A stretch of 64,000 nucleotides of DNA, taken from NCBI GenBank assembly GCA_017937705.1, contig JAGBDC010000030.1, forward strand, positions 38,590 through 102,589, written 5' to 3'. Every line of letters starts with the position of its first letter. Position 1 is the stretch's first letter. The notes under the pieces were generated by a model. It was not told the origin of the DNA and ran no database searches. It saw only the letters and a list, made by a program, of their open reading frames with translations. Shown in pieces: positions 1 through 64,000 of this stretch. A program made the position numbers and the translations under genes. This DNA comes from Alphaproteobacteria bacterium (GTDB lineage Bacteria; Pseudomonadota; Alphaproteobacteria; RF32; CAG-239).

Positions 1-1
1 C

Positions 2-1369
2 CATATAGATGATGAAAAATTAAATTCTTACATATATAAAAACTTCATAGAAAAAGACATTGAGCAACAAATATTAGATATAAATTTACAAGAGCAACAT
101 CCATTAAATGGACACATAGAATATTGCCGTTTATCAGAATTAATTGATTTTTCATTACCAAAATTTGATAAAAAAATAAATTTGAATTCTGGTAAAAAAT
201 TAAAGATTAATAGTTGTTATCCTCAAGAAAGAGTGAAAAATCTAGTTTCATATTTTAATTCAGGGGTTACATATGATAATGATGATGTAAGCAATGAAAA
301 AACTGAAAATGTTGTCCTTACCGCAGATAACATAAATTTACTAAATAAGCTAGATATAAAAAAAAGAATTTATCTCAAAGGGGAAGTGAAGCTACATCCT
401 GATAAAAAACTTCAAAATAAGGATATTTTTATTTGTTTGTCTAGTGGGAGTAAGAGACATGTTGGAAAAGTTGCTTACATAGATAGAAATATGCCATATT
501 ACGCTGGCGGATTTATGGGGATAATAAGAGTTAAAGAAAAATTAATCAGACCATTATATTTTTATACAATTTTACAGCATCCTTACATTAAGCAAACTTT
601 AGAAGCAAGTTCAACAGGTAACAATATTAATAATTTATACAGTGCGTTGAATGATGTTAAACTTCCAATACCTCCCTTGAGTATTCAGGATAAGATAGTT
701 GAAGAAATAAATTTCCTAGTCAGTGAACAAGAAACAGCACAAGCATCCCTAAATAGGCTGAAATATGATATTATTAAATTAGTTGATAGTAAGAATGTAG
801 AAGTCTGCAAACTAAAAAGAGTGGTAAATACAAATCCTGAAAAATTGTCATGCAATGATAATACTTGTATATCCTTTATTGATATGTCTTCCGTTAGCAC
901 TAATGGATACATTATACATCAAGAAAGAAAATCTTACAGTGCTGTAAAGCATGGTAGTTATAAATCATTTCAAGAAAATGATGTAATTATAGCTAAAATT
1001 GCCCCTTGTATGGAAAATGGAAAATGTGCTATCGCCCGTAATTTAATAAATCAAATAGGTTTTGGAAGTACAGAATTTCATGTGTTTAGATGTAATACAG
1101 ATTACATCTTACCAGAAATTCTTTTCTACAAACTTAATAGACAAGAAGTCAGGGATGAAGCCCATAAAGTTATGACAGGAAAAAGTGGTCATAGAAGAGT
1201 TCCCATAGAATTCTATGAAGAAATGGAATTATCATTACCAAATATAGAGGAGCAAAAGAACCTTGTTAAAATTATTTCTCAAAAGGAAGCAGAAATAGAA
1301 AGGCTTCAAAAAGAGATAGATGAAATTCCTGCTAAAAAACAAGCCATTTTAGACAAGTATCTTAAATAA
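2..1369 (+). CDS. hsdS: Type I restriction-modification specificity subunit HsdS (two target-recognition domains); frame is open to the left window edge, so 5'-partial or N-terminally extended/fused
   Basis: ORF track 182..1369. Two variable ~150-aa regions are each followed by the conserved S-subunit helical spacer (LPIPPLSIQDKIVEEINFL...; LSLPNIEEQKNLVKIISQKEAEIERLQKEI...). In the same frame, nt 2-181 contain no stop and no ATG/GTG/TTG. Confidence 0.8.
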   Translation, partial: HIDDEKLNSYIYKNFIEKDIEQQILDINLQEQHPLNGHIEYCRLSELIDFSLPKFDKKINLNSGKKLKINSCYPQERVKNLVSYFNSGVTYDNDDVSNEKTENVVLTADNINLLNKLDIKKRIYLKGEVKLHPDKKLQNKDIFICLSSGSKRHVGKVAYIDRNMPYYAGGFMGIIRVKEKLIRPLYFYTILQHPYIKQTLEASSTGNNINNLYSALNDVKLPIPPLSIQDKIVEEINFLVSEQETAQASLNRLKYDIIKLVDSKNVEVCKLKRVVNTNPEKLSCNDNTCISFIDMSSVSTNGYIIHQERKSYSAVKHGSYKSFQENDVIIAKIAPCMENGKCAIARNLINQIGFGSTEFHVFRCNTDYILPEILFYKLNRQEVRDEAHKVMTGKSGHRRVPIEFYEEMELSLPNIEEQKNLVKIISQKEAEIERLQKEIDEIPAKKQAILDKYLK

Positions 1370-1417
1370 ACTAACTCCATCCAAAAATGTTTTATCAGAA
1401 TTGAGAAGTGAATCATA

Positions 1418-1445
1418 TTGACTTTTTGGCGTTTTTATGTACTAT
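1418..1445 (+). promoter_or_regulatory. Sigma70-like promoter for the 1495..1914 orphan gene
   Basis: TTGACT (1418-1423), 16-nt spacer, TACTAT (1440-1445), about 50 nt upstream of the ATG. Confidence 0.35.
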
Positions 1446-1494
1446 GGTCATCAACTAATGATCATTAATATTAACTATTAAAACTTCACGCTTT

Positions 1495-1914
1495 ATGAAC
1501 AAGAATAACATTCCGGAAGATGTTTTCAAAACTTTTCTGGCCTCTTTGGAGCAGGCTTTAAGTGCTACTACGGAGTATTACTCAGATTGTGTCGTGCATG
1601 TAAAATCCAGTCAGCATCGTTACCCTGCAAGATTGGTCACAATCACACGAGAGAAGAATCCTGATTGTTTGGATGTTTACAATGTATTGCACGAGCATCC
1701 TACAGATTGTAGCAAGCTGAAATTCGTAAACAGCGGCGACGACTACGTAAACTATCATTTGGCCGAAAAATTTGGCGGTCATGCTACTGTTGAGATGTGG
1801 ACCTTGTACAATGTTCCTCGTTCATTTGTATCCTATGGTTACAAAGGCAAAGAGTTGCCGACGGCAGCAGAAATTATCGAGTACATAGAAAAACTGTGTG
1901 CTGAAAGACCGTAG
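1495..1914 (+). CDS. Hypothetical protein (139 aa), visibly GC-richer than neighbours
   Basis: Clean ORF with its own promoter-like hexamers and a downstream hairpin plus T-run. No recognisable motif. Confidence 0.55.
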   Translation: MNKNNIPEDVFKTFLASLEQALSATTEYYSDCVVHVKSSQHRYPARLVTITREKNPDCLDVYNVLHEHPTDCSKLKFVNSGDDYVNYHLAEKFGGHATVEMWTLYNVPRSFVSYGYKGKELPTAAEIIEYIEKLCAERP

Positions 1915-1941
1915 GGAATTTATTTTCTGAAATCAATAAAA

Positions 1942-1970
1942 GGCTGTGCATTTTGGCACCGCCTTTTTTT
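1942..1970 (+). terminator. Rho-independent terminator
   Basis: GGCTGTGC / GCACCGCC stem (one mismatch) followed by T7, 28 nt after the stop at 1914. Confidence 0.6.
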
Positions 1971-1978
1971 GTTATGTA

Positions 1979-2006
1979 TTGACAATTATTTTTTGGGTTT
2001 TAATAT
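1979..2006 (+). promoter_or_regulatory. Sigma70-like promoter of dinB
   Basis: TTGACA (1979-1984), 16-nt spacer, TAATAT (2001-2006). Confidence 0.45.
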
Positions 2007-2007
2007 A

Positions 2008-2022
2008 GAACAAAAATGGAAC
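2008..2022 (+). promoter_or_regulatory. Alphaproteobacterial-type LexA (SOS) box, GAAC-N7-GAAC
   Basis: GAACaaaaatgGAAC lies between the -10 hexamer and the dinB ATG (2030). The direct-repeat motif matches the SOS box described for Rhodobacter/Rhizobium. Confidence 0.6.
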
Positions 2023-2029
2023 ATTGTTA

Positions 2030-3190
2030 ATGAAACAGCGAATTATCGGATTAATAGATTGTGATGCTTTTTTTGTATCTTGTGAACGGGTAGATAATCC
2101 CGATTTGCAAAATAAACCGGTATGCGTTATGACCGGAGGAGGAAATAAGGGGATTATTGTTTCTCGTTCAAAAGAAGCAAAAGCAATAGGAATAAAAATG
2201 GGAGCACCTTATTTTCAGATACAAAAAACGCACCCGCAAGCAATTTGTATTCCGGCTCGACATCAGCGATATTCAGAAATTTCGCATAGGGTTATGAATA
2301 TTATTCGAGAATTTACTCCCGATGTTGAAGAAGTATCAATTGATGAAGCGTACGTTGATTTAACCGGTCTGAATGAAATTTATAAAACATCATACACCGA
2401 ATTAATTGCTCGTATAAGAAAAACAATTTTGGAAAAAGCAGATGTTCCGGTATCAATAGGATTAAGTTGTTCCAAAACTTTAGCCAAACTGGCGAGTGAT
2501 AAGGCAAAAAACAAAGGAGGAATATTTATAATTCACCCTGATAAAATTATGGAAACCATCGGAAATATCGATATTGAAGATATTTGCGGTATTGGAACTC
2601 AAAGTGCGAAAAACCTCAAATTTAACGGCATTTTTACAATTAGCGATTTTGTTAGCCAAGATAATACTTGGATAAAAAAGGCGATGGGAGTAAACGGACT
2701 AAATTTGAAATTTGAACTTATGGGAATTTCAACTTCATCGGTTGATGCCGATCCGCATGCTCCACAATCTATTCAAGATACGAAATCTTTTGAAGATTTT
2801 AGTGATAATTTAGAATTTTTATCTTCACAGCTAAAATATCATATACAAAATGCTTCTCGGAAATTGAGACAATGGAACGGTTTTTGCGGAGAAGTCGGAG
2901 TTATATTACGAACCAAGGATTTTAGCACTTCTGTTTTATATTCAAAGTTAGAAACATCAACAAATTCGGATTTTGTTTTGCGAAATACGGCAATATCGCT
3001 CCTAAATAAACTATATCGTCCGAAGTTGTTATATCGTAGTGTGGGGGTGGAATTAAAAAAATTATCTTATAATGAAGAAATACAACAATCTTTGTTTGAA
3101 ACTCTAAAACATGATGATGATAAACTTTCTCGAATTATTGATGATTTAGAACAAAAATTCGGAAAAGATGTCATAAAACGAGGGATGTAA
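2030..3190 (+). CDS. dinB: DNA polymerase IV (Y-family translesion polymerase)
   Basis: N-terminal IIGLIDCDAFFVSCE and SIDEAYVDLTG catalytic motifs, typical length. ATG at 2030 preferred over the TTG at 2024. Confidence 0.9.
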   Translation: MKQRIIGLIDCDAFFVSCERVDNPDLQNKPVCVMTGGGNKGIIVSRSKEAKAIGIKMGAPYFQIQKTHPQAICIPARHQRYSEISHRVMNIIREFTPDVEEVSIDEAYVDLTGLNEIYKTSYTELIARIRKTILEKADVPVSIGLSCSKTLAKLASDKAKNKGGIFIIHPDKIMETIGNIDIEDICGIGTQSAKNLKFNGIFTISDFVSQDNTWIKKAMGVNGLNLKFELMGISTSSVDADPHAPQSIQDTKSFEDFSDNLEFLSSQLKYHIQNASRKLRQWNGFCGEVGVILRTKDFSTSVLYSKLETSTNSDFVLRNTAISLLNKLYRPKLLYRSVGVELKKLSYNEEIQQSLFETLKHDDDKLSRIIDDLEQKFGKDVIKRGM

Positions 3191-3245
3191 TTTTCGTGTT
3201 TGATAAAAGAAAAAGGGGGAGCCTAAGCTCCGCCCCAAAAAACAA

Positions 3246-3554
3246 CTAGGCAAACAAAGATATACAAGACTGAATAAGCAACCATAATGTGAATGCTAGT
3301 GCACTCAACAATATGATAAGAAAGATAATTTCCTTTTTTGCTGCTTTTATCGTTATATTGGTTTTCTTTGTCTTTTCTAGTGTTTCTTTTGGCTGCTCTG
3401 CGGTTTCACGCAGTCTGCGATGTGCTAACTGACAAACGGCATTCGCTGTTTGATTAATTGAATTAGTAGCAACAGCCGTCGGAGTGATTGTTCTGAGTAT
3501 CATACGCGCTATTATTTTATGTTCATTATTACAAAAAACAATATGGAACGACAT
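3246..3554 (-). CDS. Hypothetical small protein with C-terminal transmembrane helix
   Basis: 102-aa ORF with a hydrophobic tail (IIFLIILLSALAFTLWLLIQ). No motif recognised; coding status uncertain. Confidence 0.3.
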   Translation of the reverse strand: MSFHIVFCNNEHKIIARMILRTITPTAVATNSINQTANAVCQLAHRRLRETAEQPKETLEKTKKTNITIKAAKKEIIFLIILLSALAFTLWLLIQSCISLFA

Positions 3555-3674
3555 GATATAAACATCAAGACAACCAAAAGCTTTTTATAATAATGAACAT
3601 AATTAAACTTACAAATTTTTTATTATTTTTATGCTAACACATAGCGAGAAATATTGCAATATGTAAAAACTTTA

Positions 3675-4310
3675 CTAAAGTTGCATCATTGATTTTATAG
3701 TCAATATTTTTTCTAAAATACTTTTATCTCGAAAATAGTCCGGAATTATTTGTTCTGCTGATACCAAAACATTTTCGGAATAAGTTCCTGCTCTAGTTTG
3801 CTTGTCTAAAAGCATTTCATTTGCGGTTATTGTGTTTTTTTCTTTCATTAATATTGATAAAAAATCATCAATATTAATTTCTAAAACGGATTTTACCTCG
3901 TTGCCGGAATTTTTGAAGTTCATTTCCTTTAGTTTTTGCTTAGTCTTCAAGCCATAAAAAAATTGAAATTCTTTTATTTTATAATTTGGAGTAGGATTAC
4001 AATTACAAATTCTTATTCCTAAAAAGTCATAATCATTAACATCTATACCAAATTCTTCTTTAGCTTCTCTATACAAAGCTTGTTCAACAGTTTCGTCACC
4101 TTCTACATGACCTCCGATTGAAAAATCTATATAATCGGGACGATCAAAACCATAACTTTCTTTAGGGTAAATTGTTTGAAAATACAAACAGTCGTTTTGA
4201 GGATTAAATAGAATTCCTGTTACGACCTTATGCCATAAACCGTCTCTATGAACAATTTTTTTATCTTCGTTATACAGCGGTTCCATTTTGTTGTTATATA
4301 CTTTTAGCAT
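3675..4310 (-). CDS. NUDIX hydrolase
   Basis: Nudix box GGHVEGDETVEQALYREAKEEFGI (GX5EX7REUXEEXGU). Confidence 0.85.
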   Translation of the reverse strand: MLKVYNNKMEPLYNEDKKIVHRDGLWHKVVTGILFNPQNDCLYFQTIYPKESYGFDRPDYIDFSIGGHVEGDETVEQALYREAKEEFGIDVNDYDFLGIRICNCNPTPNYKIKEFQFFYGLKTKQKLKEMNFKNSGNEVKSVLEINIDDFLSILMKEKNTITANEMLLDKQTRAGTYSENVLVSAEQIIPDYFRDKSILEKILTIKSMMQL

Positions 4311-4312
4311 AG

Positions 4313-5191
4313 TTATCTGTTTCTTGATGACATATTTATAGAAATGCGTACATTGTTATTATCTTTACTCTCGGCTATTTCCGCAAAACGAGTTATGCCG
4401 CAATTCTTTGCCATTTCTTTTGCTATGGCAAAGTTTCCGCCCAATTGTGAAACTGCATGTGCATCATCACTAATCAATACGGGAATATTTTCTTGTGCCA
4501 ACATTTTCATAATACGTTGACCGGGATAGGGCTCGTTACCAAATTTAAAATAGCTTGTATTTAACTCAACAAGCACACCGGCATTTTTAATTGTTGCTAT
4601 CGTTTTTCTTTCTTCTTCTGCCCACTCAGGCTCAATTCCTAGCCCAACTTTTTTCATCAAGTCTAAATGTGCCATAAATGTAAATAGTCCAGATTGTGCT
4701 GCTGCTCGTTCGTTTTGCCAATAACGATACAAAAGTTGATTTTGTTCCGCTTTAGAAGATGCCTTTAAATCGTGAGAATTATAGAGTGTATTATTATGTT
4801 CAATAAAATGGGCTGCTCCGATAAGATAATCCGGTTTGAGATGGGCTCTTGCTTTTTCAAAATTTTCACGCCATTCCGGATATGCAAAAAAATCAACCTC
4901 CATACCTTTTAATATTTTAATATCACTCTCTTTTTTAAGCTCATCTATTTTTTTATAGTGCTCTTCAAACTTTGCAATTACTTCATCAAAAGATGAAGAG
5001 TATATATTATGATAATTTCCCTTAACCGCATATTGGTACATCGGAGCTTCTTTAATTGCTCTATGAACAATAAAATGATTGGAAAAACCTATATGAGACC
5101 ATCCCAATTCTTTGGCTTTTTCTAACATTTCCGCTTCAGAATTACGTCCGTCAAAACCGATTGTGTGAGTATGTAATGAAAATTTTTGCAT
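4313..5191 (-). CDS. PHP-family phosphoesterase (histidinol-phosphatase HisJ-like)
   Basis: N-terminal FSLHTHT metal-binding motif, further His/Asp motifs (GAAHF, AHLD, SDDAH). Start taken at the internal ATG (MQKFSLHTHT) with AAGAGA upstream. Confidence 0.8.
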   Translation of the reverse strand: MQKFSLHTHTIGFDGRNSEAEMLEKAKELGWSHIGFSNHFIVHRAIKEAPMYQYAVKGNYHNIYSSSFDEVIAKFEEHYKKIDELKKESDIKILKGMEVDFFAYPEWRENFEKARAHLKPDYLIGAAHFIEHNNTLYNSHDLKASSKAEQNQLLYRYWQNERAAAQSGLFTFMAHLDLMKKVGLGIEPEWAEEERKTIATIKNAGVLVELNTSYFKFGNEPYPGQRIMKMLAQENIPVLISDDAHAVSQLGGNFAIAKEMAKNCGITRFAEIAESKDNNNVRISINMSSRNR

Positions 5192-5316
5192 ATTATTTCT
5201 CTTAAATCTATACCACAGCCACAATAACATAAAGAGTATAATATTTGCAATGGTTTTCTTGACAATAATTATTGCTTTAGATACGATAATAAAAAATTTT
5301 ATTGAGGAAGCATTTT

Positions 5317-5625
5317 ATGGAAACAAAAGAACTTAAAATTGAACAAATAAAAGATAACGGAACACTTACTTGCAAATTATCCGGTTGGCTTGATCCGAAT
5401 ACATCTCCAAAATTGGTGGATAGTATTAATTTAGATAAAGTTACAACTTTAATATTTGATATGCAAAACGTAGAATATGTTTTTTCTGCAGGACTTCGGG
5501 CTTTTTTGATTTTTCAAAAATTTATAGATTTGCAAAACGGAACAATGAAATTAATTAATGTTTCAGACGATATCCGTTCTATTTTTGAATGTACCGGTTT
5601 TGAAAGTATGTTAGAAACAAAATAA
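5317..5625 (+). CDS. STAS-domain anti-sigma-factor antagonist (RsbV/SpoIIAA-like)
   Basis: About 100 aa with the conserved phosphorylatable Ser context VEYVFSAGLRAF. GAGGAAG RBS 6 nt before ATG 5317. Stop overlaps the start of the next gene (ATAATGA). Confidence 0.85.
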   Translation: METKELKIEQIKDNGTLTCKLSGWLDPNTSPKLVDSINLDKVTTLIFDMQNVEYVFSAGLRAFLIFQKFIDLQNGTMKLINVSDDIRSIFECTGFESMLETK

Positions 5626-7958
5626 TGATAAAGAGCCTGAAATCGTGGCTGAATGAACAGTCCTTAAATTTTAAACTGAGTGTCAGTATTTTGACATGTG
5701 TCGGTTTGGTGTTTTTAGGGCTTGTTTTTTTTATATCTGAAAAATCAGAACCGATTATAAAATCACAAATTGAAGATGTAGCTCAAAAAACTGTCGAATC
5801 TTATGTTTTTGATTTTAATAATTTAATTGAAGGTACGGAACAGATAATTTTAAATACTAAAAATACTCTTGTTCAAGCAAAAAAAGATAAAGCCATCTAT
5901 TTTCAAGCCTTATTAAACTCAGCACTGACAACCACACATCTGAAAATTTCTAATGCATGGATATATGTATTTTCTGATGAAGATGTAACAAACGGAATTT
6001 TGTATAAAAGTATTTTGCAAAAAAACGGAGAAATTGATTTTAAATCAGAAGAAATCAGCGATTTTTATGATAAATTTCCATGGTTTACGGAAGTTCCTAA
6101 AGAAGAAAAAATATTTTGGTCGGAACCTTATGAAGATAAAAATACCGCCCAAACGGTTATTACCGGTTTAATCCCTTTTAAATTTAGGGATAGTAAAGTT
6201 TTTAATGGTTTGGTTGCCATAACTGTTAATTTGTCAAATATCCGAGATAGTGTTAATGATTTTTCTTTTTACGAAACCGGAAAATTATTGCTTTTATCTC
6301 GTTTAGGACTATATGTAACTCATCCTAATCCGGATATTGCACTAAAAACGACAATATTTGATTTGGCTAAAAAAATAAATTTACCGGAACTTGATTATAT
6401 CGGTAATGAGCTTAAAGCGGGAAAAACAGGCCAAAAAGAAATATCATCGTCAACTGTTTTTGACGAGAAAGTCGTAGTTTTTTATGCTCCGATAAAGTCT
6501 ATCGGTTGGAGCTTTTGTTTAATATATCAACAAAACGAATTTCTAAAACCGCTTCATCATTTTAAATATATTGTCTTTGTTGCTTTGTTTATATCAATTA
6601 TATTGTTATTGTTGATTATTAACAAAATATGTAAACATTCTACCACTCAGTTATCGGCATTAGGAATGATTGCTTCTTTATATGGCAGCGGTAATTTTTC
6701 ACAAGTATTTGGAGAAGAACCATCTTCAAAAGATGTAAAAATAATTTCTAAAGCATTGGCAGATATGCGCAAAAATTTACTAAAACACATCGAAAAAGAA
6801 AAACAAAATGCTGCAGAAACACAAAAAAATGCTAGTGAACTTGAAATTGCAAGAAACATTCAAAATTCTGCGTTATCAGTTGATTTTCCGCAAAATAATA
6901 TTTTTGATATTTATGCGTTAATGAAACCGGCAAAACAAGTAGGGGGCGATTTTTATGACTTTTTCTATATAGATGACAATAATTTTGCCATTGTCATCGC
7001 CGATGTTTCCGGAAAAGGTATTCCTGCTGCATTATATATGATGAAAGCTCAAACACTTATAAAAAATATAACTAAAAGTAAAATTGATATTGCAGATGTT
7101 TTTTATAAAGCAAATAATGAACTGTGCGAAGGAAACGACAGTTGTATGTTTGTAACCGTATTTATGGCTGTTATAAATTTATCTAAAGGGGAAGTTCGGT
7201 GCGTAAATGCCGGTCATATACCGCCATTATTATTTGATGGTTTTGCATATAGCTCTTTATCAACTCATAAAAATATTGTTCTAGGTATCAGAAAAAACAT
7301 AAAATTCGTTAGTGATAAGTTTAATATATTACCTGACAATCGTATTCTTTTATATACGGACGGAGTTACTGAAGCTGAAAATTCATCTTCAAAATTTTTC
7401 GGAGAAAAACGTTTATTTAAGGCATTGCAAAAAAATAAACCTAATCCGAAAGAAAATTTGAGTACAATTTCAAAAAACATAAATAAATTTGCTCAAAATA
7501 CCGCGCAATCAGATGATATAACAATGCTTGAGTTTGTATATAAAGGGAAAAATATCGAAAATTTGACAGTTGCTGCTGATTTGAACAATATAAAAAAAAT
7601 TGTAGATTTTCTGAAAAACAATATGCAGAAACATCAAATAGCTGATAAAAATCAATTTAAAATAGTTACATCTGCGGAAGAGATTTTTTCTAATATTGTT
7701 CAATATGCGTATGATAATTTGGAAAATAAAAAAATATCGATTACAGCTCAAAAGGAAAATAAATTATATTGTATTTCGTTTATTGATACCGGCAAAAATT
7801 TTAATCCGCTTGAACAAAAAATGCCGGATATAAGTGTGGATATTAAAGATAGAGAAGTTGGCGGATTAGGGATATTGTTGATAAAAAAACTTGCGGATGA
7901 TGTGCAATATCAACGAATTGAAAATAAGAATATGTTAAAAGCTTATTTTAAACTCTAA
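5625..7958 (+). CDS. Membrane sensor protein: extracytoplasmic (Cache-like) domain + PP2C/SpoIIE phosphatase + C-terminal RsbW-like HATPase serine kinase
   Basis: Two TM segments flank a ~280-aa periplasmic region. PP2C motifs GGDFYDF, VIADVSGKGIPAAL and DGVTEA. C-terminal GGLGILLIKKLADDV ATP-binding motif typical of anti-sigma kinases. Confidence 0.85.
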   Translation: MIKSLKSWLNEQSLNFKLSVSILTCVGLVFLGLVFFISEKSEPIIKSQIEDVAQKTVESYVFDFNNLIEGTEQIILNTKNTLVQAKKDKAIYFQALLNSALTTTHLKISNAWIYVFSDEDVTNGILYKSILQKNGEIDFKSEEISDFYDKFPWFTEVPKEEKIFWSEPYEDKNTAQTVITGLIPFKFRDSKVFNGLVAITVNLSNIRDSVNDFSFYETGKLLLLSRLGLYVTHPNPDIALKTTIFDLAKKINLPELDYIGNELKAGKTGQKEISSSTVFDEKVVVFYAPIKSIGWSFCLIYQQNEFLKPLHHFKYIVFVALFISIILLLLIINKICKHSTTQLSALGMIASLYGSGNFSQVFGEEPSSKDVKIISKALADMRKNLLKHIEKEKQNAAETQKNASELEIARNIQNSALSVDFPQNNIFDIYALMKPAKQVGGDFYDFFYIDDNNFAIVIADVSGKGIPAALYMMKAQTLIKNITKSKIDIADVFYKANNELCEGNDSCMFVTVFMAVINLSKGEVRCVNAGHIPPLLFDGFAYSSLSTHKNIVLGIRKNIKFVSDKFNILPDNRILLYTDGVTEAENSSSKFFGEKRLFKALQKNKPNPKENLSTISKNINKFAQNTAQSDDITMLEFVYKGKNIENLTVAADLNNIKKIVDFLKNNMQKHQIADKNQFKIVTSAEEIFSNIVQYAYDNLENKKISITAQKENKLYCISFIDTGKNFNPLEQKMPDISVDIKDREVGGLGILLIKKLADDVQYQRIENKNMLKAYFKL

Positions 7959-8020
7959 AATTGCTTGTTTTGAGTTTTTAATATGCTAAAATACCTTGAG
8001 CTTGTTGTTTGGAGGAATTA

Positions 8021-8209
8021 ATGGGAATTATAATTTTAAGATTTATCGTAATCTTTTATGTTTTAGGATTGTTGTTTTTAATCATCAACTTGATGAATAA
8101 AGATATTGTAAAAAATAAACGGAGTATATTAGGATTAATATTTTTTCCGGTATTAGTCATAACGTCACAGGGACGCAAGTTTTTAAAAGAAATAATAAAG
8201 GGAGAATAA
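8021..8209 (+). CDS. Small two-TM membrane protein upstream of the SPFH gene
   Basis: GGAGG RBS 5 nt before ATG 8021, two hydrophobic helices, 5 nt from the next gene. Confidence 0.35.
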   Translation: MGIIILRFIVIFYVLGLLFLIINLMNKDIVKNKRSILGLIFFPVLVITSQGRKFLKEIIKGE

Positions 8210-8214
8210 AAATT

Positions 8215-9102
8215 ATGAATAAACGTCATGTAGTTATCGGCATTTTTATTATGTTGTTGTTAGTTTCCATATCTTTTATGGGATTTGAACAAGTGAATGC
8301 CGGTCATAGAGGAATTAAGTTGGTTTGGGGTAAAGTTGTTTCAGATTCTTTACCGGAAGGCCTGTATTTTTACAATCCGATTAGTACCAATATTGTTACA
8401 ATGGACACCAGACTGCAAAAGAAAACGACCAGACTTGAAACTTATACCAAAGACATTCAACAAACAACGATGTTCATCACCGTGAACTATTTTGTTGACC
8501 CTGCAAATGCACATATTTTGTACCAACGTATCGGTTTGAACTATGGTAGTACTTTGATTGAGCCTGCTTTGATGAGCGCGGTAAAAGATGTTGTAGGTAA
8601 GGTTGAGGCTGATAAGTTTATTAATAATCGTGAAGTTGTAACCGAAGAAATCAAACAAAAATTATCGAAGGCACTAGAGGGTTCACATGTAATTATTCAA
8701 AGTGTTTCTATTGAAGATATTGCTTTTTCAAGTGCTTTTGAAGCAGCAATTGAAGCAAAACAGATTGCTACTCAAGAAGCCATAAAATCACAAAATGAAA
8801 CTGTTCGTGTTGAAGAAGAGGGAAAACAAAGAGTGATTAAGGCAAGAGCAGAATCCGATTCAAAGAAAGCCCAATCAGATGCTGATGCTTATGCCATTGA
8901 AGTAGAGTCAAAAGCAAAAGCTGATGCTATCCGCCAAATGGGGTTGGCTGAAGCAGAGGCAATTCGCGAAAAATCTAAAGCTTTATCACAAAATGCTAAT
9001 TTAGTTGAGTTAACAAAAGCTGAAAAATGGAATGGTCAATTACCGCAAAATCTTTACAGTACAGGACCTGTGCCATTTTTAGATATTACCGCAAAAAAAT
9101 AA
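8215..9102 (+). CDS. SPFH/Band-7 (prohibitin-family) membrane protein
   Basis: N-terminal TM helix, GHRGIKLVWGKV start of the SPFH domain, Ala/Glu-rich coiled-coil C-terminus. Confidence 0.9.
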   Translation: MNKRHVVIGIFIMLLLVSISFMGFEQVNAGHRGIKLVWGKVVSDSLPEGLYFYNPISTNIVTMDTRLQKKTTRLETYTKDIQQTTMFITVNYFVDPANAHILYQRIGLNYGSTLIEPALMSAVKDVVGKVEADKFINNREVVTEEIKQKLSKALEGSHVIIQSVSIEDIAFSSAFEAAIEAKQIATQEAIKSQNETVRVEEEGKQRVIKARAESDSKKAQSDADAYAIEVESKAKADAIRQMGLAEAEAIREKSKALSQNANLVELTKAEKWNGQLPQNLYSTGPVPFLDITAKK

Positions 9103-9108
9103 ACATAT

Positions 9109-9136
9109 AAGGAGGACACAGTCCTCCTTACTTATA
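9109..9136 (+). terminator. Rho-independent terminator
   Basis: AAGGAGGAC-ACA-GTCCTCCTT perfect hairpin followed by T-rich sequence, directly after the stop at 9102. Confidence 0.65.
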
Positions 9137-9163
9137 TTTTAAATACGAATATTGGAGATATTT

Positions 9164-9649
9164 ATGAATTTATTTCAAAAACTAAAAGATTTTTTTTATT
9201 GGGAAATTTTAAATCGATTGAAGGGAAATAATCAAGATGTTGTTTGTGCCATAATCATAAATCAAAATAAAATATTAGCTCAAACAGCTCAAAAAAATAA
9301 ATTAATCAGTACCGATGATACGCAATATGTCGTCCCCGGAGGAAAAGTTGAGCCGGGAGAAACTCTAAATGCCGCTGTACATCGTGAAATTAAAGAAGAA
9401 ACAAATCTAAATGTTGATGTTGTAAAAAAATTGGGCTCTACTCGTAACAATAAATATAAACTACACTGGTTTATCTGTGTGCCTACCGATTTGTCTTTGC
9501 TTAAAGTTGTTGAACCACTCAAACAAAAAGAGCTCAAATGGATTGATTTAGAAGACAAAAACGTTAACTTGACTCCGAAGAATTTCGAGGCCTTAATGCA
9601 CTATAAAGCAAAAATTACAGAAGCACAAAAACATATAAAAGAAGAGTAG
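9164..9649 (+). CDS. NUDIX hydrolase (MutT-like)
   Basis: Nudix box GGKVEPGETLNAAVHREIKEETNL. ATG 9164 has GGAG 6 nt upstream. Confidence 0.8.
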   Translation: MNLFQKLKDFFYWEILNRLKGNNQDVVCAIIINQNKILAQTAQKNKLISTDDTQYVVPGGKVEPGETLNAAVHREIKEETNLNVDVVKKLGSTRNNKYKLHWFICVPTDLSLLKVVEPLKQKELKWIDLEDKNVNLTPKNFEALMHYKAKITEAQKHIKEE

Positions 9650-9658
9650 GGAATAGCA

Positions 9659-9955
9659 ATGGAAAAAGAACAAGAAAATAAAATATATAACGATGCAATA
9701 GCATTTTTTGGCGAAACATCGCAAAAAATTATGGTTATCGAAGAAATGTCCGAACTTACCAAGGAACTATGTAAAGAATTACGTGACAGAGGCAATATTG
9801 AAGATATAGCCGATGAACTGGCAGATGTAGAGATAACTCTTGCTCAAATTAAAACCATATACAATATACATAAAATGGTAGAAGAGCATAAAGACTTCAA
9901 ATTGCATCGTTTTGCTTCTCGTATGGAAGAATTGAAAGCTAAACAAAACAAATAA
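9659..9955 (+). CDS. MazG-like nucleotide pyrophosphohydrolase (small all-alpha type)
   Basis: EEMSELTKE ... ELADVEI acidic motifs (EExxE / ExxD) characteristic of the MazG fold; 98 aa. Confidence 0.7.
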   Translation: MEKEQENKIYNDAIAFFGETSQKIMVIEEMSELTKELCKELRDRGNIEDIADELADVEITLAQIKTIYNIHKMVEEHKDFKLHRFASRMEELKAKQNK

Positions 9956-9957
9956 AA

Positions 9958-9983
9958 AACCTTACAGACGTAGCTGTAAGGTT
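9958..9983. terminator. Bidirectional hairpin between convergent genes
   Basis: AACCTTACAG-ACGTAG-CTGTAAGGTT perfect 10-bp stem, with an A-run before it. Confidence 0.55.
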
Positions 9984-10000
9984 GGTATCATAAATTGCTC

Positions 10001-10843
10001 TTAAGCAATTTTGCGTAAGGTGTTCATAATTTCATCAATTGGGCAATGTGCCAGAATTGAGAAATTAGAAGACAGTTTTTCCTGCCAATTCTTTAGGTTG
10101 CCGAATTTTTTTTCAAACTCGTTACTCCAACCATAATTGACAATGAGCATACGTTGCCAAAGATTTTGGTCGTAAGCCTGAATTTTCTTTTGAGCTTCAA
10201 GGAAAGCAGAGTTCTGTGAAAAATAATACCACAAGAGCACATTGCTGTTGTTGCTGATTTCTCTTTCAATCAAAGCAAGTTGCTGGTCTTCATTCAATTT
10301 ATAATAACGAAGTTTTTTGACGACAGTCTCCAAGGGAGCTGTTTTCAAAAAAATGATTGCAGCTTTTCCTTTCCACGGGCCAACATAAGAACATATTTTT
10401 TCAATGTCGTTGTCTTCTAACCATTGAAGTTGTTCTTTTTCTGAAACCGGTTGAGAAGGAATTAGTCCGTAAGCCATTCCCAGAAGCTGAATTTTTCCGT
10501 AGTATTCTTCGCTTTTGCGTTCTCCCATAAGCGAATTATACAACCATACTTTTACTCCTGTTTCTGTCATTGAAATTTCTTCATCGGACGGACGTTTTAA
10601 CAAATGTCGCATATACAAAAACTCGGCAGCCTCTCGTGTCCAAATGTTGCCATAAAGCATTGTCTGCAAGCGAATTAATTCCGCAGAACCACTTTTCGCC
10701 AACCAGAGTTGTCCTTCTTTAGAGAGAAAACCATGCCACAGTATATGTAACTTCTGCGCCAACATATCGCCGGATTGAATGAGAATTATCTCTTCCGCAG
10801 ATGATCTCACGAACGGAGCGTGAGAAATTTTAAAGTTTTTCAT
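10001..10843 (-). CDS. Hypothetical protein (280 aa, predicted helical)
   Basis: Long clean ORF, somewhat GC-richer than neighbours. No motif recognised. Confidence 0.6.
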   Translation of the reverse strand: MKNFKISHAPFVRSSAEEIILIQSGDMLAQKLHILWHGFLSKEGQLWLAKSGSAELIRLQTMLYGNIWTREAAEFLYMRHLLKRPSDEEISMTETGVKVWLYNSLMGERKSEEYYGKIQLLGMAYGLIPSQPVSEKEQLQWLEDNDIEKICSYVGPWKGKAAIIFLKTAPLETVVKKLRYYKLNEDQQLALIEREISNNSNVLLWYYFSQNSAFLEAQKKIQAYDQNLWQRMLIVNYGWSNEFEKKFGNLKNWQEKLSSNFSILAHCPIDEIMNTLRKIA

Positions 10844-10885
10844 AAACGTATTGATTAATAATTAATATTCACAACGAGTTAAACA

Positions 10886-10904
10886 TGACAAAAATATTTT
10901 GTCA
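10886..10904. promoter_or_regulatory. Palindromic operator-like site in a divergent promoter region
   Basis: TGACAAAA-ATA-TTTTGTCA perfect inverted repeat. The half-motif AAAATATTTTG recurs 20 nt downstream (10911-10921). Confidence 0.3.
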
Positions 10905-11035
10905 ACAGAGAAAATATTTTGCAACTGTATACAAAAGTATATGGCTTGACTTTGTAGGTCTTTTTGTATAAATTTATAAATCTAAATGATTATAATTATG
11001 ACTTTATTTTTTACTAACTTAAATTTTATACTAAG

Positions 11036-11317
11036 ATGAAATTTATCATTAATTTTTTCAGAAAATCTCCGGCTAGTACGGGGCTTTTATCTTTGTTTAT
11101 ACTCCTATATTTGGTAGGGGGAAAAGATTTTGGAGCTCCTATGATAGCGACGGAGGGAGATGTATTTGCCCTTTTGGTTTATTGTTGTGTAATGGCTGTT
11201 TTAGTAATGTTTGTACTGCCAAAAATTAAGCAACAAAACCAAGAAAAGGTAACTTGGGCAGTTGTGCTTATTACTGTTTTAGTGTTAACAGTTATTGCAA
11301 AAATCATTGCTCTGTAA
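11036..11317 (+). CDS. Small integral membrane protein (3 predicted TM helices)
   Basis: 93-aa hydrophobic ORF followed by a clear terminator. Confidence 0.45.
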   Translation: MKFIINFFRKSPASTGLLSLFILLYLVGGKDFGAPMIATEGDVFALLVYCCVMAVLVMFVLPKIKQQNQEKVTWAVVLITVLVLTVIAKIIAL

Positions 11318-11322
11318 AAAAT

Positions 11323-11360
11323 CCCCCGAATGTTGCGCAAACAATTTTCGGGGCATTTTT
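11323..11360 (+). terminator. Rho-independent terminator
   Basis: CCCCCGAA ... TTCGGGG stem followed by T6. Confidence 0.6.
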
Positions 11361-11379
11361 TATATTTTTTTTGATGAAT

Positions 11380-11406
11380 AAAAAAAAGCCTTCAAGAATG
11401 AAGGCT
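11380..11406 (-). terminator. Rho-independent terminator of the HD-domain gene
   Basis: AGCCTTCA-AGAA-TGAAGGCT stem, preceded on the + strand by A8 (a T-run on the - strand). Confidence 0.6.
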
Positions 11407-11417
11407 TAGGAAAAACA

Positions 11418-11873
11418 TCAGACATAACTTTCAATTTTGCTAAAGCGAGTATCCGCTTGTAATTTTTGCAATTTCTCAAAAGCTATCAGATATTGGGTAG
11501 AATCTTTTCCGTGTCTTCTACCGATATCCGCAACTCTTTCTGCCATAGTTATATCTTTACCATCGGGACTAACAGATAAATCTGCACAATTAAGGATAAA
11601 CGTTTCATCAGACATATTATCGGTTGCTTTGTCAGAATGATTCACAACATCTTGCCAATATTTATAACCTGAACGTTCTAATATTTGTCCGGCTATAATG
11701 GCGTGTTTTTCTCCATTTTCGGTAAATTCATAACCGAAATCATGAAGCAATCCTAACAAAAACATATCTTCAGAATATGGTTCATCATTTGGTTTGAGCC
11801 TGTTAGCTAAAATTTTTGCTTTTCGGGCAACTCCTAAAATATGTTGCCATCTGTTTGAGTTTATCATAAGCAC
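11418..11873 (-). CDS. HD-domain phosphohydrolase
   Basis: WQHILGV ... LLGLLHDFGY (H...HD signature); 151 aa. Confidence 0.75.
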   Translation of the reverse strand: MLMINSNRWQHILGVARKAKILANRLKPNDEPYSEDMFLLGLLHDFGYEFTENGEKHAIIAGQILERSGYKYWQDVVNHSDKATDNMSDETFILNCADLSVSPDGKDITMAERVADIGRRHGKDSTQYLIAFEKLQKLQADTRFSKIESYV

Positions 11874-12036
11874 TAAAAATTAAATTATAAGCAGAGTAAT
11901 TAGTAAAATCCTCCGTATATTATCCTATTTATATTTATAATCAAGTAATTTTTATTTTTTTGTCTATTTTAAGCTTGATTTTTAAGAGTTTTTTAGTATA
12001 ATAACGATTACTTAAATACACATTAATACAATTTTT

Positions 12037-13275
12037 ATGGAACAGAAAAACAGACAAACAGTTTATTTTGAGAACAACAATCAGTGGTTCAAAAACTCTT
12101 TGGACATGAAAACACTCTACACAGAGGTTCATTCCGGTGCAGAAAAATATGGAAGCTCGGCAAACAAGCTGGTAAAGGAGATGATTGCAAACTTACTCGA
12201 TTTGGCCCGTATGGGACGTATCGATTTGAGTGAGCCTTTTATCATTACCGATTATGGCTGTGGTCAGAGCAAAGCGGCTAACGTGTTGGCTCAGGTAATT
12301 TCGGATACCGGCGTAATTTTGATGGACATGCTCAACAGCGGTTACAATTACGCTTCGCTTTTGGTGTATCTCGAGGCCAATATTCAAGCTGCAGACAGTA
12401 TCGAGATTACCGAACTCGACCAGATTATGACTTATGGTCATGTAACGGTTCAGAGATTCGATATCGGTATTCCAAAGTTTTCGGCACCTCTTGCCCGCAA
12501 GGCAGATGTAGTTTTCTGCAACGACGTGTTCGAGCATATCCCTTATGAGGATATCCCTGCGTTCATCGCAGATTTGGAGAATGCCGGTGACTATGTGGTT
12601 GCATCTATCTCTTTGCGCGATGCTGTTAACTATAGCCGACTTTCAAAGGAGGTTTTGCTTAACGGTGCGGTTGCTATTGATGAGGCTCCTACATCCGGTA
12701 TTATCCTTACCGAGGAGGGCGACGATGCTTACATTTTCTCACTCCATGTGACAATTATGCCGCAGGACAAGTGGCAGGAAATGTTAGGCAATGGTTGGAC
12801 TTTGCTCCCTGCACAGGATTACACTGCTTGCTCGGCGATGAATTTTGAGCCTAGTCAGGAGTATCAGTCGTTCAAAAGAACTCTGATTTCACAGATTGGT
12901 TTTGCTGATTTCATTCCGTTCCCTACAATCGCAGGAACGAGATATGAGACGGACCTTACTCTGTTTGCGAGAACTGCAAAGATGCAGCCTCAGAAGCATG
13001 TTTACAAACTCAATGCTTTGGAACACTATCCGGACAGCGAGTTTAAGACAGTAGAAACAGCAGAGAGTATGGAGTTCTTGAAGTTCGTCGGTGCAACCAT
13101 TCGCAAGAATACGGAGACCGGCCTTTGGGAGATTGAACATCTTCCTCACTTCATGGCGAAGCTCTATGCTTTGGACAAGCTCAGCAAGACCGGAACTGTT
13201 ACGGCTGATGAGATTATTGCTGAATATAACAGCGGTAACACCGAGCGTATTGATAACTATATCAAGAAGCTCTAA
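12037..13275 (+). CDS. Class I SAM-dependent methyltransferase-fold protein with an unknown ~170-aa C-terminal domain
   Basis: Motif I-like ITDYGCGQSK and motif-IV-like VVFCNDVFEHIP. Clearly GC-richer than flanks. Confidence 0.65.
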   Translation: MEQKNRQTVYFENNNQWFKNSLDMKTLYTEVHSGAEKYGSSANKLVKEMIANLLDLARMGRIDLSEPFIITDYGCGQSKAANVLAQVISDTGVILMDMLNSGYNYASLLVYLEANIQAADSIEITELDQIMTYGHVTVQRFDIGIPKFSAPLARKADVVFCNDVFEHIPYEDIPAFIADLENAGDYVVASISLRDAVNYSRLSKEVLLNGAVAIDEAPTSGIILTEEGDDAYIFSLHVTIMPQDKWQEMLGNGWTLLPAQDYTACSAMNFEPSQEYQSFKRTLISQIGFADFIPFPTIAGTRYETDLTLFARTAKMQPQKHVYKLNALEHYPDSEFKTVETAESMEFLKFVGATIRKNTETGLWEIEHLPHFMAKLYALDKLSKTGTVTADEIIAEYNSGNTERIDNYIKKL

Positions 13276-13294
13276 GCCTGTATGTTTTGACTTC

Positions 13295-13320
13295 AAGGCG
13301 CTAACGTCAGTTAGCGCCTT
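13295..13320. terminator. Hairpin between convergent genes
   Basis: AAGGCGCTAAC-GTCA-GTTAGCGCCTT perfect 11-bp stem; weak T-run. Confidence 0.5.
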
Positions 13321-13327
13321 GTCGTAT

Positions 13328-13858
13328 TTATGCTAAAATATTTTTTCTATTTCTCAAAATTTGAATAAACGTCCAAATACATAATACAATATTTGCAAGA
13401 GCAGAAGGATATGCTTGTATATATAAATTATGAATAAACCATAGGCTCAAATTTGAAACTAAAGCCCATCGCATTTGTTGTTCATTTTTTGTAATATAGA
13501 TGCAAAGAGTATAACTTGCGGATGCTATAATCGGTAACAATCCTATTATGCCAAGATTGTTAGCATATAATCCGATAATAATACTTATAATCAAAAGAAC
13601 GATTGTTATATTTTTGGTTAGTTTATTTTTATAAGATAAAATATCACGAATTAGAGAAACAGAACTGATTACAAAAGCAGCATAGGCGTATAGAATAATG
13701 TTGGCAATACCTCCAAACAAAGTGCAACCGATTTGCCAATACATAAAATCCTTTTTACTTTTCTTTACTACAGACATGGCAATACAAATTGCACATAATA
13801 AAGAAAATATATTTCCGATAACCAAGTGTGTTTGCATATTTTTACTTATAAAAAACAT
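13328..13858 (-). CDS. YgjV-family inner membrane protein
   Basis: About 176 aa, multi-TM. Pattern LLPII...MRWALVSNLSLWFIHN resembles E. coli YgjV (LLPVIG...MRCVMWFSTCCWVIHN), recalled from memory. Confidence 0.55.
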   Translation of the reverse strand: MFFISKNMQTHLVIGNIFSLLCAICIAMSVVKKSKKDFMYWQIGCTLFGGIANIILYAYAAFVISSVSLIRDILSYKNKLTKNITIVLLIISIIIGLYANNLGIIGLLPIIASASYTLCIYITKNEQQMRWALVSNLSLWFIHNLYIQAYPSALANIVLCIWTFIQILRNRKNILA

Positions 13859-16047
13859 TAATGTCGTAAGGCTGACAACAAGTTATGAAAATCATCGGTC
13901 CATAATGCAGTACCTTCATCAGTTTTTCCTTCACGCCATCCTTTTAAAGAAAGTAATTCCACAATTTCCGGAGCATTTTTATTATTACTCAAAACACCCC
14001 ATTGAGGATAACGATGACTAAAGTCTTCTCTGTAACGTACAATAAAGGTCATACCTAAGCTATCAGCTATTTTAGTTAATATTGGTTCTACATCAAACGC
14101 TCTTGAACTTATATGAAAGAGAATAACTCCGTCTTCTTTTAATTTTGAGCGATAAATTTCGATAGCCTCCTTAGTTGTTAGGTGTACAGGGATAAAGTGA
14201 GAACTAAAAACATCCACCACTATTAAATCGTATTTATTATTTTCTTCTTTTTGAATTTCAACACGGGCATCGCCAACAGTTATTTCTGCTTCCGGAGCAC
14301 ATTTTTCCAGATATCTGAAATAACGATATTTTTTTGATATATCGACAATATCTTGGTCAATTTCAATAATATGATGTTTTGCTTCCGGTTGTGTATAACA
14401 TATAATTGCGCCAGAGCCTAAACCTAACCACGCAATTGATGGTTTTTCCTTTTTATATACTTTGAAAAAATCTTCAACAGCGGCTCCTTTACCATAATAT
14501 GTGTAGGGGCTGTATATATAGGTTGTTTCTCCTTCGTTTTCAAAAATATCTTGTCTTCCGTGCAAAGTATCTCCGTGAAAAAGCATTAATGTACTGAGAT
14601 GCGGAGGAATTATTGCTTCTTTTTTTACAATAACAGTTCCGAAAAAATTACGTTTTTTAAATAAAAAATCAGAATTTTCTTTTATAAATAATTGAGAGAA
14701 AATACAACTTAGTGCGCATAAAAATATAAAACTTTTCTTTTGAGTAAATATAAATAACAGCAGTATGGCTACTCCTATATAAAATAGGATATGAGCCATT
14801 TTTTCTTCTATATTTATGTTTATATATGCAAAAGTTACAATTATTACAGATAATATTGCTATATTTCTTCCGATTTTTAGTAATTCATTTTTTGTTTCTG
14901 CCAGACTGCTCAATACAAAAGGTAATGACAAAGCTACAATAAAAGGATATTCGCCTACGGAGGTGAATAAATGAGGGGCGATAAAAGTATTAAATGTTCC
15001 GCCTAATGCACCACCTATAGCCAAACACAGATAAAACAATGTCAAATTTTCAGGTGCCGGTTTTTTCTGAGATAAGATACCGTGACAATATGTTGCAAAA
15101 ATAAAATAAAGAAAACAGTGTATGCTGATAAACATAATGTTATCACTTAGTCCTGAACTCAATGATAAATTATAAAACAGGAAGATAGCAACTATTGCAG
15201 ATATTTTATATAATCTTTTAATTTGTATAGCTATTTCACTGGTATAAAATTTTGAGAAAGTCCAGATAAAGGATAAAAGATACAGAGATAATGGTAAAAT
15301 CCATAAAAACGGTAATCCGCCAACATCTGTTGATAGATGGCTGGTAACACCTAACATCAAACTTGACGGAACAAAAGCGAAAAATATCCAATAAAAAACA
15401 CAAATCGGATTTGTTTTTAATTTTTCTTTTGTTTCATGTTGAATAGTATCTTGAGAATTTCTTAAATATAAACCGATTGATACAACACACAGAAAAAATA
15501 CAGCAAATATAATATGCCACACTGTACCTTGTAAAGAAATTGCCAGTTGTTTTTCAAAAACTAAAGGGTAGGCATATAATGCCAAAAGGCTACCGATATT
15601 ACTACATACATATAGAATATAAGGATTTTTGTTTTCCTTTAAATTTGAAGAGGCCAACCAATGCTGAATAAGTGGCGATGTGGTTGAGAGTATCATAAAT
15701 GGAAAAAAGATATTTTTAAATAGTACCCATAAAGTGTCAGTAATCGGAGAAGACATCTCAATACTACCGGTTTGAAAATGAAAATTCACAACCCATAATG
15801 CACCAAACAACAGACAACAATGTACTAAAATCTGCTTTTTGAGGGAAAGTTTTTTTGAAACGATGTAAGAATATAAATATCCGACTAATAATGAAATTTG
15901 AAAAAATACGGAACAGGTATTCCATATATTGGGAGAACCGCCTACTTTGGGTAATAATATATTTGCGATTAACGGTTGAATTAAAAAAAGCAAAAATGCA
16001 CTTGTAAAAATACATAAATTAAAAACAGCAAACATTTTTATCTCCAA
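13858..16047 (-). CDS. Fused polytopic membrane domain + spermidine-synthase-like (SAM MTase fold) protein
   Basis: About 480-aa multi-TM N-terminus. C-terminus has IIEIDQDIVDISKKY ... GDARVEI ... YDLIVVDVFSS, typical of spermidine synthase-like domains. Confidence 0.8.
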   Translation of the reverse strand: MEIKMFAVFNLCIFTSAFLLFLIQPLIANILLPKVGGSPNIWNTCSVFFQISLLVGYLYSYIVSKKLSLKKQILVHCCLLFGALWVVNFHFQTGSIEMSSPITDTLWVLFKNIFFPFMILSTTSPLIQHWLASSNLKENKNPYILYVCSNIGSLLALYAYPLVFEKQLAISLQGTVWHIIFAVFFLCVVSIGLYLRNSQDTIQHETKEKLKTNPICVFYWIFFAFVPSSLMLGVTSHLSTDVGGLPFLWILPLSLYLLSFIWTFSKFYTSEIAIQIKRLYKISAIVAIFLFYNLSLSSGLSDNIMFISIHCFLYFIFATYCHGILSQKKPAPENLTLFYLCLAIGGALGGTFNTFIAPHLFTSVGEYPFIVALSLPFVLSSLAETKNELLKIGRNIAILSVIIVTFAYININIEEKMAHILFYIGVAILLLFIFTQKKSFIFLCALSCIFSQLFIKENSDFLFKKRNFFGTVIVKKEAIIPPHLSTLMLFHGDTLHGRQDIFENEGETTYIYSPYTYYGKGAAVEDFFKVYKKEKPSIAWLGLGSGAIICYTQPEAKHHIIEIDQDIVDISKKYRYFRYLEKCAPEAEITVGDARVEIQKEENNKYDLIVVDVFSSHFIPVHLTTKEAIEIYRSKLKEDGVILFHISSRAFDVEPILTKIADSLGMTFIVRYREDFSHRYPQWGVLSNNKNAPEIVELLSLKGWREGKTDEGTALWTDDFHNLLSALRH

Positions 16048-16243
16048 AGTTTATATTATTACATTGTTTGCTGCGACAATAACACCAATAAAAAATCATT
16101 TCAAGTTGATTACAAATTTATCATCATTGAAAATATAAAAAACTTTAACTGGTTAGTATTTGATATTTAGTGTTTGTTTTTTTATGTTTTTGTTATACTA
16201 TGCAGAATAAATATAAATTATAATAATTGCTATGGAGAGAGCT

Positions 16244-17881
16244 ATGAAATTTTCAACTATTTTATCTACATTAATGGTTACAACAGCTTTAACTGCTTGC
16301 GGTGGTGGAGGTGGTGGCGGACATAGTAATATTCCGCATACAACATTGCCGGATGTCTCAAGTTCTAATGCTGAAGTTACTTCAATGTCAAATGTAAGAT
16401 TTTCAAATATCAATAAAGCACGAGAAATAGTTGAAGAAGCAAATAATCAAATATCGGTATCCTTTTTAAATTTTAAAACGCTCGCAACATCATCTTTATC
16501 TGAAGAAGAAGTTTTTGAAGAATTCGGAAAGATGAAAGATTATTTTATTGATGGCAATGTTTTTGATAACAACGGTAATATAAAATTATCATATAATGAT
16601 TTGAAAAAATATTTAATATTAGCGGGTATTGATTTGGAAACAATTAATTTAGATAATATCAGTACCACAGATAGCGATGAAGAAAGACTAAACAAATGGG
16701 TAGATATTAATTTTGTTCAAGTACAAAGAAAAGCTCAAGACAGATATCGCAAATATGGAAATAAACATGATACAGGCCTTGAAGATGCAAAATTAAATGT
16801 AGTTAACATAGGGGCAAAGCAAGACAGTTATGTAAGTTTTGCTCTTGATAAAAATGGAAAAATTGAAGTTTTACATTTTGATGTTGATATAGATTCTGCA
16901 GATGGACGCCAAATGACACTTGATAGAAAGCAAGGAATTGTTTTTTCTCGCACTGGAGATATGCTTGTTTATGGGGTAAAACTGGAAATAGGAAACACAG
17001 GTGCATCAAGAGATATTCGTTTGGAACTTTTTGAAAAACCAACAGATATTAATATATTAAGAAAAATGTTAATTGCCGCTCTTTATGAAGAAAAAGAAGA
17101 TGGTTCATTAGAAAATGATGCAAATATAAATAATGTTGATGATTTTATAGCTTCTGCTATTTCAAAGATAAACTCATTGACCTTAGATTCTTTTAATGGC
17201 AAAACAGAAGATTCTGCTCAAGCAGGAGAAGCATTTAGTGAAGGAGCAACAGCGACAACTAAAGTAAAATATGAAACCTATGCAAAGGGTATAGGTAAAA
17301 AAGGCCTGCAATATTCCGATTTTGGAACAGTACATATAGATAGTATGGAAGGGAACGAAACAGTAAATGAAAAATTTGTTTTTGCCGGTGGATTAGAGGG
17401 AAAAAGAATTAGTAAAAATGACCTACAAGGACAAATGGAATTTGAAGGAAAATCTGTTGCAACTGTGATACATCAAGATGAAACCAATGGTGAGAGAATT
17501 GAAAATACAAAGAGTTTTGATGGAACTGCAAACTTGGTGTTTAATAATGGTTCAGAAACTCTCACAACAAATTTTGATAAATGGTATAATGTAACAGTAA
17601 CTTCAAATACAAATAAAGATAATTATAATATTACATTTAGTAATGGTAATGGTGTGCATAAGAATAATGAACTTTACAAATTTAATGACAAAGACAGTTT
17701 TACTGTAAATGACTTTGTTGGTGATAAAAATGATGGTTCTTATGGTGCTGTAGATATCGGCTATTATGGCGATAATAAAACACCGCAAGAAGCTACAGGT
17801 TTTGTGGCTTATGGTCAAAACTTAAGTGATGGTGTTGATTTACATACTCAAATTGGTTTTGGAACACAAATTGTAAAATAA
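16244..17881 (+). CDS. Surface-lipoprotein candidate with a TbpB/HpuA/fHbp-like C-terminal beta-barrel (Slam substrate type)
   Basis: Lipobox LTAC followed by a Gly7 linker. The C-terminal ~200 aa shows the SLP barrel pattern (YSDFG..., FAGG, GTANLVFNNGSETLTTNF, DIGYYGDNKTPQEATGFV). GGAGAG RBS before ATG 16244. Confidence 0.7.
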   Translation: MKFSTILSTLMVTTALTACGGGGGGGHSNIPHTTLPDVSSSNAEVTSMSNVRFSNINKAREIVEEANNQISVSFLNFKTLATSSLSEEEVFEEFGKMKDYFIDGNVFDNNGNIKLSYNDLKKYLILAGIDLETINLDNISTTDSDEERLNKWVDINFVQVQRKAQDRYRKYGNKHDTGLEDAKLNVVNIGAKQDSYVSFALDKNGKIEVLHFDVDIDSADGRQMTLDRKQGIVFSRTGDMLVYGVKLEIGNTGASRDIRLELFEKPTDINILRKMLIAALYEEKEDGSLENDANINNVDDFIASAISKINSLTLDSFNGKTEDSAQAGEAFSEGATATTKVKYETYAKGIGKKGLQYSDFGTVHIDSMEGNETVNEKFVFAGGLEGKRISKNDLQGQMEFEGKSVATVIHQDETNGERIENTKSFDGTANLVFNNGSETLTTNFDKWYNVTVTSNTNKDNYNITFSNGNGVHKNNELYKFNDKDSFTVNDFVGDKNDGSYGAVDIGYYGDNKTPQEATGFVAYGQNLSDGVDLHTQIGFGTQIVK

Positions 17882-17888
17882 TTACGTT

Positions 17889-19250
17889 ATGACCAAAACC
17901 ATTATCATATTGTTGGTGGCATTTTTATGGTATGGCAATAATATTGCTGAGGCAAATGAAGTGTCACCAACATCTGATTCTACAAGAGTTATTACAATGT
18001 CACATGAAGAAGTACTTTCTTTTGCATCAGATTTAATGAAGCAAGGAAAACTTGCTGATGCAAGAAAAGTTCTTTTATTGAAGCCATATAATAATAAAGA
18101 ACTGGAAATAGAACGATTATATCTTTTAGCTCAAGTTGCAATATTAGAACATAAATATAACGAAGCAATTGATATTTACCATTTTATTTTAGATTATCAG
18201 CCTGATATTCCCAATATCAGATTTAGATTAGCAGAATTATATCTAAAAAAAGAAGACTGGATGCGTGCCGAATATCATTATCGTTTAGCTTTATCTCACA
18301 AAGACACACCGAAAGAAATACAACATAGAATACAATATGCTCTATATTATATTAGAAAAAATAAAAACTGGAATTTGTGGTTTAATGTAGGAATTGCGCC
18401 TGATAATAATGTAAATAACACAACATCAGGCGAACAATGTGTTAGTACATTGTTTGGTGTTATGTGTAATACATTAGATGAACCGGAAAAAGATGTAGGC
18501 TTAAATACAATGGTCGGTGGTGATTATGAATTTAAACTCAATGATAACTGGCGACTAAAGAACGAGTTTATGTTTTATAATTCAAAATATAATGATAAAA
18601 AATATGACGATACATATCTATATTATACATTAGGAGCAAGATACATTTATAATAAAGGAGATATTTTCTTTGGACCAACTTTTTCAAAGAGATATCTTGC
18701 TCATAAATCTTATAATTACTCAACCGGTTTTATGTTTGAAACAAGTTATGATATAACTAAACAATTAAATGCCAATTTGACACTTAGTTATACTCCAACA
18801 TATTATGATGATTATTCTGATATTTTAGATGGAGATGTAAAAAGTGCAAGACTACGTCTTTTTTATGCTTTAGATTCTTCAAAATATTTCATATTTAAGA
18901 CAGGATATGAATATGAAAAGACTAAAGATAAAACATATACAAATGACAGAATAAACCTTGCTCTCGGTTTTGGTGCAGAATTACCCTATGGTTTTCATAT
19001 ATATGCAGAACCATCTGTTTTATATACCCAATATAAAGGCGAACGTTGGACTGTAGATAATTATGAATTTAAGCAAGTTAAAGAATACGACACAACACAA
19101 AGATATTCCATATCTCTTTCTAATCGTAAAATATCATTTATGGGATTGATTCCGACCTTAACATACTCCTATACCGATAAGAGTTCCAATATTTGGCAAA
19201 GAGAATACGAAAAATCTTTAATAGAATTTACAATACAGAAAAGATTTTAG
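17889..19250 (+). CDS. Surface lipoprotein assembly modifier (Slam; TPR + DUF560 outer-membrane barrel, type XI secretion)
   Basis: Signal peptide, TPR-like repeats (res ~40-150), then a beta-strand-rich region starting NWNLWFNVGIAPDNNVNN and ending with an aromatic C-terminal residue (QKRF). Sits 8 nt after the lipoprotein gene. Confidence 0.7.
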   Translation: MTKTIIILLVAFLWYGNNIAEANEVSPTSDSTRVITMSHEEVLSFASDLMKQGKLADARKVLLLKPYNNKELEIERLYLLAQVAILEHKYNEAIDIYHFILDYQPDIPNIRFRLAELYLKKEDWMRAEYHYRLALSHKDTPKEIQHRIQYALYYIRKNKNWNLWFNVGIAPDNNVNNTTSGEQCVSTLFGVMCNTLDEPEKDVGLNTMVGGDYEFKLNDNWRLKNEFMFYNSKYNDKKYDDTYLYYTLGARYIYNKGDIFFGPTFSKRYLAHKSYNYSTGFMFETSYDITKQLNANLTLSYTPTYYDDYSDILDGDVKSARLRLFYALDSSKYFIFKTGYEYEKTKDKTYTNDRINLALGFGAELPYGFHIYAEPSVLYTQYKGERWTVDNYEFKQVKEYDTTQRYSISLSNRKISFMGLIPTLTYSYTDKSSNIWQREYEKSLIEFTIQKRF

Positions 19251-19270
19251 GCTGAATTGTGTGAGACTTT

Positions 19271-19307
19271 ATAAAAACAGGCGTGTGACACTTTGCGATT
19301 ATTAAAC
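19271..19307 (-). repeat. Degenerate distal copy of the pseudo-tRNA-3' segment (scar)
   Basis: CTTTGCGATTATT matches GTTTGCGATTATC of unit B, and the flanking ATAAAAACAGGCG resembles TATAAAATGGTGCG. Lies directly after the GNAT gene. Confidence 0.35.
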
Positions 19308-19313
19308 TAATTT

Positions 19314-19838
19314 TTATAGTTTCTTTGAAAAATAAAGAGCAACTTCATCATCATTTTGTAAATCTGCGTACGGCTCCAGTACTTTTCCCTTCCACCACAA
19401 TCCTGATCCATCAGGTATGTATCCATGTTTAACATACATTCTTTGTGCCGCTCCATAATCACGATGCAATCCTACACCGATAACTACAGTGTCTGCATAT
19501 TTCCGTGCTATATCTTCTGCAACTTGTATGAGTAAACTTCCAATTCCTTGATTTCTGTATTTTTTTAATACTCCTAAATCAATTAACTCAGGAAATCCTT
19601 GCCCGCCATATAAACCACACATTGTATTGGGATAGATGTTAAAATATCCTGCGACATTGCCTTTGTATTCAGCTACTATGGCAACACACTTTCCATCAGC
19701 AACATCTTGTAGGCGTTGCGTGTATTTTTCTATACTTTGATGTGTCCAACCTTGCAAATGTTCTTCATGTGTAATGATTTCAGGGTCTGATTCAACCATA
19801 TCTCTGATAATAACATCATTTATGTTGTAATAAATCAT
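19314..19838 (-). CDS. GNAT-family N-acetyltransferase
   Basis: Acetyl-CoA binding motif LKKYRNQGIGSLLIQVAEDIARKY; 174 aa. Confidence 0.85.
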   Translation of the reverse strand: MIYYNINDVIIRDMVESDPEIITHEEHLQGWTHQSIEKYTQRLQDVADGKCVAIVAEYKGNVAGYFNIYPNTMCGLYGGQGFPELIDLGVLKKYRNQGIGSLLIQVAEDIARKYADTVVIGVGLHRDYGAAQRMYVKHGYIPDGSGLWWKGKVLEPYADLQNDDEVALYFSKKL

Positions 19839-19922
19839 TGTTCATACTTTCTAGAAATGTTTATTTTCTGTTACTATATAACCAACAAATTATTTTATAA
19901 AGAAAATTAAAATTTTTATCCT

Positions 19923-20061
19923 AAGTCCGAATAATTTGCAGAAATCTGTCGTTTTTAGGAATCAGATTGTTAGATTTTTACAACTCACTCCCACAAAAGT
20001 AAAAAAAGCACCTAAATAGGTGCTTTTAAAAAACTGGTGTGCGATATTGTGCGGGTATTAG
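19923..20061 (-). repeat. Repeat unit A: leader + terminator hairpin + pseudo-tRNA-3' end
   Basis: AAGTCCGAATAATTTGCAGAAATCTGTCGTTTTTAGGAATCA aligns with units B and C. Hairpin GCACCTAAATAGGTGC (20008-20023), then ...CTGGTGTGCGATATTGTGCGGGTATT. Confidence 0.6.
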
Positions 20062-20126
20062 AATAATTTTTATGAAAAATACAAGTAACAGTGATTTAAC
20101 CACAAGCTGTTTTTATTATGTTTGTA

Positions 20127-20888
20127 TTAATTTACAGGCGGAACTTCTTTGAAAATATTTTCATTAGCCATCACAAAAATCTGCCTAATTTGAAAATAAT
20201 CATCAATATTTTTAAAACCTTTTGTTTTAACAATGGCACCAGCTTCTTCGGCAATCAAAACTGCGGCGGAATAATCCCATGGTGATAGCTTGAACTCACA
20301 AAAATAACCTATCCGTCCGCAAGCGAGATTGCAAATTTCCAAAGCAGCCGAGCCGCAGCGCCTAACATCAATTGAAGCCTTAAAACATTTCTTTGCATAT
20401 TCAAAAACATCATCAACTTCAGATAAGTCCATTACGCCCGTTCCGAATGTTACAAGGCTATGAGCCAAATCGTCTTTTGTTGTATATATGGCTTGGCCAT
20501 TTAACGTTGCTCCCTTGCCCTTTTCAGCACAAAATAGCTCATCTAAATAAGGATTATAAACAACACCTAAAACCGGCTTGCCTTCCTTTAATAAAGCAAC
20601 ACAAATCGAGCTGAAGTTACAACCTTTTACAAAATTTGTCGTACCATCAATCGGGTCACACACAAAACAATAACCACTTTTTTCGTAGTTATGCTCACCT
20701 TCTTCACCAAAAAATGAGGCTTCGGGCAAAATTTCTTTTAGTTTTTTTTGTAATATTGTTTGTACCTTTAAATCATACTCCGTTAATAAATTTCTTCTGT
20801 CTTCATTTTTGAGCATTACATGATGTATTTGTGCATTTTTGACAATTATGCCACATTCTTTAACAATTTCCACTATTTTGTTTATCAT
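20127..20888 (-). CDS. Inositol monophosphatase family protein (SuhB/CysQ-like)
   Basis: FVCDPIDGTTNFV and SPWDYSAAVLIAEEAG signature motifs. Confidence 0.9.
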   Translation of the reverse strand: MINKIVEIVKECGIIVKNAQIHHVMLKNEDRRNLLTEYDLKVQTILQKKLKEILPEASFFGEEGEHNYEKSGYCFVCDPIDGTTNFVKGCNFSSICVALLKEGKPVLGVVYNPYLDELFCAEKGKGATLNGQAIYTTKDDLAHSLVTFGTGVMDLSEVDDVFEYAKKCFKASIDVRRCGSAALEICNLACGRIGYFCEFKLSPWDYSAAVLIAEEAGAIVKTKGFKNIDDYFQIRQIFVMANENIFKEVPPVN

Positions 20889-20995
20889 AAGTCACCCCCT
20901 AACTAAAATGTTACGACATACAAATTTATATCTATCAAATAAAAGAGACACAAACAATGTATTTTATTATTTTTTCTACAAGTTACAAATCTTAG

Positions 20996-21135
20996 TAAGG
21001 CTATAATACCTGCCAAATTGCTGTTTTAGGGATTTATAAATCGGACTTTGAGGGAAACAAACCCAAAAAGCAAAAAAAACACCTCAATAGGTGCTTTTTA
21101 TAAAATGGTGCGCAATAGTTTGCGATTATCGGACT
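20996..21135 (-). repeat. Repeat unit B: leader + terminator hairpin + pseudo-tRNA-3' end
   Basis: Contains ATAAATCGGACTTTGAGGGA, an A-run, hairpin CACCTCAATAGGTG (21080-21093, identical to the tRNA-Thr terminator), then TTTATAAAATGGTGC and a degenerate tRNA 3' part ending ATCGGACT. Confidence 0.65.
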
Positions 21136-21188
21136 GAAAATTACGATGAATATAGGCAGCTGGAATACAAATTAGAATTAATCTTCAA

Positions 21189-22940
21189 CTAAAAATTGAA
21201 CTCAAGTTGATTTTTGTTTTTCTGATATTTCGTTGCTTCTTCCTCATCTGCATATCGCCAAATATACCCGCTAGCTTTAGGACGTATACCTTGGCATACT
21301 GCTACAATATTTCCACTGCTAATTTTCATTTTGCGTGATGCATCAGAAATTGAAATAAATGTTTGTACAATTTTATTAGTTTTAGGATCTATCATATGAA
21401 CGGCTTTTCTTTTTATCTGAGTTACTTTTTCTATTCCGCATTTCATACAACCATAACCATATGCTCTGTGTCCGATAGTCGCTTCGTATTCATAACCACA
21501 TTGTGAACATTTCCACCAAACCTTGTGATCAGACATCGGTTTAAACATATATGGTGTTAATTTTTCATTTTTAGTTGGATGCCATTCTTTTGCCAATCCA
21601 GGATAAAGTTCTCCAAAAGATCCTTTTTTATACTCTGTTATATATTCATTTAATATTTTTGCTTTATCTCTTTTTATATCAATATCATATGATGGAAATA
21701 CATTTGTTCTCTTATTATCAAATTTAGAAATTAAAACATTTAATTTGTGCAAAATATACGGAATATATATGTTTAAATTTTCATATTTATATAAATCAGG
21801 AATACAAATACATTCATCAGCATTATCTATAGCTGAATTATTTTTTTCTTTTAATCTTATTAAATAAATATTGTTTTTTTTACATATTTTATATTTCTTT
21901 TGTTCCTTATGAATTTTATTGTTTTTATGCCAAGCTTCACCATCGTATTCTATTGCGATGTTTACTGATGGAATAAAAATATCCAGTTCCATTTTGCCTA
22001 AAAAGTCAGCTTTATAACGACTTATTGTATCAGGATAAATTTTCTTTATATAATAATAAAAAGCCTGTTCAGCAAAGGAAGTTTGTCGTCCGGAGTAGCA
22101 TATAGGACAGCCTGTAGCATTATTCCCTGTTCTGTGATTTACAGTTGCCTGATATTCATGTCCATGAGGACAAAGCCACCAAACTTTTTTCCCGCAACCA
22201 TAAGTGACATCTTCAGGCCCGAGCTGTCCATTTTTAACAGGATGCCATTCCTTTGCTAATTCGGGGTGTGTTGTCGCTAAATCATTTTTGCCTTTAACAA
22301 TAGCTCTATTCATACAACAAGGACATCCTTTATCACTTTTTCTTGTCCTATTGCTTATGACCGCTTGCCATTCATAGCCACATTTTTTACATTTCCACCA
22401 AACTTTTTTAGGACTACTCGCTAATATCTGAGATGGCAATATATTTGTGTTTTTCTGGTAATTCCACTCTTCCAATAATTGTGGATTTGTAATAGCTAAA
22501 TTTTTCTTATTCAAAAAATTCTCTTTTTTACAATGGCTACAACCATTATAATTTTTAATACTTTTTTCAATTTCTTTGCCACAAATATGGCATTTCCACC
22601 ATGCCTTATATCGAGAACCTTTTGTAAACATATCTGGGGTTAATTTGCCATTTTTTATAGGATGCCAATCTTTTGCAATTTCTATATTTATCTGAGTATC
22701 TAATCCTCTTTTAATTTTAGACCAACGACCATGATGACAATTTGGACAACAACGTCCATCTTTTGCTCGATGAGAGATGGTCGTTTCCCAATGATATCCG
22801 CATAGTGAGCATTTCCACCAGACCTTTTTTTGACTGCCGCACGTAATTTCTTTGGGGTTCAGGTCTCGATTAGCTTCCCAATCCCATTCTTTCATCAATT
22901 TTTCTTCATAAATTAAATATTTTTTATTCGTAGCAAGCAT
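21189..22940 (-). CDS. Multi-zinc-ribbon (treble-clef, DUF4379-like x5) protein with an embedded Vsr/DUF559-like endonuclease core and a C-terminal NUMOD1-like DNA-binding module
   Basis: Five repeats of W(H/N)P.KN..L.P......S..K.WWKC..CG.E..... with a C..C pair. MELDIFIPSVNIAIEYDGEAWH nuclease-like core. C-terminal IVQTFISISDASRKMKISSGNIVAVCQG...GYIWRY. Confidence 0.75.
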   Translation of the reverse strand: MLATNKKYLIYEEKLMKEWDWEANRDLNPKEITCGSQKKVWWKCSLCGYHWETTISHRAKDGRCCPNCHHGRWSKIKRGLDTQINIEIAKDWHPIKNGKLTPDMFTKGSRYKAWWKCHICGKEIEKSIKNYNGCSHCKKENFLNKKNLAITNPQLLEEWNYQKNTNILPSQILASSPKKVWWKCKKCGYEWQAVISNRTRKSDKGCPCCMNRAIVKGKNDLATTHPELAKEWHPVKNGQLGPEDVTYGCGKKVWWLCPHGHEYQATVNHRTGNNATGCPICYSGRQTSFAEQAFYYYIKKIYPDTISRYKADFLGKMELDIFIPSVNIAIEYDGEAWHKNNKIHKEQKKYKICKKNNIYLIRLKEKNNSAIDNADECICIPDLYKYENLNIYIPYILHKLNVLISKFDNKRTNVFPSYDIDIKRDKAKILNEYITEYKKGSFGELYPGLAKEWHPTKNEKLTPYMFKPMSDHKVWWKCSQCGYEYEATIGHRAYGYGCMKCGIEKVTQIKRKAVHMIDPKTNKIVQTFISISDASRKMKISSGNIVAVCQGIRPKASGYIWRYADEEEATKYQKNKNQLEFNF

Positions 22941-23069
22941 ATTTTTTATCCTTGCATAAGGATTAACTATTTAGCTAAATTTTGCAACTATTTTATAAAA
23001 ATCTTATAAAATTTATCGGACTGGGATTGGTTTTCTCAAAATGCTTGATTTTATTGCTCTTTGCTTAAA

Positions 23070-23180
23070 AAGTCCGATAATTGATGAAAAACTGCCATTT
23101 TCGGGATTCATAAAATCGGACTTTGTGAGAGTCAATTATATCAACAAAAAAAAACACCTCAATAGGTGCCTTTTATAAAA
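23070..23180 (-). repeat. Repeat unit C: native tRNA-Thr terminator and downstream leader (master copy)
   Basis: AAGTCCGAT (23070) and ATCGGACTT (23115) form an inverted pair. A-run plus CACCTCAATAGGTG (23155-23168) is the rho-independent terminator of the minus-strand tRNA. TTTATAAAATGGTGC junction. Confidence 0.65.
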
Positions 23181-23255
23181 TGGTGCCGCTAGTAAGAATC
23201 GGACTTACGACCCCGTCATTACCAATGACGTGCTCTACCACTGAGCTATAGCGGC
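23181..23255 (-). tRNA. tRNA-Thr (anticodon GGU), CCA encoded
   Basis: The reverse complement GCCGCTATAGCTCAGTGGTAGAGCACGTCATTGGTAATGACGGGGTCGTAAGTCCGATTCTTACTAGCGGCACCA folds into a perfect cloverleaf with anticodon loop TTGGTAA. The T-loop reads TCCGATT (C at position 55). Confidence 0.9.
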
Positions 23256-23396
23256 TTAACAAAAGTGAACATACATATATTAAAATTAAAAATCAAGTAT
23301 AATTTTTAAAAATGTTGATTTTTTTATAACAATTATAAAAAGCTTGCTAAAAAACAATATATATGCTAAACTATTTATCAGTTAAATTTAATTAGT

Positions 23397-23669
23397 ATGA
23401 AAAAGTTATTTATCTTAATTGCAGCTATTGCTGTTACATTTGGTATAACTTCTTGCACTGAGCAGGAGCGTACCAGAACATTCGGCGGAACTATGGAAAT
23501 CAAGCTCGAGCCGGGTGAAAAGCTGATGATGGCGACATGGAAAGAGTCAGATTTGTTCTATCTTACCGAACCTATGGAGCCGGATTATCAGCCAAAGAGG
23601 AAAACTTTCAAGGAAAGTTCTTCCTATGGGATAATGGAGTCAACGATTGTTTTTGTTGAAACTCGCTAA
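23397..23669 (+). CDS. Small lipoprotein (90 aa), GC-richer than flanks
   Basis: Signal peptide plus lipobox ITSC. Own promoter-like TTGCTA-17-TAAACT. Confidence 0.6.
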   Translation: MKKLFILIAAIAVTFGITSCTEQERTRTFGGTMEIKLEPGEKLMMATWKESDLFYLTEPMEPDYQPKRKTFKESSSYGIMESTIVFVETR

Positions 23670-23808
23670 TAATCCCTATGGAGTTGCGATGAAGAGTTGT
23701 CTTATAAAAAGGACAACTCTTTTTTGTTATGTATTATTATTTTTTGTGCTTGATTATTGCTCTTATCGGTTGTTATATTTGAGTAGGAAATAATAAAAGG
23801 AATTAATA

Positions 23809-23952
23809 ATGTCAGAAAAAAAGAAATCTCGTGCGGAAGAACGTTTTGAGCGTGAATCTAAAATGTTGCAGCGAAATTTGGAAAAAAGAAAAAAACAACA
23901 AGCTGCAATAAATAAACAAAAAGAGGAAAAGGAGAAACGTTCTAATGGATAA
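23809..23952 (+). CDS. Small highly basic protein (47 aa), translationally coupled to murA; not in the ORF track
   Basis: ATG 23809 preceded by AAAAGGA. Sequence MSEKKKSRAEERFERESKMLQRNLEKRKKQQAAINKQKEEKEKRSNG. Its stop overlaps the murA start (ATGGATAA). Confidence 0.45.
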   Translation: MSEKKKSRAEERFERESKMLQRNLEKRKKQQAAINKQKEEKEKRSNG

Positions 23953-25243
23953 GCTAAAGATTAGAGGCGGAAAACGTCTTGAAGGAAAAATTTTTATCAG
24001 TGGTGCAAAAAATGCTGCACTACCATTGATTTGTGCTTCTCTTTTAACTGATGAACCGGTTATTCTTACTAATATGCCGATGTTGTCTGATGTTCGCTCA
24101 ATGAATAAGTTATTGTTGCAATTAGGCACAACAATTGAAGCCAGAGATGAAATTATAAATAACAATGCTTGTAAAAACTATACTTATAGCACACCTAAAC
24201 TTACCGGATTGATAGCTCCTTATGATTATGTGCGTAAGATGAGAGCATCATATTATGTACTCGGCCCATTGTTGGCAAGAGAGGGACACGTTGAGTTATC
24301 TCTCCCCGGTGGTTGTGCAATAGGTGCACGCCCGATGGATATCCACTTATCATCATTGGAGCAAATGGGAGCTAAAATTGAAATTAAAAACGGATATGTT
24401 CATGCTGATGTAAATGGTCGTCTAAAAGGAACACACCTTGTTTTTAACATAGCTTCGGTAGGTGCAACTTGCAATATATTGATGGCAGCCACTTTGGCAG
24501 AAGGGGAAACAATTATTGAAAATGCTGCTCGTGAACCCGAAATCGGAGATTTGGCAAATATGCTCAATTCGATGGGAGCAAAAATCAGCGGTATCGGAAC
24601 TTCAGTATTAAAAGTTCAAGGGGTTGAAAAATTACACGGCACAACTCATAAAGTTATAACCGACAGAATTGAAGCCGGTTCTTATGCTGTTGCTGCTGCC
24701 ATTACCAGAGGAAGAATAGAACTTATAAATGCACAAGCCTCAACCCTACAAACTCCGATTAAAATTTTGCGAAAAATGGGAGTACATGTTGAAGAATACG
24801 AAAATTCGATAGTCGTTGATGCAGTTGATTGTACTTTAACAGGACAAGATATTATGACCGATTATTACCCCGGATTTCCTACCGATTTGCAAGCACAGTT
24901 TTTAACTTTGATGTTGACGGCAAAAGGGGCTTCAATGGTTACGGAAACAATTTTTGAAAATCGTTTTATGCACGTGCCCGAACTTTTACGTATGGGAGCA
25001 AACATCAATGTTCACGGACACGCATCGGCAATCGTCAGAGGAGTGGATAAACTTTATGGTGCTCCGGTTATGGCTACGGATTTGCGAGCTTCTTTTGCTC
25101 TGGTGCTTGCCGGACTTATTGCCGAAGGTGAAACAATTGTCAATCGAATTTATCACCTTGATAGAGGATATGAAAAATTGGAACAAAAATTACAAGCTGT
25201 CGGAGCTGATATTGAGAGAATAAAAGAAACAGAGGAAGAATAA
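23945..25243 (+). CDS. murA: UDP-N-acetylglucosamine 1-carboxyvinyltransferase
   Basis: MDKLKIRGG...GKI.ISGAKNAALP N-terminus, catalytic Cys in LPGGCAIGARPMD; 432 aa. Confidence 0.95.
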   Translation: MDKLKIRGGKRLEGKIFISGAKNAALPLICASLLTDEPVILTNMPMLSDVRSMNKLLLQLGTTIEARDEIINNNACKNYTYSTPKLTGLIAPYDYVRKMRASYYVLGPLLAREGHVELSLPGGCAIGARPMDIHLSSLEQMGAKIEIKNGYVHADVNGRLKGTHLVFNIASVGATCNILMAATLAEGETIIENAAREPEIGDLANMLNSMGAKISGIGTSVLKVQGVEKLHGTTHKVITDRIEAGSYAVAAAITRGRIELINAQASTLQTPIKILRKMGVHVEEYENSIVVDAVDCTLTGQDIMTDYYPGFPTDLQAQFLTLMLTAKGASMVTETIFENRFMHVPELLRMGANINVHGHASAIVRGVDKLYGAPVMATDLRASFALVLAGLIAEGETIVNRIYHLDRGYEKLEQKLQAVGADIERIKETEEE

Positions 25244-26506
25244 ATGCAACCAGAAATTACAGTACTGAAAAATGGTTTGCGGGTGGCCAGTTTTTATTAT
25301 CCGCAATTTGAAACGGTATCTTTGGGGATTTGGGTAAATACCGGTTCTGCTTATGAACCTGAAAACCTTAACGGTATTTCCCATTTTGTTGAACACATGG
25401 TATTCAAAGGAACAAAAAGTCGTAACGCATTTCAAATTTCTGAAGATATTGAAAACGTCGGGGGCCGTAGTAATGCATATACTTCAAGAGAATTTACCGC
25501 TTTTTATGCCAAAATGCTTAAAAATGATGCCGAATTAGCATTAGATGTCTTATCCGAAATGATGACTTGTCCGTCATTTTTGGAAGAAGAACTGATAAAA
25601 GAACGAGAAGTTGTTGTTCAGGAAATTAAGCAAACTTTTGATGATCCGAGTGATATTATTTTTGATTATATGCAGGCTCAAGCATATCAAAATCAAGCAA
25701 TGGGACGGCCGATTTTAGGCACTCCCGAATTAGTTCGCAGTTTCGGTTCAAAAGAGTTGCGAGCTTATATGAACAGTAATTATGCTGCAAACAATATGGT
25801 TGTTTGTGCAGTCGGAAATATTAAACATGATGATTTTGTGAAAATGGTCGAAAATAAAATGTCTCTTGTTCCGCAACATTCATCATTTAGTATTGATAAA
25901 CAAAAATATTATGGCGGATATTTTGCAGAAAAAAGAGATAATGAACAAGCCCAGATTATTTTAGGATTTGACGGTTTTAAATATGCTGATGAGCACTATT
26001 ATTCATCAATGTTGCTGACTTCCATTTTAGGTGGCGGAATGTCTTCTCGTTTGTTCAAAGAAATCAGAGAAAAACGCGGATTAGTATACTCAGTATATTG
26101 TTTTCCTAACTATTACACCGGAAGCGGGTTTACCGGAATTTCAGCGGCAACAGACAGAGAACAAATTAATGAGATGATGCCGGTTATGATTGATGAAATC
26201 AAAAAAATGACTAATGAAAAAGTATCGGCTGAAGAATTAGTCAGAGCCAAATCACAAATGAAAGCAGGTATGCTGATGTCTTTGGAAAATTCTTCGGCAG
26301 TTGCAGAAAAATTAGCTCGTCAATTATTGTTATTCAATCGCTATATGCTGGTTGACGAAATGGTTGAGTATATAGAAGCGGTTACTGCCGATGACATATT
26401 AAAAACAGCACAAAAGATATTTGCAACCAAACCTACTTATACTTTAGTCGGAAATATTGATAATCATATCAGTTATGAAGAGGTGCAAAATCTTATAAAA
26501 GGCTAG
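25244..26506 (+). CDS. M16-family (pitrilysin/MPP-like) zinc peptidase
   Basis: HxxEH motif in GISHFVEHMVFKGT; 420 aa. Confidence 0.9.
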   Translation: MQPEITVLKNGLRVASFYYPQFETVSLGIWVNTGSAYEPENLNGISHFVEHMVFKGTKSRNAFQISEDIENVGGRSNAYTSREFTAFYAKMLKNDAELALDVLSEMMTCPSFLEEELIKEREVVVQEIKQTFDDPSDIIFDYMQAQAYQNQAMGRPILGTPELVRSFGSKELRAYMNSNYAANNMVVCAVGNIKHDDFVKMVENKMSLVPQHSSFSIDKQKYYGGYFAEKRDNEQAQIILGFDGFKYADEHYYSSMLLTSILGGGMSSRLFKEIREKRGLVYSVYCFPNYYTGSGFTGISAATDREQINEMMPVMIDEIKKMTNEKVSAEELVRAKSQMKAGMLMSLENSSAVAEKLARQLLLFNRYMLVDEMVEYIEAVTADDILKTAQKIFATKPTYTLVGNIDNHISYEEVQNLIKG

Positions 26507-26509
26507 ACT

Positions 26510-27415
26510 ATGGATATTTATTTGGCAAATCCTCGAGGTTTTTGTGCCGGTGTCAGAAGAGCGATTGACATTGTGCACAAGACTTTGGAGGAATATGGAA
26601 ATCCGATATATGTTCGCCACGAAATTGTTCATAATAAACATGTCGTTGAAGATTTGAAAAATCAGGGAACGATATTTGTTGAAGATTTAATTGAGGTTGA
26701 TAAAAAACGACCATTAATATTTTCTGCTCATGGGGTTTCTGATGATGTTAAAAATCAAGCCGTAGAAATGGGCTTAAACATAATTGATGCAACTTGTCCT
26801 TTAGTTTTATATGTTCATAAGTGTATAAAAAAATTAGAAAATGATAATGCTGAAATTATTATTATCGGGAAAAAGGGACATGCAGAAATTATTGGAACAT
26901 TTGGACAAGTTAAAAATAAGCAACGAGTTCATATTATTGCAAATTTATCAGAAGCTCAAAATTTAAACATTCCTGAAAATATAAAAATAGGTGTAGTTAC
27001 TCAAACAACTCTTTCGATAGACGAAACAAAAGAAATAACAGATTTTTTAAAACAAAAATATTCGCAAATAATTTTATATAATAATATTTGCTTTGCTACG
27101 ACTAATAGACAATATGCCGTAAGAAAATTGGCGGAAAAAACGGAAAATATTATAGTGATAGGTTCCAAAAATTCTTCAAATTCAAATAAATTAAAAGAAG
27201 TAGCGATATGCTGTGGTGTAAAAAATGTACTATTTATTGATGATGTTTCGGAAATAAATTGGGAAATAGCAGATACTTTTAACAGTTTAGGTATAACGGC
27301 CGGGGCATCTGCACCTGAATATCTTGTAGAAGAATTGCTTAAAGAATTTAAACAACGTTATGATAATATTAATATTCACAATGTTATAGTAGCGGAAGAA
27401 AACTTTGATTTTTAG
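26510..27415 (+). CDS. ispH: 4-hydroxy-3-methylbut-2-enyl diphosphate reductase
   Basis: NPRGFCAGVRRAI, DATCPLV and ICFATTNRQ cluster-binding Cys motifs. Confidence 0.95.
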   Translation: MDIYLANPRGFCAGVRRAIDIVHKTLEEYGNPIYVRHEIVHNKHVVEDLKNQGTIFVEDLIEVDKKRPLIFSAHGVSDDVKNQAVEMGLNIIDATCPLVLYVHKCIKKLENDNAEIIIIGKKGHAEIIGTFGQVKNKQRVHIIANLSEAQNLNIPENIKIGVVTQTTLSIDETKEITDFLKQKYSQIILYNNICFATTNRQYAVRKLAEKTENIIVIGSKNSSNSNKLKEVAICCGVKNVLFIDDVSEINWEIADTFNSLGITAGASAPEYLVEELLKEFKQRYDNINIHNVIVAEENFDF

Positions 27416-27428
27416 TCGGGAGAAAACA

Positions 27429-28496
27429 ATGTCACGAGCAGAAGATATTTTTCAAAAATTGGTTTATTTCGGCGAAGAAGCTATTGATGAGTTTATACTA
27501 ACTTCACAAAGCGAAGAGCTTTTTCTTGACTTCAAACAAGCAGATTCTTTAGGCAAAAACGGAAATTCTTTACATAAAGACGACAGACGTAATTTGGCAA
27601 AATGTATCTCCGGTTTCGGAAATTCGGAAGGCGGTGTTGTTGTTTGGGGAGTAGAGTGTTCCCGCAATATTGAAATTGGAGATGTAGCACGAGCAAAAGT
27701 TAAAGTTCAAAATGTTCATCGTTTTCTGAGTTGGTTGGAAAATGCTATTTCCGGATGTACAATTCCAAGTCATAATAAAGTGAGAAATCACATAATTAGC
27801 GTTGATGAAAATGGCGATGGTTTTGTTGCGACATATATTCCCAAAAGCGAACAATCCCCGCTGATGACAACAGTTGGCAATACTTTTTATATTCGTTCCG
27901 GTTCAAATAATGTTCCTGCTCCATATTCTGTTTTAGCCGGAATGTTCGGTCGTCGTCCGCAAGCAGAAATAGATTTGATGATTACAGACAAGCATCTGGA
28001 AATTTCAGATAACAGTGAAGCTGATATTTTGTATCCGGCCAGTATTGACTGTCCTCCGGACAAATATATGAAAATAGGTTTTACCATCAGAGGACATAAT
28101 GAAAGCAATGTTATTGCCAGAGAGCTTTATTTATCTTGTACTACGACCTCAGATGGTGGAGATTACAATAAAGTAAGATTTTTAAATTATAATCAAATGG
28201 ATACAATAGCCGGAATTGAGGGGCAATTAAATATCATTACTCGTCCGGAGTTGCGAGTTCCTCCTCGTAGTACTGTAAAATTTGTTAATGTAGAAATTAT
28301 TTTTAGCCCATATATAGAAGAAGATTTTCTACTTGATGGAGTTATTGGAGCAGACGGAACAGCTCCTCGTAATTTCAGAATTTATATTCCTAAAAATAAA
28401 TTACGCTCTTTTGTAGCAAGAGGAATGCGTGAAGATGCAGATGCCAATATTCTGTTAAATGAATTTTTTGCCGAATATATGGTAGGAGATTTATAG
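27429..28496 (+). CDS. AlbA_2 (Schlafen-like putative DNA-binding) domain protein with an unknown beta-rich C-terminal half
   Basis: SEELFLDFKQ ... LAKCISGFGNSEGGVVVWGV matches the AlbA_2 pattern (E..lEFK ... safaNt.GG.l..GV). GGGAGA RBS before ATG 27429. Ends 1 nt before the rnhA ATG. Confidence 0.65.
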   Translation: MSRAEDIFQKLVYFGEEAIDEFILTSQSEELFLDFKQADSLGKNGNSLHKDDRRNLAKCISGFGNSEGGVVVWGVECSRNIEIGDVARAKVKVQNVHRFLSWLENAISGCTIPSHNKVRNHIISVDENGDGFVATYIPKSEQSPLMTTVGNTFYIRSGSNNVPAPYSVLAGMFGRRPQAEIDLMITDKHLEISDNSEADILYPASIDCPPDKYMKIGFTIRGHNESNVIARELYLSCTTTSDGGDYNKVRFLNYNQMDTIAGIEGQLNIITRPELRVPPRSTVKFVNVEIIFSPYIEEDFLLDGVIGADGTAPRNFRIYIPKNKLRSFVARGMREDADANILLNEFFAEYMVGDL

Positions 28497-28937
28497 ATGC
28501 AAAGAATAGAGATTTTCACGGATGGTGCCTGTTCCGGTAATCCGGGAGCCGGAGGTTGGGGAGTAATTCTTCGTTATAAAGATGTTGAAAAAGAAATGTC
28601 TGGCGGAGAAAAAGAAACGACCAACAATCGAATGGAAATGACAGCAGTTATAAATGCACTTAAAGCTCTAAAAAGACCTTGTAATATTACGATTTATACT
28701 GACAGTAAATATGTGTTGGACGGAGTTAATGAGTGGTTACCTAACTGGAAAAAAAATGGATGGAAAACATCTAACAAAAAATCAGATGTTAAAAACGTTG
28801 ATTTATGGCAAGAACTAGACAGCCTAATACCTCAACACGAAATTCGATGGGTATGGGTTAAAGGACACAACGGACATCCCGAAAATGAGAGAGTAGATAC
28901 TCTTGCTCGTGATGCAATTAAGAATTTGACCTTATAA
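28497..28937 (+). CDS. rnhA: Ribonuclease HI
   Basis: [34 protein letters not shown] and [14 protein letters not shown] motifs. Confidence 0.95.
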
Positions 28938-31605
28938 CCGTAAAATTAGAAATCAAACGATTTAACTGGTCATCGCTTAATATTTCCGGCAAAACAATTC
29001 CGTCCGGAGCCAGCGGGCTGAACAAGATATAAAAAGGGAGACCGCTTCGTTTATATTTTTCCATAAACATTAAAACTTGTTTGTCATAGTTAGTCCAATC
29101 AACTTTTATAAACTCAATATTCGGACTGTTTTTTATTCTTGCGGCAAGCGAAGGTTTTTCAAGTACCATAACATTATTATATTTACAAGTTAAACACCAA
29201 TCTGCACCAACGGCCACAATAACGGTCTTCCCTTCCTTTATGTGTTTATTTATTTCATCATAATTAATTGTATCAACGGTTTGTTTTTTTACTTCTTCGT
29301 AGTGTTTGCTATGATTATAACCGCCATCAACTAATGCAATTATAAAAAATAAAGTAAATATTGAATAGAAAATTATATTGAATTTTCTTTTTATCTGTTT
29401 TTGCCTTTCTCCTTTAACTCCTTCATCGTAATTTTCATTGCTCAAAGAATTTAGCCATAATGCAAAAAAGCCGATAATAAGATAAATTGATAATCTGATA
29501 ATATACCAAGTATTAGTTTGAACCTGCAATATTGATATCAGCCATATAAGAGTTAAAAATAGTGCCAATGTCATAAAACTGTTTAATTTTTTCATCCATG
29601 GTCCTGGGGTAGGAATTAGAATAATTAAATTCGGGAATAAATATATTAATATATATGGAAAAGCTAATCCTAGTCCCACTGCTAATAAAACACAATAAAT
29701 ATCGACAATTGTTCCGGCTAATGCAAAACCTATTGCTGTTCCTAAATAAGGAGCAGTGCAGGGGGTTGCCATTAAAACGACCATTACACCGGTTAATAAG
29801 TGAGGGACATTATCAGGGTTTGAGGTATTAATTTGTTTTTGCAACCACTTCGGAGTTTTAAAATGAACAACATCAAAAATGGTTAGAATAAATAACATTA
29901 CGGCAAAAACCATTATGATAACAAAATACGGATTTTGAAATTGCATTCCCCAACCGATATTATGTCCCAAATATTTAAGAGTAGCCAAAAATGAAGCCAA
30001 CATAAACATACTTATAAATATACCAATTAAAGTATATCGAAAATTTCTGCGAATATTAATATTTTGTCTTGCTCCAAACTTTGTCAGAGATAACAACTTT
30101 ATAGACAACACCGGAAATACGCAAGGCATAAGATTTAGTAGCAAACCGCCTATAAATCCTAAAATTAGCAATTTAAGTGATAAATGAGGTTTTTCGTCAG
30201 GTTGATTATCTGTTATAGGAACAACATTGGTGCGTATAGGGGCTCGCGAATTTAATAATATACTAAATTCAAAATCATGTTCTTCGAGTTTTTTATCTTG
30301 AGATATTGGCAGAAAACGAACGGTTATTTTCTTTCCGTCAATATTAATTCTGGGAGTTTCAAAAGCAATATTATCTGCATTGCTGATAAAAATATCAAAA
30401 TCAGATATTTTTTCGGATGCGGTTAATGCAACCTCAATAAAGTCACCGATATCCGGAAGATTTTTTATTTTTACACTATCAATATTTATATATTCAGATT
30501 TTTCTTGCGGAATATTCATATGCCTTTGATATATAAATGTAGCGACAGAGCTTTCTCTTTTATATTCTGAATTTAGTGTCAATTCAGGATTAAATGTTTC
30601 TGTTGAACATTTAAAATTTTCATCACATATATCAACGCTGATTTCTGATTTCAATATTAGAGGTTTTTCTGTATCTTCAACTTCAAAAGTTATAGGAATT
30701 GCCAATTCTTTGAAAAAACCGCTATAATCTTTTCCTGATTCAATAATTATTCTGGTCGGTACGGGGATATTGGCTTGCCAATTTTTCAAATTTTCTGATT
30801 TTTCGAAGTTTATTTTTGGACGATTATGCAGACCGTCAATTCCGATAATCATTCGATTATCAGGCAACGAAAAATGCACTAAACCACGGATACTTTTTGC
30901 ATCTTTAATGCCGGTTTGTTCGGTTATAATTCTGACATAAGCATTTTTAGTTTTTTGCCACTCTCCGATACCTTTTTTACCGGTGAGAGGACTGGGATAT
31001 AAAATATCATAAAATGGAAGTTCAACCAGTTTTATGCGAGAAGCAATATGTATTAGTTCGTCAAATTCTCCTTTTTTATTGAAGGAATATGAGTCTCTCA
31101 AAATTTTAGCTTCGACGGCTTTGCGGTCTCGATTACTTAAAGTATATGGAACAATTGTCTTTATATCGGAAATAATAACGGCCTCTTCACCGGAATCAAT
31201 ATAGTCCGGAGCCTGTCGAAAATCGGCAATTTGGTCATCATCGACAATTATGGCCGGTTCTTCCGGAGTTAAAAGGCTCTCTTTGTATTTTTCATATAAG
31301 TTTTTGAAATAGCGATAAGCTCCCAGTCCGTTTCGGATATACATTTGTAAATCGTATGCACCTTGTTCACTAATCCCCGGAAACGCATTTTTTATATCAT
31401 CACGCATATCCTCATTGATTTTTTCTTTAGGGTACTGCTTATCAAAAAATTCTGCAGTTTTGAGTAAATTATTTAGCAATTTTTCTGTGTCAAATTTTTC
31501 AGTTTGAACCTCTGTTTCAGAATTGGTTATAATGTCTTCTTCCGCAAAACTAGGAAAAACAGGGATTAAAACAGATAATAAAATTGTCAGTAAAAATTTT
31601 TTCAT
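28918..31605 (-). CDS. dsbD: DsbD/ScsB-family thiol:disulfide interchange protein with a long N-terminal periplasmic domain
   Basis: Membrane Cys motifs [10 protein letters not shown] and [11 protein letters not shown]-terminal thioredoxin fold with WCLTC. Signal peptide. The 3' end overlaps rnhA by 20 nt (convergent). Confidence 0.85.
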
Positions 31606-31695
31606 CGCAAAATTTCAATATAAGGTTTAAAAACATTAATTTATGTGTTATTATATATGATAGTGTTTAATAAATGGTATAATACGGGGAAATAA

Positions 31696-32256
31696 ATGAA
31701 AAAAGGCTATCTTACTGGAAAATGCCTTGTTGCAATGCCAAACCTTGAAGATGAAAGGTTTAAAAACACTGTTGTCTATTTATGTGCCCACAATCAAGAA
31801 GGTGCAATGGGTTTCATTGTTAACAAACAAATAAAAGAATTTTGTTTTTCTGATTTGGTCGGACAGTTTAATATTGAAAATATATCTCCGGTTGCTCCGA
31901 TGATTTTGCATAGAGGAGGCCCACAGGAACAAGTACGCGGTTTTGTTTTGCACAGTAAAGATTATGAAAAAGAAGGAACAGTTTCTGTTGATGATAAGTT
32001 TTCGGTTTCTTCTTCTATTTCAATATTGAACGATATCGCTTTCGGAGTGGGGCCGACATATAATTTGATAGCTTTGGGATATAGCAGTTGGAGCCCGAAG
32101 CAACTTGAGTTTGAAATAATTAATAATGACTGGTTGGTTATTGATGCAACTCCTGAATTGTTGTTCAAAACTCCGGATAATCATAAATGGCAACGTGCAA
32201 TAGATGAATTAGATTTTGACATAAATCGTATGAGTTTACGAACCGGTAGAGCGTAA
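31696..32256 (+). CDS. YqgE/AlgH family protein (UPF0301)
   Basis: GKCLVAMPNLEDERFKNTVVYLCAHNQEGAMGFIVNK is the family's typical N-terminal block. Confidence 0.85.
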   Translation: MKKGYLTGKCLVAMPNLEDERFKNTVVYLCAHNQEGAMGFIVNKQIKEFCFSDLVGQFNIENISPVAPMILHRGGPQEQVRGFVLHSKDYEKEGTVSVDDKFSVSSSISILNDIAFGVGPTYNLIALGYSSWSPKQLEFEIINNDWLVIDATPELLFKTPDNHKWQRAIDELDFDINRMSLRTGRA

Positions 32257-32271
32257 AATACTTCTTATACA

Positions 32272-32298
32272 AAAGCTCGGAATAAAATTCCGAGCTTT
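32272..32298. terminator. Bidirectional hairpin between convergent genes
   Basis: AAAGCTCGG-AATAAAATT-CCGAGCTTT perfect 9-bp stem. Confidence 0.55.
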
Positions 32299-32301
32299 AA
32301 C

Positions 32302-32742
32302 TTATATAATATTATGTTTTCCTATATTACGTTCTAAAAGTTTTATTCCCATATCATGAAATCGTTGGTTTTCGCTAAAACAGTAATCTTTCAAAATAAT
32401 CGGACGAATATTATTTTCTATCAAATCCATTGCTGTTTTATAAATGCAGGCATCGGTATCAAAACCGCAAATATGTACTTCATCAAAATTTTTCATTTCA
32501 GGTAAATATGACGAATAACCGTTTTTAGAAAAAATAATAGCATTTTTTTGTGGTATAAAAGCAAGACTTTCATCATTATATCCGTTCCAATTAAGAATTT
32601 TTAGAATAGGGGAATTTTTATTTTCAAATTTTGAAACAAATATATAGTTGTATTGGTTTTGCAATTTTTCTATTTTATCGGCAATCTCGGTTTTTGTGAC
32701 TGCTGATGTCTGAACATCAATAATTAATAAAGCTTTTTTCAT
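32302..32742 (-). CDS. Isochorismatase-family cysteine hydrolase (short)
   Basis: KALLIIDVQ N-terminus and catalytic-Cys context ICGFDTDACI; 146 aa. Confidence 0.75.
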   Translation of the reverse strand: MKKALLIIDVQTSAVTKTEIADKIEKLQNQYNYIFVSKFENKNSPILKILNWNGYNDESLAFIPQKNAIIFSKNGYSSYLPEMKNFDEVHICGFDTDACIYKTAMDLIENNIRPIILKDYCFSENQRFHDMGIKLLERNIGKHNII

Positions 32743-32888
32743 ATTTTTTAATCCTAAATATTGCGTTTCTATTAAAAATTATAAACTAATAAACACGAAA
32801 AGTCTTTTAAAATCATAATTTACTTTTTTCAAATAAGTTGTATAATGCAAAAAATTTGAATTATTATAAAACATAAATTTTTAAGTAT

Positions 32889-33671
32889 ATGAAAACTGTA
32901 GAAACAATTACAACCGCTAAAGATATTTTAGCTTTGGTTGATTTTATCTGTTCACAAAAGACAGATAGAGAGTACAAACTGTGTGACGAACAAGAAATCC
33001 GGTTGGAATACTCCTTTCCGAAAGAAGCTCCTAAATGGATAGTTCCTATTACAATATCGGGTAAAGAGGAGATTAAATATTTTATATTTGATCATGAATA
33101 TTGCTCGTTATACCTTCAAAAGGAGTATAAGGGACTGATATCTGTCGGAGGGTGTAAAATAAACGAAGTTGATGCGTGGAGTGCTTCTCACCATTGGCTT
33201 ATTGAAGACGGAGCTGTAAAAACCGTATTTATCATTCCAGATGATGTAGAAACAACTAATATTCCCAGCTATTGGGTGTATCGTTGTTATTTTGAACATC
33301 AGCCCTCTTGTCCGGTTCTTTTTTTGACACCGGAGGATGTGATAAATGCTTTTCCGTTCAAAGATATTGTCAGAAATGTGAAAAGTATTGAGTTAAAAGT
33401 AACAAGCTATGATGAGCCGGTGTGGCTTTTGACTCAAAAAAACGGAAGACAGTATGTAATTTACCCTTGTGCGTTGCATCGTTTTTGCGACAAGTTGAAT
33501 GTTACTCATGATTTTGCCGGTGAGCTGAGAAACCCGCAAAAAAATGAGGAGTTTCTTGTTTATCATTCTATCGGCGGAGAGGTTATTTGTTCGTTAATTG
33601 CCTTTAAAGTAAAAGGAGAGCAAGAGTTGTCTTTGCTACGTTTCAGTGAGATGAACTTGAACACAAAATGA
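32889..33671 (+). CDS. Hypothetical protein (260 aa), GC-richer orphan
   Basis: Clean ORF followed by a strong terminator. No motif recognised. Confidence 0.55.
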   Translation: MKTVETITTAKDILALVDFICSQKTDREYKLCDEQEIRLEYSFPKEAPKWIVPITISGKEEIKYFIFDHEYCSLYLQKEYKGLISVGGCKINEVDAWSASHHWLIEDGAVKTVFIIPDDVETTNIPSYWVYRCYFEHQPSCPVLFLTPEDVINAFPFKDIVRNVKSIELKVTSYDEPVWLLTQKNGRQYVIYPCALHRFCDKLNVTHDFAGELRNPQKNEEFLVYHSIGGEVICSLIAFKVKGEQELSLLRFSEMNLNTK

Positions 33672-33690
33672 ATTTCACTCTAAACAAACA

Positions 33691-33724
33691 AAACCACAGA
33701 TACATTATAATCTGTGGTTTTTTA
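33691..33724 (+). terminator. Rho-independent terminator
   Basis: AAACCACAGA-N10-TCTGTGGTTT followed by a T-run. Confidence 0.65.
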
Positions 33725-33801
33725 GCATTTGTTCCGTATTTTAATTGACATAAAAATACAATAATCATACACTTAAACGCATAAAATCTTAAGGAGGTAT
33801 T

Positions 33802-34239
33802 ATGAAAAAATATTTGTATTGTCTAGCTGTTTTGCTCTCAATTAATCCCGCACAGGCACAAATGAACGAAATGATGGGAGTTTTAGGTATTGGAGCAACT
33901 CTCGATGCTAACTCATATAAAAGTGTCGGAACTATGAATAGTGCACTCGGACGTATGCAATTACAACAAGATATCGGATTTTTGGTTACTGAAATTCAAA
34001 GCAAATTTATGCAAAATTATCTTGATATTGATGTTTCGTTATTGTCCTTTAACGGATTACACGGAGTTAACTGGAATGTAGTTCCGGTTTCCTCTGCAGA
34101 ATTTTATATAGATTTGCAAAATATTGATGCCGGTTCTTGCTTTCTAATTAAAGGCAATCCATGGGGGGCAAAACGCATTGAAATAAACGATGGACAAGAT
34201 TGTCAAAATTCAGATAATTCCATAAAATTGTATTTTTAG
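33802..34239 (+). CDS. Secreted pilin-derived protein (Sec-type signal peptide in place of the prepilin leader)
   Basis: AGGAGG RBS. Signal peptide ending AQA, then QMNEMMGVLGIGATL, which parallels SMVEMLGVLAIIGVL of the pilins at 47317 and 52886. C-terminal two-Cys block AEFYIDLQNIDAGSCFLIKG...DGQDC resembles the pilin C-termini. Confidence 0.5.
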   Translation: MKKYLYCLAVLLSINPAQAQMNEMMGVLGIGATLDANSYKSVGTMNSALGRMQLQQDIGFLVTEIQSKFMQNYLDIDVSLLSFNGLHGVNWNVVPVSSAEFYIDLQNIDAGSCFLIKGNPWGAKRIEINDGQDCQNSDNSIKLYF

Positions 34240-34292
34240 TTTGTTTTAGTATTTTCATAAAAAGTATTAATAAACAGACGATAAAACAAAAA

Positions 34293-34314
34293 AGAGGAAG
34301 TGTAAACTTCCTCT
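34293..34314. terminator. Bidirectional terminator between convergent genes
   Basis: AGAGGAAG-TGTAAA-CTTCCTCT flanked by an A-run and a T-run. Confidence 0.6.
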
Positions 34315-34357
34315 TTTTAGCACAGACGATGAATAAACAAAAAATAAATTTCTTTTT

Positions 34358-35035
34358 TTATTCATCAACATCGAAACCATAGTGAACAGGTCTTCTAGGG
34401 TACCATAATCGTACGCTATAACCTGGAATCATTCGTGGCTGATTACGCAAATAAAACATTGGTTTTTCGTAATTTGTAATCGTGAAATTTTCTTTTACCC
34501 AAGGATCAGGATTTGCCCATCTGTAGTAATGAACAGTAAAGTCTTTTGTGCATACAACATCGTTTTTTCCTACTGCAAATTCTCGGAAAATCTGCATTTT
34601 TTTGAAAAAACATTCGTGCTCTTTGCCTTCATATTCTCTTTTGCATACAAGTTGTTCCTCTCCTTGTTCTTGTAAGAGAACATTTTCTTTAGCCTCATTC
34701 TCCGGATATTCGAAGATAACACTTTCAAATGGAACGGCCCAAATCTTGTCTGCCCCTAATGGCCAAATAAATACTCTTCTATTTGCCTTTGAAAAAGAAA
34801 AAATATTTTTCTTTTCAAATGAGTAGAAGACATAGTGTCCTTCGTGATTGGGGAGCTCAGAATCTCTAAGTAAAGGAAAAAACTTGTTAATAATACGAAG
34901 TTTTCCGGTTTTTACTTTTTTGATTTTTGAGCAAGTTACTTCCCGCACAATTTTTTTGATATCATCAGCCTTGATAGTATCCATCGAACGCAACATCTCT
35001 CGTTGTTCGTCGAAAAGTAAAAATAAGTTATACAT
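34358..35035 (-). CDS. Hypothetical protein (225 aa), GC-richer orphan
   Basis: Clean ORF. No motif recognised. Confidence 0.55.
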   Translation of the reverse strand: MYNLFLLFDEQREMLRSMDTIKADDIKKIVREVTCSKIKKVKTGKLRIINKFFPLLRDSELPNHEGHYVFYSFEKKNIFSFSKANRRVFIWPLGADKIWAVPFESVIFEYPENEAKENVLLQEQGEEQLVCKREYEGKEHECFFKKMQIFREFAVGKNDVVCTKDFTVHYYRWANPDPWVKENFTITNYEKPMFYLRNQPRMIPGYSVRLWYPRRPVHYGFDVDE

Positions 35036-35095
35036 AGTAAATTTATAATTTGATTGATGTTCGTACTATAAAATTACTTCTATTTTTTGTCAAGT

Positions 35096-35135
35096 GTTTT
35101 GTATTTAAATAGCTTGAATTTAAGCGAAATTTGAG
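35096..35135 (-). repeat. Possible degenerate third copy of the tRNA-Glu 3'-flank repeat
   Basis: GTTTTGTATTTAAATAGCTTGAATTTAAGCGAAATTTGAG versus CGTTTGTATTGGTGATGCTAACCTCGCAATTTGCGAG; similarity is weak. Confidence 0.25.
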
Positions 35136-35223
35136 AAAATAAAAAGTATGATTAAAAAATTTTGGATACAAAAATATCGCTCTAAAAGTGTGCTGTCTAC
35201 GTAGATGATATTTTGCTCGCAAG

Positions 35224-35748
35224 TTATGAGCAGACACGTTCAATATAATCAAAAATTTTTTGATAACCTTTAAAATTTTTACACGTTAAAATCGGAATTT
35301 TGGTATTTCTTAAAAAATCAGCAATCTGTTGGTTAATTTCCTTGTTTGCTCTATCCCAATCCAGAATTTTAGATAAAGTTATTTTTCTGTAATGATAGGC
35401 TTGTATCGGTAAATCGGGAGAAATATCCTTACCTATAAGTTTTTTTGCTTTCAAAAAACGAGTAGTGAAACGCCATATTGCTAACAAGCGACTAATTCGC
35501 ATATCTACAATTAAATCCGGTTTAGCTCTTTCATAAAGTGTTTTTTGGCAACCTTCCATAACCCAGCTTGAGTTGTTATTAAGAAAGCTATTTAAAATAC
35601 AAAATTGTTCATCTTCCGAACGATAACCGCCGTTTTTAATTCGACATACCTCATCAAGATTCAAACGCGATAAGCCATATTTTTTATTTATGGTATAAGC
35701 AAGTGTAGATTTCCCTGCGCCGAGCGGCCCGATGATTAAGATTTTCAT
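35224..35748 (-). CDS. P-loop NTPase/kinase (adenylate-kinase / topology-modulation-protein-like)
   Basis: MKILIIGPLGAGKSTLA Walker A at the N-terminus when started at the internal ATG (35748). The 36 upstream codons of the track ORF look non-coding. Confidence 0.7.
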   Translation of the reverse strand: MKILIIGPLGAGKSTLAYTINKKYGLSRLNLDEVCRIKNGGYRSEDEQFCILNSFLNNNSSWVMEGCQKTLYERAKPDLIVDMRISRLLAIWRFTTRFLKAKKLIGKDISPDLPIQAYHYRKITLSKILDWDRANKEINQQIADFLRNTKIPILTCKNFKGYQKIFDYIERVCS

Positions 35749-35838
35749 TTGTATTTTCTCAAAATTTATTATTTTGATACAGGTTATAATATTAAGCACA
35801 CAAAGTAAATACCCTAAAGTTCGTAAAACTATCCAAGA

Positions 35839-35947
35839 TGTTTTTTTGAAAAACAAACATCAGAACTTGTCAGAGCCTTGAAAATAAAAAAACGGCTGTT
35901 TTTACCTACCGTTTGTATTGGTGATGCTAACCTCGCAATTTGCGAGC
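35839..35947 (-). repeat. Direct repeat of the tRNA-Glu 3' end + downstream flank (pseudo-att copy)
   Basis: TGTTTTTTTGAAAAACAAACATCAGAACTTGT...GAAAATAAAAAAACGG...CGTTTGTATTGGTGATGC aligns along ~100 nt with 36568-36660. Includes GTTTGTATTGGTGAT, identical to the junction with the tRNA 3' end. Confidence 0.6.
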
Positions 35948-35955
35948 TAAAATTT

Positions 35956-36453
35956 TTATTTTTCATTAAAAACATAACACACTTCCGCATACTCTTGACC
36001 TTGTATAACTAGGTTACGGTTAAATTGCTTAGCAATTATACCCCCGTTTTTTTCGTAAAAATGTGCCGCTTTAAAATTCTTTTCAAGAACATAAAGATAA
36101 AATTCTTCATTATGTATAGTTTGTCTATACGTTTTTATAAGCATTGAACCAACACCTTTTCTTTGTGCCGCAGGTTTAACATATAATGCACTGATTTCAT
36201 TTTTAATGCCGTAATTATCACGAGCTGAACCCGCAGATAAATAACCCATAATTTCTCCGTCGTTCTCACAAATCAAAACAATACGTTCTGAGCTTTCAAT
36301 AATTCTAATCCACGTTGATATTCTCTTATTATCGACCTTCCGCTCATTGAGATAAGTAGCATCAATTATTCCTTTGTATGCATTTTGCCATGTTTCAACG
36401 TTTATTTGAGCTATAACTTCGGCATCTTCAATCTCAGCCTTGCGGACTTTCAT
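35956..36453 (-). CDS. GNAT-family N-acetyltransferase
   Basis: VKPAAQRKGVGSMLIKTY acetyl-CoA motif; 165 aa. Confidence 0.85.
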   Translation of the reverse strand: MKVRKAEIEDAEVIAQINVETWQNAYKGIIDATYLNERKVDNKRISTWIRIIESSERIVLICENDGEIMGYLSAGSARDNYGIKNEISALYVKPAAQRKGVGSMLIKTYRQTIHNEEFYLYVLEKNFKAAHFYEKNGGIIAKQFNRNLVIQGQEYAEVCYVFNEK

Positions 36454-36567
36454 ATAATTTTCTCCTTATAATTAATTCTACGGTAGTCTATATCTTTTGT
36501 AAAAGCAATAATTAAATTATTGGGAAAAAGAATAGCTTTTTCTAGCTCATAAAAATTCCTCAAATGC

Positions 36568-36651
36568 GTGTTTTTGAAAATATAACATTCGAACTCGTAT
36601 AAAAGCTTAAAAATAAAAAAAACGACGCCTTAAATAAAACGCTGTTTGTAT
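36568..36651 (-). repeat. Native downstream flank of tRNA-Glu (master copy of the repeat)
   Basis: GTGTTTTTGAAAATATAACATTCGAACTCGT...AAAAATAAAAAAAACGACG...GCTGTTTGTAT directly abuts the tRNA 3' end. Confidence 0.6.
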
Positions 36652-36727
36652 TGGTGATCCCAGCGAGACTCGAACTCGCGTTACCGCCGTGAGAGGGCGA
36701 TGTCCTAGGCCACTAGACGATGGGACC
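36652..36727 (-). tRNA. tRNA-Glu (anticodon CUC), CCA encoded
   Basis: The reverse complement GGTCCCATCGTCTAGTGGCCTAGGACATCGCCCTCTCACGGCGGTAACGCGAGTTCGAGTCTCGCTGGGATCACCA closely parallels bacterial tRNA-Glu. Anticodon loop CTCTCAC, canonical T-loop TTCGAGT. Confidence 0.92.
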
Positions 36728-36779
36728 ATCAAAGATAGAGAACTTGTAATCTAAAAAAATAATTATGGCAAGTGTTTTT

Positions 36780-37136
36780 TTATATAATTGCTCCACTTGC
36801 TGCATCTTCCCAAGTGCTTAAACCTATCAAATTCCAGTCTACCGGAATTTGTTCTACTACTTTAAGATCAGCAAAATAACTTTCTTTTATATTTTCCAAC
36901 AAAGTTTCAACGATTACAACTTCTTTTGAGCGACTGAGCTTTTCTCTTACATCGGGATGAATATAATCCAAAATTATTTTTTGTTCACTATTCCGCAAAA
37001 AGACGGCATGGTCTCGTCCGTCATATATAATCTGCGGAGAAGAAGGCTTATTAGACTTGGCTGCAATAAAAATATACAACTCGCCGCCATCGCCTTCTGC
37101 CACTACAAATTTCTTTTCGGTTGTATATTCGCTCAT
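36780..37136 (-). CDS. Hypothetical protein (118 aa)
   Basis: Clean ORF co-directional with sodB. No motif recognised. Confidence 0.5.
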   Translation of the reverse strand: MSEYTTEKKFVVAEGDGGELYIFIAAKSNKPSSPQIIYDGRDHAVFLRNSEQKIILDYIHPDVREKLSRSKEVVIVETLLENIKESYFADLKVVEQIPVDWNLIGLSTWEDAASGAII

Positions 37137-37147
37137 TATTCACCTCG

Positions 37148-37321
37148 TTAACCGTTTTGACAATCTTTCATCGCCATTAATGTAGGTAACTTAAACTCTT
37201 CTTTCGGAAAATGTTTCTGTGTTTCCGGGGCTTCAAAAAATCTTTTTGTAGCTGCAGTCAACCCTTTGAATGCACTTTCATTTCCTTTAACAGCTTCGCT
37301 ACCGCTAGGATATGTTTTCAT
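37148..37321 (-). CDS. Hypothetical small protein (57 aa)
   Basis: AAGGAG RBS 6 nt upstream of the internal ATG at 37321. The longer track ORF start abuts the sodB stop and lacks an RBS. Confidence 0.35.
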   Translation of the reverse strand: MKTYPSGSEAVKGNESAFKGLTAATKRFFEAPETQKHFPKEEFKLPTLMAMKDCQNG

Positions 37322-37369
37322 ATCAGTCTCCTTGTAATAATTTAACGATAGAGATTCCTCTCTATTCAA

Positions 37370-37939
37370 TTACCAGTTTAGCAGATTTTTTATATATTCG
37401 TCAACAAAATCTGCACGTTTATTTTGATAATCTAAATAATATGCGTGTTCCCAAACATCTATTGTTAAGATAGGCTTTAAGTTGTGAGCAACCGGAGTGT
37501 CGGCATTTGATGTTTTGATAACTTTTAATTTACCATTATCTTCAACCAACCATGCCCAACCGCTTCCAAATTGACTTATTGCCGCAGTCTTAAATTCTTC
37601 TTTGAATTTTTCAATGGTTCCGAAAGAAGCTTCAATTTTCTGTTTAAGCTCTGCTTTCGGTTCTCCTCCTCCGTTAGGTCTCATAGATTTCCAGAAAAAT
37701 TCGTGGTTCCAAGTTTGTGCCGCATTATTGAAAATTGCGATATATTCCGGTTTATCGTAGGTGTTTTTGATGATTTCTTCTAAACTCATTGTCGCAAATT
37801 CTGTATTTTCAATGAGTTTGTTCAAATTATCTACATAAGTTTTGTAATGCTTGCCATAGTGATAGTCGAATGTTTGAGCTGATATATAAGGCTCAAGAGC
37901 ATTTTTTTCATAAGGCAACTCAACCATTTTAAATGTCAT
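37370..37939 (-). CDS. sodB: Superoxide dismutase (Fe type)
   Basis: LPYEKNALEPYIS, FDYHYGKHY, AAQTWNHEFFW and DVWEHAYYLDYQN motifs. Confidence 0.95.
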   Translation of the reverse strand: MTFKMVELPYEKNALEPYISAQTFDYHYGKHYKTYVDNLNKLIENTEFATMSLEEIIKNTYDKPEYIAIFNNAAQTWNHEFFWKSMRPNGGGEPKAELKQKIEASFGTIEKFKEEFKTAAISQFGSGWAWLVEDNGKLKVIKTSNADTPVAHNLKPILTIDVWEHAYYLDYQNKRADFVDEYIKNLLNW

Positions 37940-38092
37940 TTTTTCTCTCCTTTTTATATGTTTTCATCATCTATATAGTTACTATATAAAAAAAGTTGTT
38001 AATAAATGTTAACATTTGCTAAAAAAAGTTAACAAATAAAAAAATCCTATGTATGATAGCCACAGTATAAAACTTTCTCGAGGAGAACCTGA

Positions 38093-38776
38093 ATGCGAGT
38101 TTTGTTAATTGAAGATGATTATGCTGTATCCCAAAGCATTGAAATGATGCTCAAAAAAGAGGGGATGATAGTGGATACTGCCGATTTGGGCGAAGATGGT
38201 CTTGATATCGGTAAACATTATGATTATGACATTATAATTTTGGATCTTATGTTACCTGATATTAACGGTTATGAAGTTTTGAAACGTTTACGTTCGGCAA
38301 AACGCACAACTCCGGTTTTGATTTTATCAGGTTTAAATGAAGCAGAGAAAAAAGTTAAAGGTCTTGATTTTGGTGCTGATGACTATTTGACTAAACCGTT
38401 TGACAGAGCAGAATTGTTAGCCAGAATTAAAGCTATTGTTCGCCGTAATGAAGGACACGCAGATTCGGTTATTCGTACCGGAGATATTGAGGTTAATATA
38501 AACAATCAAACAGTAAGTGTTAATGGTGAAGTTTTACACCTAACCGGTAAAGAATATGGTATTATGGAGTTGTTATCTGTTCGTAAAGGCTCTACTTTGA
38601 ATAAAGATCAATTCTTAAATCATTTATATGGCGGAATTGATGAACCGGAGTTGAAGATTATTGACGTGTTTATTTGTAAACTTCGTAAAAAATTAGAAAA
38701 AGCTTCCGGCGGAAAGAATTACATTGAAACAGTTTGGGGACGTGGTTATGTTCTCCGTGATCCGGATGAAAAATAA
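38093..38776 (+). CDS. ctrA: Cell-cycle response regulator CtrA (OmpR family)
   Basis: MRVLLIEDD..., [59 protein letters not shown] and [13 protein letters not shown] are near-identical to the Caulobacter CtrA blocks (from memory). Confidence 0.9.
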
Positions 38777-38793
38777 ATAAATGCAATAAAAAA

Positions 38794-38812
38794 AGCGGTT
38801 ATCTAAACCGCT
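38794..38812. terminator. Bidirectional terminator
   Basis: AGCGGTT-ATCTA-AACCGCT flanked by A7 and T7, between convergent ctrA and the antiporter gene. Confidence 0.65.
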
Positions 38813-38834
38813 TTTTTTATTGTCATAAAATCTA

Positions 38835-39791
38835 TCAGAAAGTTATAATTCCTTTGGAAATAAGAATTTGGCTGACTAAATAAAGGGCATAAATTATAAC
38901 AAAAAATGTTCCCTCAATTCTACTTATACGAGATTTTGTCATCATAATCGGAAGAAGAACAATTGTTGATAGCAACATAATCCACATGTCGTAATATATA
39001 AATTGTTGCGGTACCGGTACATCAATAACGGTTGCAGTAAAGCCCATAATGAAGACAATATTCCATATATTTGAACCGACAACATTACCTAAAGCTACAC
39101 CATTTTGATGGCGAATAGCTGCCATTACGGTAGTTGCTAATTCCGGCAAAGATGTTCCGACAGCAATTATGGTAAGGCCGATGATTTCTTCTGATATTCC
39201 TAAAATACGTGCAATATTAACAGCTCCTTTTACTAATAAATCGGCTCCATAAATAATGCCGGTTAAGCCCAAAACTGTAACACCTACAACAAAAAGCCAA
39301 TTTTTTTCAGCAATCGGACTTGTGCTTTCTTCATCGGGTTCTGAATTAACCGAATTGCGATAGTTGTAATAAATAAAAGCGAAAAGTAAAAGTAACATCA
39401 CTATACCTTGCCACATAACAAAAGTTCCGGTAAGCGCAAAAGCAACAAAAATAATGTTAACGGCTAATAGAAAAGTGAAATCTTTTAAGAAAACACGACG
39501 TTCACATGTTATAGGATATATCATTGCTGCTGCACCTAATATTAAAAGTACATTTGCGATGTTAGAACCGACTACGTTACCGATAGAAATGCCGGCTCCT
39601 CCACTTAATGCAGCTCTGATGCTAACTACAAATTCGGGAGCAGATGTTCCAAAGGCGACAATGGTTAACCCTATGATAATCGGTGGAATTTTTAATTTAT
39701 TGGCAATGGCGACAGCTCCTCTCACAGTATATTCTGCTCCAACCATCAATAACACAAAACCGACCAAAATTAAAAACGACGCATGTAACAT
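38835..39791 (-). CDS. CaCA-family sodium/calcium antiporter (YrbG-like)
   Basis: Two alpha-repeat motifs GNVVGSNIANV and GNVVGSNIWNI. About 10 TM helices. Confidence 0.9.
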   Translation of the reverse strand: MLHASFLILVGFVLLMVGAEYTVRGAVAIANKLKIPPIIIGLTIVAFGTSAPEFVVSIRAALSGGAGISIGNVVGSNIANVLLILGAAAMIYPITCERRVFLKDFTFLLAVNIIFVAFALTGTFVMWQGIVMLLLLFAFIYYNYRNSVNSEPDEESTSPIAEKNWLFVVGVTVLGLTGIIYGADLLVKGAVNIARILGISEEIIGLTIIAVGTSLPELATTVMAAIRHQNGVALGNVVGSNIWNIVFIMGFTATVIDVPVPQQFIYYDMWIMLLSTIVLLPIMMTKSRISRIEGTFFVIIYALYLVSQILISKGIITF

Positions 39792-39961
39792 ACGAAAATC
39801 CTTTCTTTATATAATATTGTAAAGGTTATAACATACCGATAAATAAAAGCAAATTTTATTTACTTAAATAGTTATTTAAAAATCTTGCGTAACTTTATAT
39901 TTATATGTATAATCATCTCGTTTTTTATGATTATTGTTTCACTTATTAAAATTTATAGCTT

Positions 39962-40450
39962 ATGAAATGGTTTAAAATTATTTTGGCATTAGCAGTAATT
40001 GTTGTGCTGTTGATGTTTGTCAGATTTGAACGTCCGTCTGTTGTCAGGCAGCTTGACGATGGAAATGTTCTTCTTAGCGAGCCGGAATATTGTCCGCCAA
40101 TTTATTGGAAAGATAGTCGGTATAACTATTACGACTTTAAAGAAGATTTCTTTTGTCGCAGAATACCATACGGCATTACCGATAAGATAAAGGTGTGGTG
40201 TGACGGTAAAGTTTACGAAATGAAAATTTGTAGCAAATACAAATATCAAGGAGAATTTGAAATAGTCAAGACTTACAAAACTGACCATGCCGGAATGGTT
40301 AAGAAATATCAAGAAGATATTGAACATGCTCTTCCGTCGTTGTTGAGTAAAACAGATGATTTTAACGAGATATCAATTCTTTTGTCGGACATGATAAAGA
40401 AACAGTATCCGCTTCAGGACTTTGAAATTATGAACATTAAGGTTAAATAG
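39962..40450 (+). CDS. Hypothetical membrane-anchored protein (162 aa), GC-richer
   Basis: N-terminal TM anchor. No motif recognised. Confidence 0.55.
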   Translation: MKWFKIILALAVIVVLLMFVRFERPSVVRQLDDGNVLLSEPEYCPPIYWKDSRYNYYDFKEDFFCRRIPYGITDKIKVWCDGKVYEMKICSKYKYQGEFEIVKTYKTDHAGMVKKYQEDIEHALPSLLSKTDDFNEISILLSDMIKKQYPLQDFEIMNIKVK

Positions 40451-40483
40451 AACCGAATTATTTATTCATTTAAATTTTCAACC

Positions 40484-41437
40484 ATGGTTAAGAAATCGAA
40501 AATTATGCAGAAATTGCTCGATGCAATTTTTGAGTTGGAGCTGTCTAAAGAAGAAGCTCTGGCAACGGTAAGCGAGTTTATTAATCGCTACAAGCTTGAA
40601 ATGGCAGATTGTTTTCCGAAAGAAAATGCCGCATTTGTGGATTTTGCCAAGCAGGTGAAAGAACAAATTATGCCGGCTTATGTTTCTTTGAAGCAATTAG
40701 CCGAGTTTTGTGAGGTTGATACAAGTGCGTTGTTATCAACGGCACCTATAATTAAGGACGAAGAAGAGGTTAAGGATAAAGGAGAGACCGAAGCTCCAGA
40801 ATCTTCACCGGCCACACCTCAAAAAGGGTACAGTAAAAACGGCAAAAAACTCGGACGACCTAAAAAAGTTGTTGTCAAAGTTGAAAAAGCTGAAGAAGTA
40901 GAAAGTGAGCCTGTCGGCGAAATCGTTGCCCCCCAACCAACCGTGCAAATCGAGGAAAAGCCGGATGAGCCTGAAACAGAGCCGGAAAAATCTTTTGAGG
41001 AAGAAGTTGAGGCTCTAAAGTTTGGAAAAGAATACTCTCTTTATGCTTTGTATATGTACAAAGACCGCTTTGTCAGGACTAATCGTGTTTTGACAGAAGC
41101 CAGAGCTATCGGAGTATTCATTCCGTATTTGCGTAGAGATGGAAACAAAGAGTTCATTCTTTATTATACGGACGAATATCCCGGTTTAACTAAGCGAGTT
41201 GCGTTAGCTTATGCTCGAAACAAACTTCCTGCTTATAACGGTGTTAAGTGGAAAATTAAGGAAAATATTCACGACGCCTCGATTAAAGCAGTTCTCCCTG
41301 AGCTCAATATGTTGCTCAAGAAAATGGGTGGAGATAAGTTTGAAGGTCATTACCAAGATCCGCATGAAACATATTTCGGAGAAAATTCTATGACTGACAA
41401 AAAAATCCGTTATGTTTGTGAAGTTGCCGAAAGCTAA
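40484..41437 (+). CDS. Hypothetical protein with a central acidic/Pro-rich linker and an AT-hook-like GRPKK motif
   Basis: 317-aa ORF with KKLGRPKKVVVK inside a low-complexity E/P/K region. Start uncertain (ATG 40484 or 40505). Confidence 0.55.
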   Translation: MVKKSKIMQKLLDAIFELELSKEEALATVSEFINRYKLEMADCFPKENAAFVDFAKQVKEQIMPAYVSLKQLAEFCEVDTSALLSTAPIIKDEEEVKDKGETEAPESSPATPQKGYSKNGKKLGRPKKVVVKVEKAEEVESEPVGEIVAPQPTVQIEEKPDEPETEPEKSFEEEVEALKFGKEYSLYALYMYKDRFVRTNRVLTEARAIGVFIPYLRRDGNKEFILYYTDEYPGLTKRVALAYARNKLPAYNGVKWKIKENIHDASIKAVLPELNMLLKKMGGDKFEGHYQDPHETYFGENSMTDKKIRYVCEVAES

Positions 41438-41454
41438 TAATCTTTGCGAATAAA

Positions 41455-41490
41455 AATATCCCGAAATTCAATTTTTCGGGATATTTTTTT
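41455..41490 (+). terminator. Rho-independent terminator
   Basis: AATATCCCGAAA ... TTTCGGGATATT stem followed by T7. Confidence 0.7.
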
Positions 41491-41564
41491 ATAAAACACT
41501 TGACTTGTAGACAAAATTTTTGTACCATATTGCCTAGTATTAACTTTTAATAAATTATTTAACT

Positions 41565-41897
41565 ATGAATGCAATTTTTATTGTTGTACTTGCAGTTGTT
41601 CTCATCGGTGTTATCTTTGCTTTCTGGTCGCAGAACGCTAAGTTGGACAAGGCAAAGGCCGCTCGTACTCGTGCAAACGAAACAGCCGCAGAGATGAATG
41701 GTAAAATAGAAATCTACGAGGGGTACCTCAGTCATCTTGTTGAAAGATTGGATAAGGAGGCCCTTCCGGAACTTCGCAGCAAGTTGGTCGATTCTCGTAA
41801 AAGCGCTGAAGCTTTGAAGGATTCTCCTCAACGAGAGGGTGCTATCAGTGCGTGTCGTGAGTTGCTCGACTTGGTCGATGAGGCTAGTTGCAAGTAA
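41565..41897 (+). CDS. Hypothetical single-pass membrane protein (110 aa), GC-richer
   Basis: N-terminal TM helix, helical/coiled C-terminus, followed by a strong terminator. Confidence 0.5.
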   Translation: MNAIFIVVLAVVLIGVIFAFWSQNAKLDKAKAARTRANETAAEMNGKIEIYEGYLSHLVERLDKEALPELRSKLVDSRKSAEALKDSPQREGAISACRELLDLVDEASCK

Positions 41898-41921
41898 GTC
41901 ACATTACAAATGCAATCGAAG

Positions 41922-41951
41922 AACAGGTAGTTCAGAACTACCTGTTTTTTT
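41922..41951 (+). terminator. Rho-independent terminator
   Basis: AACAGGTAG-TTCAGAA-CTACCTGTT followed by T7. Confidence 0.7.
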
Positions 41952-42030
41952 GTGCTTGAATAAAAAGATTGCTTGCCCTTTTTAATAAATTTATTTAATC
42001 TGATATACAGCGAAAAATAAGGAGAAAAAA

Positions 42031-42672
42031 ATGAAGAAAATAGCAGCAATTATGTTATTAACCAGTATGCTCACTGCCTGTGCCATAGATCCGTATACAG
42101 GTCAAAGCAAAGTTTCAAAAACCGCTTGGGGAACAGGTATAGGAACAGCAGTAGGAGCCGGTGTGGGAGCTTTAATCGGTGGTGAAAAAGGTGCCTTAAT
42201 CGGAGCCGGTGTTGGTGCATTAGGCGGTGCGGCAACCGGAGGATATATGGATGTTCAAGCTCGTAAACTTCGTCAAGAATTAACGGGCACAGGTGTTCAA
42301 GTTCAACAACTTGAAAATGGTCAAATTTTATTGATTATGCCGAGTAATATTACTTTTGCTACTGATTCAGCCATATTTCAAAGCGGATTTAATTCGGTGT
42401 TAGATTCTGTTGCTAAAGTTTTGGCAGAATATAACAAAACTATTATTTATGTAACCGGATATACTGATAGCACCGGTTCTGATTCGTATAATAATACATT
42501 ATCACAAAGTCGAGCCTCAGCAGTTGCAAATTATTTGTCGTTGCGTGGTGTAAACACTTCTCGTATGGTTGTTAGAGGATTGGGAAAGACAAATCCGATT
42601 GCTTCTAATGACACAGCAGAAGGTAGAGCACAAAATCGACGTGTTGAATTGAGCATTCAACAAATAAACTAA
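42031..42672 (+). CDS. OmpA-family lipoprotein with a glycine-zipper segment
   Basis: Lipobox LTAC, Gly-zipper GTAVGAGVGALIGG..., C-terminal OmpA-like domain (TGYTDSTGSDSYNNTLSQSRA, NRRVELSI). Confidence 0.9.
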   Translation: MKKIAAIMLLTSMLTACAIDPYTGQSKVSKTAWGTGIGTAVGAGVGALIGGEKGALIGAGVGALGGAATGGYMDVQARKLRQELTGTGVQVQQLENGQILLIMPSNITFATDSAIFQSGFNSVLDSVAKVLAEYNKTIIYVTGYTDSTGSDSYNNTLSQSRASAVANYLSLRGVNTSRMVVRGLGKTNPIASNDTAEGRAQNRRVELSIQQIN

Positions 42673-42788
42673 ATTATTTCAAATAATTAATATAAAGTCC
42701 GGAATAAATTTTCGGACTTTTTATTTTGGCTACTTGAATTATCGAAAACGAATATCATATCAAATATACCAATTAACAGAAAGAGGAT

Positions 42789-43067
42789 ATGATAATGAAA
42801 AAAATAGTCACTTTGTTTATGTTTACGTTTTTGGCTTTGACCGGATATTATGTAGGGGTGGCTGTTGCTCAAAATAATGCTGAAGAGATGAAATCGAGTG
42901 AACCGGTTGGTGTAATGGTTGTTGAAGAAGAATATAGTGTTGAAGCTACACCGGATATGACCAAAGAACACGATAAAGACGAACATGCAAAAGATACCGG
43001 TAATGAAAATGACGATACTGAAGCAGAAGTTGTAGAAGAAGATGTTACAGAAGACGACGAAGAATAA
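42789..43067 (+). CDS. Small secreted, highly acidic protein
   Basis: Signal peptide then a D/E-rich tail. AGAGGA RBS, followed by a hairpin plus T-run. Confidence 0.45.
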   Translation: MIMKKIVTLFMFTFLALTGYYVGVAVAQNNAEEMKSSEPVGVMVVEEEYSVEATPDMTKEHDKDEHAKDTGNENDDTEAEVVEEDVTEDDEE

Positions 43068-43101
43068 ATAAACTAAAAATACACATTCCACCTGAGACTG
43101 C

Positions 43102-43139
43102 CCTCCGAGAGAATTACCCCTCGCTCTCGGAGGATTTTT
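43102..43139 (+). terminator. Rho-independent terminator
   Basis: CCTCCGAGAG ... CTCTCGGAGG stem then a T-run. A second hairpin AACTGCGG-AAAT-CCGCAGTT (43149-43168) serves the convergent gene. Confidence 0.65.
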
Positions 43140-43177
43140 ATAATAAAAAACTGCGGAAATCCGCAGTTTTTAAGATG

Positions 43178-43735
43178 CTATTTTCTAAATATATATTTGA
43201 AACCTAGGGTATATTCGCTTAGGTGGTCATAACTTTCAATTTGGTCGGTATGGATATATCTTCCGATAAAATGAACAGACCACTTCTCATCAATATTATA
43301 GTTCAATCCTGCTCCGAAGCGATATCCCCAGCCGGAATCTTTAATCGAAGGACTATTATAAAATTTATGTTTGAAATTATAATTTCCGATACCTGCAGTA
43401 GCCAAAGGTGCGATTCTTCCTTCGCATCCCAAAGGCAAATAAGCAATAGCATCAAGGCCGAAAGCGCTGAAACGAGTGCTTTTTAAATTAAATGTTCCCA
43501 ATTCATCTTTGTCTGATTGTTGATAAAAAACTTCTGTTCCGAAATACTTATTATAGACAGAACCGACAACGGCGCTGACTGAATTTTGGTGAGAGTGTAC
43601 ATTTCTTGCACTGCTTTCATTATACGCATAGTTCAACCCGACATAAGGTATATATTCGTTTTCAATGGCAACGGCATTTGTTCCGATAATTGAAGCTAAG
43701 CCTATTATAGCAACTTTTATGCTTATTTTTTGCAT
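43178..43735 (-). CDS. Outer-membrane beta-barrel protein (small OmpA-N/Opa-like porin family)
   Basis: Signal peptide, alternating-hydrophobic strands, aromatic-rich C-terminal strand YTLGFKYIF. Confidence 0.7.
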   Translation of the reverse strand: MQKISIKVAIIGLASIIGTNAVAIENEYIPYVGLNYAYNESSARNVHSHQNSVSAVVGSVYNKYFGTEVFYQQSDKDELGTFNLKSTRFSAFGLDAIAYLPLGCEGRIAPLATAGIGNYNFKHKFYNSPSIKDSGWGYRFGAGLNYNIDEKWSVHFIGRYIHTDQIESYDHLSEYTLGFKYIFRK

Positions 43736-43815
43736 TTTTAATCCTTTCTTTATTCCTTTTTAATATAATTTAAGCTATACTTAATAAAAGTAAAGAAATT
43801 TATTTGGAGGTTGTG

Positions 43816-44361
43816 ATGAAAAGAACCCAAAATCAAAAAGGTTATACACTTATTGAAAGTATAATGTTTATAGGGGTTATTACTGCCGTATCTATCGGTA
43901 TTATAAATGTAGTAAGCGGTATGCTTGACAGGTATAAAATCAGTCGTCTGACCTCGCAAGTTGCAGAATTGCAAAAGTCAATTAATGTTCGCTTTGCCGC
44001 ATCTGAAAACTACAAAAAGTTGACTGCAAAATTGATAAAAGATGAAAATCTGGCTCCCGGTGATATAAGTTGGGAGGGAGAAATTATGATACATAAATAT
44101 AATGGCAAGGTTGAAGTTTTGCCTACTTTGGGAAACAGAGCATACGAAATAAAATTTAACGATCTTCCTAAAAAACCTTGCATGGAACTTGCTATACAAA
44201 ATTGGTCTCACGACCAATATTCAAACCTAATTCACATGAAAGTTAACGGCGTTCCTGCCAAATGGAGAAATGCAACATATATAATGCCCTTATCTGTAAC
44301 ACAGGCAGAAACCTTATGTAACAGTGAACTTAACAATAATATTATATGGAGATTTCAATAA
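43816..44361 (+). CDS. Type IV pilin / T2SS pseudopilin-like protein
   Basis: Class III signal MKRTQNQKG|YTLIES with Glu at +5 and a hydrophobic helix. C-terminal Cys pair. GGAGG RBS before ATG 43816. Confidence 0.75.
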   Translation: MKRTQNQKGYTLIESIMFIGVITAVSIGIINVVSGMLDRYKISRLTSQVAELQKSINVRFAASENYKKLTAKLIKDENLAPGDISWEGEIMIHKYNGKVEVLPTLGNRAYEIKFNDLPKKPCMELAIQNWSHDQYSNLIHMKVNGVPAKWRNATYIMPLSVTQAETLCNSELNNNIIWRFQ

Positions 44362-44476
44362 ATAACGGTAACAATACGATTTTAGCGTAAAAAAGACTCT
44401 TTTTTCTTGATTGTGCTATAGAATTATTTGTATATGTTACCTATTATATATTTAATTATAAAAAAGGAGAGCAAAA

Positions 44477-44902
44477 ATGGTAGAAACATCAATAATTCTT
44501 CCTCCCGACTACAGACCTTCAGCCGACGAAGAATATATGAACGAAATGCAATTGGAATATTTTCGTCAAAAACTTGAAAATTGGAAAAAATCTTTAGTCC
44601 ATCAAGCAGAAGATACTTTGGAAGATTTGCGTCAAGGCGGGTTAAATCAACCCGATGATGTTGATAGAGCATCATTAGAAACTGACAAGGCTCTCGATTT
44701 GCGTACAAAAGACCGAGCACGCAAGCTCATTTCAAAGATTAATGCCGCATTACGCCGAATTGAAGATGGCGAATACGGATATTGTGAAGAAACCGGCGAA
44801 CCTATCGGTATTGAACGCTTAGAAGCTCGTCCTGTTGCAACATTGAGTATTGAGGCTCAAGAACGCCACGAAAGAATGGAAAAAACTTATAACGAGGACT
44901 AA
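44477..44902 (+). CDS. dksA: RNA polymerase-binding transcription factor DksA (non-Cys4 variant)
   Basis: Coiled-coil tip DDVDRASLE (DxxDxA). C-terminal GYCEETGEPIGIERLEARPVATLSIEAQ aligns with the E. coli zinc finger, but only the first Cys is retained. Confidence 0.9.
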   Translation: MVETSIILPPDYRPSADEEYMNEMQLEYFRQKLENWKKSLVHQAEDTLEDLRQGGLNQPDDVDRASLETDKALDLRTKDRARKLISKINAALRRIEDGEYGYCEETGEPIGIERLEARPVATLSIEAQERHERMEKTYNED

Positions 44903-44909
44903 CCTCAAT

Positions 44910-45482
44910 ATGTCGAAAAAAGATTTTATATTGGCATCGGCTTCACCGCATAGGTTGGCTTTGCTTGAGCAAATTGGCTACACACCCAAAAAAGTAGCTC
45001 CTGCAGATATTGACGAGTCGGTTAAAAAAGGAGAAAATCCGACAGCTTATGTTAAACGTATGGCTTTAGAAAAAGCCATTAAATCTGCGTCACTAAATCC
45101 GAATGAAAATATTTTAGCCGGTGATACGGTTGTTTGTGTCGGTAGCCGTATTTTGCATAAGTCCAAAACTGACGAAGAACAAACAACAGTTATGAAGTTG
45201 GTTTCAGGACGTTCAAGTCGGGTTATCAGTGCGATATGTCTTATCAGCAGAGACGGGAAAATATCACAAAGATGTGTAGAATCCAGAGTTATCACTAAGA
45301 GGTTGAGTGATGCCGAAATCAAAGAATATGTTGATGGTCACGAATGGATTGGTTGTTGCGGATATAAAATAGACGGATGTTTTGCCGGATATGTGCAAAA
45401 AATTATCGGTTCATATACCGGAATTGTCGGGCTGCCGCTATTTGAAACGCAAAATTTATTGAGAGGGATAGGTGTAAAATGA
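44910..45482 (+). CDS. maf: Maf-like nucleoside triphosphate pyrophosphatase
   Basis: ILASASPHRLALLEQIG N-terminus, GCCGYKIDG and GLPLFET blocks. ATG 44910 lies just after the dksA stop. Confidence 0.9.
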   Translation: MSKKDFILASASPHRLALLEQIGYTPKKVAPADIDESVKKGENPTAYVKRMALEKAIKSASLNPNENILAGDTVVCVGSRILHKSKTDEEQTTVMKLVSGRSSRVISAICLISRDGKISQRCVESRVITKRLSDAEIKEYVDGHEWIGCCGYKIDGCFAGYVQKIIGSYTGIVGLPLFETQNLLRGIGVK

Positions 45483-46639
45483 TAGATACCATTGTTTATG
45501 ATAAAAATTCTCAAGTTACAGGTATTGCTTTATTAAAAAGCGGAGAAGTAAAGAATATTGAAATTATCAGCGGAAATCAAGCTATAAGCGGTAATGTATA
45601 TCTGGGTAAAATCACAAAAAAAGTTTTGCTCGCTCATGATAGAGAAGGTTTTTTTGTAAATATCGGAGATGGTAAAGAAGCTTTCCTAAATGGTGATGAA
45701 TATGGCATGAATGAGGCAAAACTCGTTGAAGGGCAAAGTGTTGTAGTTCAAGTTGCACAAGAACGTCATGCTGAAAAAAATGCTCGTTTGGTTCGCTCTA
45801 TTCAGCTCGTAGGAACTTATGTCGTATATTGTCCATATCGTATGGATGTCGGAGCTTCAAATAAAATTGAAGATAAAAATAAAGTTGCGGAACTGATAGA
45901 GGCCGTAAAAGGTGAGGTTACCGGACAAGAAGGTTGGGTATTGCGAACAGCTGCCGGAGATGTGGATTTCTCAATTATTGCCGCAGAAATGAAACAACTG
46001 CGCGATACTTTTGAAAATATTCGCATTAAGGCTCGCAATGAACAAGCTCCATATTTGTTATATAGCAAACCTGATTCTATTTTGGAATATATCAATTTTT
46101 ATAAAAATTCATTGGAGAAAGTTATAACCAACAATCATAATTTGAAAGATGTATTACCTGATAATATTGAATGTGTCATCAGTTCCAGTCCTTTTGAAGA
46201 ATATGGTGTTGACGAAGTTATCGGCGAAGCATTAGAAAAAACAGTTGTTCTGAAACACGGTGGTAGAGTAACCATAGAAGAGACTAAAGCTTGTGTTGCT
46301 ATTGATGTTGATAGCGGAAAAGATAACGGCGGTGGTGCTCTCAATCGCTTAAACGAGGAAGCGGCTTATGAAATTGCAAAACAAATTCGTTTACGTAATT
46401 TATCCGGAAAAATTGTTGTGGATTTTGCCGGACATTCAGAATATCGCTATATTAAGCCATTGTTGGAAATTTTGGAAAAAGAATTGAATAAAGATATGAC
46501 TAAGAGCCGAGTTGTAGGTTTAAGTCACGGCGGATTAGTAGAAATTATTCGTGTTCGTAAACGTCCGACTTTGCAAGAACTTATGAGCGAAGAATGTCCT
46601 ACTTGTCAAGGAACAGGTCGAGTAGAAAAGGGTGAGTAA
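45479..46639 (+). CDS. rng: RNase E/G-family ribonuclease (short form)
   Basis: S1-like GNVYLGKITKKV, catalytic AIDVDSG block, C-terminal CPTCQGTGRV. Start overlaps the maf stop. Confidence 0.85.
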   Translation: MIDTIVYDKNSQVTGIALLKSGEVKNIEIISGNQAISGNVYLGKITKKVLLAHDREGFFVNIGDGKEAFLNGDEYGMNEAKLVEGQSVVVQVAQERHAEKNARLVRSIQLVGTYVVYCPYRMDVGASNKIEDKNKVAELIEAVKGEVTGQEGWVLRTAAGDVDFSIIAAEMKQLRDTFENIRIKARNEQAPYLLYSKPDSILEYINFYKNSLEKVITNNHNLKDVLPDNIECVISSSPFEEYGVDEVIGEALEKTVVLKHGGRVTIEETKACVAIDVDSGKDNGGGALNRLNEEAAYEIAKQIRLRNLSGKIVVDFAGHSEYRYIKPLLEILEKELNKDMTKSRVVGLSHGGLVEIIRVRKRPTLQELMSEECPTCQGTGRVEKGE

Positions 46640-46842
46640 TGAGTGAAGATATAAAAACATATTGCTGTCCGATATGCAAAAAAAAGTTTACGGACACGCA
46701 ATATAAGCCATTTTGTTCTAAGAGATGTGCTGATATCGATTTAGGAAACTGGTTCAACGGTGAATATCGTTTTGAAGCTCAAGAAATTGATGAACAAGAT
46801 GCAGAAGAATTGGAAAAACTGATTACTAAACCGGAAGAATAG
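46639..46842 (+). CDS. yacG: DNA gyrase inhibitor YacG (zinc finger)
   Basis: CPICKKKF ... FCSKRCADIDLGNW signature; 67 aa. Confidence 0.85.
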   Translation: MSEDIKTYCCPICKKKFTDTQYKPFCSKRCADIDLGNWFNGEYRFEAQEIDEQDAEELEKLITKPEE

Positions 46843-46848
46843 CAAAAG

Positions 46849-46876
46849 ACCGCTCTGAAAATAGAGCGGTTTTTTG
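46849..46876 (+). terminator. Rho-independent terminator
   Basis: ACCGCTCT-GAAAAT-AGAGCGGT followed by T5. Confidence 0.7.
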
Positions 46877-46920
46877 TTATCAATTTAAATTTTTATCATC
46901 GTGAGAAAATTTTTAATTTT

Positions 46921-47103
46921 CGTGGCAATCCATTATCCACATCGTCATTGCGAAGCCCGTTAGTGCTGTGCATAACTTTTTAACTGGGTTGATGACGATT
47001 TTTCTTTTGTCATTGCGAGGAGTGGTAGCGACGTGGCAATCCATTGATTTTTATAGCATATAGTTTCTGGATTGCTTCGCAAGGATTGACGTCCGCTCGC
47101 AAA
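46921..47103. repeat. Cluster of short palindromic intergenic repeats (GTCATTGCGAGG...GCGACGTGGCAATCC type)
   Basis: CGTGGCAATCCATT occurs at 46921 and 47031. GTCATTGCGA(A/G)G occurs at 46944 and 47009. Inverted partner GGATTGCTTCGCAAGG...CGCTCGCAAAG at 47069-47103. Confidence 0.6.
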
Positions 47104-47197
47104 GAAAAGAAAGTGAAAAATTGCAAAAAATGGGCTGAAATGGTGTTTTTTAGGAAAAATATCAAATTTTATCATGTAAAAACAATAAATTGTAATA

Positions 47198-47434
47198 ATA
47201 AAAAACGTACCTTTTTTTTGAGCAAAAATCAAGACCAAAAACCAAGGCTTACAGAAGAAATTTTACGTTCCAATTAAAGGTACGTTTAATTAGAGCAAAT
47301 AAAAAAGAGAAAAATTATGAATAAAAACAATCAAATAGGTCGTTCCATGGTGGAAATGTTAGGTGTATTGGCGATTATAGGTGTTTTGTCGGTAGGAGGT
47401 ATCGCCGGATATTCAAAAGCTATGGAAAAGTTTA
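47198..47434 (+). repeat. Left arm of a ~235-bp near-identical inverted repeat (pilin leader + first 40 codons)
   Basis: The reverse complement of 53307-53541 matches with only a handful of differences by eye (e.g. TTAGAGCAAAT vs TTAGGGCAAAC; GGATATTC vs GGATACTC). Confidence 0.85.
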
Positions 47435-47892
47435 AAATCGGCAAATTGCTCGATCAATTGGTGATGATAATTACTAATGTTAGGACCTTATATTCAGGTC
47501 AGCCAAATTATGAAGGCTTAAATAATGTTGTTGCAATACAATCTGGGGCAATACCAACAGAAATGCTAAATGGTAAATCTTCAACAGTAGCCACGGAAAT
47601 TTATCATGCGTTAAATGGAGAAGTTGCTATTGAGGATTATTCTTCTTCTGATGGTATTCATGGAGCACACTTTTCTATAGTTTTTCATAATTTACCTGTA
47701 AATGCTTGTGTAGCAATAGCGAGTGTTGATTTTGGAGATGCAAATTCAGGGTTGGAAGAGGTTGTTATCGGCGGTGTAGGAGATACAATATTTTTAGCAA
47801 ACGAACTACCTGTTTCGGTGGCTAAAGCGACAGCTGGTTGCTTAGAACAATATGATGGCTCGGGATTGTATGTTTACCTAAGTTTTAAGTAA
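47317..47892 (+). CDS. Type IV pilin-like protein (paralogue A)
   Basis: MNKNNQIG|RSMVEMLGVLAIIGVLSVGG: Gly at -1, Glu at +5, hydrophobic helix. C-terminal Cys pair (NACVAIAS...TAGC). Confidence 0.8.
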   Translation: MNKNNQIGRSMVEMLGVLAIIGVLSVGGIAGYSKAMEKFKIGKLLDQLVMIITNVRTLYSGQPNYEGLNNVVAIQSGAIPTEMLNGKSSTVATEIYHALNGEVAIEDYSSSDGIHGAHFSIVFHNLPVNACVAIASVDFGDANSGLEEVVIGGVGDTIFLANELPVSVAKATAGCLEQYDGSGLYVYLSFK

Positions 47893-47957
47893 AATAATTT
47901 CCTCATTAACCGTGATTTAACAGTGTTATGCGATAATCACATTAAGTGAGGTAAAAT

Positions 47958-49196
47958 ATGTTCAAAAATATAGTTACGGTTTTTGCTCCATTCACTCCCA
48001 ATATGGGAGAACAAAATCAAATTAAGGGATTGGTTACATGGCTTGCTCGTTGCAGTAGAAATAATAAAAATGCCAAATTTATTACCAATATGGACCTTTT
48101 TATGCAAAATATTACCGGCAATTCATTGCGTTGCTCTGATTATACCTCGTTTTCTGATTTTGAAAAAGACATGTTTATCTGTTTTGATAACTATTTTAAA
48201 AATCGTCTTATTAAACCTCGGCTTTTTGTTACGGCGCTGACACAAGGAGAAAAAGAACAGGCTGTTTATAATGCTGAAGCGGAGTGTCGAGCCATAAAAA
48301 ATTATTATCAGCAAAAAAAATGGGGTAATATAATGACGGTTATTATGACCGCAAAATATGGCAATTATGAGGTCGCCGATTTGATAAATTTGCCCGAACA
48401 TCAATTATCAACGCAAGAATTTAAACAAATTAAAGAACTTCCGGAGTTAACGGAAAAAGTATTTTTTTCTTTGGGTATCGTACATAATTTAACCAAAACG
48501 TTTATCCGTCAGAAATATGGTCAAAAACGTTTGCAAAAGATAGCGGAAAAATATAAAAATAACAAACCTAATGCGGTTTTTTGTCTGGGCGGACGAGCAT
48601 TAGGTGACGATATAGTTTTTGATATTGATGTTGCTCAAAAAATATGGAATAAGGCACTTGAAATCAAAAATAAAAACTACAATGTGATAATTGTTAACGG
48701 CCCAAGAACTCCAAACGATGTTACCGATTTTTTATATAAAAAATGTGTCGAAAACGGAGAAATAGATTTTTATAATTCTAAAAAAATTGCCGAAAATGAC
48801 GAGGAAAGACAACCGGATAAATGGCGAATATATTCCGGTAATTTTGAAAAAGAATTTATGATACAAGCCAAAAAATGTAATAACATATATCCGGGAATTT
48901 TAGGGTTGCCGAACACAATAGCAATACACACTTTTGATTCTTTTGCAGCTTGTGAAACTGCATCTTCCGGCGTTCCAACCGCAATCTGTCGTTATGTAAA
49001 AATAAATGCTCAAACTCGTCCTGACTGTTATCGCTTGGCAAATAGTTTGTTAAATGGTGATTATGCTATTGATTTAGATGATTTTTCCGGAGAAAATGAG
49101 CCGATAAACATAAAGCTTAATCGTTTGCCGTCAGTTAGTCGTTTGTTTGCCGATAAGGTTATTGAAAAATATTTGCTTTTCAAAAGAAATGAATGA
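47958..49196 (+). CDS. ELM1/GtrOC1-family (DUF1022) putative glycosyltransferase
   Basis: Pattern match from memory: N-terminal GEQNQIKGLVTWL, central FCLGGRA...VIIVNGPRTPNDV, C-terminal TFDSFAACETASSGVP. Confidence 0.5.
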   Translation: MFKNIVTVFAPFTPNMGEQNQIKGLVTWLARCSRNNKNAKFITNMDLFMQNITGNSLRCSDYTSFSDFEKDMFICFDNYFKNRLIKPRLFVTALTQGEKEQAVYNAEAECRAIKNYYQQKKWGNIMTVIMTAKYGNYEVADLINLPEHQLSTQEFKQIKELPELTEKVFFSLGIVHNLTKTFIRQKYGQKRLQKIAEKYKNNKPNAVFCLGGRALGDDIVFDIDVAQKIWNKALEIKNKNYNVIIVNGPRTPNDVTDFLYKKCVENGEIDFYNSKKIAENDEERQPDKWRIYSGNFEKEFMIQAKKCNNIYPGILGLPNTIAIHTFDSFAACETASSGVPTAICRYVKINAQTRPDCYRLANSLLNGDYAIDLDDFSGENEPINIKLNRLPSVSRLFADKVIEKYLLFKRNE

Positions 49197-49344
49197 TTTT
49201 TTTCTTGACTCTTATACTTAATCTGCTATCTTACAGCAAATTTCAATGATTTTTCATTGTGAGCAATAGTTTTAACCACTCTACGGAGTGCCGCCAGTCA
49301 GCGAGGGTTCGCACACTGGCGTGCAATATTTTATATAGGTGAGA

Positions 49345-50724
49345 ATGTTTGACAGTTTAACCGACAAACTCGGCAGCGTATTTAACAAAATAACCTCAAG
49401 AGGTGTGCTGAACGAGAAAGATATAGACGAGGCAATGCGCGAAATTCGTATTGCGTTGTTGGAAGCTGATGTCGCTTTGCCGGTTGTCAAAGATTTTATT
49501 ACCAAAGTTAAAGAACAAGCATTGGGCGAAAAAGTTGTTCGTTCCATTCAGCCGGGACAAATGGTGGTTAAAATCGTTCACGAAGAACTGATTAAGGTTT
49601 TAGGTAGCGATGAAAGTGCTCTTAATCTTAATACAGTTCCGCCGGCAGTGATATTGATGTCGGGTTTGCAAGGTTCGGGAAAAACTACCACCTCGGCAAA
49701 ATTGGCAAAATTGCTCGCTAAAAAAAGAAAAGTTATGTTGGCATCTCTTGACGTGTATCGTCCGGCAGCTCAAGAACAACTTGAACAGTTGGCAACACAA
49801 ATCGGATGCACCAGTTTGCCTATTATTAAAGAACAAAAACCGCTTGATATTACTAAAAGAGCTTTAGATACAGCCAAAAAAGGCGGATACGATGTTTTGA
49901 TTTTGGACTCGGCAGGACGTTTGCATATTGATAATGAGCTTATGAATGAGCTTGTTGAAGTCAAAAAAATATCAAATCCAGCAGAAACATTGTTGGTTGC
50001 CGATGCTATGATGGGGCAAGATGCTTGTAACGTGGCAAAAGAGTTCAACGAAAAATTAGGTGTCAGCGGAATTGTTTTGACCAGAATTGACGGTTCTTCT
50101 CGTGCCGGAGCAGCACTTTCTATGCGTATGATTGCCGGAGTTCCGATTAAATTTTTGGGAACCGGTGAAAAAATTGATGAGTTTGAAGAATTTCATCCGG
50201 ATAGAATTGCCGGCAGAATTTTGGGACAGGGTGATGTTATCAGTTTAGTTGAAACGGCGATGGAAAAAATTGACCGTGAAGAAGCTGATAAAATGGCTAA
50301 ACAAATGATGAAGGGCAAGTTTGACCTCAATGATTTGTTAGCTCAAATAAGACAAATTCAAAAACTTGGCAGTTTAGGAGGCATTATGTCAATGATTCCG
50401 GGATTGTCAAAATTTAAGAACCAAATTGAAAATGCAGGCATTGGCGACAATTTGATAAAAAAACAAGAGGCAATTATTCTTTCGATGACTTTGAAAGAAC
50501 GTAAAAATCCAGATTTGATTAAGGCCTCTCGCAAAAAAAGAATTGCAGCCGGTGCAGGTGTAGAAGTTCATGAAGTCAATAAACTCCTCAAACAATATGA
50601 GCAGATGGCTTCAATGATGAAAAAATTCGGACAAGGTGGCGGAATGAGCGGTCTTGCTTCGATGATGAAAAGATTCCCTGGAGGAAAATTTCCGATGGGA
50701 ATGGGGAACAAATTTCCGTTTTAA
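49345..50724 (+). CDS. ffh: Signal recognition particle protein Ffh
   Basis: MFDSLTDKL start, GLQGSGKTTT P-loop, DSAGR and TRIDG motifs, Met-rich M domain. Confidence 0.95.
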   Translation: MFDSLTDKLGSVFNKITSRGVLNEKDIDEAMREIRIALLEADVALPVVKDFITKVKEQALGEKVVRSIQPGQMVVKIVHEELIKVLGSDESALNLNTVPPAVILMSGLQGSGKTTTSAKLAKLLAKKRKVMLASLDVYRPAAQEQLEQLATQIGCTSLPIIKEQKPLDITKRALDTAKKGGYDVLILDSAGRLHIDNELMNELVEVKKISNPAETLLVADAMMGQDACNVAKEFNEKLGVSGIVLTRIDGSSRAGAALSMRMIAGVPIKFLGTGEKIDEFEEFHPDRIAGRILGQGDVISLVETAMEKIDREEADKMAKQMMKGKFDLNDLLAQIRQIQKLGSLGGIMSMIPGLSKFKNQIENAGIGDNLIKKQEAIILSMTLKERKNPDLIKASRKKRIAAGAGVEVHEVNKLLKQYEQMASMMKKFGQGGGMSGLASMMKRFPGGKFPMGMGNKFPF

Positions 50725-50775
50725 GCCATTAGGACGGAAGTTGTATTTTAACTTTAATTTAGAAAGGAATAAAAA

Positions 50776-51147
50776 ATGGCAGTTCGTATCAGACTATCTC
50801 GTGGCGGTTCTAAAAAACGTCCGTTTTACCGTGTTGTAGCAGCTGACTCTAGAGCTCCTCGTGATGGTAGATTTATTGAAAAATTAGGTACATACAATCC
50901 TATGCTTCCTCAAGATCATGAGGAAAGATTTGTTATCAACGCTGAAAGAGTTAAATATTGGCTCGGCGTTGGTGCTTTGCCAACAGACAGATTGGCTAAA
51001 ATGTTGGGCAACCTCGGCTTGGTAAAAGCTCCGGTTGTTAAAGAACAGCCTAAAAAATCTGCTCCAAAAGCAAAAGCTGTTGAAAGAATGAAAGCTAAAG
51101 AAGAAGCTGCTAAAGCTGCTGCTGAAGCTGCAAACAGTGCTGAATAA
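50776..51147 (+). CDS. rpsP: 30S ribosomal protein S16 (with Lys/Ala-rich C-terminal extension)
   Basis: [42 protein letters not shown]. Confidence 0.95.
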
Positions 51148-51167
51148 TTTTTCCAAAGGCAACAATA

Positions 51168-51716
51168 ATGACGGCTCAATCCAAAATTTGTTTAGGTGCT
51201 ATTGTCGGGGTTCACGGTATTAGAGGTGAAGTTAAAGTTAAAAGCTTTACCGAAATTGACCGCAATCTTGATAAATATGGCATTTTGACAGATAAAAACG
51301 GAAAAGAGTTCGAAGTTAAAGTAGTTGGTCATTCGAAAGAATTATTACGAGTTAAAGTTAAAGGTGTCGACGATAGAAACCTTGCAGAAACACTCATCGG
51401 TACACAACTTTTTGCCGATAGAGATGTACTTCCACCTCTTGCCGATGACGAAGAGTTCTACCAGGCAGATTTGGTCGGTCTAGACGTTCGCGAGACTGCT
51501 TCGGGCAATGTGGCAGGTAAGGTTGTCGGAATTTATAACTTTGGTGCGGGCGATATACTGGAAATCAAAGTTAAAACAAGCGGAAAGCTTGAAATGATAC
51601 CCTTTAACCACGAATATGTACCAACGGTCAATATTGAAGATGGTTATATTATTGTAAACGCGGTTTCAATGCAATTTGAGCCAGATGATGAAGGAGAAAA
51701 AGGTGCTGAAAGCTAA
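51168..51716 (+). CDS. rimM: 16S rRNA processing protein RimM
   Basis: GAIVGVHGIRGEVKVKSFT and PRC-barrel C-terminus; operon position. Confidence 0.9.
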   Translation: MTAQSKICLGAIVGVHGIRGEVKVKSFTEIDRNLDKYGILTDKNGKEFEVKVVGHSKELLRVKVKGVDDRNLAETLIGTQLFADRDVLPPLADDEEFYQADLVGLDVRETASGNVAGKVVGIYNFGAGDILEIKVKTSGKLEMIPFNHEYVPTVNIEDGYIIVNAVSMQFEPDDEGEKGAES

Positions 51717-52395
51717 AATTTTCACCATCTTTCCGGAGTTGTTTCCCGGCTTTTTAGGTTATTCCCTTACCGGAAGAGCTTTAGAGGAGGGGATTTGGTC
51801 GGTTGAGACTGTTAATATCAGGGATTATGCGTTTGATAAGCATGGATCTGTAGATGACACTCCCTGCGGTGGCGGTGCCGGAATGGTTATGAGACCGGAC
51901 GTGTTAGGTCGGGCATTGCAAGAAAATCATAAAGGGGGCAAAATTTTGGCGATGAGTCCTAAAGGCAAACCTTTAACTCAAGAAATGGTTAAGAGTTTGA
52001 CTATGGAAGAAAATTTGAGCATTGTCTGCGGGCGCTTTGAAGGTATAGATGAGCGTGTTATTGAAGCTTATGAGATAGAAGAAGTGAGCATCGGTGACTA
52101 TATTCTGACCGGAGGCGAACAGGCTGCACAGATTTTGTTGGATGCAGTTGTCAGATTGTTACCCGGAGTTTTGGGAAACGCAATGTCTACAATGTCGGAA
52201 AGTTTTGAAGACAATCTTCTTGAATATCCGCAATATACCCGCCCGACAGAATGGGAGGGACGTAAAGTTCCTGAAATATTACTCGGTGGTCATCATCAAA
52301 AAATTGAAAACTGGCGTAAAGAACAGGCAATGAAAACCACTCAAGAAAGAAGACCGGACCTATGGAAAAAATATCTTGACTCTAAAAGGGTTTAA
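51703..52395 (+). CDS. trmD: tRNA (guanine37-N1)-methyltransferase TrmD
   Basis: IFTIFPELFPG, DDTPCGGGAGMVM, CGRFEGIDERV and GGHH motifs. GTG 51703 has AAGGAG 6 nt upstream (track ORF starts at 51676). Confidence 0.9.
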   Translation: MLKAKIFTIFPELFPGFLGYSLTGRALEEGIWSVETVNIRDYAFDKHGSVDDTPCGGGAGMVMRPDVLGRALQENHKGGKILAMSPKGKPLTQEMVKSLTMEENLSIVCGRFEGIDERVIEAYEIEEVSIGDYILTGGEQAAQILLDAVVRLLPGVLGNAMSTMSESFEDNLLEYPQYTRPTEWEGRKVPEILLGGHHQKIENWRKEQAMKTTQERRPDLWKKYLDSKRV

Positions 52396-52438
52396 GCATA
52401 CAAAGTAACAAAATATTTTATAAGAAAAGGTAACAGTT

Positions 52439-52825
52439 ATGAACATTTTACAACAAGTTGAAAAAGAGCAAATTGCTAAGCTCAGCGAAGGCAAAAACTT
52501 TCCGGAGTTCAAAGCCGGCGATACTTTGAAAGTTCACACAAAAGTTAAAGAAGGTGACAGAGAACGTATCCAAGTTTATGAAGGTGTTTGTATTGCTCGT
52601 AAAAATGACGGATTAAACTCTTCTTTCACAGTTAGAAAAATTTCTTTCGGTGAAGGTGTAGAACGTGTATTCCCGTTATATTCTCCAAACGTAGCAAAAA
52701 TTGAAGTTGCTCGTATCGGTAAAGTACGTCGTGCAAAATTGTACTTCTTGCGTGCTTTGCGTGGTCGTTCTGCTCGTATTGCTGACGACTTGTCTGCAAC
52801 TGCAAAAGCTAAAAACGCTGAATAA
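52439..52825 (+). CDS. rplS: 50S ribosomal protein L19
   Basis: [33 protein letters not shown]... is typical L19. Confidence 0.95.
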
Positions 52826-52847
52826 TTTTAGCAAATTTATGCAAAGA

Positions 52848-52877
52848 AAAGCTCCGAATAATTTTCGGAGCTTTTTT
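52848..52877. terminator. Bidirectional terminator between rplS and the convergent pilin gene
   Basis: AAAGCTCCGAA-TAATT-TTCGGAGCTTT flanked by an A-run and a T-run. Confidence 0.7.
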
Positions 52878-52885
52878 GTTATTTG

Positions 52886-53422
52886 TTAACCGCAGGGAGA
52901 CATTTCTATATAACCGCCCCCTTCACCTTCTGCAATTTGTTCTTTGCAAATTTGTTGTGCCTTAGCAGGAGATAGAGGTATTTCTGTTTTGGAAACAAGA
53001 TGATCGCCATACCCACCTATTATAAATTCATATCCTACCCAATTTGCAGTTGCGAAATAAACACAAGAAGATACATCTGGTAATCTAAAAATTAAATCGC
53101 ATACACCTAAATCTACAGGTAAATTAAAAGCATTATATATTTTTGTAGCAGTTGCTGTTGATTTTCCATTTAGCATTTCTGTTGGTATAATTCCAGCTCT
53201 AATAGCTGTAACATTATCTACTTCTCCCCACGCCTTCCTATCTAGTTGCAATTGAGTAAGATTAGATAATATTGTTTGTAATTGTTCAAAAGCTTTTTGA
53301 TTCTTGAACTTTTCCATAGCTTTTGAGTATCCGGCGATACCTCCTACCGACAAAACACCTATAATCGCCAATACACCTAACATTTCCACCATGGAACGAC
53401 CTATTTGATTGTTTTTATTCAT
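52886..53422 (-). CDS. Type IV pilin-like protein (paralogue B)
   Basis: The first 40 residues are identical to the 47317 pilin (MNKNNQIGRSMVEMLGVLAIIGVLSVGGIAGYSKAMEKFK). Divergent C-terminal domain with a Cys pair. Confidence 0.8.
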   Translation of the reverse strand: MNKNNQIGRSMVEMLGVLAIIGVLSVGGIAGYSKAMEKFKNQKAFEQLQTILSNLTQLQLDRKAWGEVDNVTAIRAGIIPTEMLNGKSTATATKIYNAFNLPVDLGVCDLIFRLPDVSSCVYFATANWVGYEFIIGGYGDHLVSKTEIPLSPAKAQQICKEQIAEGEGGGYIEMSPCG

Positions 53423-53541
53423 AATTTTTCTCTTTTTTGTTTGCCCTAATTAAACGTACCTTTAATTGGAACGTAAAATTTCTTCTGTAAGCCTTGGTTT
53501 TTGGTCTTGATTTTTGCTCAAAAAAAAGTACGTTTTTTTAT
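53307..53541 (-). repeat. Right arm of the ~235-bp inverted repeat
   Basis: See the left arm. Weaker similarity extends ~30 nt further out (ATGTAAAAACAAT at 47174 and its complement at 53552). Confidence 0.85.
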
Positions 53542-53696
53542 TTCGTACCAAATTGTTTTTACATAGAAAATATTTTAAATTAATAATAAAAATATCGCAA
53601 TTTTATATATTTTTTGCTTTTTACCATAAATGGCTCTGTTTCTCTGCATTGTGAGAAGGTGATTGATGTATTGGTCTAGTTCTAATAGAATTAACA

Positions 53697-53722
53697 ACAA
53701 AAAAGCACTCAAATATGAGTGC
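53697..53722 (-). terminator. Rho-independent terminator of the DEAD-like gene
   Basis: AGCACTC-AAATAT-GAGTGCT, preceded on the + strand by A6. Confidence 0.6.
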
Positions 53723-53746
53723 TTTTAATAGGTTTCTTAAAATTAA

Positions 53747-54529
53747 TTAATCATCATTTTCGGCTAATACGCCTTGCATAAGCAAAAACTTCGGAGTATG
53801 TCCCTTAAATGTATTGTTCTTTTTAGATAAATTAAGAGCTTCCTTATCAAACAGTTGCTCGTTTTTAGAAGTCTGCTTGTTTTCTGTTTGAGGTGCAGCT
53901 TCTTGTGCTTCGTGTTCCTTATTTTTATCTACCTTAATTTCTTGCGGAGATTTTAGTATTTTATCTAAAATATCTTGTGTTTCACGAGAACGACGATTGG
54001 TATAAACAATATTTTGCTTATCAGCCGGCAACATTTCCAAGACTTTTTCCATATTAGCCGTTTGTTTGTTTTTCTTGATAAGGTTGATGTCATCAACAAC
54101 CAAGATATTGATTTTAGTTAAATCAATACTTTTATCTTCAGATAATTCCAACAACAAATCAGGAGAACCGATAATAACATCGGATTCGTGTTCGTTGTTA
54201 TCATCTCCGGTTTCTTCGTGAAAACGATTTAGCATCGCTAGAGTATCAGAGATAATAACTGATTTTTTTGCATCTGATGTCATAATCAAAATATTGGTTC
54301 CGTCGTTACGACTTATTATATCAATCAACGGAAGAACATAAGAAATTGTTTTACCGCAAGCTCCGGGAGCAATGGTGAAAATATCTTTACCTTCCAAAAT
54401 TGCCGGAATGACATCGACTTGAACGGTTGTCGGAGTAACAATTCCACTTTCATTAATTGCTTTAACTGTTCTTTCGCTTAACCCTAAATCTAAAAAATTC
54501 ATTTTTTTACCTTTTTTATAATTTGTCAT
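53747..54529 (-). CDS. DEAD-box helicase domain-1-only protein with degenerate motifs and a Lys/Glu-rich tail
   Basis: Q-motif/Walker A region FLDLGLSERTVKAI...TPTTVQ...APGACGKT is retained. DEAD is replaced by VDDI, TPGR by SPDL, and no helicase C-terminal domain is present. Confidence 0.7.
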   Translation of the reverse strand: MTNYKKGKKMNFLDLGLSERTVKAINESGIVTPTTVQVDVIPAILEGKDIFTIAPGACGKTISYVLPLIDIISRNDGTNILIMTSDAKKSVIISDTLAMLNRFHEETGDDNNEHESDVIIGSPDLLLELSEDKSIDLTKINILVVDDINLIKKNKQTANMEKVLEMLPADKQNIVYTNRRSRETQDILDKILKSPQEIKVDKNKEHEAQEAAPQTENKQTSKNEQLFDKEALNLSKKNNTFKGHTPKFLLMQGVLAENDD

Positions 54530-54531
54530 AA

Positions 54532-54894
54532 CTAGGCACGTCCGTATACATCTTCAAGACGAACAATATCATTTTCATCGAGATTGTCTCCGGCTTGAAC
54601 TTCAATAAACTCAACATCTTCAGTCGTTTCATTAGCAATTCTGTGTTTTGTTTCTACCGGAATAAAAATATGCTCATCAGTTTTTTTAGTCAGGATTTCG
54701 TCGCCCAAAGTTACTTGTGCCGTTCCTTTAACAATAATCCAATGTTCGGCTCTGTGATGATGGAGTTGTAACGAAAGTTTAGCTCCGGGGATAACTTTTA
54801 TACGTTTAACACAAAATGTTTCTCCGCAATCCAAAACTTCCCAAGTTCCCCAAGGACGAGTATCTTTGTCACCACGACGATAGTTATTAGCCAT
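54532..54894 (-). CDS. Cupin-domain protein (mannose-6-phosphate isomerase type II C-terminal-like)
   Basis: RPWGTWEVL ... LSLQLHHHRAEHWIIVKGTA ... IPVETKHRIAN. AAGGAG RBS before the internal ATG 54894. Confidence 0.8.
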   Translation of the reverse strand: MANNYRRGDKDTRPWGTWEVLDCGETFCVKRIKVIPGAKLSLQLHHHRAEHWIIVKGTAQVTLGDEILTKKTDEHIFIPVETKHRIANETTEDVEFIEVQAGDNLDENDIVRLEDVYGRA

Positions 54895-54994
54895 AAAATT
54901 ACTCCTTATATGTATAAATTTTAACTTGATAGAACTAAATATAAATAATATAAATAAAAGCACAACATAAATTTAGAAAAGATGGACAATTTTT

Positions 54995-57259
54995 ATGCAA
55001 TCACCGGCAATAAAACAAGCACTGGGCATTTTGAGACAATTGCGACAAATTACGGAAAATAATATTCCGGTTTCGCAAAAGTTGTCATCTATTTTGGAAA
55101 CAATTACCGGAGTTATGCAGGCAGCAGCATCAACTTGTTATGTTTCTGTTGATGACAGTTACTTGGAACTCTTTTCTACATACGGTTTTGCCAAAGATGC
55201 CTCACATCAGATGAGAGTGCGTTTTAACGAAGGAATGATAGGGGAAATTGCTCAAACTAAACGTTCTTTAGCACTTAATAATATATGGTTATATCCTAAA
55301 TTTGTGTTACGTCCCGAATTGGAAGAAAAAGATTTTAAATCGTTTATCGGTGTTCCTATCATACAGTGGAATCGCACAATAGGTGTTTTAGCGGTTTATT
55401 ATAGCGAAGAAACCGAATATTCTGATGTAGATGTCGAGTTGCTTGAAACTATTGCGATGTTCTTGGCCGAAATTATTGTTTCGCCGGAAATGTCAGAATA
55501 TAAAAAGTCCCTCAGTAAATCACGAGGTTTAAGCACAAAAGAAAAAATTAAAGGTGTCAGTCTAAACAAAGGATACGGGATTGGTTTGGCCGTTGTTCAT
55601 CGCCGTCGTCAATCAGTTACAAATATTTTTGCCGAAGACAAAGAGAAAGAATTGCGTCGTTTGCAAATTGCACACCAACAAATGAACGAAGATTTGGATA
55701 ATAAATTCAACTCGACAAAATTGGGTATCGGCGAGCATGTAGATATTTTAGATGCGTATAGGATGTTTGCCAAAGATAAAGGTTGGTATCAAAAAATTGC
55801 AACAAATATCAATGGCGGTTTGGCTGCCGAAGCAGCGGTTGAACGTGCGTATGAGGATATGTGGAAACGTTTGTCGGCAAGTACGGATAGCTACTTAAAA
55901 GAAAGATTGCACGATTTAAGAGATGTGGCAGACAGATTGCAATCTTATTTGAGTGGAGATCGTCAGGAAACAAAAAGTTATGAAGGAAAAGATATTATTC
56001 TTGTTGCTCAAACAATGGGACCGGCTGAGCTGATGGATTATGACTATAATCGTATCAAAGGGTTGATATTGGAAGACGGAACTCCGACTATGCACGTAGC
56101 TATTGTAGCCAAAGCATTAAATATTCCGGTCTTGGCAAAAATTAAGGGGATATTTGCCGAAATTCAAAACGGTCAAAAAGTTGCAATAGACGGAAATGAG
56201 GGGTTTGTTTTTGTTAATCCGTCGGTTTTGGTTGAAAAAGATTTTGCTAAAAAAATCGCAGAAAAAGAACAATTAGCTAGAAAATTGGCCGCATTACGAA
56301 ATCTGCCGGCCCAAACGTTGGACGGTAAAAAGATAGGAATGTATATAAATGTCGGATTACCGTTAGACTTTGATTATATCGAAACGACAAATTGCGATGG
56401 TGTCGGACTATACAGAACCGAAATTCCGTTTATGGCTTCCGAAATTATGCCCAATGTTGATAAACAAGTTTCGTATTATAAAGATTTAATGGATAGATGC
56501 GGTCATAAAAAAGCCATTTTCCGCAGTCTTGATGTCGGCTCCGATAAACTTTTGCCATATTGGGCATATGGTGGAGAAGCAAATCCTGCAATCGGTTGGC
56601 GTTCTATTCGAATTACACTGGACAGACGAGCAATTTTACGTAAACAAATTAAGGCATTTTTATTGTCGGCAGCGGACAAAGAACTATGTGTCATGTTTCC
56701 GATGATTTCTGATTTGTCCGAGTTTGAAGATGCAAAAGAAACATTGTTTATGGAATATGAAAAAGAAAAAAGAAGAGGACAACCGGTTCCTTCTAAAGTA
56801 AAAGTCGGTCTAATGATAGAAGTTCCGTCTGTTTTGTTTCAACTTGACGACATTTTGCCGAAAGCTGATTTTATATCCGTAGGTACAAACGATTTAGCCC
56901 AGTTTGTTTTTGCTTGTGATAGAGGAAATCCGAAGCTTCTGGAAAGATATGATGTTCTGTCGGCTCCTTTTTTGACCGTGATGAAAACGATTATTGATAA
57001 GGCTGATGAATATGGTGTTTATTGTTCGGTTTGCGGAGAGATGGCATCTAATCCGATAGAGGCTTTGGCCTTGTTAGGATTGGGATATAAAAATCTTTCT
57101 TGCAGCGGTTCTGCGTTTGGCAAAGTTAAGAGCATGATAAGAAGTGTTAATATTGCGGAACTTTCGGATTATATGCAACTTTTATTAAAAAGTTCAAAGT
57201 CAACTTTACGCCCGCAATTAATTTCATATGCCTATGATCACGGTATTGAAATTTATTAA
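54995..57259 (+). CDS. ptsP: Phosphoenolpyruvate-protein phosphotransferase PtsP (EI-Ntr, N-terminal GAF domain)
   Basis: N-terminal GAF-like ~170 aa, phospho-His region GTPTMHVAIVAKALNIPV, C-terminal PEP-utilising domain (GVGLYRTEIPFM, SVGTNDLAQF). Confidence 0.92.
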   Translation: MQSPAIKQALGILRQLRQITENNIPVSQKLSSILETITGVMQAAASTCYVSVDDSYLELFSTYGFAKDASHQMRVRFNEGMIGEIAQTKRSLALNNIWLYPKFVLRPELEEKDFKSFIGVPIIQWNRTIGVLAVYYSEETEYSDVDVELLETIAMFLAEIIVSPEMSEYKKSLSKSRGLSTKEKIKGVSLNKGYGIGLAVVHRRRQSVTNIFAEDKEKELRRLQIAHQQMNEDLDNKFNSTKLGIGEHVDILDAYRMFAKDKGWYQKIATNINGGLAAEAAVERAYEDMWKRLSASTDSYLKERLHDLRDVADRLQSYLSGDRQETKSYEGKDIILVAQTMGPAELMDYDYNRIKGLILEDGTPTMHVAIVAKALNIPVLAKIKGIFAEIQNGQKVAIDGNEGFVFVNPSVLVEKDFAKKIAEKEQLARKLAALRNLPAQTLDGKKIGMYINVGLPLDFDYIETTNCDGVGLYRTEIPFMASEIMPNVDKQVSYYKDLMDRCGHKKAIFRSLDVGSDKLLPYWAYGGEANPAIGWRSIRITLDRRAILRKQIKAFLLSAADKELCVMFPMISDLSEFEDAKETLFMEYEKEKRRGQPVPSKVKVGLMIEVPSVLFQLDDILPKADFISVGTNDLAQFVFACDRGNPKLLERYDVLSAPFLTVMKTIIDKADEYGVYCSVCGEMASNPIEALALLGLGYKNLSCSGSAFGKVKSMIRSVNIAELSDYMQLLLKSSKSTLRPQLISYAYDHGIEIY

Positions 57260-57288
57260 AAGATGTGTTAAAAACAGTTAGTTTAATT

Positions 57289-58248
57289 ATGGTAAGGAAA
57301 AAATTCGTGTCTGAAGAAATTAAAACTCCTAAAAAAACGTCTTCAACCTCCAAAAAAATAGTAAGCAAGACGACAATTATACAGCTTCAAGAAACCAATA
57401 ATGATAAAATTGGAGCTGTATTATATCACGAAAGACTGAAAAAAGAATTGAGTTTGGAAGAAGTATCTCAAATATTATGTATTCGTAAGTCATATTTGGA
57501 AGCTATTGAGAAGGGTAATTATTCAGAGTTACCTCCTATGCCTTATTCAGCAGGATTTGTAAATGGCTATGCAAAGTTTTTGGGGTTGAATAATACTCGT
57601 GTTACCCAACTGTTTCGTGAAGAAATAAATGCTAAACCGAATGATGCTAAAGCATATATTAATGAAGAAACTCCGGCGGAAGCAAGTTTACCTAACAAAA
57701 TATATGTTATAAGCGGAATTGTTGCGGTAATTTTGTTGGCTCTGCTTTGGGGGGTATTGTCATCTGACAATAATGAAGAAGCTATTGTTGAAGAAAATAT
57801 AATCGAAGAAGAAGTTGTCGATGAAACTACAAACACCAATGCTGAAGTTGAATATTTTGTAAAGGAAGAAACTCCGGTTTCTGAGAAAGCAACAGAGGAA
57901 ACAAAAGAACTTCAAAAAAATGAACCTGTTTCAGACAACAAAGTTGAAGAAGAAGTTGTACAAGAAGAAAAGAAAATTTCTGAAAATCCGGTTGTTAAAA
58001 ACGGTATAGAGATAAGAATTACCAAAGAAGATACTTGGTTTGAAGTCAAGGATGATAAGAAAATTTATGCTAACAGAATTTTGAAAGTAGGAGAAAACTA
58101 TATTTTGCCCAAAAGAGAAGGGTTAATTTTATCTGTCGGTAAATTTGATGGTGTGGAAGTTTATGTTAATGGCGAACTTACTCCGGTTGTAAAACCGAAT
58201 AAAAAGACCAATATTAACCTTGATAGTATATTAAAAAACAATCATTAG
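57289..58248 (+). CDS. rodZ: RodZ-like cytoskeleton protein (HTH + TM + DUF4115)
   Basis: HTH LSLEEVSQILCIRKSYLEAIEKGNY, PYSAGFVNGYAKFLGL, a TM helix, an acidic linker and a C-terminal beta domain. Start uncertain (57265/57289/57307). Confidence 0.7.
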   Translation: MVRKKFVSEEIKTPKKTSSTSKKIVSKTTIIQLQETNNDKIGAVLYHERLKKELSLEEVSQILCIRKSYLEAIEKGNYSELPPMPYSAGFVNGYAKFLGLNNTRVTQLFREEINAKPNDAKAYINEETPAEASLPNKIYVISGIVAVILLALLWGVLSSDNNEEAIVEENIIEEEVVDETTNTNAEVEYFVKEETPVSEKATEETKELQKNEPVSDNKVEEEVVQEEKKISENPVVKNGIEIRITKEDTWFEVKDDKKIYANRILKVGENYILPKREGLILSVGKFDGVEVYVNGELTPVVKPNKKTNINLDSILKNNH

Positions 58249-58336
58249 CGAGGATAAAAACAAGGCGGAAATAGTCGTTATCGGCTATTTTTGCCTTTTG
58301 TTATACAGAGAAATTTAACTTTTAAGGAAATAAAAA

Positions 58337-59410
58337 ATGAGTTTTGCAGAAAATTTAGCCAATGTTGTAAATAGATATGATGAAATTTCATCATTATTAT
58401 CATCTCCGGGATTGTCGGCCGATGAAATGGTTAAGATGAACAAAGAATTGGCAGAACTTTTGCCGGTAGTTGAAGCTATTCAAGCATATAAAAAAGCCGA
58501 AAATGATATGAAGGATGCAGAGGCTATGATGAATGATGCCGAAATGGATAAAGAAATGAAAGATATGGCATCGGCAGAATATTATGAAATAAAAGAAAAG
58601 CTTCCTGATTTGGAAAAACAAATCAAGGTGTTATTGTTACCTAAAAATGAAGAAGATGAAAAGAATGCTATTTTAGAAGTCAGAGCAGGAACCGGTGGTG
58701 ATGAAGCTGCGTTATTTGCTGCGGTTTTGTTTGAAATGTATCGTCGTTATGCTGTTTTACAGGGATGGAAGTTCGAAACTTTAGACACTAACGAAAACGG
58801 CCTCGGAGGATATAAAGAAGCTTCTGCAAGCATCAGCGGTAAAGATGTTTTTTCGAAATTGAAATTCGAGTCCGGTGCACACCGTGTTCAACGTGTTCCG
58901 GTTACGGAATCTCAAGGACGTGTTCATACATCAGCGGCAACTGTTGCAGTTTTACCCGAAATTGAAGAAGTGGATTTTGAAATTAATCCGGCGGATTTAC
59001 GCATTGATGTTTATCGTGCGTCAGGTGCAGGCGGACAGCATATTAATAAAACAGAATCAGCTGTTCGTATCACTCACATTCCTACCGGAACAGTTGTTCA
59101 ATGCCAAGACGGGCGTTCACAATTTAAAAACAGAGAACAAGCAATGCGCCAACTTCGTGCAAAATTATATGATCAACAAAAGACGTCTATTGATTCTGCC
59201 TATTCCGAACGTCGAAAATTGCAAGTGGGCAGCGGTGATCGTTCTGAACGTATTCGTACATATAACTATCCGCAAGGACGAGTAACCGACCATAGAATTA
59301 ATTTAACATTATACAAACTGGAAGAAGTTGTATCCGGTGATGCATTAGGTGAAATTGTTGATGCTTTGTTAGCAGAAGACCAGGCTCAACGTTTGGCAGA
59401 GTTAGAATAA
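58337..59410 (+). CDS. prfA: Peptide chain release factor 1
   Basis: PVT tripeptide context ([14 protein letters not shown]) and the GGQ motif [23 protein letters not shown]. Confidence 0.95.
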
Positions 59411-59437
59411 TAAATTTATGGGATGAGAGGTATAAAA

Positions 59438-60439
59438 ATGAGCAAAATAGCTGTTATCGGTGCAGAAGAAAGCATAGGTAGAGAAGTATTAAATTTTTTG
59501 GCAGACGGAAACTATAAAGTTTCTGATATTGTGGCTCTTGAGCCAAAGGCTTTACTGGGGGCTACGGTTTCTTACGGAGAAGATGATGAAATCGATGTAC
59601 ATAATCTTGATACCTTCGATTTTTCAGGCATTGATTTAGCTGTTTTTGCAAGCAGTGAGGAAATCTCTAAAAGATTTGTCGGCAAGGCTTTGGCTAAAGG
59701 GGTAAAAGTAATTGATTGTACAACCCACTTTTTCAGTGATAGTGATGTTCCGATGATTGTTGCCGGTGTAAATGATGAGCAATTAAAAAATGCAACACGC
59801 AATTTGGTAAGTGTTCCGTCGGCGGCAGTTACACAAATTTTATTGCCCTTGGTAGAAGTTGATAAAAAATATAACATTACCCGTTTGGTTGTATCTACAT
59901 ATACCTCAACTTCTGTTTACGGAAAAGCAGGAATGGACGAGTTGTTTTCTCAAACTCGCAAAATTTTTATGAATGAAAGTTTGGCGGATAATCAAAAAGT
60001 TTTTGAAAAACAGATTGCGTTCAATGTAATTCCTCAAGTTGAAGATTTTATAGGGGATGAAACTAAATATGAATGGAGCATTAATGCCGAAACTAAAAAA
60101 GTTTTGGGAAAAGATGTAAAAGTTCATGCTAACTGTGCTTTTATACCTGCTTTTATCGGTAATGCTGCTTATGTTAATGTTGAATGTGAAGACGATGTAG
60201 ATGTTGATGATGTTGAAAAATTAATGAAGCAAACAAAAGATGTTATCGTTTTTGATAAAAAAGTTAAGGGGGGATATGTTACTCTTAATGATGTTCAAGG
60301 CGAAATAGAAGTTTATGTCAGCAGATTGCGTCAAGATGTATCGGTAGAAAATGGTTTTAGTTATTGGTGTGCAGCTGATAATTTACGTTTTGGTGTAGCC
60401 GGAAATGTATATAAAATTATTCGTTTATGGATGAAATAA
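59438..60439 (+). CDS. Aspartate-semialdehyde dehydrogenase-family paralogue lacking the catalytic residues (probable pseudoenzyme)
   Basis: Collinear with short-form Asd (recalled B. subtilis sequence), but GATGAVG becomes GAEESIG, PNCST becomes PSAAVT, STYQAVSGAG becomes STYTSTSVYG, and RLPIQTGHSE becomes FIPAFIGNAA. Confidence 0.7.
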   Translation: MSKIAVIGAEESIGREVLNFLADGNYKVSDIVALEPKALLGATVSYGEDDEIDVHNLDTFDFSGIDLAVFASSEEISKRFVGKALAKGVKVIDCTTHFFSDSDVPMIVAGVNDEQLKNATRNLVSVPSAAVTQILLPLVEVDKKYNITRLVVSTYTSTSVYGKAGMDELFSQTRKIFMNESLADNQKVFEKQIAFNVIPQVEDFIGDETKYEWSINAETKKVLGKDVKVHANCAFIPAFIGNAAYVNVECEDDVDVDDVEKLMKQTKDVIVFDKKVKGGYVTLNDVQGEIEVYVSRLRQDVSVENGFSYWCAADNLRFGVAGNVYKIIRLWMK

Positions 60440-60460
60440 TAAAGCAGAGGAGACTGCAAA

Positions 60461-62962
60461 ATGAAAAAAATGTCATATTTTATGTGTATATTACTGACCT
60501 TTTTTGCTTTGTCCGTAAAAGCAGAAGATAATATGGCCAAGAAAGAAGTAGATGCACAAACTTTTGTAGTCAGTTCTGTGGCGGTAGAACCCGATTATAA
60601 TGCCATAAGCAAAGAACTTAATGTAATTGAAGAAACATTAAAGTCAACGACGGCAGATTCTCAAACAATTAAAAATTATGTTTCTTATCTGAGCACAACA
60701 AGGGGGCAACTGCATGAAAGCAGAAGCAACCACGATAAGGATTTAAATGTAATTAATAAGCGTTTAGAATCTTTAGGGGAAATGCCTAAAGACGGTGAGG
60801 AAGAATTACCGCATATTGCCCAAAAAAGAAAAGAATATAACGAAGAACTTATATATCAAAAAGGGCGAATAGCCGAAGCCGATTTGTTAATTCACAGAAC
60901 TGATGAATTAACAAACCTTATTTCTACAATTCGCAAACAAGTTTTGATTAATAACTTGCTCGTTTATCAAGATCCGATAGTGTATCCTCGCAACTTTTTA
61001 CATGCTACCGGTGAATTTGTTAATTTCGGATTTAGTATATTAAAATCACCGATTACTTGGTATAACGAACTTTCTTCCGAACAAAAAGATGCTGTAAATT
61101 CCAATGTATTTTGGGTATTGCTTATGGTGTCTGTTGCTTTGGGAATAGGTATCTTTTTAAGATTGAAAATAATTCGCAGATTGGGATATAAACATGACTT
61201 TGAAGGAATACCGCCATATTTTACGAAAGTTGTTGCCGCATTTTTTGTGGCTTGTGCTTATGGTGTAATTCCTGCTGTTTTATTAGGCGGATTTTTACTT
61301 TGGGCTATCCATACTCAAATATTAACTATTGGATTTTTTGGTTTAGTATTATCAAGTGCCTTATACTATTCTCTTTATATATTTTTATCAAATGCAGCAA
61401 TAAGGGTAGTGTTTGCTCCATACAATCCTAAATGGCGTTTGGTGGCGATGGATGACGTTAAAGCAAAATCTATTACTAAAGCCTTCTATTTAAGCTTTTT
61501 CCTAATCGGTATCTGTTCAATGGTTGAATATATTGCCAATCAAGCAAATTCTTCGGTTGAACTTTTATATTTTATCTCACTCATATCAACGTTTGTTAAA
61601 GCATTTTGTTTGGTAAGGGTTATTAAAAAGTTTTTCTGGGAAGATAGTTTTTCGGCAGATGATGATATGTCCGATGAAGATAATTCTGAAACCGATAGCA
61701 AAACACAAAGAGCTTTGCGAGTTATTTTTGTAAGCAGTATTTTGGCTGTTTCGGTAATTGTTATCTCGCTGTTAGGCTACCCCAGATTGGCAGAATTTAT
61801 AATAAACAGAACGTTGTTTACTATCTTAATAGTAGTTGCAACCCTTATTTTAAGAAAGGCAGTATTTGAACTGACAACCAAAATATTATTGTTAAACTTT
61901 TGGGTGAAAAAACTTCATTTACGCAGACAACTATTACAAAAAATGGACTTTTGGCTAGATATGATTATCAGTCCGATATTTGTTGTGTTAGGTGTTTTGG
62001 CAATATTGACATTATGGGGTGTTTCTACCGACATTTTGCTTCACAGTATCAAAAAATTACTTTTAGGTTTTAAAATCGGTGGAGTTGAAATTTCATTATT
62101 TCAAATTGCTTTGGGTATTGCCATATTTTTTGCAGCTCTTGCCGTGGTTAGAATTTTGCGTCGTAAATTGATGGAAAATGTACTATCTCACGTCGATATT
62201 GAAGACGGAATAAAACACTCTTTAGCTTCAGGATTTGGTTTTGTCGGTTTCATAATTGCCGGATTTTTGGCAATAGCGGTAATGGGAGGCGATTTAAGTA
62301 ATGTTGCATTGGTTGCCGGTGCATTATCAGTAGGTATCGGTTTAGGTTTACAAGATATTGTAAACAATTTTGTATCCGGAATTATTCTTTTATTTGAACG
62401 TCCGATAAAAGTCGGAGATTGGGTGGTTATCAACGGCGAAGAGGGAAAAATTAAGCAAATAAATATTCGTTCTACCGAAATAGAAACATTCAATCGAGCA
62501 AGTGTAATTATCCCCAATGCGACCATTTTATCTAATTCGTTGACAAACCTAACTCACGAAAATAATTGGATGCGTTTTAAGATTCCTGTCGGTGTGGCTT
62601 ATGGTTCCGATACGCAAAAAGTTAAACAAATATTGTTAGAATGCGCAAATGCCAACAAAAAAGTCTTAAAAAAACCGGCTCCGTATGTTTTGTTTCAAAA
62701 CTTTGGATCCAGTAGTTTAGATTTTGAGTTACGAGGCTATAGTAATGATATTTGGGAAGGGTGGGAAATTCCCAGTGAATTACGTTTTGAAATAAATCGT
62801 CGTTTTATTGAAGAAGGTATTGAAATTCCGTTTACTCAAATGGTGGTTCACCAAGGTAGTGATGTTGCATCCAAAACTTCAAACCAATTCTATGCTCGTG
62901 GCAAGAAATCATCAAAAATGCAAGAAACTCAACCAAAGAAGGCAGAAGATGAAAATAAGTAA
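60461..62962 (+). CDS. MscS-family mechanosensitive channel (MscK/KefA-like, large N-terminal periplasmic + multi-TM extension)
   Basis: Signal peptide, coiled-coil periplasmic region, about 10 TM helices. Conserved MscS core GLQDIVNNFVSGIILLFERPIKVGDWVVI...G.I..I..RST. Confidence 0.9.
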   Translation: MKKMSYFMCILLTFFALSVKAEDNMAKKEVDAQTFVVSSVAVEPDYNAISKELNVIEETLKSTTADSQTIKNYVSYLSTTRGQLHESRSNHDKDLNVINKRLESLGEMPKDGEEELPHIAQKRKEYNEELIYQKGRIAEADLLIHRTDELTNLISTIRKQVLINNLLVYQDPIVYPRNFLHATGEFVNFGFSILKSPITWYNELSSEQKDAVNSNVFWVLLMVSVALGIGIFLRLKIIRRLGYKHDFEGIPPYFTKVVAAFFVACAYGVIPAVLLGGFLLWAIHTQILTIGFFGLVLSSALYYSLYIFLSNAAIRVVFAPYNPKWRLVAMDDVKAKSITKAFYLSFFLIGICSMVEYIANQANSSVELLYFISLISTFVKAFCLVRVIKKFFWEDSFSADDDMSDEDNSETDSKTQRALRVIFVSSILAVSVIVISLLGYPRLAEFIINRTLFTILIVVATLILRKAVFELTTKILLLNFWVKKLHLRRQLLQKMDFWLDMIISPIFVVLGVLAILTLWGVSTDILLHSIKKLLLGFKIGGVEISLFQIALGIAIFFAALAVVRILRRKLMENVLSHVDIEDGIKHSLASGFGFVGFIIAGFLAIAVMGGDLSNVALVAGALSVGIGLGLQDIVNNFVSGIILLFERPIKVGDWVVINGEEGKIKQINIRSTEIETFNRASVIIPNATILSNSLTNLTHENNWMRFKIPVGVAYGSDTQKVKQILLECANANKKVLKKPAPYVLFQNFGSSSLDFELRGYSNDIWEGWEIPSELRFEINRRFIEEGIEIPFTQMVVHQGSDVASKTSNQFYARGKKSSKMQETQPKKAEDENK

Positions 62963-64000
62963 TTTATATAATAAAAAAGTCGCAGTTTGGGGATTAGGGG
63001 CAGAAGGTAAAGAGATAATCAATTATTTGCTATCTCATAAAGTTACTGATAATATTGTAATGGTTAATGATACAATATGTGAAAAACCTTCGGAATTTGA
63101 AAAATATCCATTGTTTACGGGAGAAGAAATCGCACCGGTTTTAGATGAGGTTGATATAATTATTCGTTCTCCGGGGGTCAGTATTTATAAATCAGAATTA
63201 CAAAAACATAAAAACAAAACAACTTCGGTAACCGATTTATGCTTAAATGAAATTAAGCATAGTCGTAAAAATTGTAAATTGATAGCAATTAGCGGTTCAA
63301 AAGGTAAAAGTACAAGTGTAAGTGCTTTGGCTTTTATGTTGAAAGAATTTGGTTATAAAGTCGGATTAGGCGGAAATATCGGTCGTCCGCTAATTGAACT
63401 TATAGATGATGAATATGACTTTGTTGTTGCTGAAATTTCAAGTTATCAAGCTTCTGATTTGACTGTTTCTCCGCATATTGCAATGTTTACCAATTTGTTT
63501 TATGTGCATAGCGAGTGGCATAACGGACACGAAAATTATTGCAAAGATAAAATTCATTTAGTTGCCAATCAAAAAAGCGATGAAGTATTTTTTATTAATG
63601 AACGCAATGAACAATTAATGGAGTATACGAAAGATATTTCTAATCGAAAATTATATAATACTAAAGATACTTTTTATGCCGAAGATAAAGATTTATATTA
63701 TAAAAATGATAAGTTATTGAATATTGATGAGCTTAAAATAAGCGGTAATCACAATTTAGATAATTTATCCGGTGTGTTCAGCATATTAAAATATTTAGGT
63801 TTAGATATATACAAAGCTGTGGAAATTTTGAAAAATTTTGAACCGTTACCCCATCGTTTGCAAAAGGTTGCAACCAAAAATAATGTTACATTTATAAATG
63901 ACAGTATTTCAACCGCTCCGGAAGCTGCAATCGGCGCCATAAAAAGTTTTAGCGGAAATTTAGTGCTTATTTCCGGAGGTCAGGATAATTTGCAAGACTA
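62949..64000 (+). CDS. murD: UDP-N-acetylmuramoylalanine--D-glutamate ligase, 3'-partial (runs off the window); not in the ORF track
   Basis: ATG 62949 overlaps the channel gene stop. MKISNLYNKKVAVWGLGAEGK, ISGSKGKST, GGNIGRPL, EISSYQ, GNHNLDN, LPHRLQ and NDSISTAPEA motifs. No stop through nt 64000. Confidence 0.9.
   Translation, partial: MKISNLYNKKVAVWGLGAEGKEIINYLLSHKVTDNIVMVNDTICEKPSEFEKYPLFTGEEIAPVLDEVDIIIRSPGVSIYKSELQKHKNKTTSVTDLCLNEIKHSRKNCKLIAISGSKGKSTSVSALAFMLKEFGYKVGLGGNIGRPLIELIDDEYDFVVAEISSYQASDLTVSPHIAMFTNLFYVHSEWHNGHENYCKDKIHLVANQKSDEVFFINERNEQLMEYTKDISNRKLYNTKDTFYAEDKDLYYKNDKLLNIDELKISGNHNLDNLSGVFSILKYLGLDIYKAVEILKNFEPLPHRLQKVATKNNVTFINDSISTAPEAAIGAIKSFSGNLVLISGGQDNLQD

Follow-up and report, generated by a model that had tools for sequence, protein, structure and literature searches.

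A tRNA-Thr cassette array in an uncultured alphaproteobacterium as a probable accretion site of a large serine recombinase whose gene spans its own attachment site

The window, that is, the whole 64-kb stretch of DNA analysed here, contains a minus-strand tRNA-Thr(GGT) gene at 23181..23255 (ARAGORN; Rfam RF00005, 70.8 bits), after which a junction unit appears in three direct copies and, as a fourth, a decayed scar, an arrangement that the original prediction had described and that was confirmed by a repeat search, ARAGORN and Rfam. The repeat search recovered direct repeats of 74 nt at 23113-23186, 21038-21111 and 19967-20040, the outer two being 82% and 65% identical to the middle one (21038-21111), and a 51-nt family joining 21094-21144, 20023-20073 and the scar (19267-19317). 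The hairpin GCACCTATTGAGGTG occurred exactly three times in 64 kb, twice exactly and once with the predicted single mismatch, where 0.05 occurrences were expected and none of 100 shuffles reached three; a terminator scan called all three hairpins intrinsic terminators in the tRNA orientation. The tRNA end and unit B do share a junction, as both match CACCATTTTATAAAA exactly, and copies A and B have ~38 identical bases in common. The sequence common to all junction types is the 8-bp core GCACCATT (core A, 23179..23186, minus strand), and the attachment site has as its left half (attB-left) the tRNA-Thr 3' end, with the AGTCCGAT T-loop and GCACCA.

The window holds an LSR-less, SCCmec-like accretion array (LSR, large serine recombinase), in which each cassette consists of a left-end module, one gene and a right-end arm (the P arm); as predicted, the single gene in each interval is oriented like the tRNA. 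The left-end module of cassette 1 (22941..23178, minus strand) comprises the spacer TTATAAAAG, a terminator hairpin (23149-23174), a T-run and a leader with 8-mers AGTCCGAT (23115-23122), inverted ATCGGACT (23071-23078) and a third, AGTCCGAT, at 23015-23022, and homologous modules are found in other arrays. An inverted AGTCCGAT/ATCGGACT pair had been claimed for the leaders in general; it is intact in leader A, while leader B has only a direct copy and leader C degenerate copies. Cassette 1 encodes a 583-aa protein (21189..22940, minus strand) in which Pfam detects five DUF4379 treble-clef zinc-finger repeats, a C-terminal NUMOD1 DNA-binding motif and, weakly, a DUF2726-like (nuclease-related) match, and homologues with 44-48% identity are the cargo of three other arrays (L150, L095 and L101). 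At its right end, P arm B (21106..21192, plus strand) translates as an intact 28-codon open frame, WCAIVCDYRTENYDEYRQLEYKLELIFN*, that is homologous to a serine integrase C-terminal tail, and includes the 30-nt motif AGTCCGATAATCGCAAACTATTGCGCACCA (21106-21135, minus strand).

Core B, in which TT at 21104-21105 completes GCACCATT, and the left-end module of cassette 2 together occupy 20889..21105 (minus strand), with a terminator at 21074-21099 and a leader containing AGTCCGAT at 21040-21047. The cargo is a 253-aa inositol-monophosphatase-family (IMPase) protein (20127..20888, minus strand; Pfam PF00459, E=1.2e-49), and the right end is the decayed P arm C (20035..20090, plus strand; translation WCAILCGY*NNFYEKYK*Q*). 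Cassette 3 has its left-end module at 19839..20034 (minus strand; terminator 20004-20027, leader C) and encodes a 174-aa GNAT acetyltransferase (19314..19838, minus strand; Pfam PF00583). Beyond it, scar D (19267..19308, minus strand) consists of a strongly decayed P arm (19280-19308), in which 14 of 18 bases agree by eye with the P motif around TGCGATTAT, and an A/T spacer (19267-19279), with no hairpin in the scar.

The non-tRNA copies had been thought to carry a decayed tRNA 3' part; instead, they carry a separately conserved P arm of ~90 nt that is under protein-coding constraint and read on the opposite strand. In antisense it encodes a ~30-residue peptide, WCAILCxYRTxxYEDFKxLxRKIELFE. 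Among 121 distinct P arms this frame was open for a median of 32 codons, compared with 18 and 9 in the other frames, and codon-position entropy (1.05 / 0.78 / 1.40) followed a coding-type pattern. In related gut Alphaproteobacteria, a gene encoding an LSR (Resolvase + Recombinase + Zn_ribbon_recom domains) converges on tRNA-Thr, and at three loci (L005, L016 and L075) it overlaps the tRNA 3' end. Its reading frame crosses the core GCACCATT in antisense, the C-terminal KWC being the antisense of GCACCATTT; beside the tRNA the protein ends in ...KWCR*, and beside a P arm the frame runs on into the P-arm peptide (L090, P0008, P0019 and P0031). Database homologues have corresponding lengths of 514/515 aa (ending in KWCR*), 526/544 aa (tRNA read-through) and 540-548 aa (with the tail). 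The integrase gene therefore spans its own attP, so that every cassette ends, on its far side, in a copy of the integrase tail; the P arm is the C-terminal coding tail of the integrase rather than a tRNA fragment in decay. Truncated or fragmentary LSR copies adjoin the tRNA in L087 (a 382-aa ORF) and at least six further loci, and adjoin P arms in L090. Furthermore, AGTCCGAT in the P arm lies 5 bp further from the core than AGTCCGAT in the tRNA, in agreement with the LI integrase, whose zinc-ribbon-domain motif is reported to be displaced by 5 bp in attP relative to attB (PMC3783163), and we counted this towards the LSR reading. The anatomy of the locus, its LSR association and the coding nature of the P arm are established by these observations.

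No integrase had been seen in the 64 kb, and repeated searches of the window for a recombinase likewise found none; neither an LSR nor an LSR fragment was present in the window or in five near-identical contigs, so any activity at this locus would require an enzyme from elsewhere. The missing integrase can nonetheless be identified in relatives, as a large serine recombinase rather than the tycheposon-type tyrosine enzyme. It is very unlikely that the locus is a tycheposon- or P4-like tRNA island of a tyrosine integrase encoded elsewhere, with the repeats as ordinary attL/attR scars. Such enzymes usually target tRNA 3' ends (PMC4383910), and true tRNA 3' remnants of 17-19 nt in relatives are typical of a T-loop crossover by these integrases, but the window repeats bear the LSR tail arm, not tRNA fragments, and the tyrosine-recombinase signature had no credible match in ~2400 ORFs from ~190 related loci, nor did Pfam detect such a recombinase in ~60 ORFs from array and flanking regions.

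Relatives were found with a profile of the unit in 80 MurA-syntenic genomes, many of which have arrays beside tRNA-Thr, and with the 30-nt motif in metagenomes, where it matched 114 stretches; where a tRNA was within reach in these, it was almost always tRNA-Thr(GGT), upstream and co-oriented. In total, ~190 loci had arrays, headed like that of the window by tRNA-Thr(GGT), with 80 distinct cassettes of median length 1.4 kb. The chance presence of a generic, dispersed repeat of the terminator or REP type has the hairpin and T-run shape in its favour and nothing beyond it, and its probability is negligible: three copies at one locus of 64 kb compare with 0.05 expected, and the P motif goes together with tRNA-Thr arrays throughout 2.2 Mb of related DNA. 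This locus specificity refutes the dispersed repeat within the window and the related DNA.

The 233 distinct junctions in these arrays (classes T/P/R x C/L/N) represent every combination of left and right arm, with GCACCATT alone in common. To the left of the core lies the tRNA 3' end (the attB-left equivalent), the P arm (the attP-left equivalent) or, in some relatives, the true tRNA 3' remnant; to the right lies the native terminator, the LSR gene 3' end or the conserved left-end module of terminator and leader. Identical cassettes variously follow the tRNA, follow other cassettes or precede the native end, and their identity across contexts starts immediately 3' of GCACCA, although the stretches of 10-20 nt that flank the core differ among copies of one cassette. 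Since the core is all that the junction classes share and identity starts directly at this point, we infer that GCACCATT is the crossover region. Cassette presence/absence and positional shuffling with breakpoints at the core are thus established across relatives, and polymorphism at the repeats, a further expectation of the original prediction, was also found, in that the same cassettes occupy different array positions.

The same data bear on an RNA-level interpretation, in which the tRNA-like element and terminator punctuate transcripts as a processing or termination signal reused between genes, and DNA mobility plays no part. In its favour, the hairpins make good intrinsic terminators and all three window genes share the tRNA orientation, but across the 80 distinct cassettes cargo is divided between 72 co-oriented and 73 opposite, the arm is conserved as protein on the opposite strand, it has no Rfam family or consistent fold, and cassettes are present or absent and shuffled among genomes. 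This interpretation is largely refuted and we regard it as extremely improbable.

Within the same species, the MAG L003 has the order tRNA-IMPase-SpmSyn: its IMPase, 99% identical to that of the window, is in the tRNA-proximal cassette with the cassette 2 left-end module directly after the tRNA, the first stop of P arm C is shared, and the DUF4379 cassette and the GNAT cassette gene are missing. The 11 nt that follow the core as a spacer read TTCCAAAAAAA in L003 and TTTTATAAAA(G/A) at window A and B; because these spacers differ, a single clean event does not separate the two arrays. Distally they differ by the segment [leader C-GNAT-D-Slam-hyp549], whose breakpoints fall in T-runs instead of the core.

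Overall, we consider it probable that the array accreted at the chromosomal attachment site of an LSR family that integrates at the tRNA-Thr(GGT) 3' end and whose hosts are uncultured gut and rumen Alphaproteobacteria. When integrated beside the tRNA, the LSR frame would stop at ...KWCR*, while in the attP configuration (P arm, core and LSR) it would run into the ~30-residue tail encoded by the P arm; each integration would therefore clip the integrase and leave the tail exon at the distal end of the element. The LSR would catalyse the insertion or exchange events, and cassettes may have arrived independently, with an LSR acting in trans, or have been carried in by an LSR element that later excised without them. 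Newcomers would enter at the tRNA-proximal end, as suggested by the tail exons, which are more decayed the further they lie from the tRNA (intact in B, interrupted by stops in C, hardly recognisable in D), and by the sister strain L003, which lacks precisely the proximal cassette, that with DUF4379. Against this mechanism, the left-end modules of the cassettes show no obvious likeness to the LSR-side attP-right half-site past ~12 nt, which makes them at most putative recombination substrates. The spacer and distal differences between the window and L003, and the variable nucleotides flanking the core, also count against it. Searches for excised or circular forms found no terminal overlap in L197-L199 and no motif in viral contigs.

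A homologous-recombination hotspot, which we consider unlikely, would account for some of these features differently. The terminator, leader and P-arm modules would be mere homology patches, the LSR would move its own elements alone, and RecA-dependent unequal crossing-over plus allelic replacement via the tRNA/MurA and core-gene flanks would insert, remove and shuffle the LSR-less cassettes. The ~38 bases shared by A and B suffice for RecA-mediated events, the distal breakpoints between the window and L003 lie in T-runs, one site-specific event cannot account for the junction spacers, and the window is without a recombinase. However, identity between copies of one cassette from unrelated contexts sets in precisely at GCACCA and not variably within the modules, the same right arms are joined to three unrelated left arms, and coding constraint on the P arms of LSR-less cassettes is hard to explain for homology patches. 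Serial site-specific insertion at the tRNA 3' end, as originally proposed, fits the locus-specific unit, the ~190 tRNA-Thr arrays, the polymorphic relatives and the onset of identity at GCACCA.

The proposal that this mechanism was not yet described held only in part, since recombinase-less accretion arrays are known, while the present variant has new features. In SCCmec and composite SCC islands, the CcrAB large serine recombinases act at the rlmH/orfX 3' end. As there, an LSR uses the 3' end of a conserved single-copy gene as its integration site, tandem elements are separated by direct repeats of the integration site, cargo is of accessory or defence type, and some members lack a recombinase (the pseudo-SCC of SCCmec, able to depend on Ccr in trans). 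Here, in contrast, the target is a tRNA gene, the tRNA-Thr clade shows a single LSR at the integration site, its ORF crosses attP and is truncated by integration, and the cassettes are much smaller; we also counted as a difference that the LSR had no detectable match to solved LSR structures at E<=1e-3. A CcrA/CcrB-like pair may exist, as small serine recombinase genes lie immediately upstream of the LSR in a paralogous element (L204) and inside another array (L190).

SCC islands are also summarised in the available text of the report on Dehalococcoides ssrA islands (McMurdie et al. 2011, PMC3146451), according to which the latter have a CcrB-like serine recombinase (DsiB) beside attL at the 3' end of a tRNA-like gene, several islands in tandem with direct repeats at their borders, a conserved motif upstream of each repeat that does not match the target gene, and members without an integration module that are read as cis-mobilizable. 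Unlike here, that text gives a tmRNA target with a 20-bp repeat and T-loop crossover and islands of tens of kb with a 6-gene integration module, and it reports no attP-spanning integrase ORF. Similarly, CIMEs lack recombination genes, retain att sites and lie in tandem with autonomous elements, with potential cis mobilisation (Pavlovic 2004 and Bellanger 2011, reviewed in PMC5704250), but these derive from the decay of large elements, ICEs with tyrosine integrases in Firmicutes, whereas the present cassettes are much smaller and have a conserved, dedicated left-end module.

Tycheposons (Hackl et al., bioRxiv 10.1101/2020.12.28.424599) are likewise tRNA-linked flexible islands in which successive integrations push older elements outward and remnants or partial repeats are dispersed, and some have a small replication module, comparable to the REP_ORF2-G2P-like gene of LSR elements. 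They are, however, defined by a lineage-specific tyrosine recombinase (474 of 501 carry a tRNA-associated one) and their repeats are partial tRNAs, whereas the present arrays pair a serine recombinase with repeats that are integrase tail exons. Archaeal 'suicidal' SSV-type integrases also have the recombination site within the integrase gene, target tRNAs and are split by integration into two parts at opposite ends of the element (PMC8371274). According to that review they are exclusive to archaea, and they are tyrosine recombinases in which the split separates the catalytic domain; the bacterial serine recombinase here is shortened by only ~30 C-terminal residues, with all recognised domains intact. 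Integron cassettes are, like these, mostly promoter-poor ~1-kb units of 1-2 genes, stacked at one site and each ended by a conserved recombination element, but the present arrays have no IntI tyrosine recombinase or attI, end in a coding arm rather than an attC hairpin, and have random cargo orientation. Judged from sequence, the combination of a tRNA-targeting serine integrase, a self-truncating integrase gene and integron-sized cassettes appears unusual. In relatives, ~200-nt X blocks adjoin the 17-19 nt tRNA 3' remnants, and a paralogous LSR (47% identity) likewise overlaps a tRNA 3' end, that of tRNA-Leu(CAA).

The locus is organised around tRNA-Thr(GGT) (23181-23255, minus strand), downstream of which, on the same strand, a composite unit is read three times in the sequence: ~30 nt with a CACCA end, followed by an A/T spacer and the hairpin GCACCTATTGAGGTG, and finally a T-run and leader. 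A repeat search of the window returned a 74-nt direct-repeat family at 23113-23186, 21038-21111 and 19967-20040 (units A, B and C, numbered outward from the tRNA), as well as scar D at 19267-19317, a member of a 51-nt repeat family. The hairpins of the units score as intrinsic terminators, and GCACCTATTGAGGTG occurs at three sites in 64 kb, all at the tRNA-Thr locus, where 0.05 would be expected; CACCATTTTATAAAA is exact at the tRNA end and in unit B. Each of the three intervals between units carries one minus-strand gene, encoding respectively a protein of 583 aa that combines five DUF4379 zinc-finger repeats with a NUMOD1 motif and has a weak DUF2726-like match (cassette 1), an inositol-monophosphatase-family protein (IMPase, cassette 2) and a GNAT (cassette 3). 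One flank of the array consists of Slam, a 549-aa hypothetical protein (hyp549) and a membrane spermine-synthase-like protein (SpmSyn), and the other of a small lipoprotein, MurA, an M16 peptidase and IspH. Rfam scans of the window and eight related loci found tRNAs and nothing else, and a candidate fifth scar upstream of hyp549 (CTGCATAGTATAAC, ~16192-16205) was too weak to claim. The original prediction had described the repeats, the hairpin, the junction and the single gene per interval accurately but for two details. The inverted pair AGTCCGAT/ATCGGACT that it placed in the leaders is intact in leader A and in no other leader, and what it took for a decayed tRNA 3' part is the C-terminal coding tail of an integrase, here termed the P arm (~90 nt, conserved, left of the junction core).

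Five metagenome contigs with identical MurA proteins showed the same arrangement as the window, and a MurA scan of species-representative genomes gave 80 syntenic loci, many with tRNA-Thr(GGT) near MurA, the close ones mostly from uncultured Alphaproteobacteria of human, ruminant and other animal guts. A profile built from units A-C found dozens of copies in related loci, in co-oriented arrays starting at tRNA-Thr (four copies each in loci L042, L019 and L006; three in L046 and L023). A strongly conserved 30-nt motif, AGTCCGATAAYYGCAYAG......GCACCA, unites the non-tRNA copies. An exact-pattern scan located it in 114 metagenome stretches, with no match in the viral contig collection; where a tRNA was in reach of these stretches, it was almost always tRNA-Thr(GGT), upstream and co-oriented. 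A dispersed REP or terminator repeat was ruled out as the source of the units, because the three copies in 64 kb all lie at one locus and, in relatives, the P motif goes together with tRNA-Thr arrays.

We sorted 233 distinct junctions by left arm, which was the tRNA 3' end (T), the P arm with its conserved motif (P) or a true tRNA 3' remnant of 17-19 nt (R), and by right arm, which was the terminator and leader of the window type (C), the 3' end of a recombinase gene (L) or a native terminator with a GC-rich block of ~200 nt behind it, termed the X block (N). Counts were 55 for P-C, 27 for T-C, 24 for R-C, 16 for P-L, 9 for T-L, 11 for T-N and at least 12 for P-N, with many more P-N junctions in the unclassified bin. 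Left and right arms were found in every combination, and the 8-bp core GCACCATT was the sole sequence common to the 233 junctions. Intervals between successive junctions defined 147 cassettes in 80 sequence clusters, with a median size of 1.4 kb, mostly one or two ORFs, and cargo oriented with the tRNA in 72 cases and against it in 73. One and the same cassette was found in varied contexts, either behind the tRNA, different cassettes or an X block, or before the native end. Aligned copies of one cassette are identical right after GCACCA, regardless of the left arm, which argues for exchange at one specific site and against homologous crossovers, whose positions would vary. A feature that does not fit the site-specific model is the variation, among copies of one cassette, of 10-20 nt on either side of the core. 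Such mosaicism at the att site (for example at L042:6541, L148:8471, L157:6026 and L180:1938) consists of a few alternative versions of two short stretches, ~16 nt long between AGTCCGAT and GCACCA and ~10 nt long just past the core, in cassettes that are otherwise identical; one such switch is ...CAGTATCGC versus ...CAGCAGGCT.

The cargo of the arrays is typical of flexible islands. It includes C5, Dam and EcoRI-type methylases with restriction enzymes, HNH and Vsr nucleases, an SF1 helicase-nuclease, Fic/RhuM and Bro-N/KilA-N proteins, an APH-family phosphotransferase and acetyltransferases, as well as glycosyltransferases, an autotransporter and an ankyrin protein. Relatives of the window's DUF4379 protein recur as cargo in other arrays.

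The recombinase of the L-type junctions is a large serine recombinase (LSR; Resolvase, Recombinase and Zn_ribbon_recom domains by Pfam, ~60 ORFs) that lies directly downstream of tRNA-Thr in relatives, convergent on the tRNA, and the 3' ends of the two genes overlap. Full-length copies occur in L005, L016 (515 aa), L075 and L084, and truncated or fragmentary ones in L087, L166, L090, L032, L152, L186, L097, L171, L118 and L095. The enzyme, with its Resolvase, Recombinase and zinc-ribbon domains, sits at one end of its element (L016, L087 and the database proteins P0001-P0038), as part of a small conserved module that also comprises a REP_ORF2-G2P-like protein and four small ORFs. Relatives carry up to four junctions within the ~10 kb flank of a locus, with LSR elements mixed with LSR-less cassettes, as in L087. 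The window consists of three LSR-less cassettes and one scar in tandem at one site; recombinase searches confirmed that no integrase is visible in its 64 kb, and neither an LSR, an LSR fragment nor any other recombinase is encoded there. A phmmer search of the LSR against PDB sequences gave no LSR match and spurious RecA matches only. Many predicted proteins in the database (P0045, P0049, P0055, P0064, P0068, P0069 and P0081) fuse an LSR C-terminal fragment to methylase, restriction-enzyme or Fic domains; these are probably deletion derivatives in which an integrase remnant has been joined to neighbouring cargo, and they point to frequent decay of LSR elements in the arrays.

The C-terminal residues of the LSR, ...KWC, are the antisense of GCACCATTT. 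Beside the tRNA the frame either stops, as KWCR*, or reads through the tRNA antisense, and beside a P arm (in L090) it continues as KWCAILCDYRTKNYDDFKQLIRKIELFE.... The antisense frame of 121 distinct P arms is open over a median of 32 codons, compared with 18 and 9 in the other two frames, and 107 of 119 distinct copies are open over 27 codons. Variability per codon position outside the 30-nt motif (1.05 / 0.78 / 1.40 bits) follows a coding pattern, and the consensus peptide is WCAILCSYRTNNYEDFKELSRKIELFE. Together, the open frame, the codon-position pattern and the LSR continuation argue that the P arm is the integrase C-terminal exon in the attP configuration. As read from these frames, the LSR gene spans attP, and integration would swap a tail of ~30 residues for a single residue. 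The length classes of the family in a large protein database correspond exactly to these endings: 514/515, 526/544 and 540-548 aa, the last of which bears the tail (e.g. P0008, P0019 and P0031).

In the window, P arm B (21106-21192, plus strand) is intact, with the antisense reading WCAIVCDYRTENYDEYRQLEYKLELIFN*; P arm C (20035-20090, plus strand) is decayed, reading WCAILCGY*NNFYEKYK*Q* with its first stop common to L003, a MAG of the same species; and arm D (19280-19308) is strongly decayed and barely recognisable. P-arm decay thus grows with distance from the tRNA. L003, from roe deer colon, is the closest relative (MurA 100% identical), and its array holds only SpmSyn-IMPase-tRNA-Thr, the DUF4379 cassette and the GNAT, Slam and hyp549 block being absent. 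The presence/absence polymorphism between strains that had been proposed as a check is therefore seen in L003, and it is the DUF4379 cassette, whose arm is intact, that L003 lacks. The decay gradient and the lack of this cassette agree with insertion at the end of the array nearest the tRNA. Past the core, L003 has the 11-nt spacer TTCCAAAAAAA, whereas units A and B of the window both have TTTTATAAAA(G/A), and a single crossover at CACCA or in the hairpin was rejected as a route between the two strains because neither phase reproduces these spacers. At the distal side, window 16143-19990 is an extra 3.9 kb relative to L003:8100-8140, comprising leader C, the GNAT, scar D, the Slam-family outer-membrane protein and the 549-aa lipoprotein-like ORF. 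Its breakpoints lie in T-runs (GGTGCTTTTTTTA... / ...AAAGTTTTTTATA), not at the GCACCATT core; this difference probably reflects a separate deletion or insertion event and may be an ordinary deletion.

Att sites used by LSRs are short, with only the central dinucleotide in common, and the zinc-ribbon-domain motif lies 5 bp nearer the centre in attB than in attP (PMC3783163). The shared core at tRNA-Thr junctions is 8 bp, and these junctions have the LSR layout of short att sites alike only in a small central stretch, with hybrid attL/attR on either side of the element. P arms share with the tRNA only AGTCCGAT and GCACCA, and the distance from the last base of AGTCCGAT, the T-loop of the tRNA, to the CCA end is 17 nt in the tRNA and 22 nt in the P arm, a difference of 5 nt. 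We infer that the two copies form an attB-left/attP-left pair in which AGTCCGAT would be the zinc-ribbon-domain motif. No convincing inverted AGTCCGAT was found at the symmetric distance in the right arms, where an LSR dyad would be expected; inverted copies lie at +53 (native), ~+103 (cassette leader) and ~+120 (inside the LSR gene). The cassette left-end modules resemble the LSR-side right arm only weakly, another point that does not fit the site-specific model. In the 2.17 Mb of loci collected, the AGTCCGAT/ATCGGACT 8-mer was counted 649 times against an estimated ~40 by chance, an enrichment that is overstated because the loci were selected for the motif. It is found in the T-loop of the tRNA, in P arms, in cassette leaders in either orientation, within the LSR gene and just upstream of the LSR ribosome-binding site, and in the window it lies at 21040, 21128, 23015, 23071, 23115 and 23198. 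This spread suggests that a protein binds the 8-mer, in a regulatory or architectural capacity.

Judged from these sequence features, the window is likely to hold an accretion array that lacks a recombinase, occupies the tRNA-Thr attachment site of a family of serine integrases and has an LSR-linked, site-specific origin. The core idea of the original prediction, serial site-specific insertion at a tRNA 3' end, survives. Closest in how they work are composite SCCmec islands and the Dehalococcoides ssrA islands; the latter have a CcrB-like serine recombinase at the tmRNA 3' end and stack in tandem, and those without an integration module are viewed as cis-mobilizable (PMC3146451). The concept of CIMEs and accretion (PMC5704250) is also applicable, and the window and its relatives show the att-bounded tandem elements, including recombinase-less members, by which SCC-like, ssrA-island-like and CIME arrays are recognised. 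The resemblance to tycheposons that had been proposed did not hold up. Tycheposons are defined by a tyrosine recombinase lineage, the enzyme facing inward at one end, and have a full tRNA and partial tRNA copies as their flanks, whereas the tRNA-Thr arrays are linked to a serine recombinase and the repeats of the window are P arms. True 17-19-nt tRNA remnants occur only with X blocks, in relatives. No tyrosine recombinase was detected by signature in ~2400 ORFs (false positives only) or by Pfam in ~60 array and flank ORFs, and ORFs of 330-450 aa beside the tRNA, considered as candidate tyrosine integrases, proved to be an HNH nuclease, an AAA ATPase, hydrolases, a TrpRS/TyrRS-family tRNA synthetase, methylases and the like. 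Integrons have IntI, attI and attC ends, whereas the tRNA-Thr arrays have no IntI and their cassettes end in a coding arm that lacks a conserved hairpin; the hairpin that is present is a terminator, right of the core.

If still mobile, the cassettes of the window would need an LSR in trans. No circular contigs were found, nor any excised form among relatives or viral contigs. Loci L197-L199 were considered as circular LSR elements and rejected, since their ends do not overlap and they resemble junctions within tandem arrays. A broader scheme, which we put forward tentatively and think somewhat less probable than its opposite, is that the bacterial serine integrase acts as a self-clipping switch, that the array is an integron-like platform for gene capture and release on a tRNA gene, and that the tail controls directionality. 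The integrase gene would then be complete only in the excised attP form, and each cassette of the array would carry a spare copy of the C-terminal exon, so that any P arm could form the right end of a unit undergoing excision and make the enzyme full-length again. A visiting integrase element could in this way pick up, move and deposit LSR-less cassettes of one gene each, the three of the window among them, with the tail as a built-in directionality control.

The nearest parallel for a recombination site within an integrase gene is that of the archaeal SSV-type "suicidal" tyrosine integrases, self-cut enzymes that a 2021 review called exclusive to archaea (PMC8371274). Both have attP inside the integrase ORF, and the gene is parted on integration, but the SSV type is a tyrosine recombinase (PF16795) of an archaeal host and the LSR family a serine recombinase of Alphaproteobacteria, and the LSR case is milder because the tail alone is lost. 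The LSR family would represent a bacterial serine-type counterpart of the archaeal self-cut integrases, suggesting a simple built-in switch between excised and integrated states.

According to the Islander paper (PMC4383910), tRNA genes are not targets of serine integrases, and a limited literature search found no later report of tRNA-targeting ones. A paralogous LSR with 47% identity overlaps the tRNA-Leu(CAA) 3' end by 54 nt in the same convergent layout (L202:8001-9659; L204:5980-8743), and L204 holds a tail-bearing relative with a 200-aa small serine recombinase (Resolvase and HTH_7) just upstream, recalling the CcrA/CcrB and DsiA/DsiB pairs. The paralogue and the tail-bearing relative suggest that tRNA targeting with a gene spanning attP is a property of the clade. 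A tRNA-targeting serine-integrase clade, at tRNA-Thr and with a paralogue at tRNA-Leu, would run counter to the Islander paper's statement. We regard as unusual the tRNA target, the self-truncating integrase gene with its tail exon on every cassette, and the integron-sized cassettes with a dedicated left-end module. The suggestion of a mechanism not yet described therefore stands for these features as a variant and falls for accretion itself, a concept already known. The arrays would show uncultured gut Alphaproteobacteria gathering defence and accessory genes in units down to one gene. LSRs with short, defined attB and attP sites are genome-engineering tools, and an LSR family that naturally lands at a conserved tRNA site and has a tail-dependent form would be directly testable.

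The X block is gene-less, GC-rich and ~200 nt long, and often follows the tRNA-Thr terminator or a P arm (L021:251-461, L023:1271-1492, L084:594-801, L091:3210-3568 and ~20 more, all outside the window). It begins with an inverted copy of the tRNA T-arm (ATCGGACTTGCGGGGG), contains several hairpins and ends in a true 17-19-nt tRNA 3' remnant. As the most frequent 'cassette', it occurs in many contexts, with a tandem duplicate in L091. It had no Rfam match, and RNAalifold on the ~200-nt block gave no consensus structure, from a poor alignment with one coordinate mis-set; it is a candidate relic attB, small RNA or mini-element. At tRNA-Phe(GAA) (L051:8597-8935 and L068:18285-18330), a terminator and a ~200-nt block are followed by a pseudo 3' end (CAAGACCGATCCTWATCGAAGACCACCA) with the same terminator, which looks like an analogous repeat system at another tRNA. 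At tRNA-Glu(CTC) (window 36652-36727), the T-loop sequence recurs ~55 nt downstream after a T-run (CGAGTTCGAAT versus CGAGTTCGAGT in the tRNA), mirroring the AGTCCGAT copy ~58 nt downstream of tRNA-Thr; there is no second copy of its 3' end in the window, and the next gene is a GNAT (35956-36453). Two defence-type genes lie outside the array, a Schlafen/AlbA_2-domain protein (27405-28496) between ispH and rnhA and, at 2-1369, where the window starts inside it, a 1269-aa fused type I/IIG-like restriction-modification gene (N6_Mtase, Eco57I and Methylase_S in L200).
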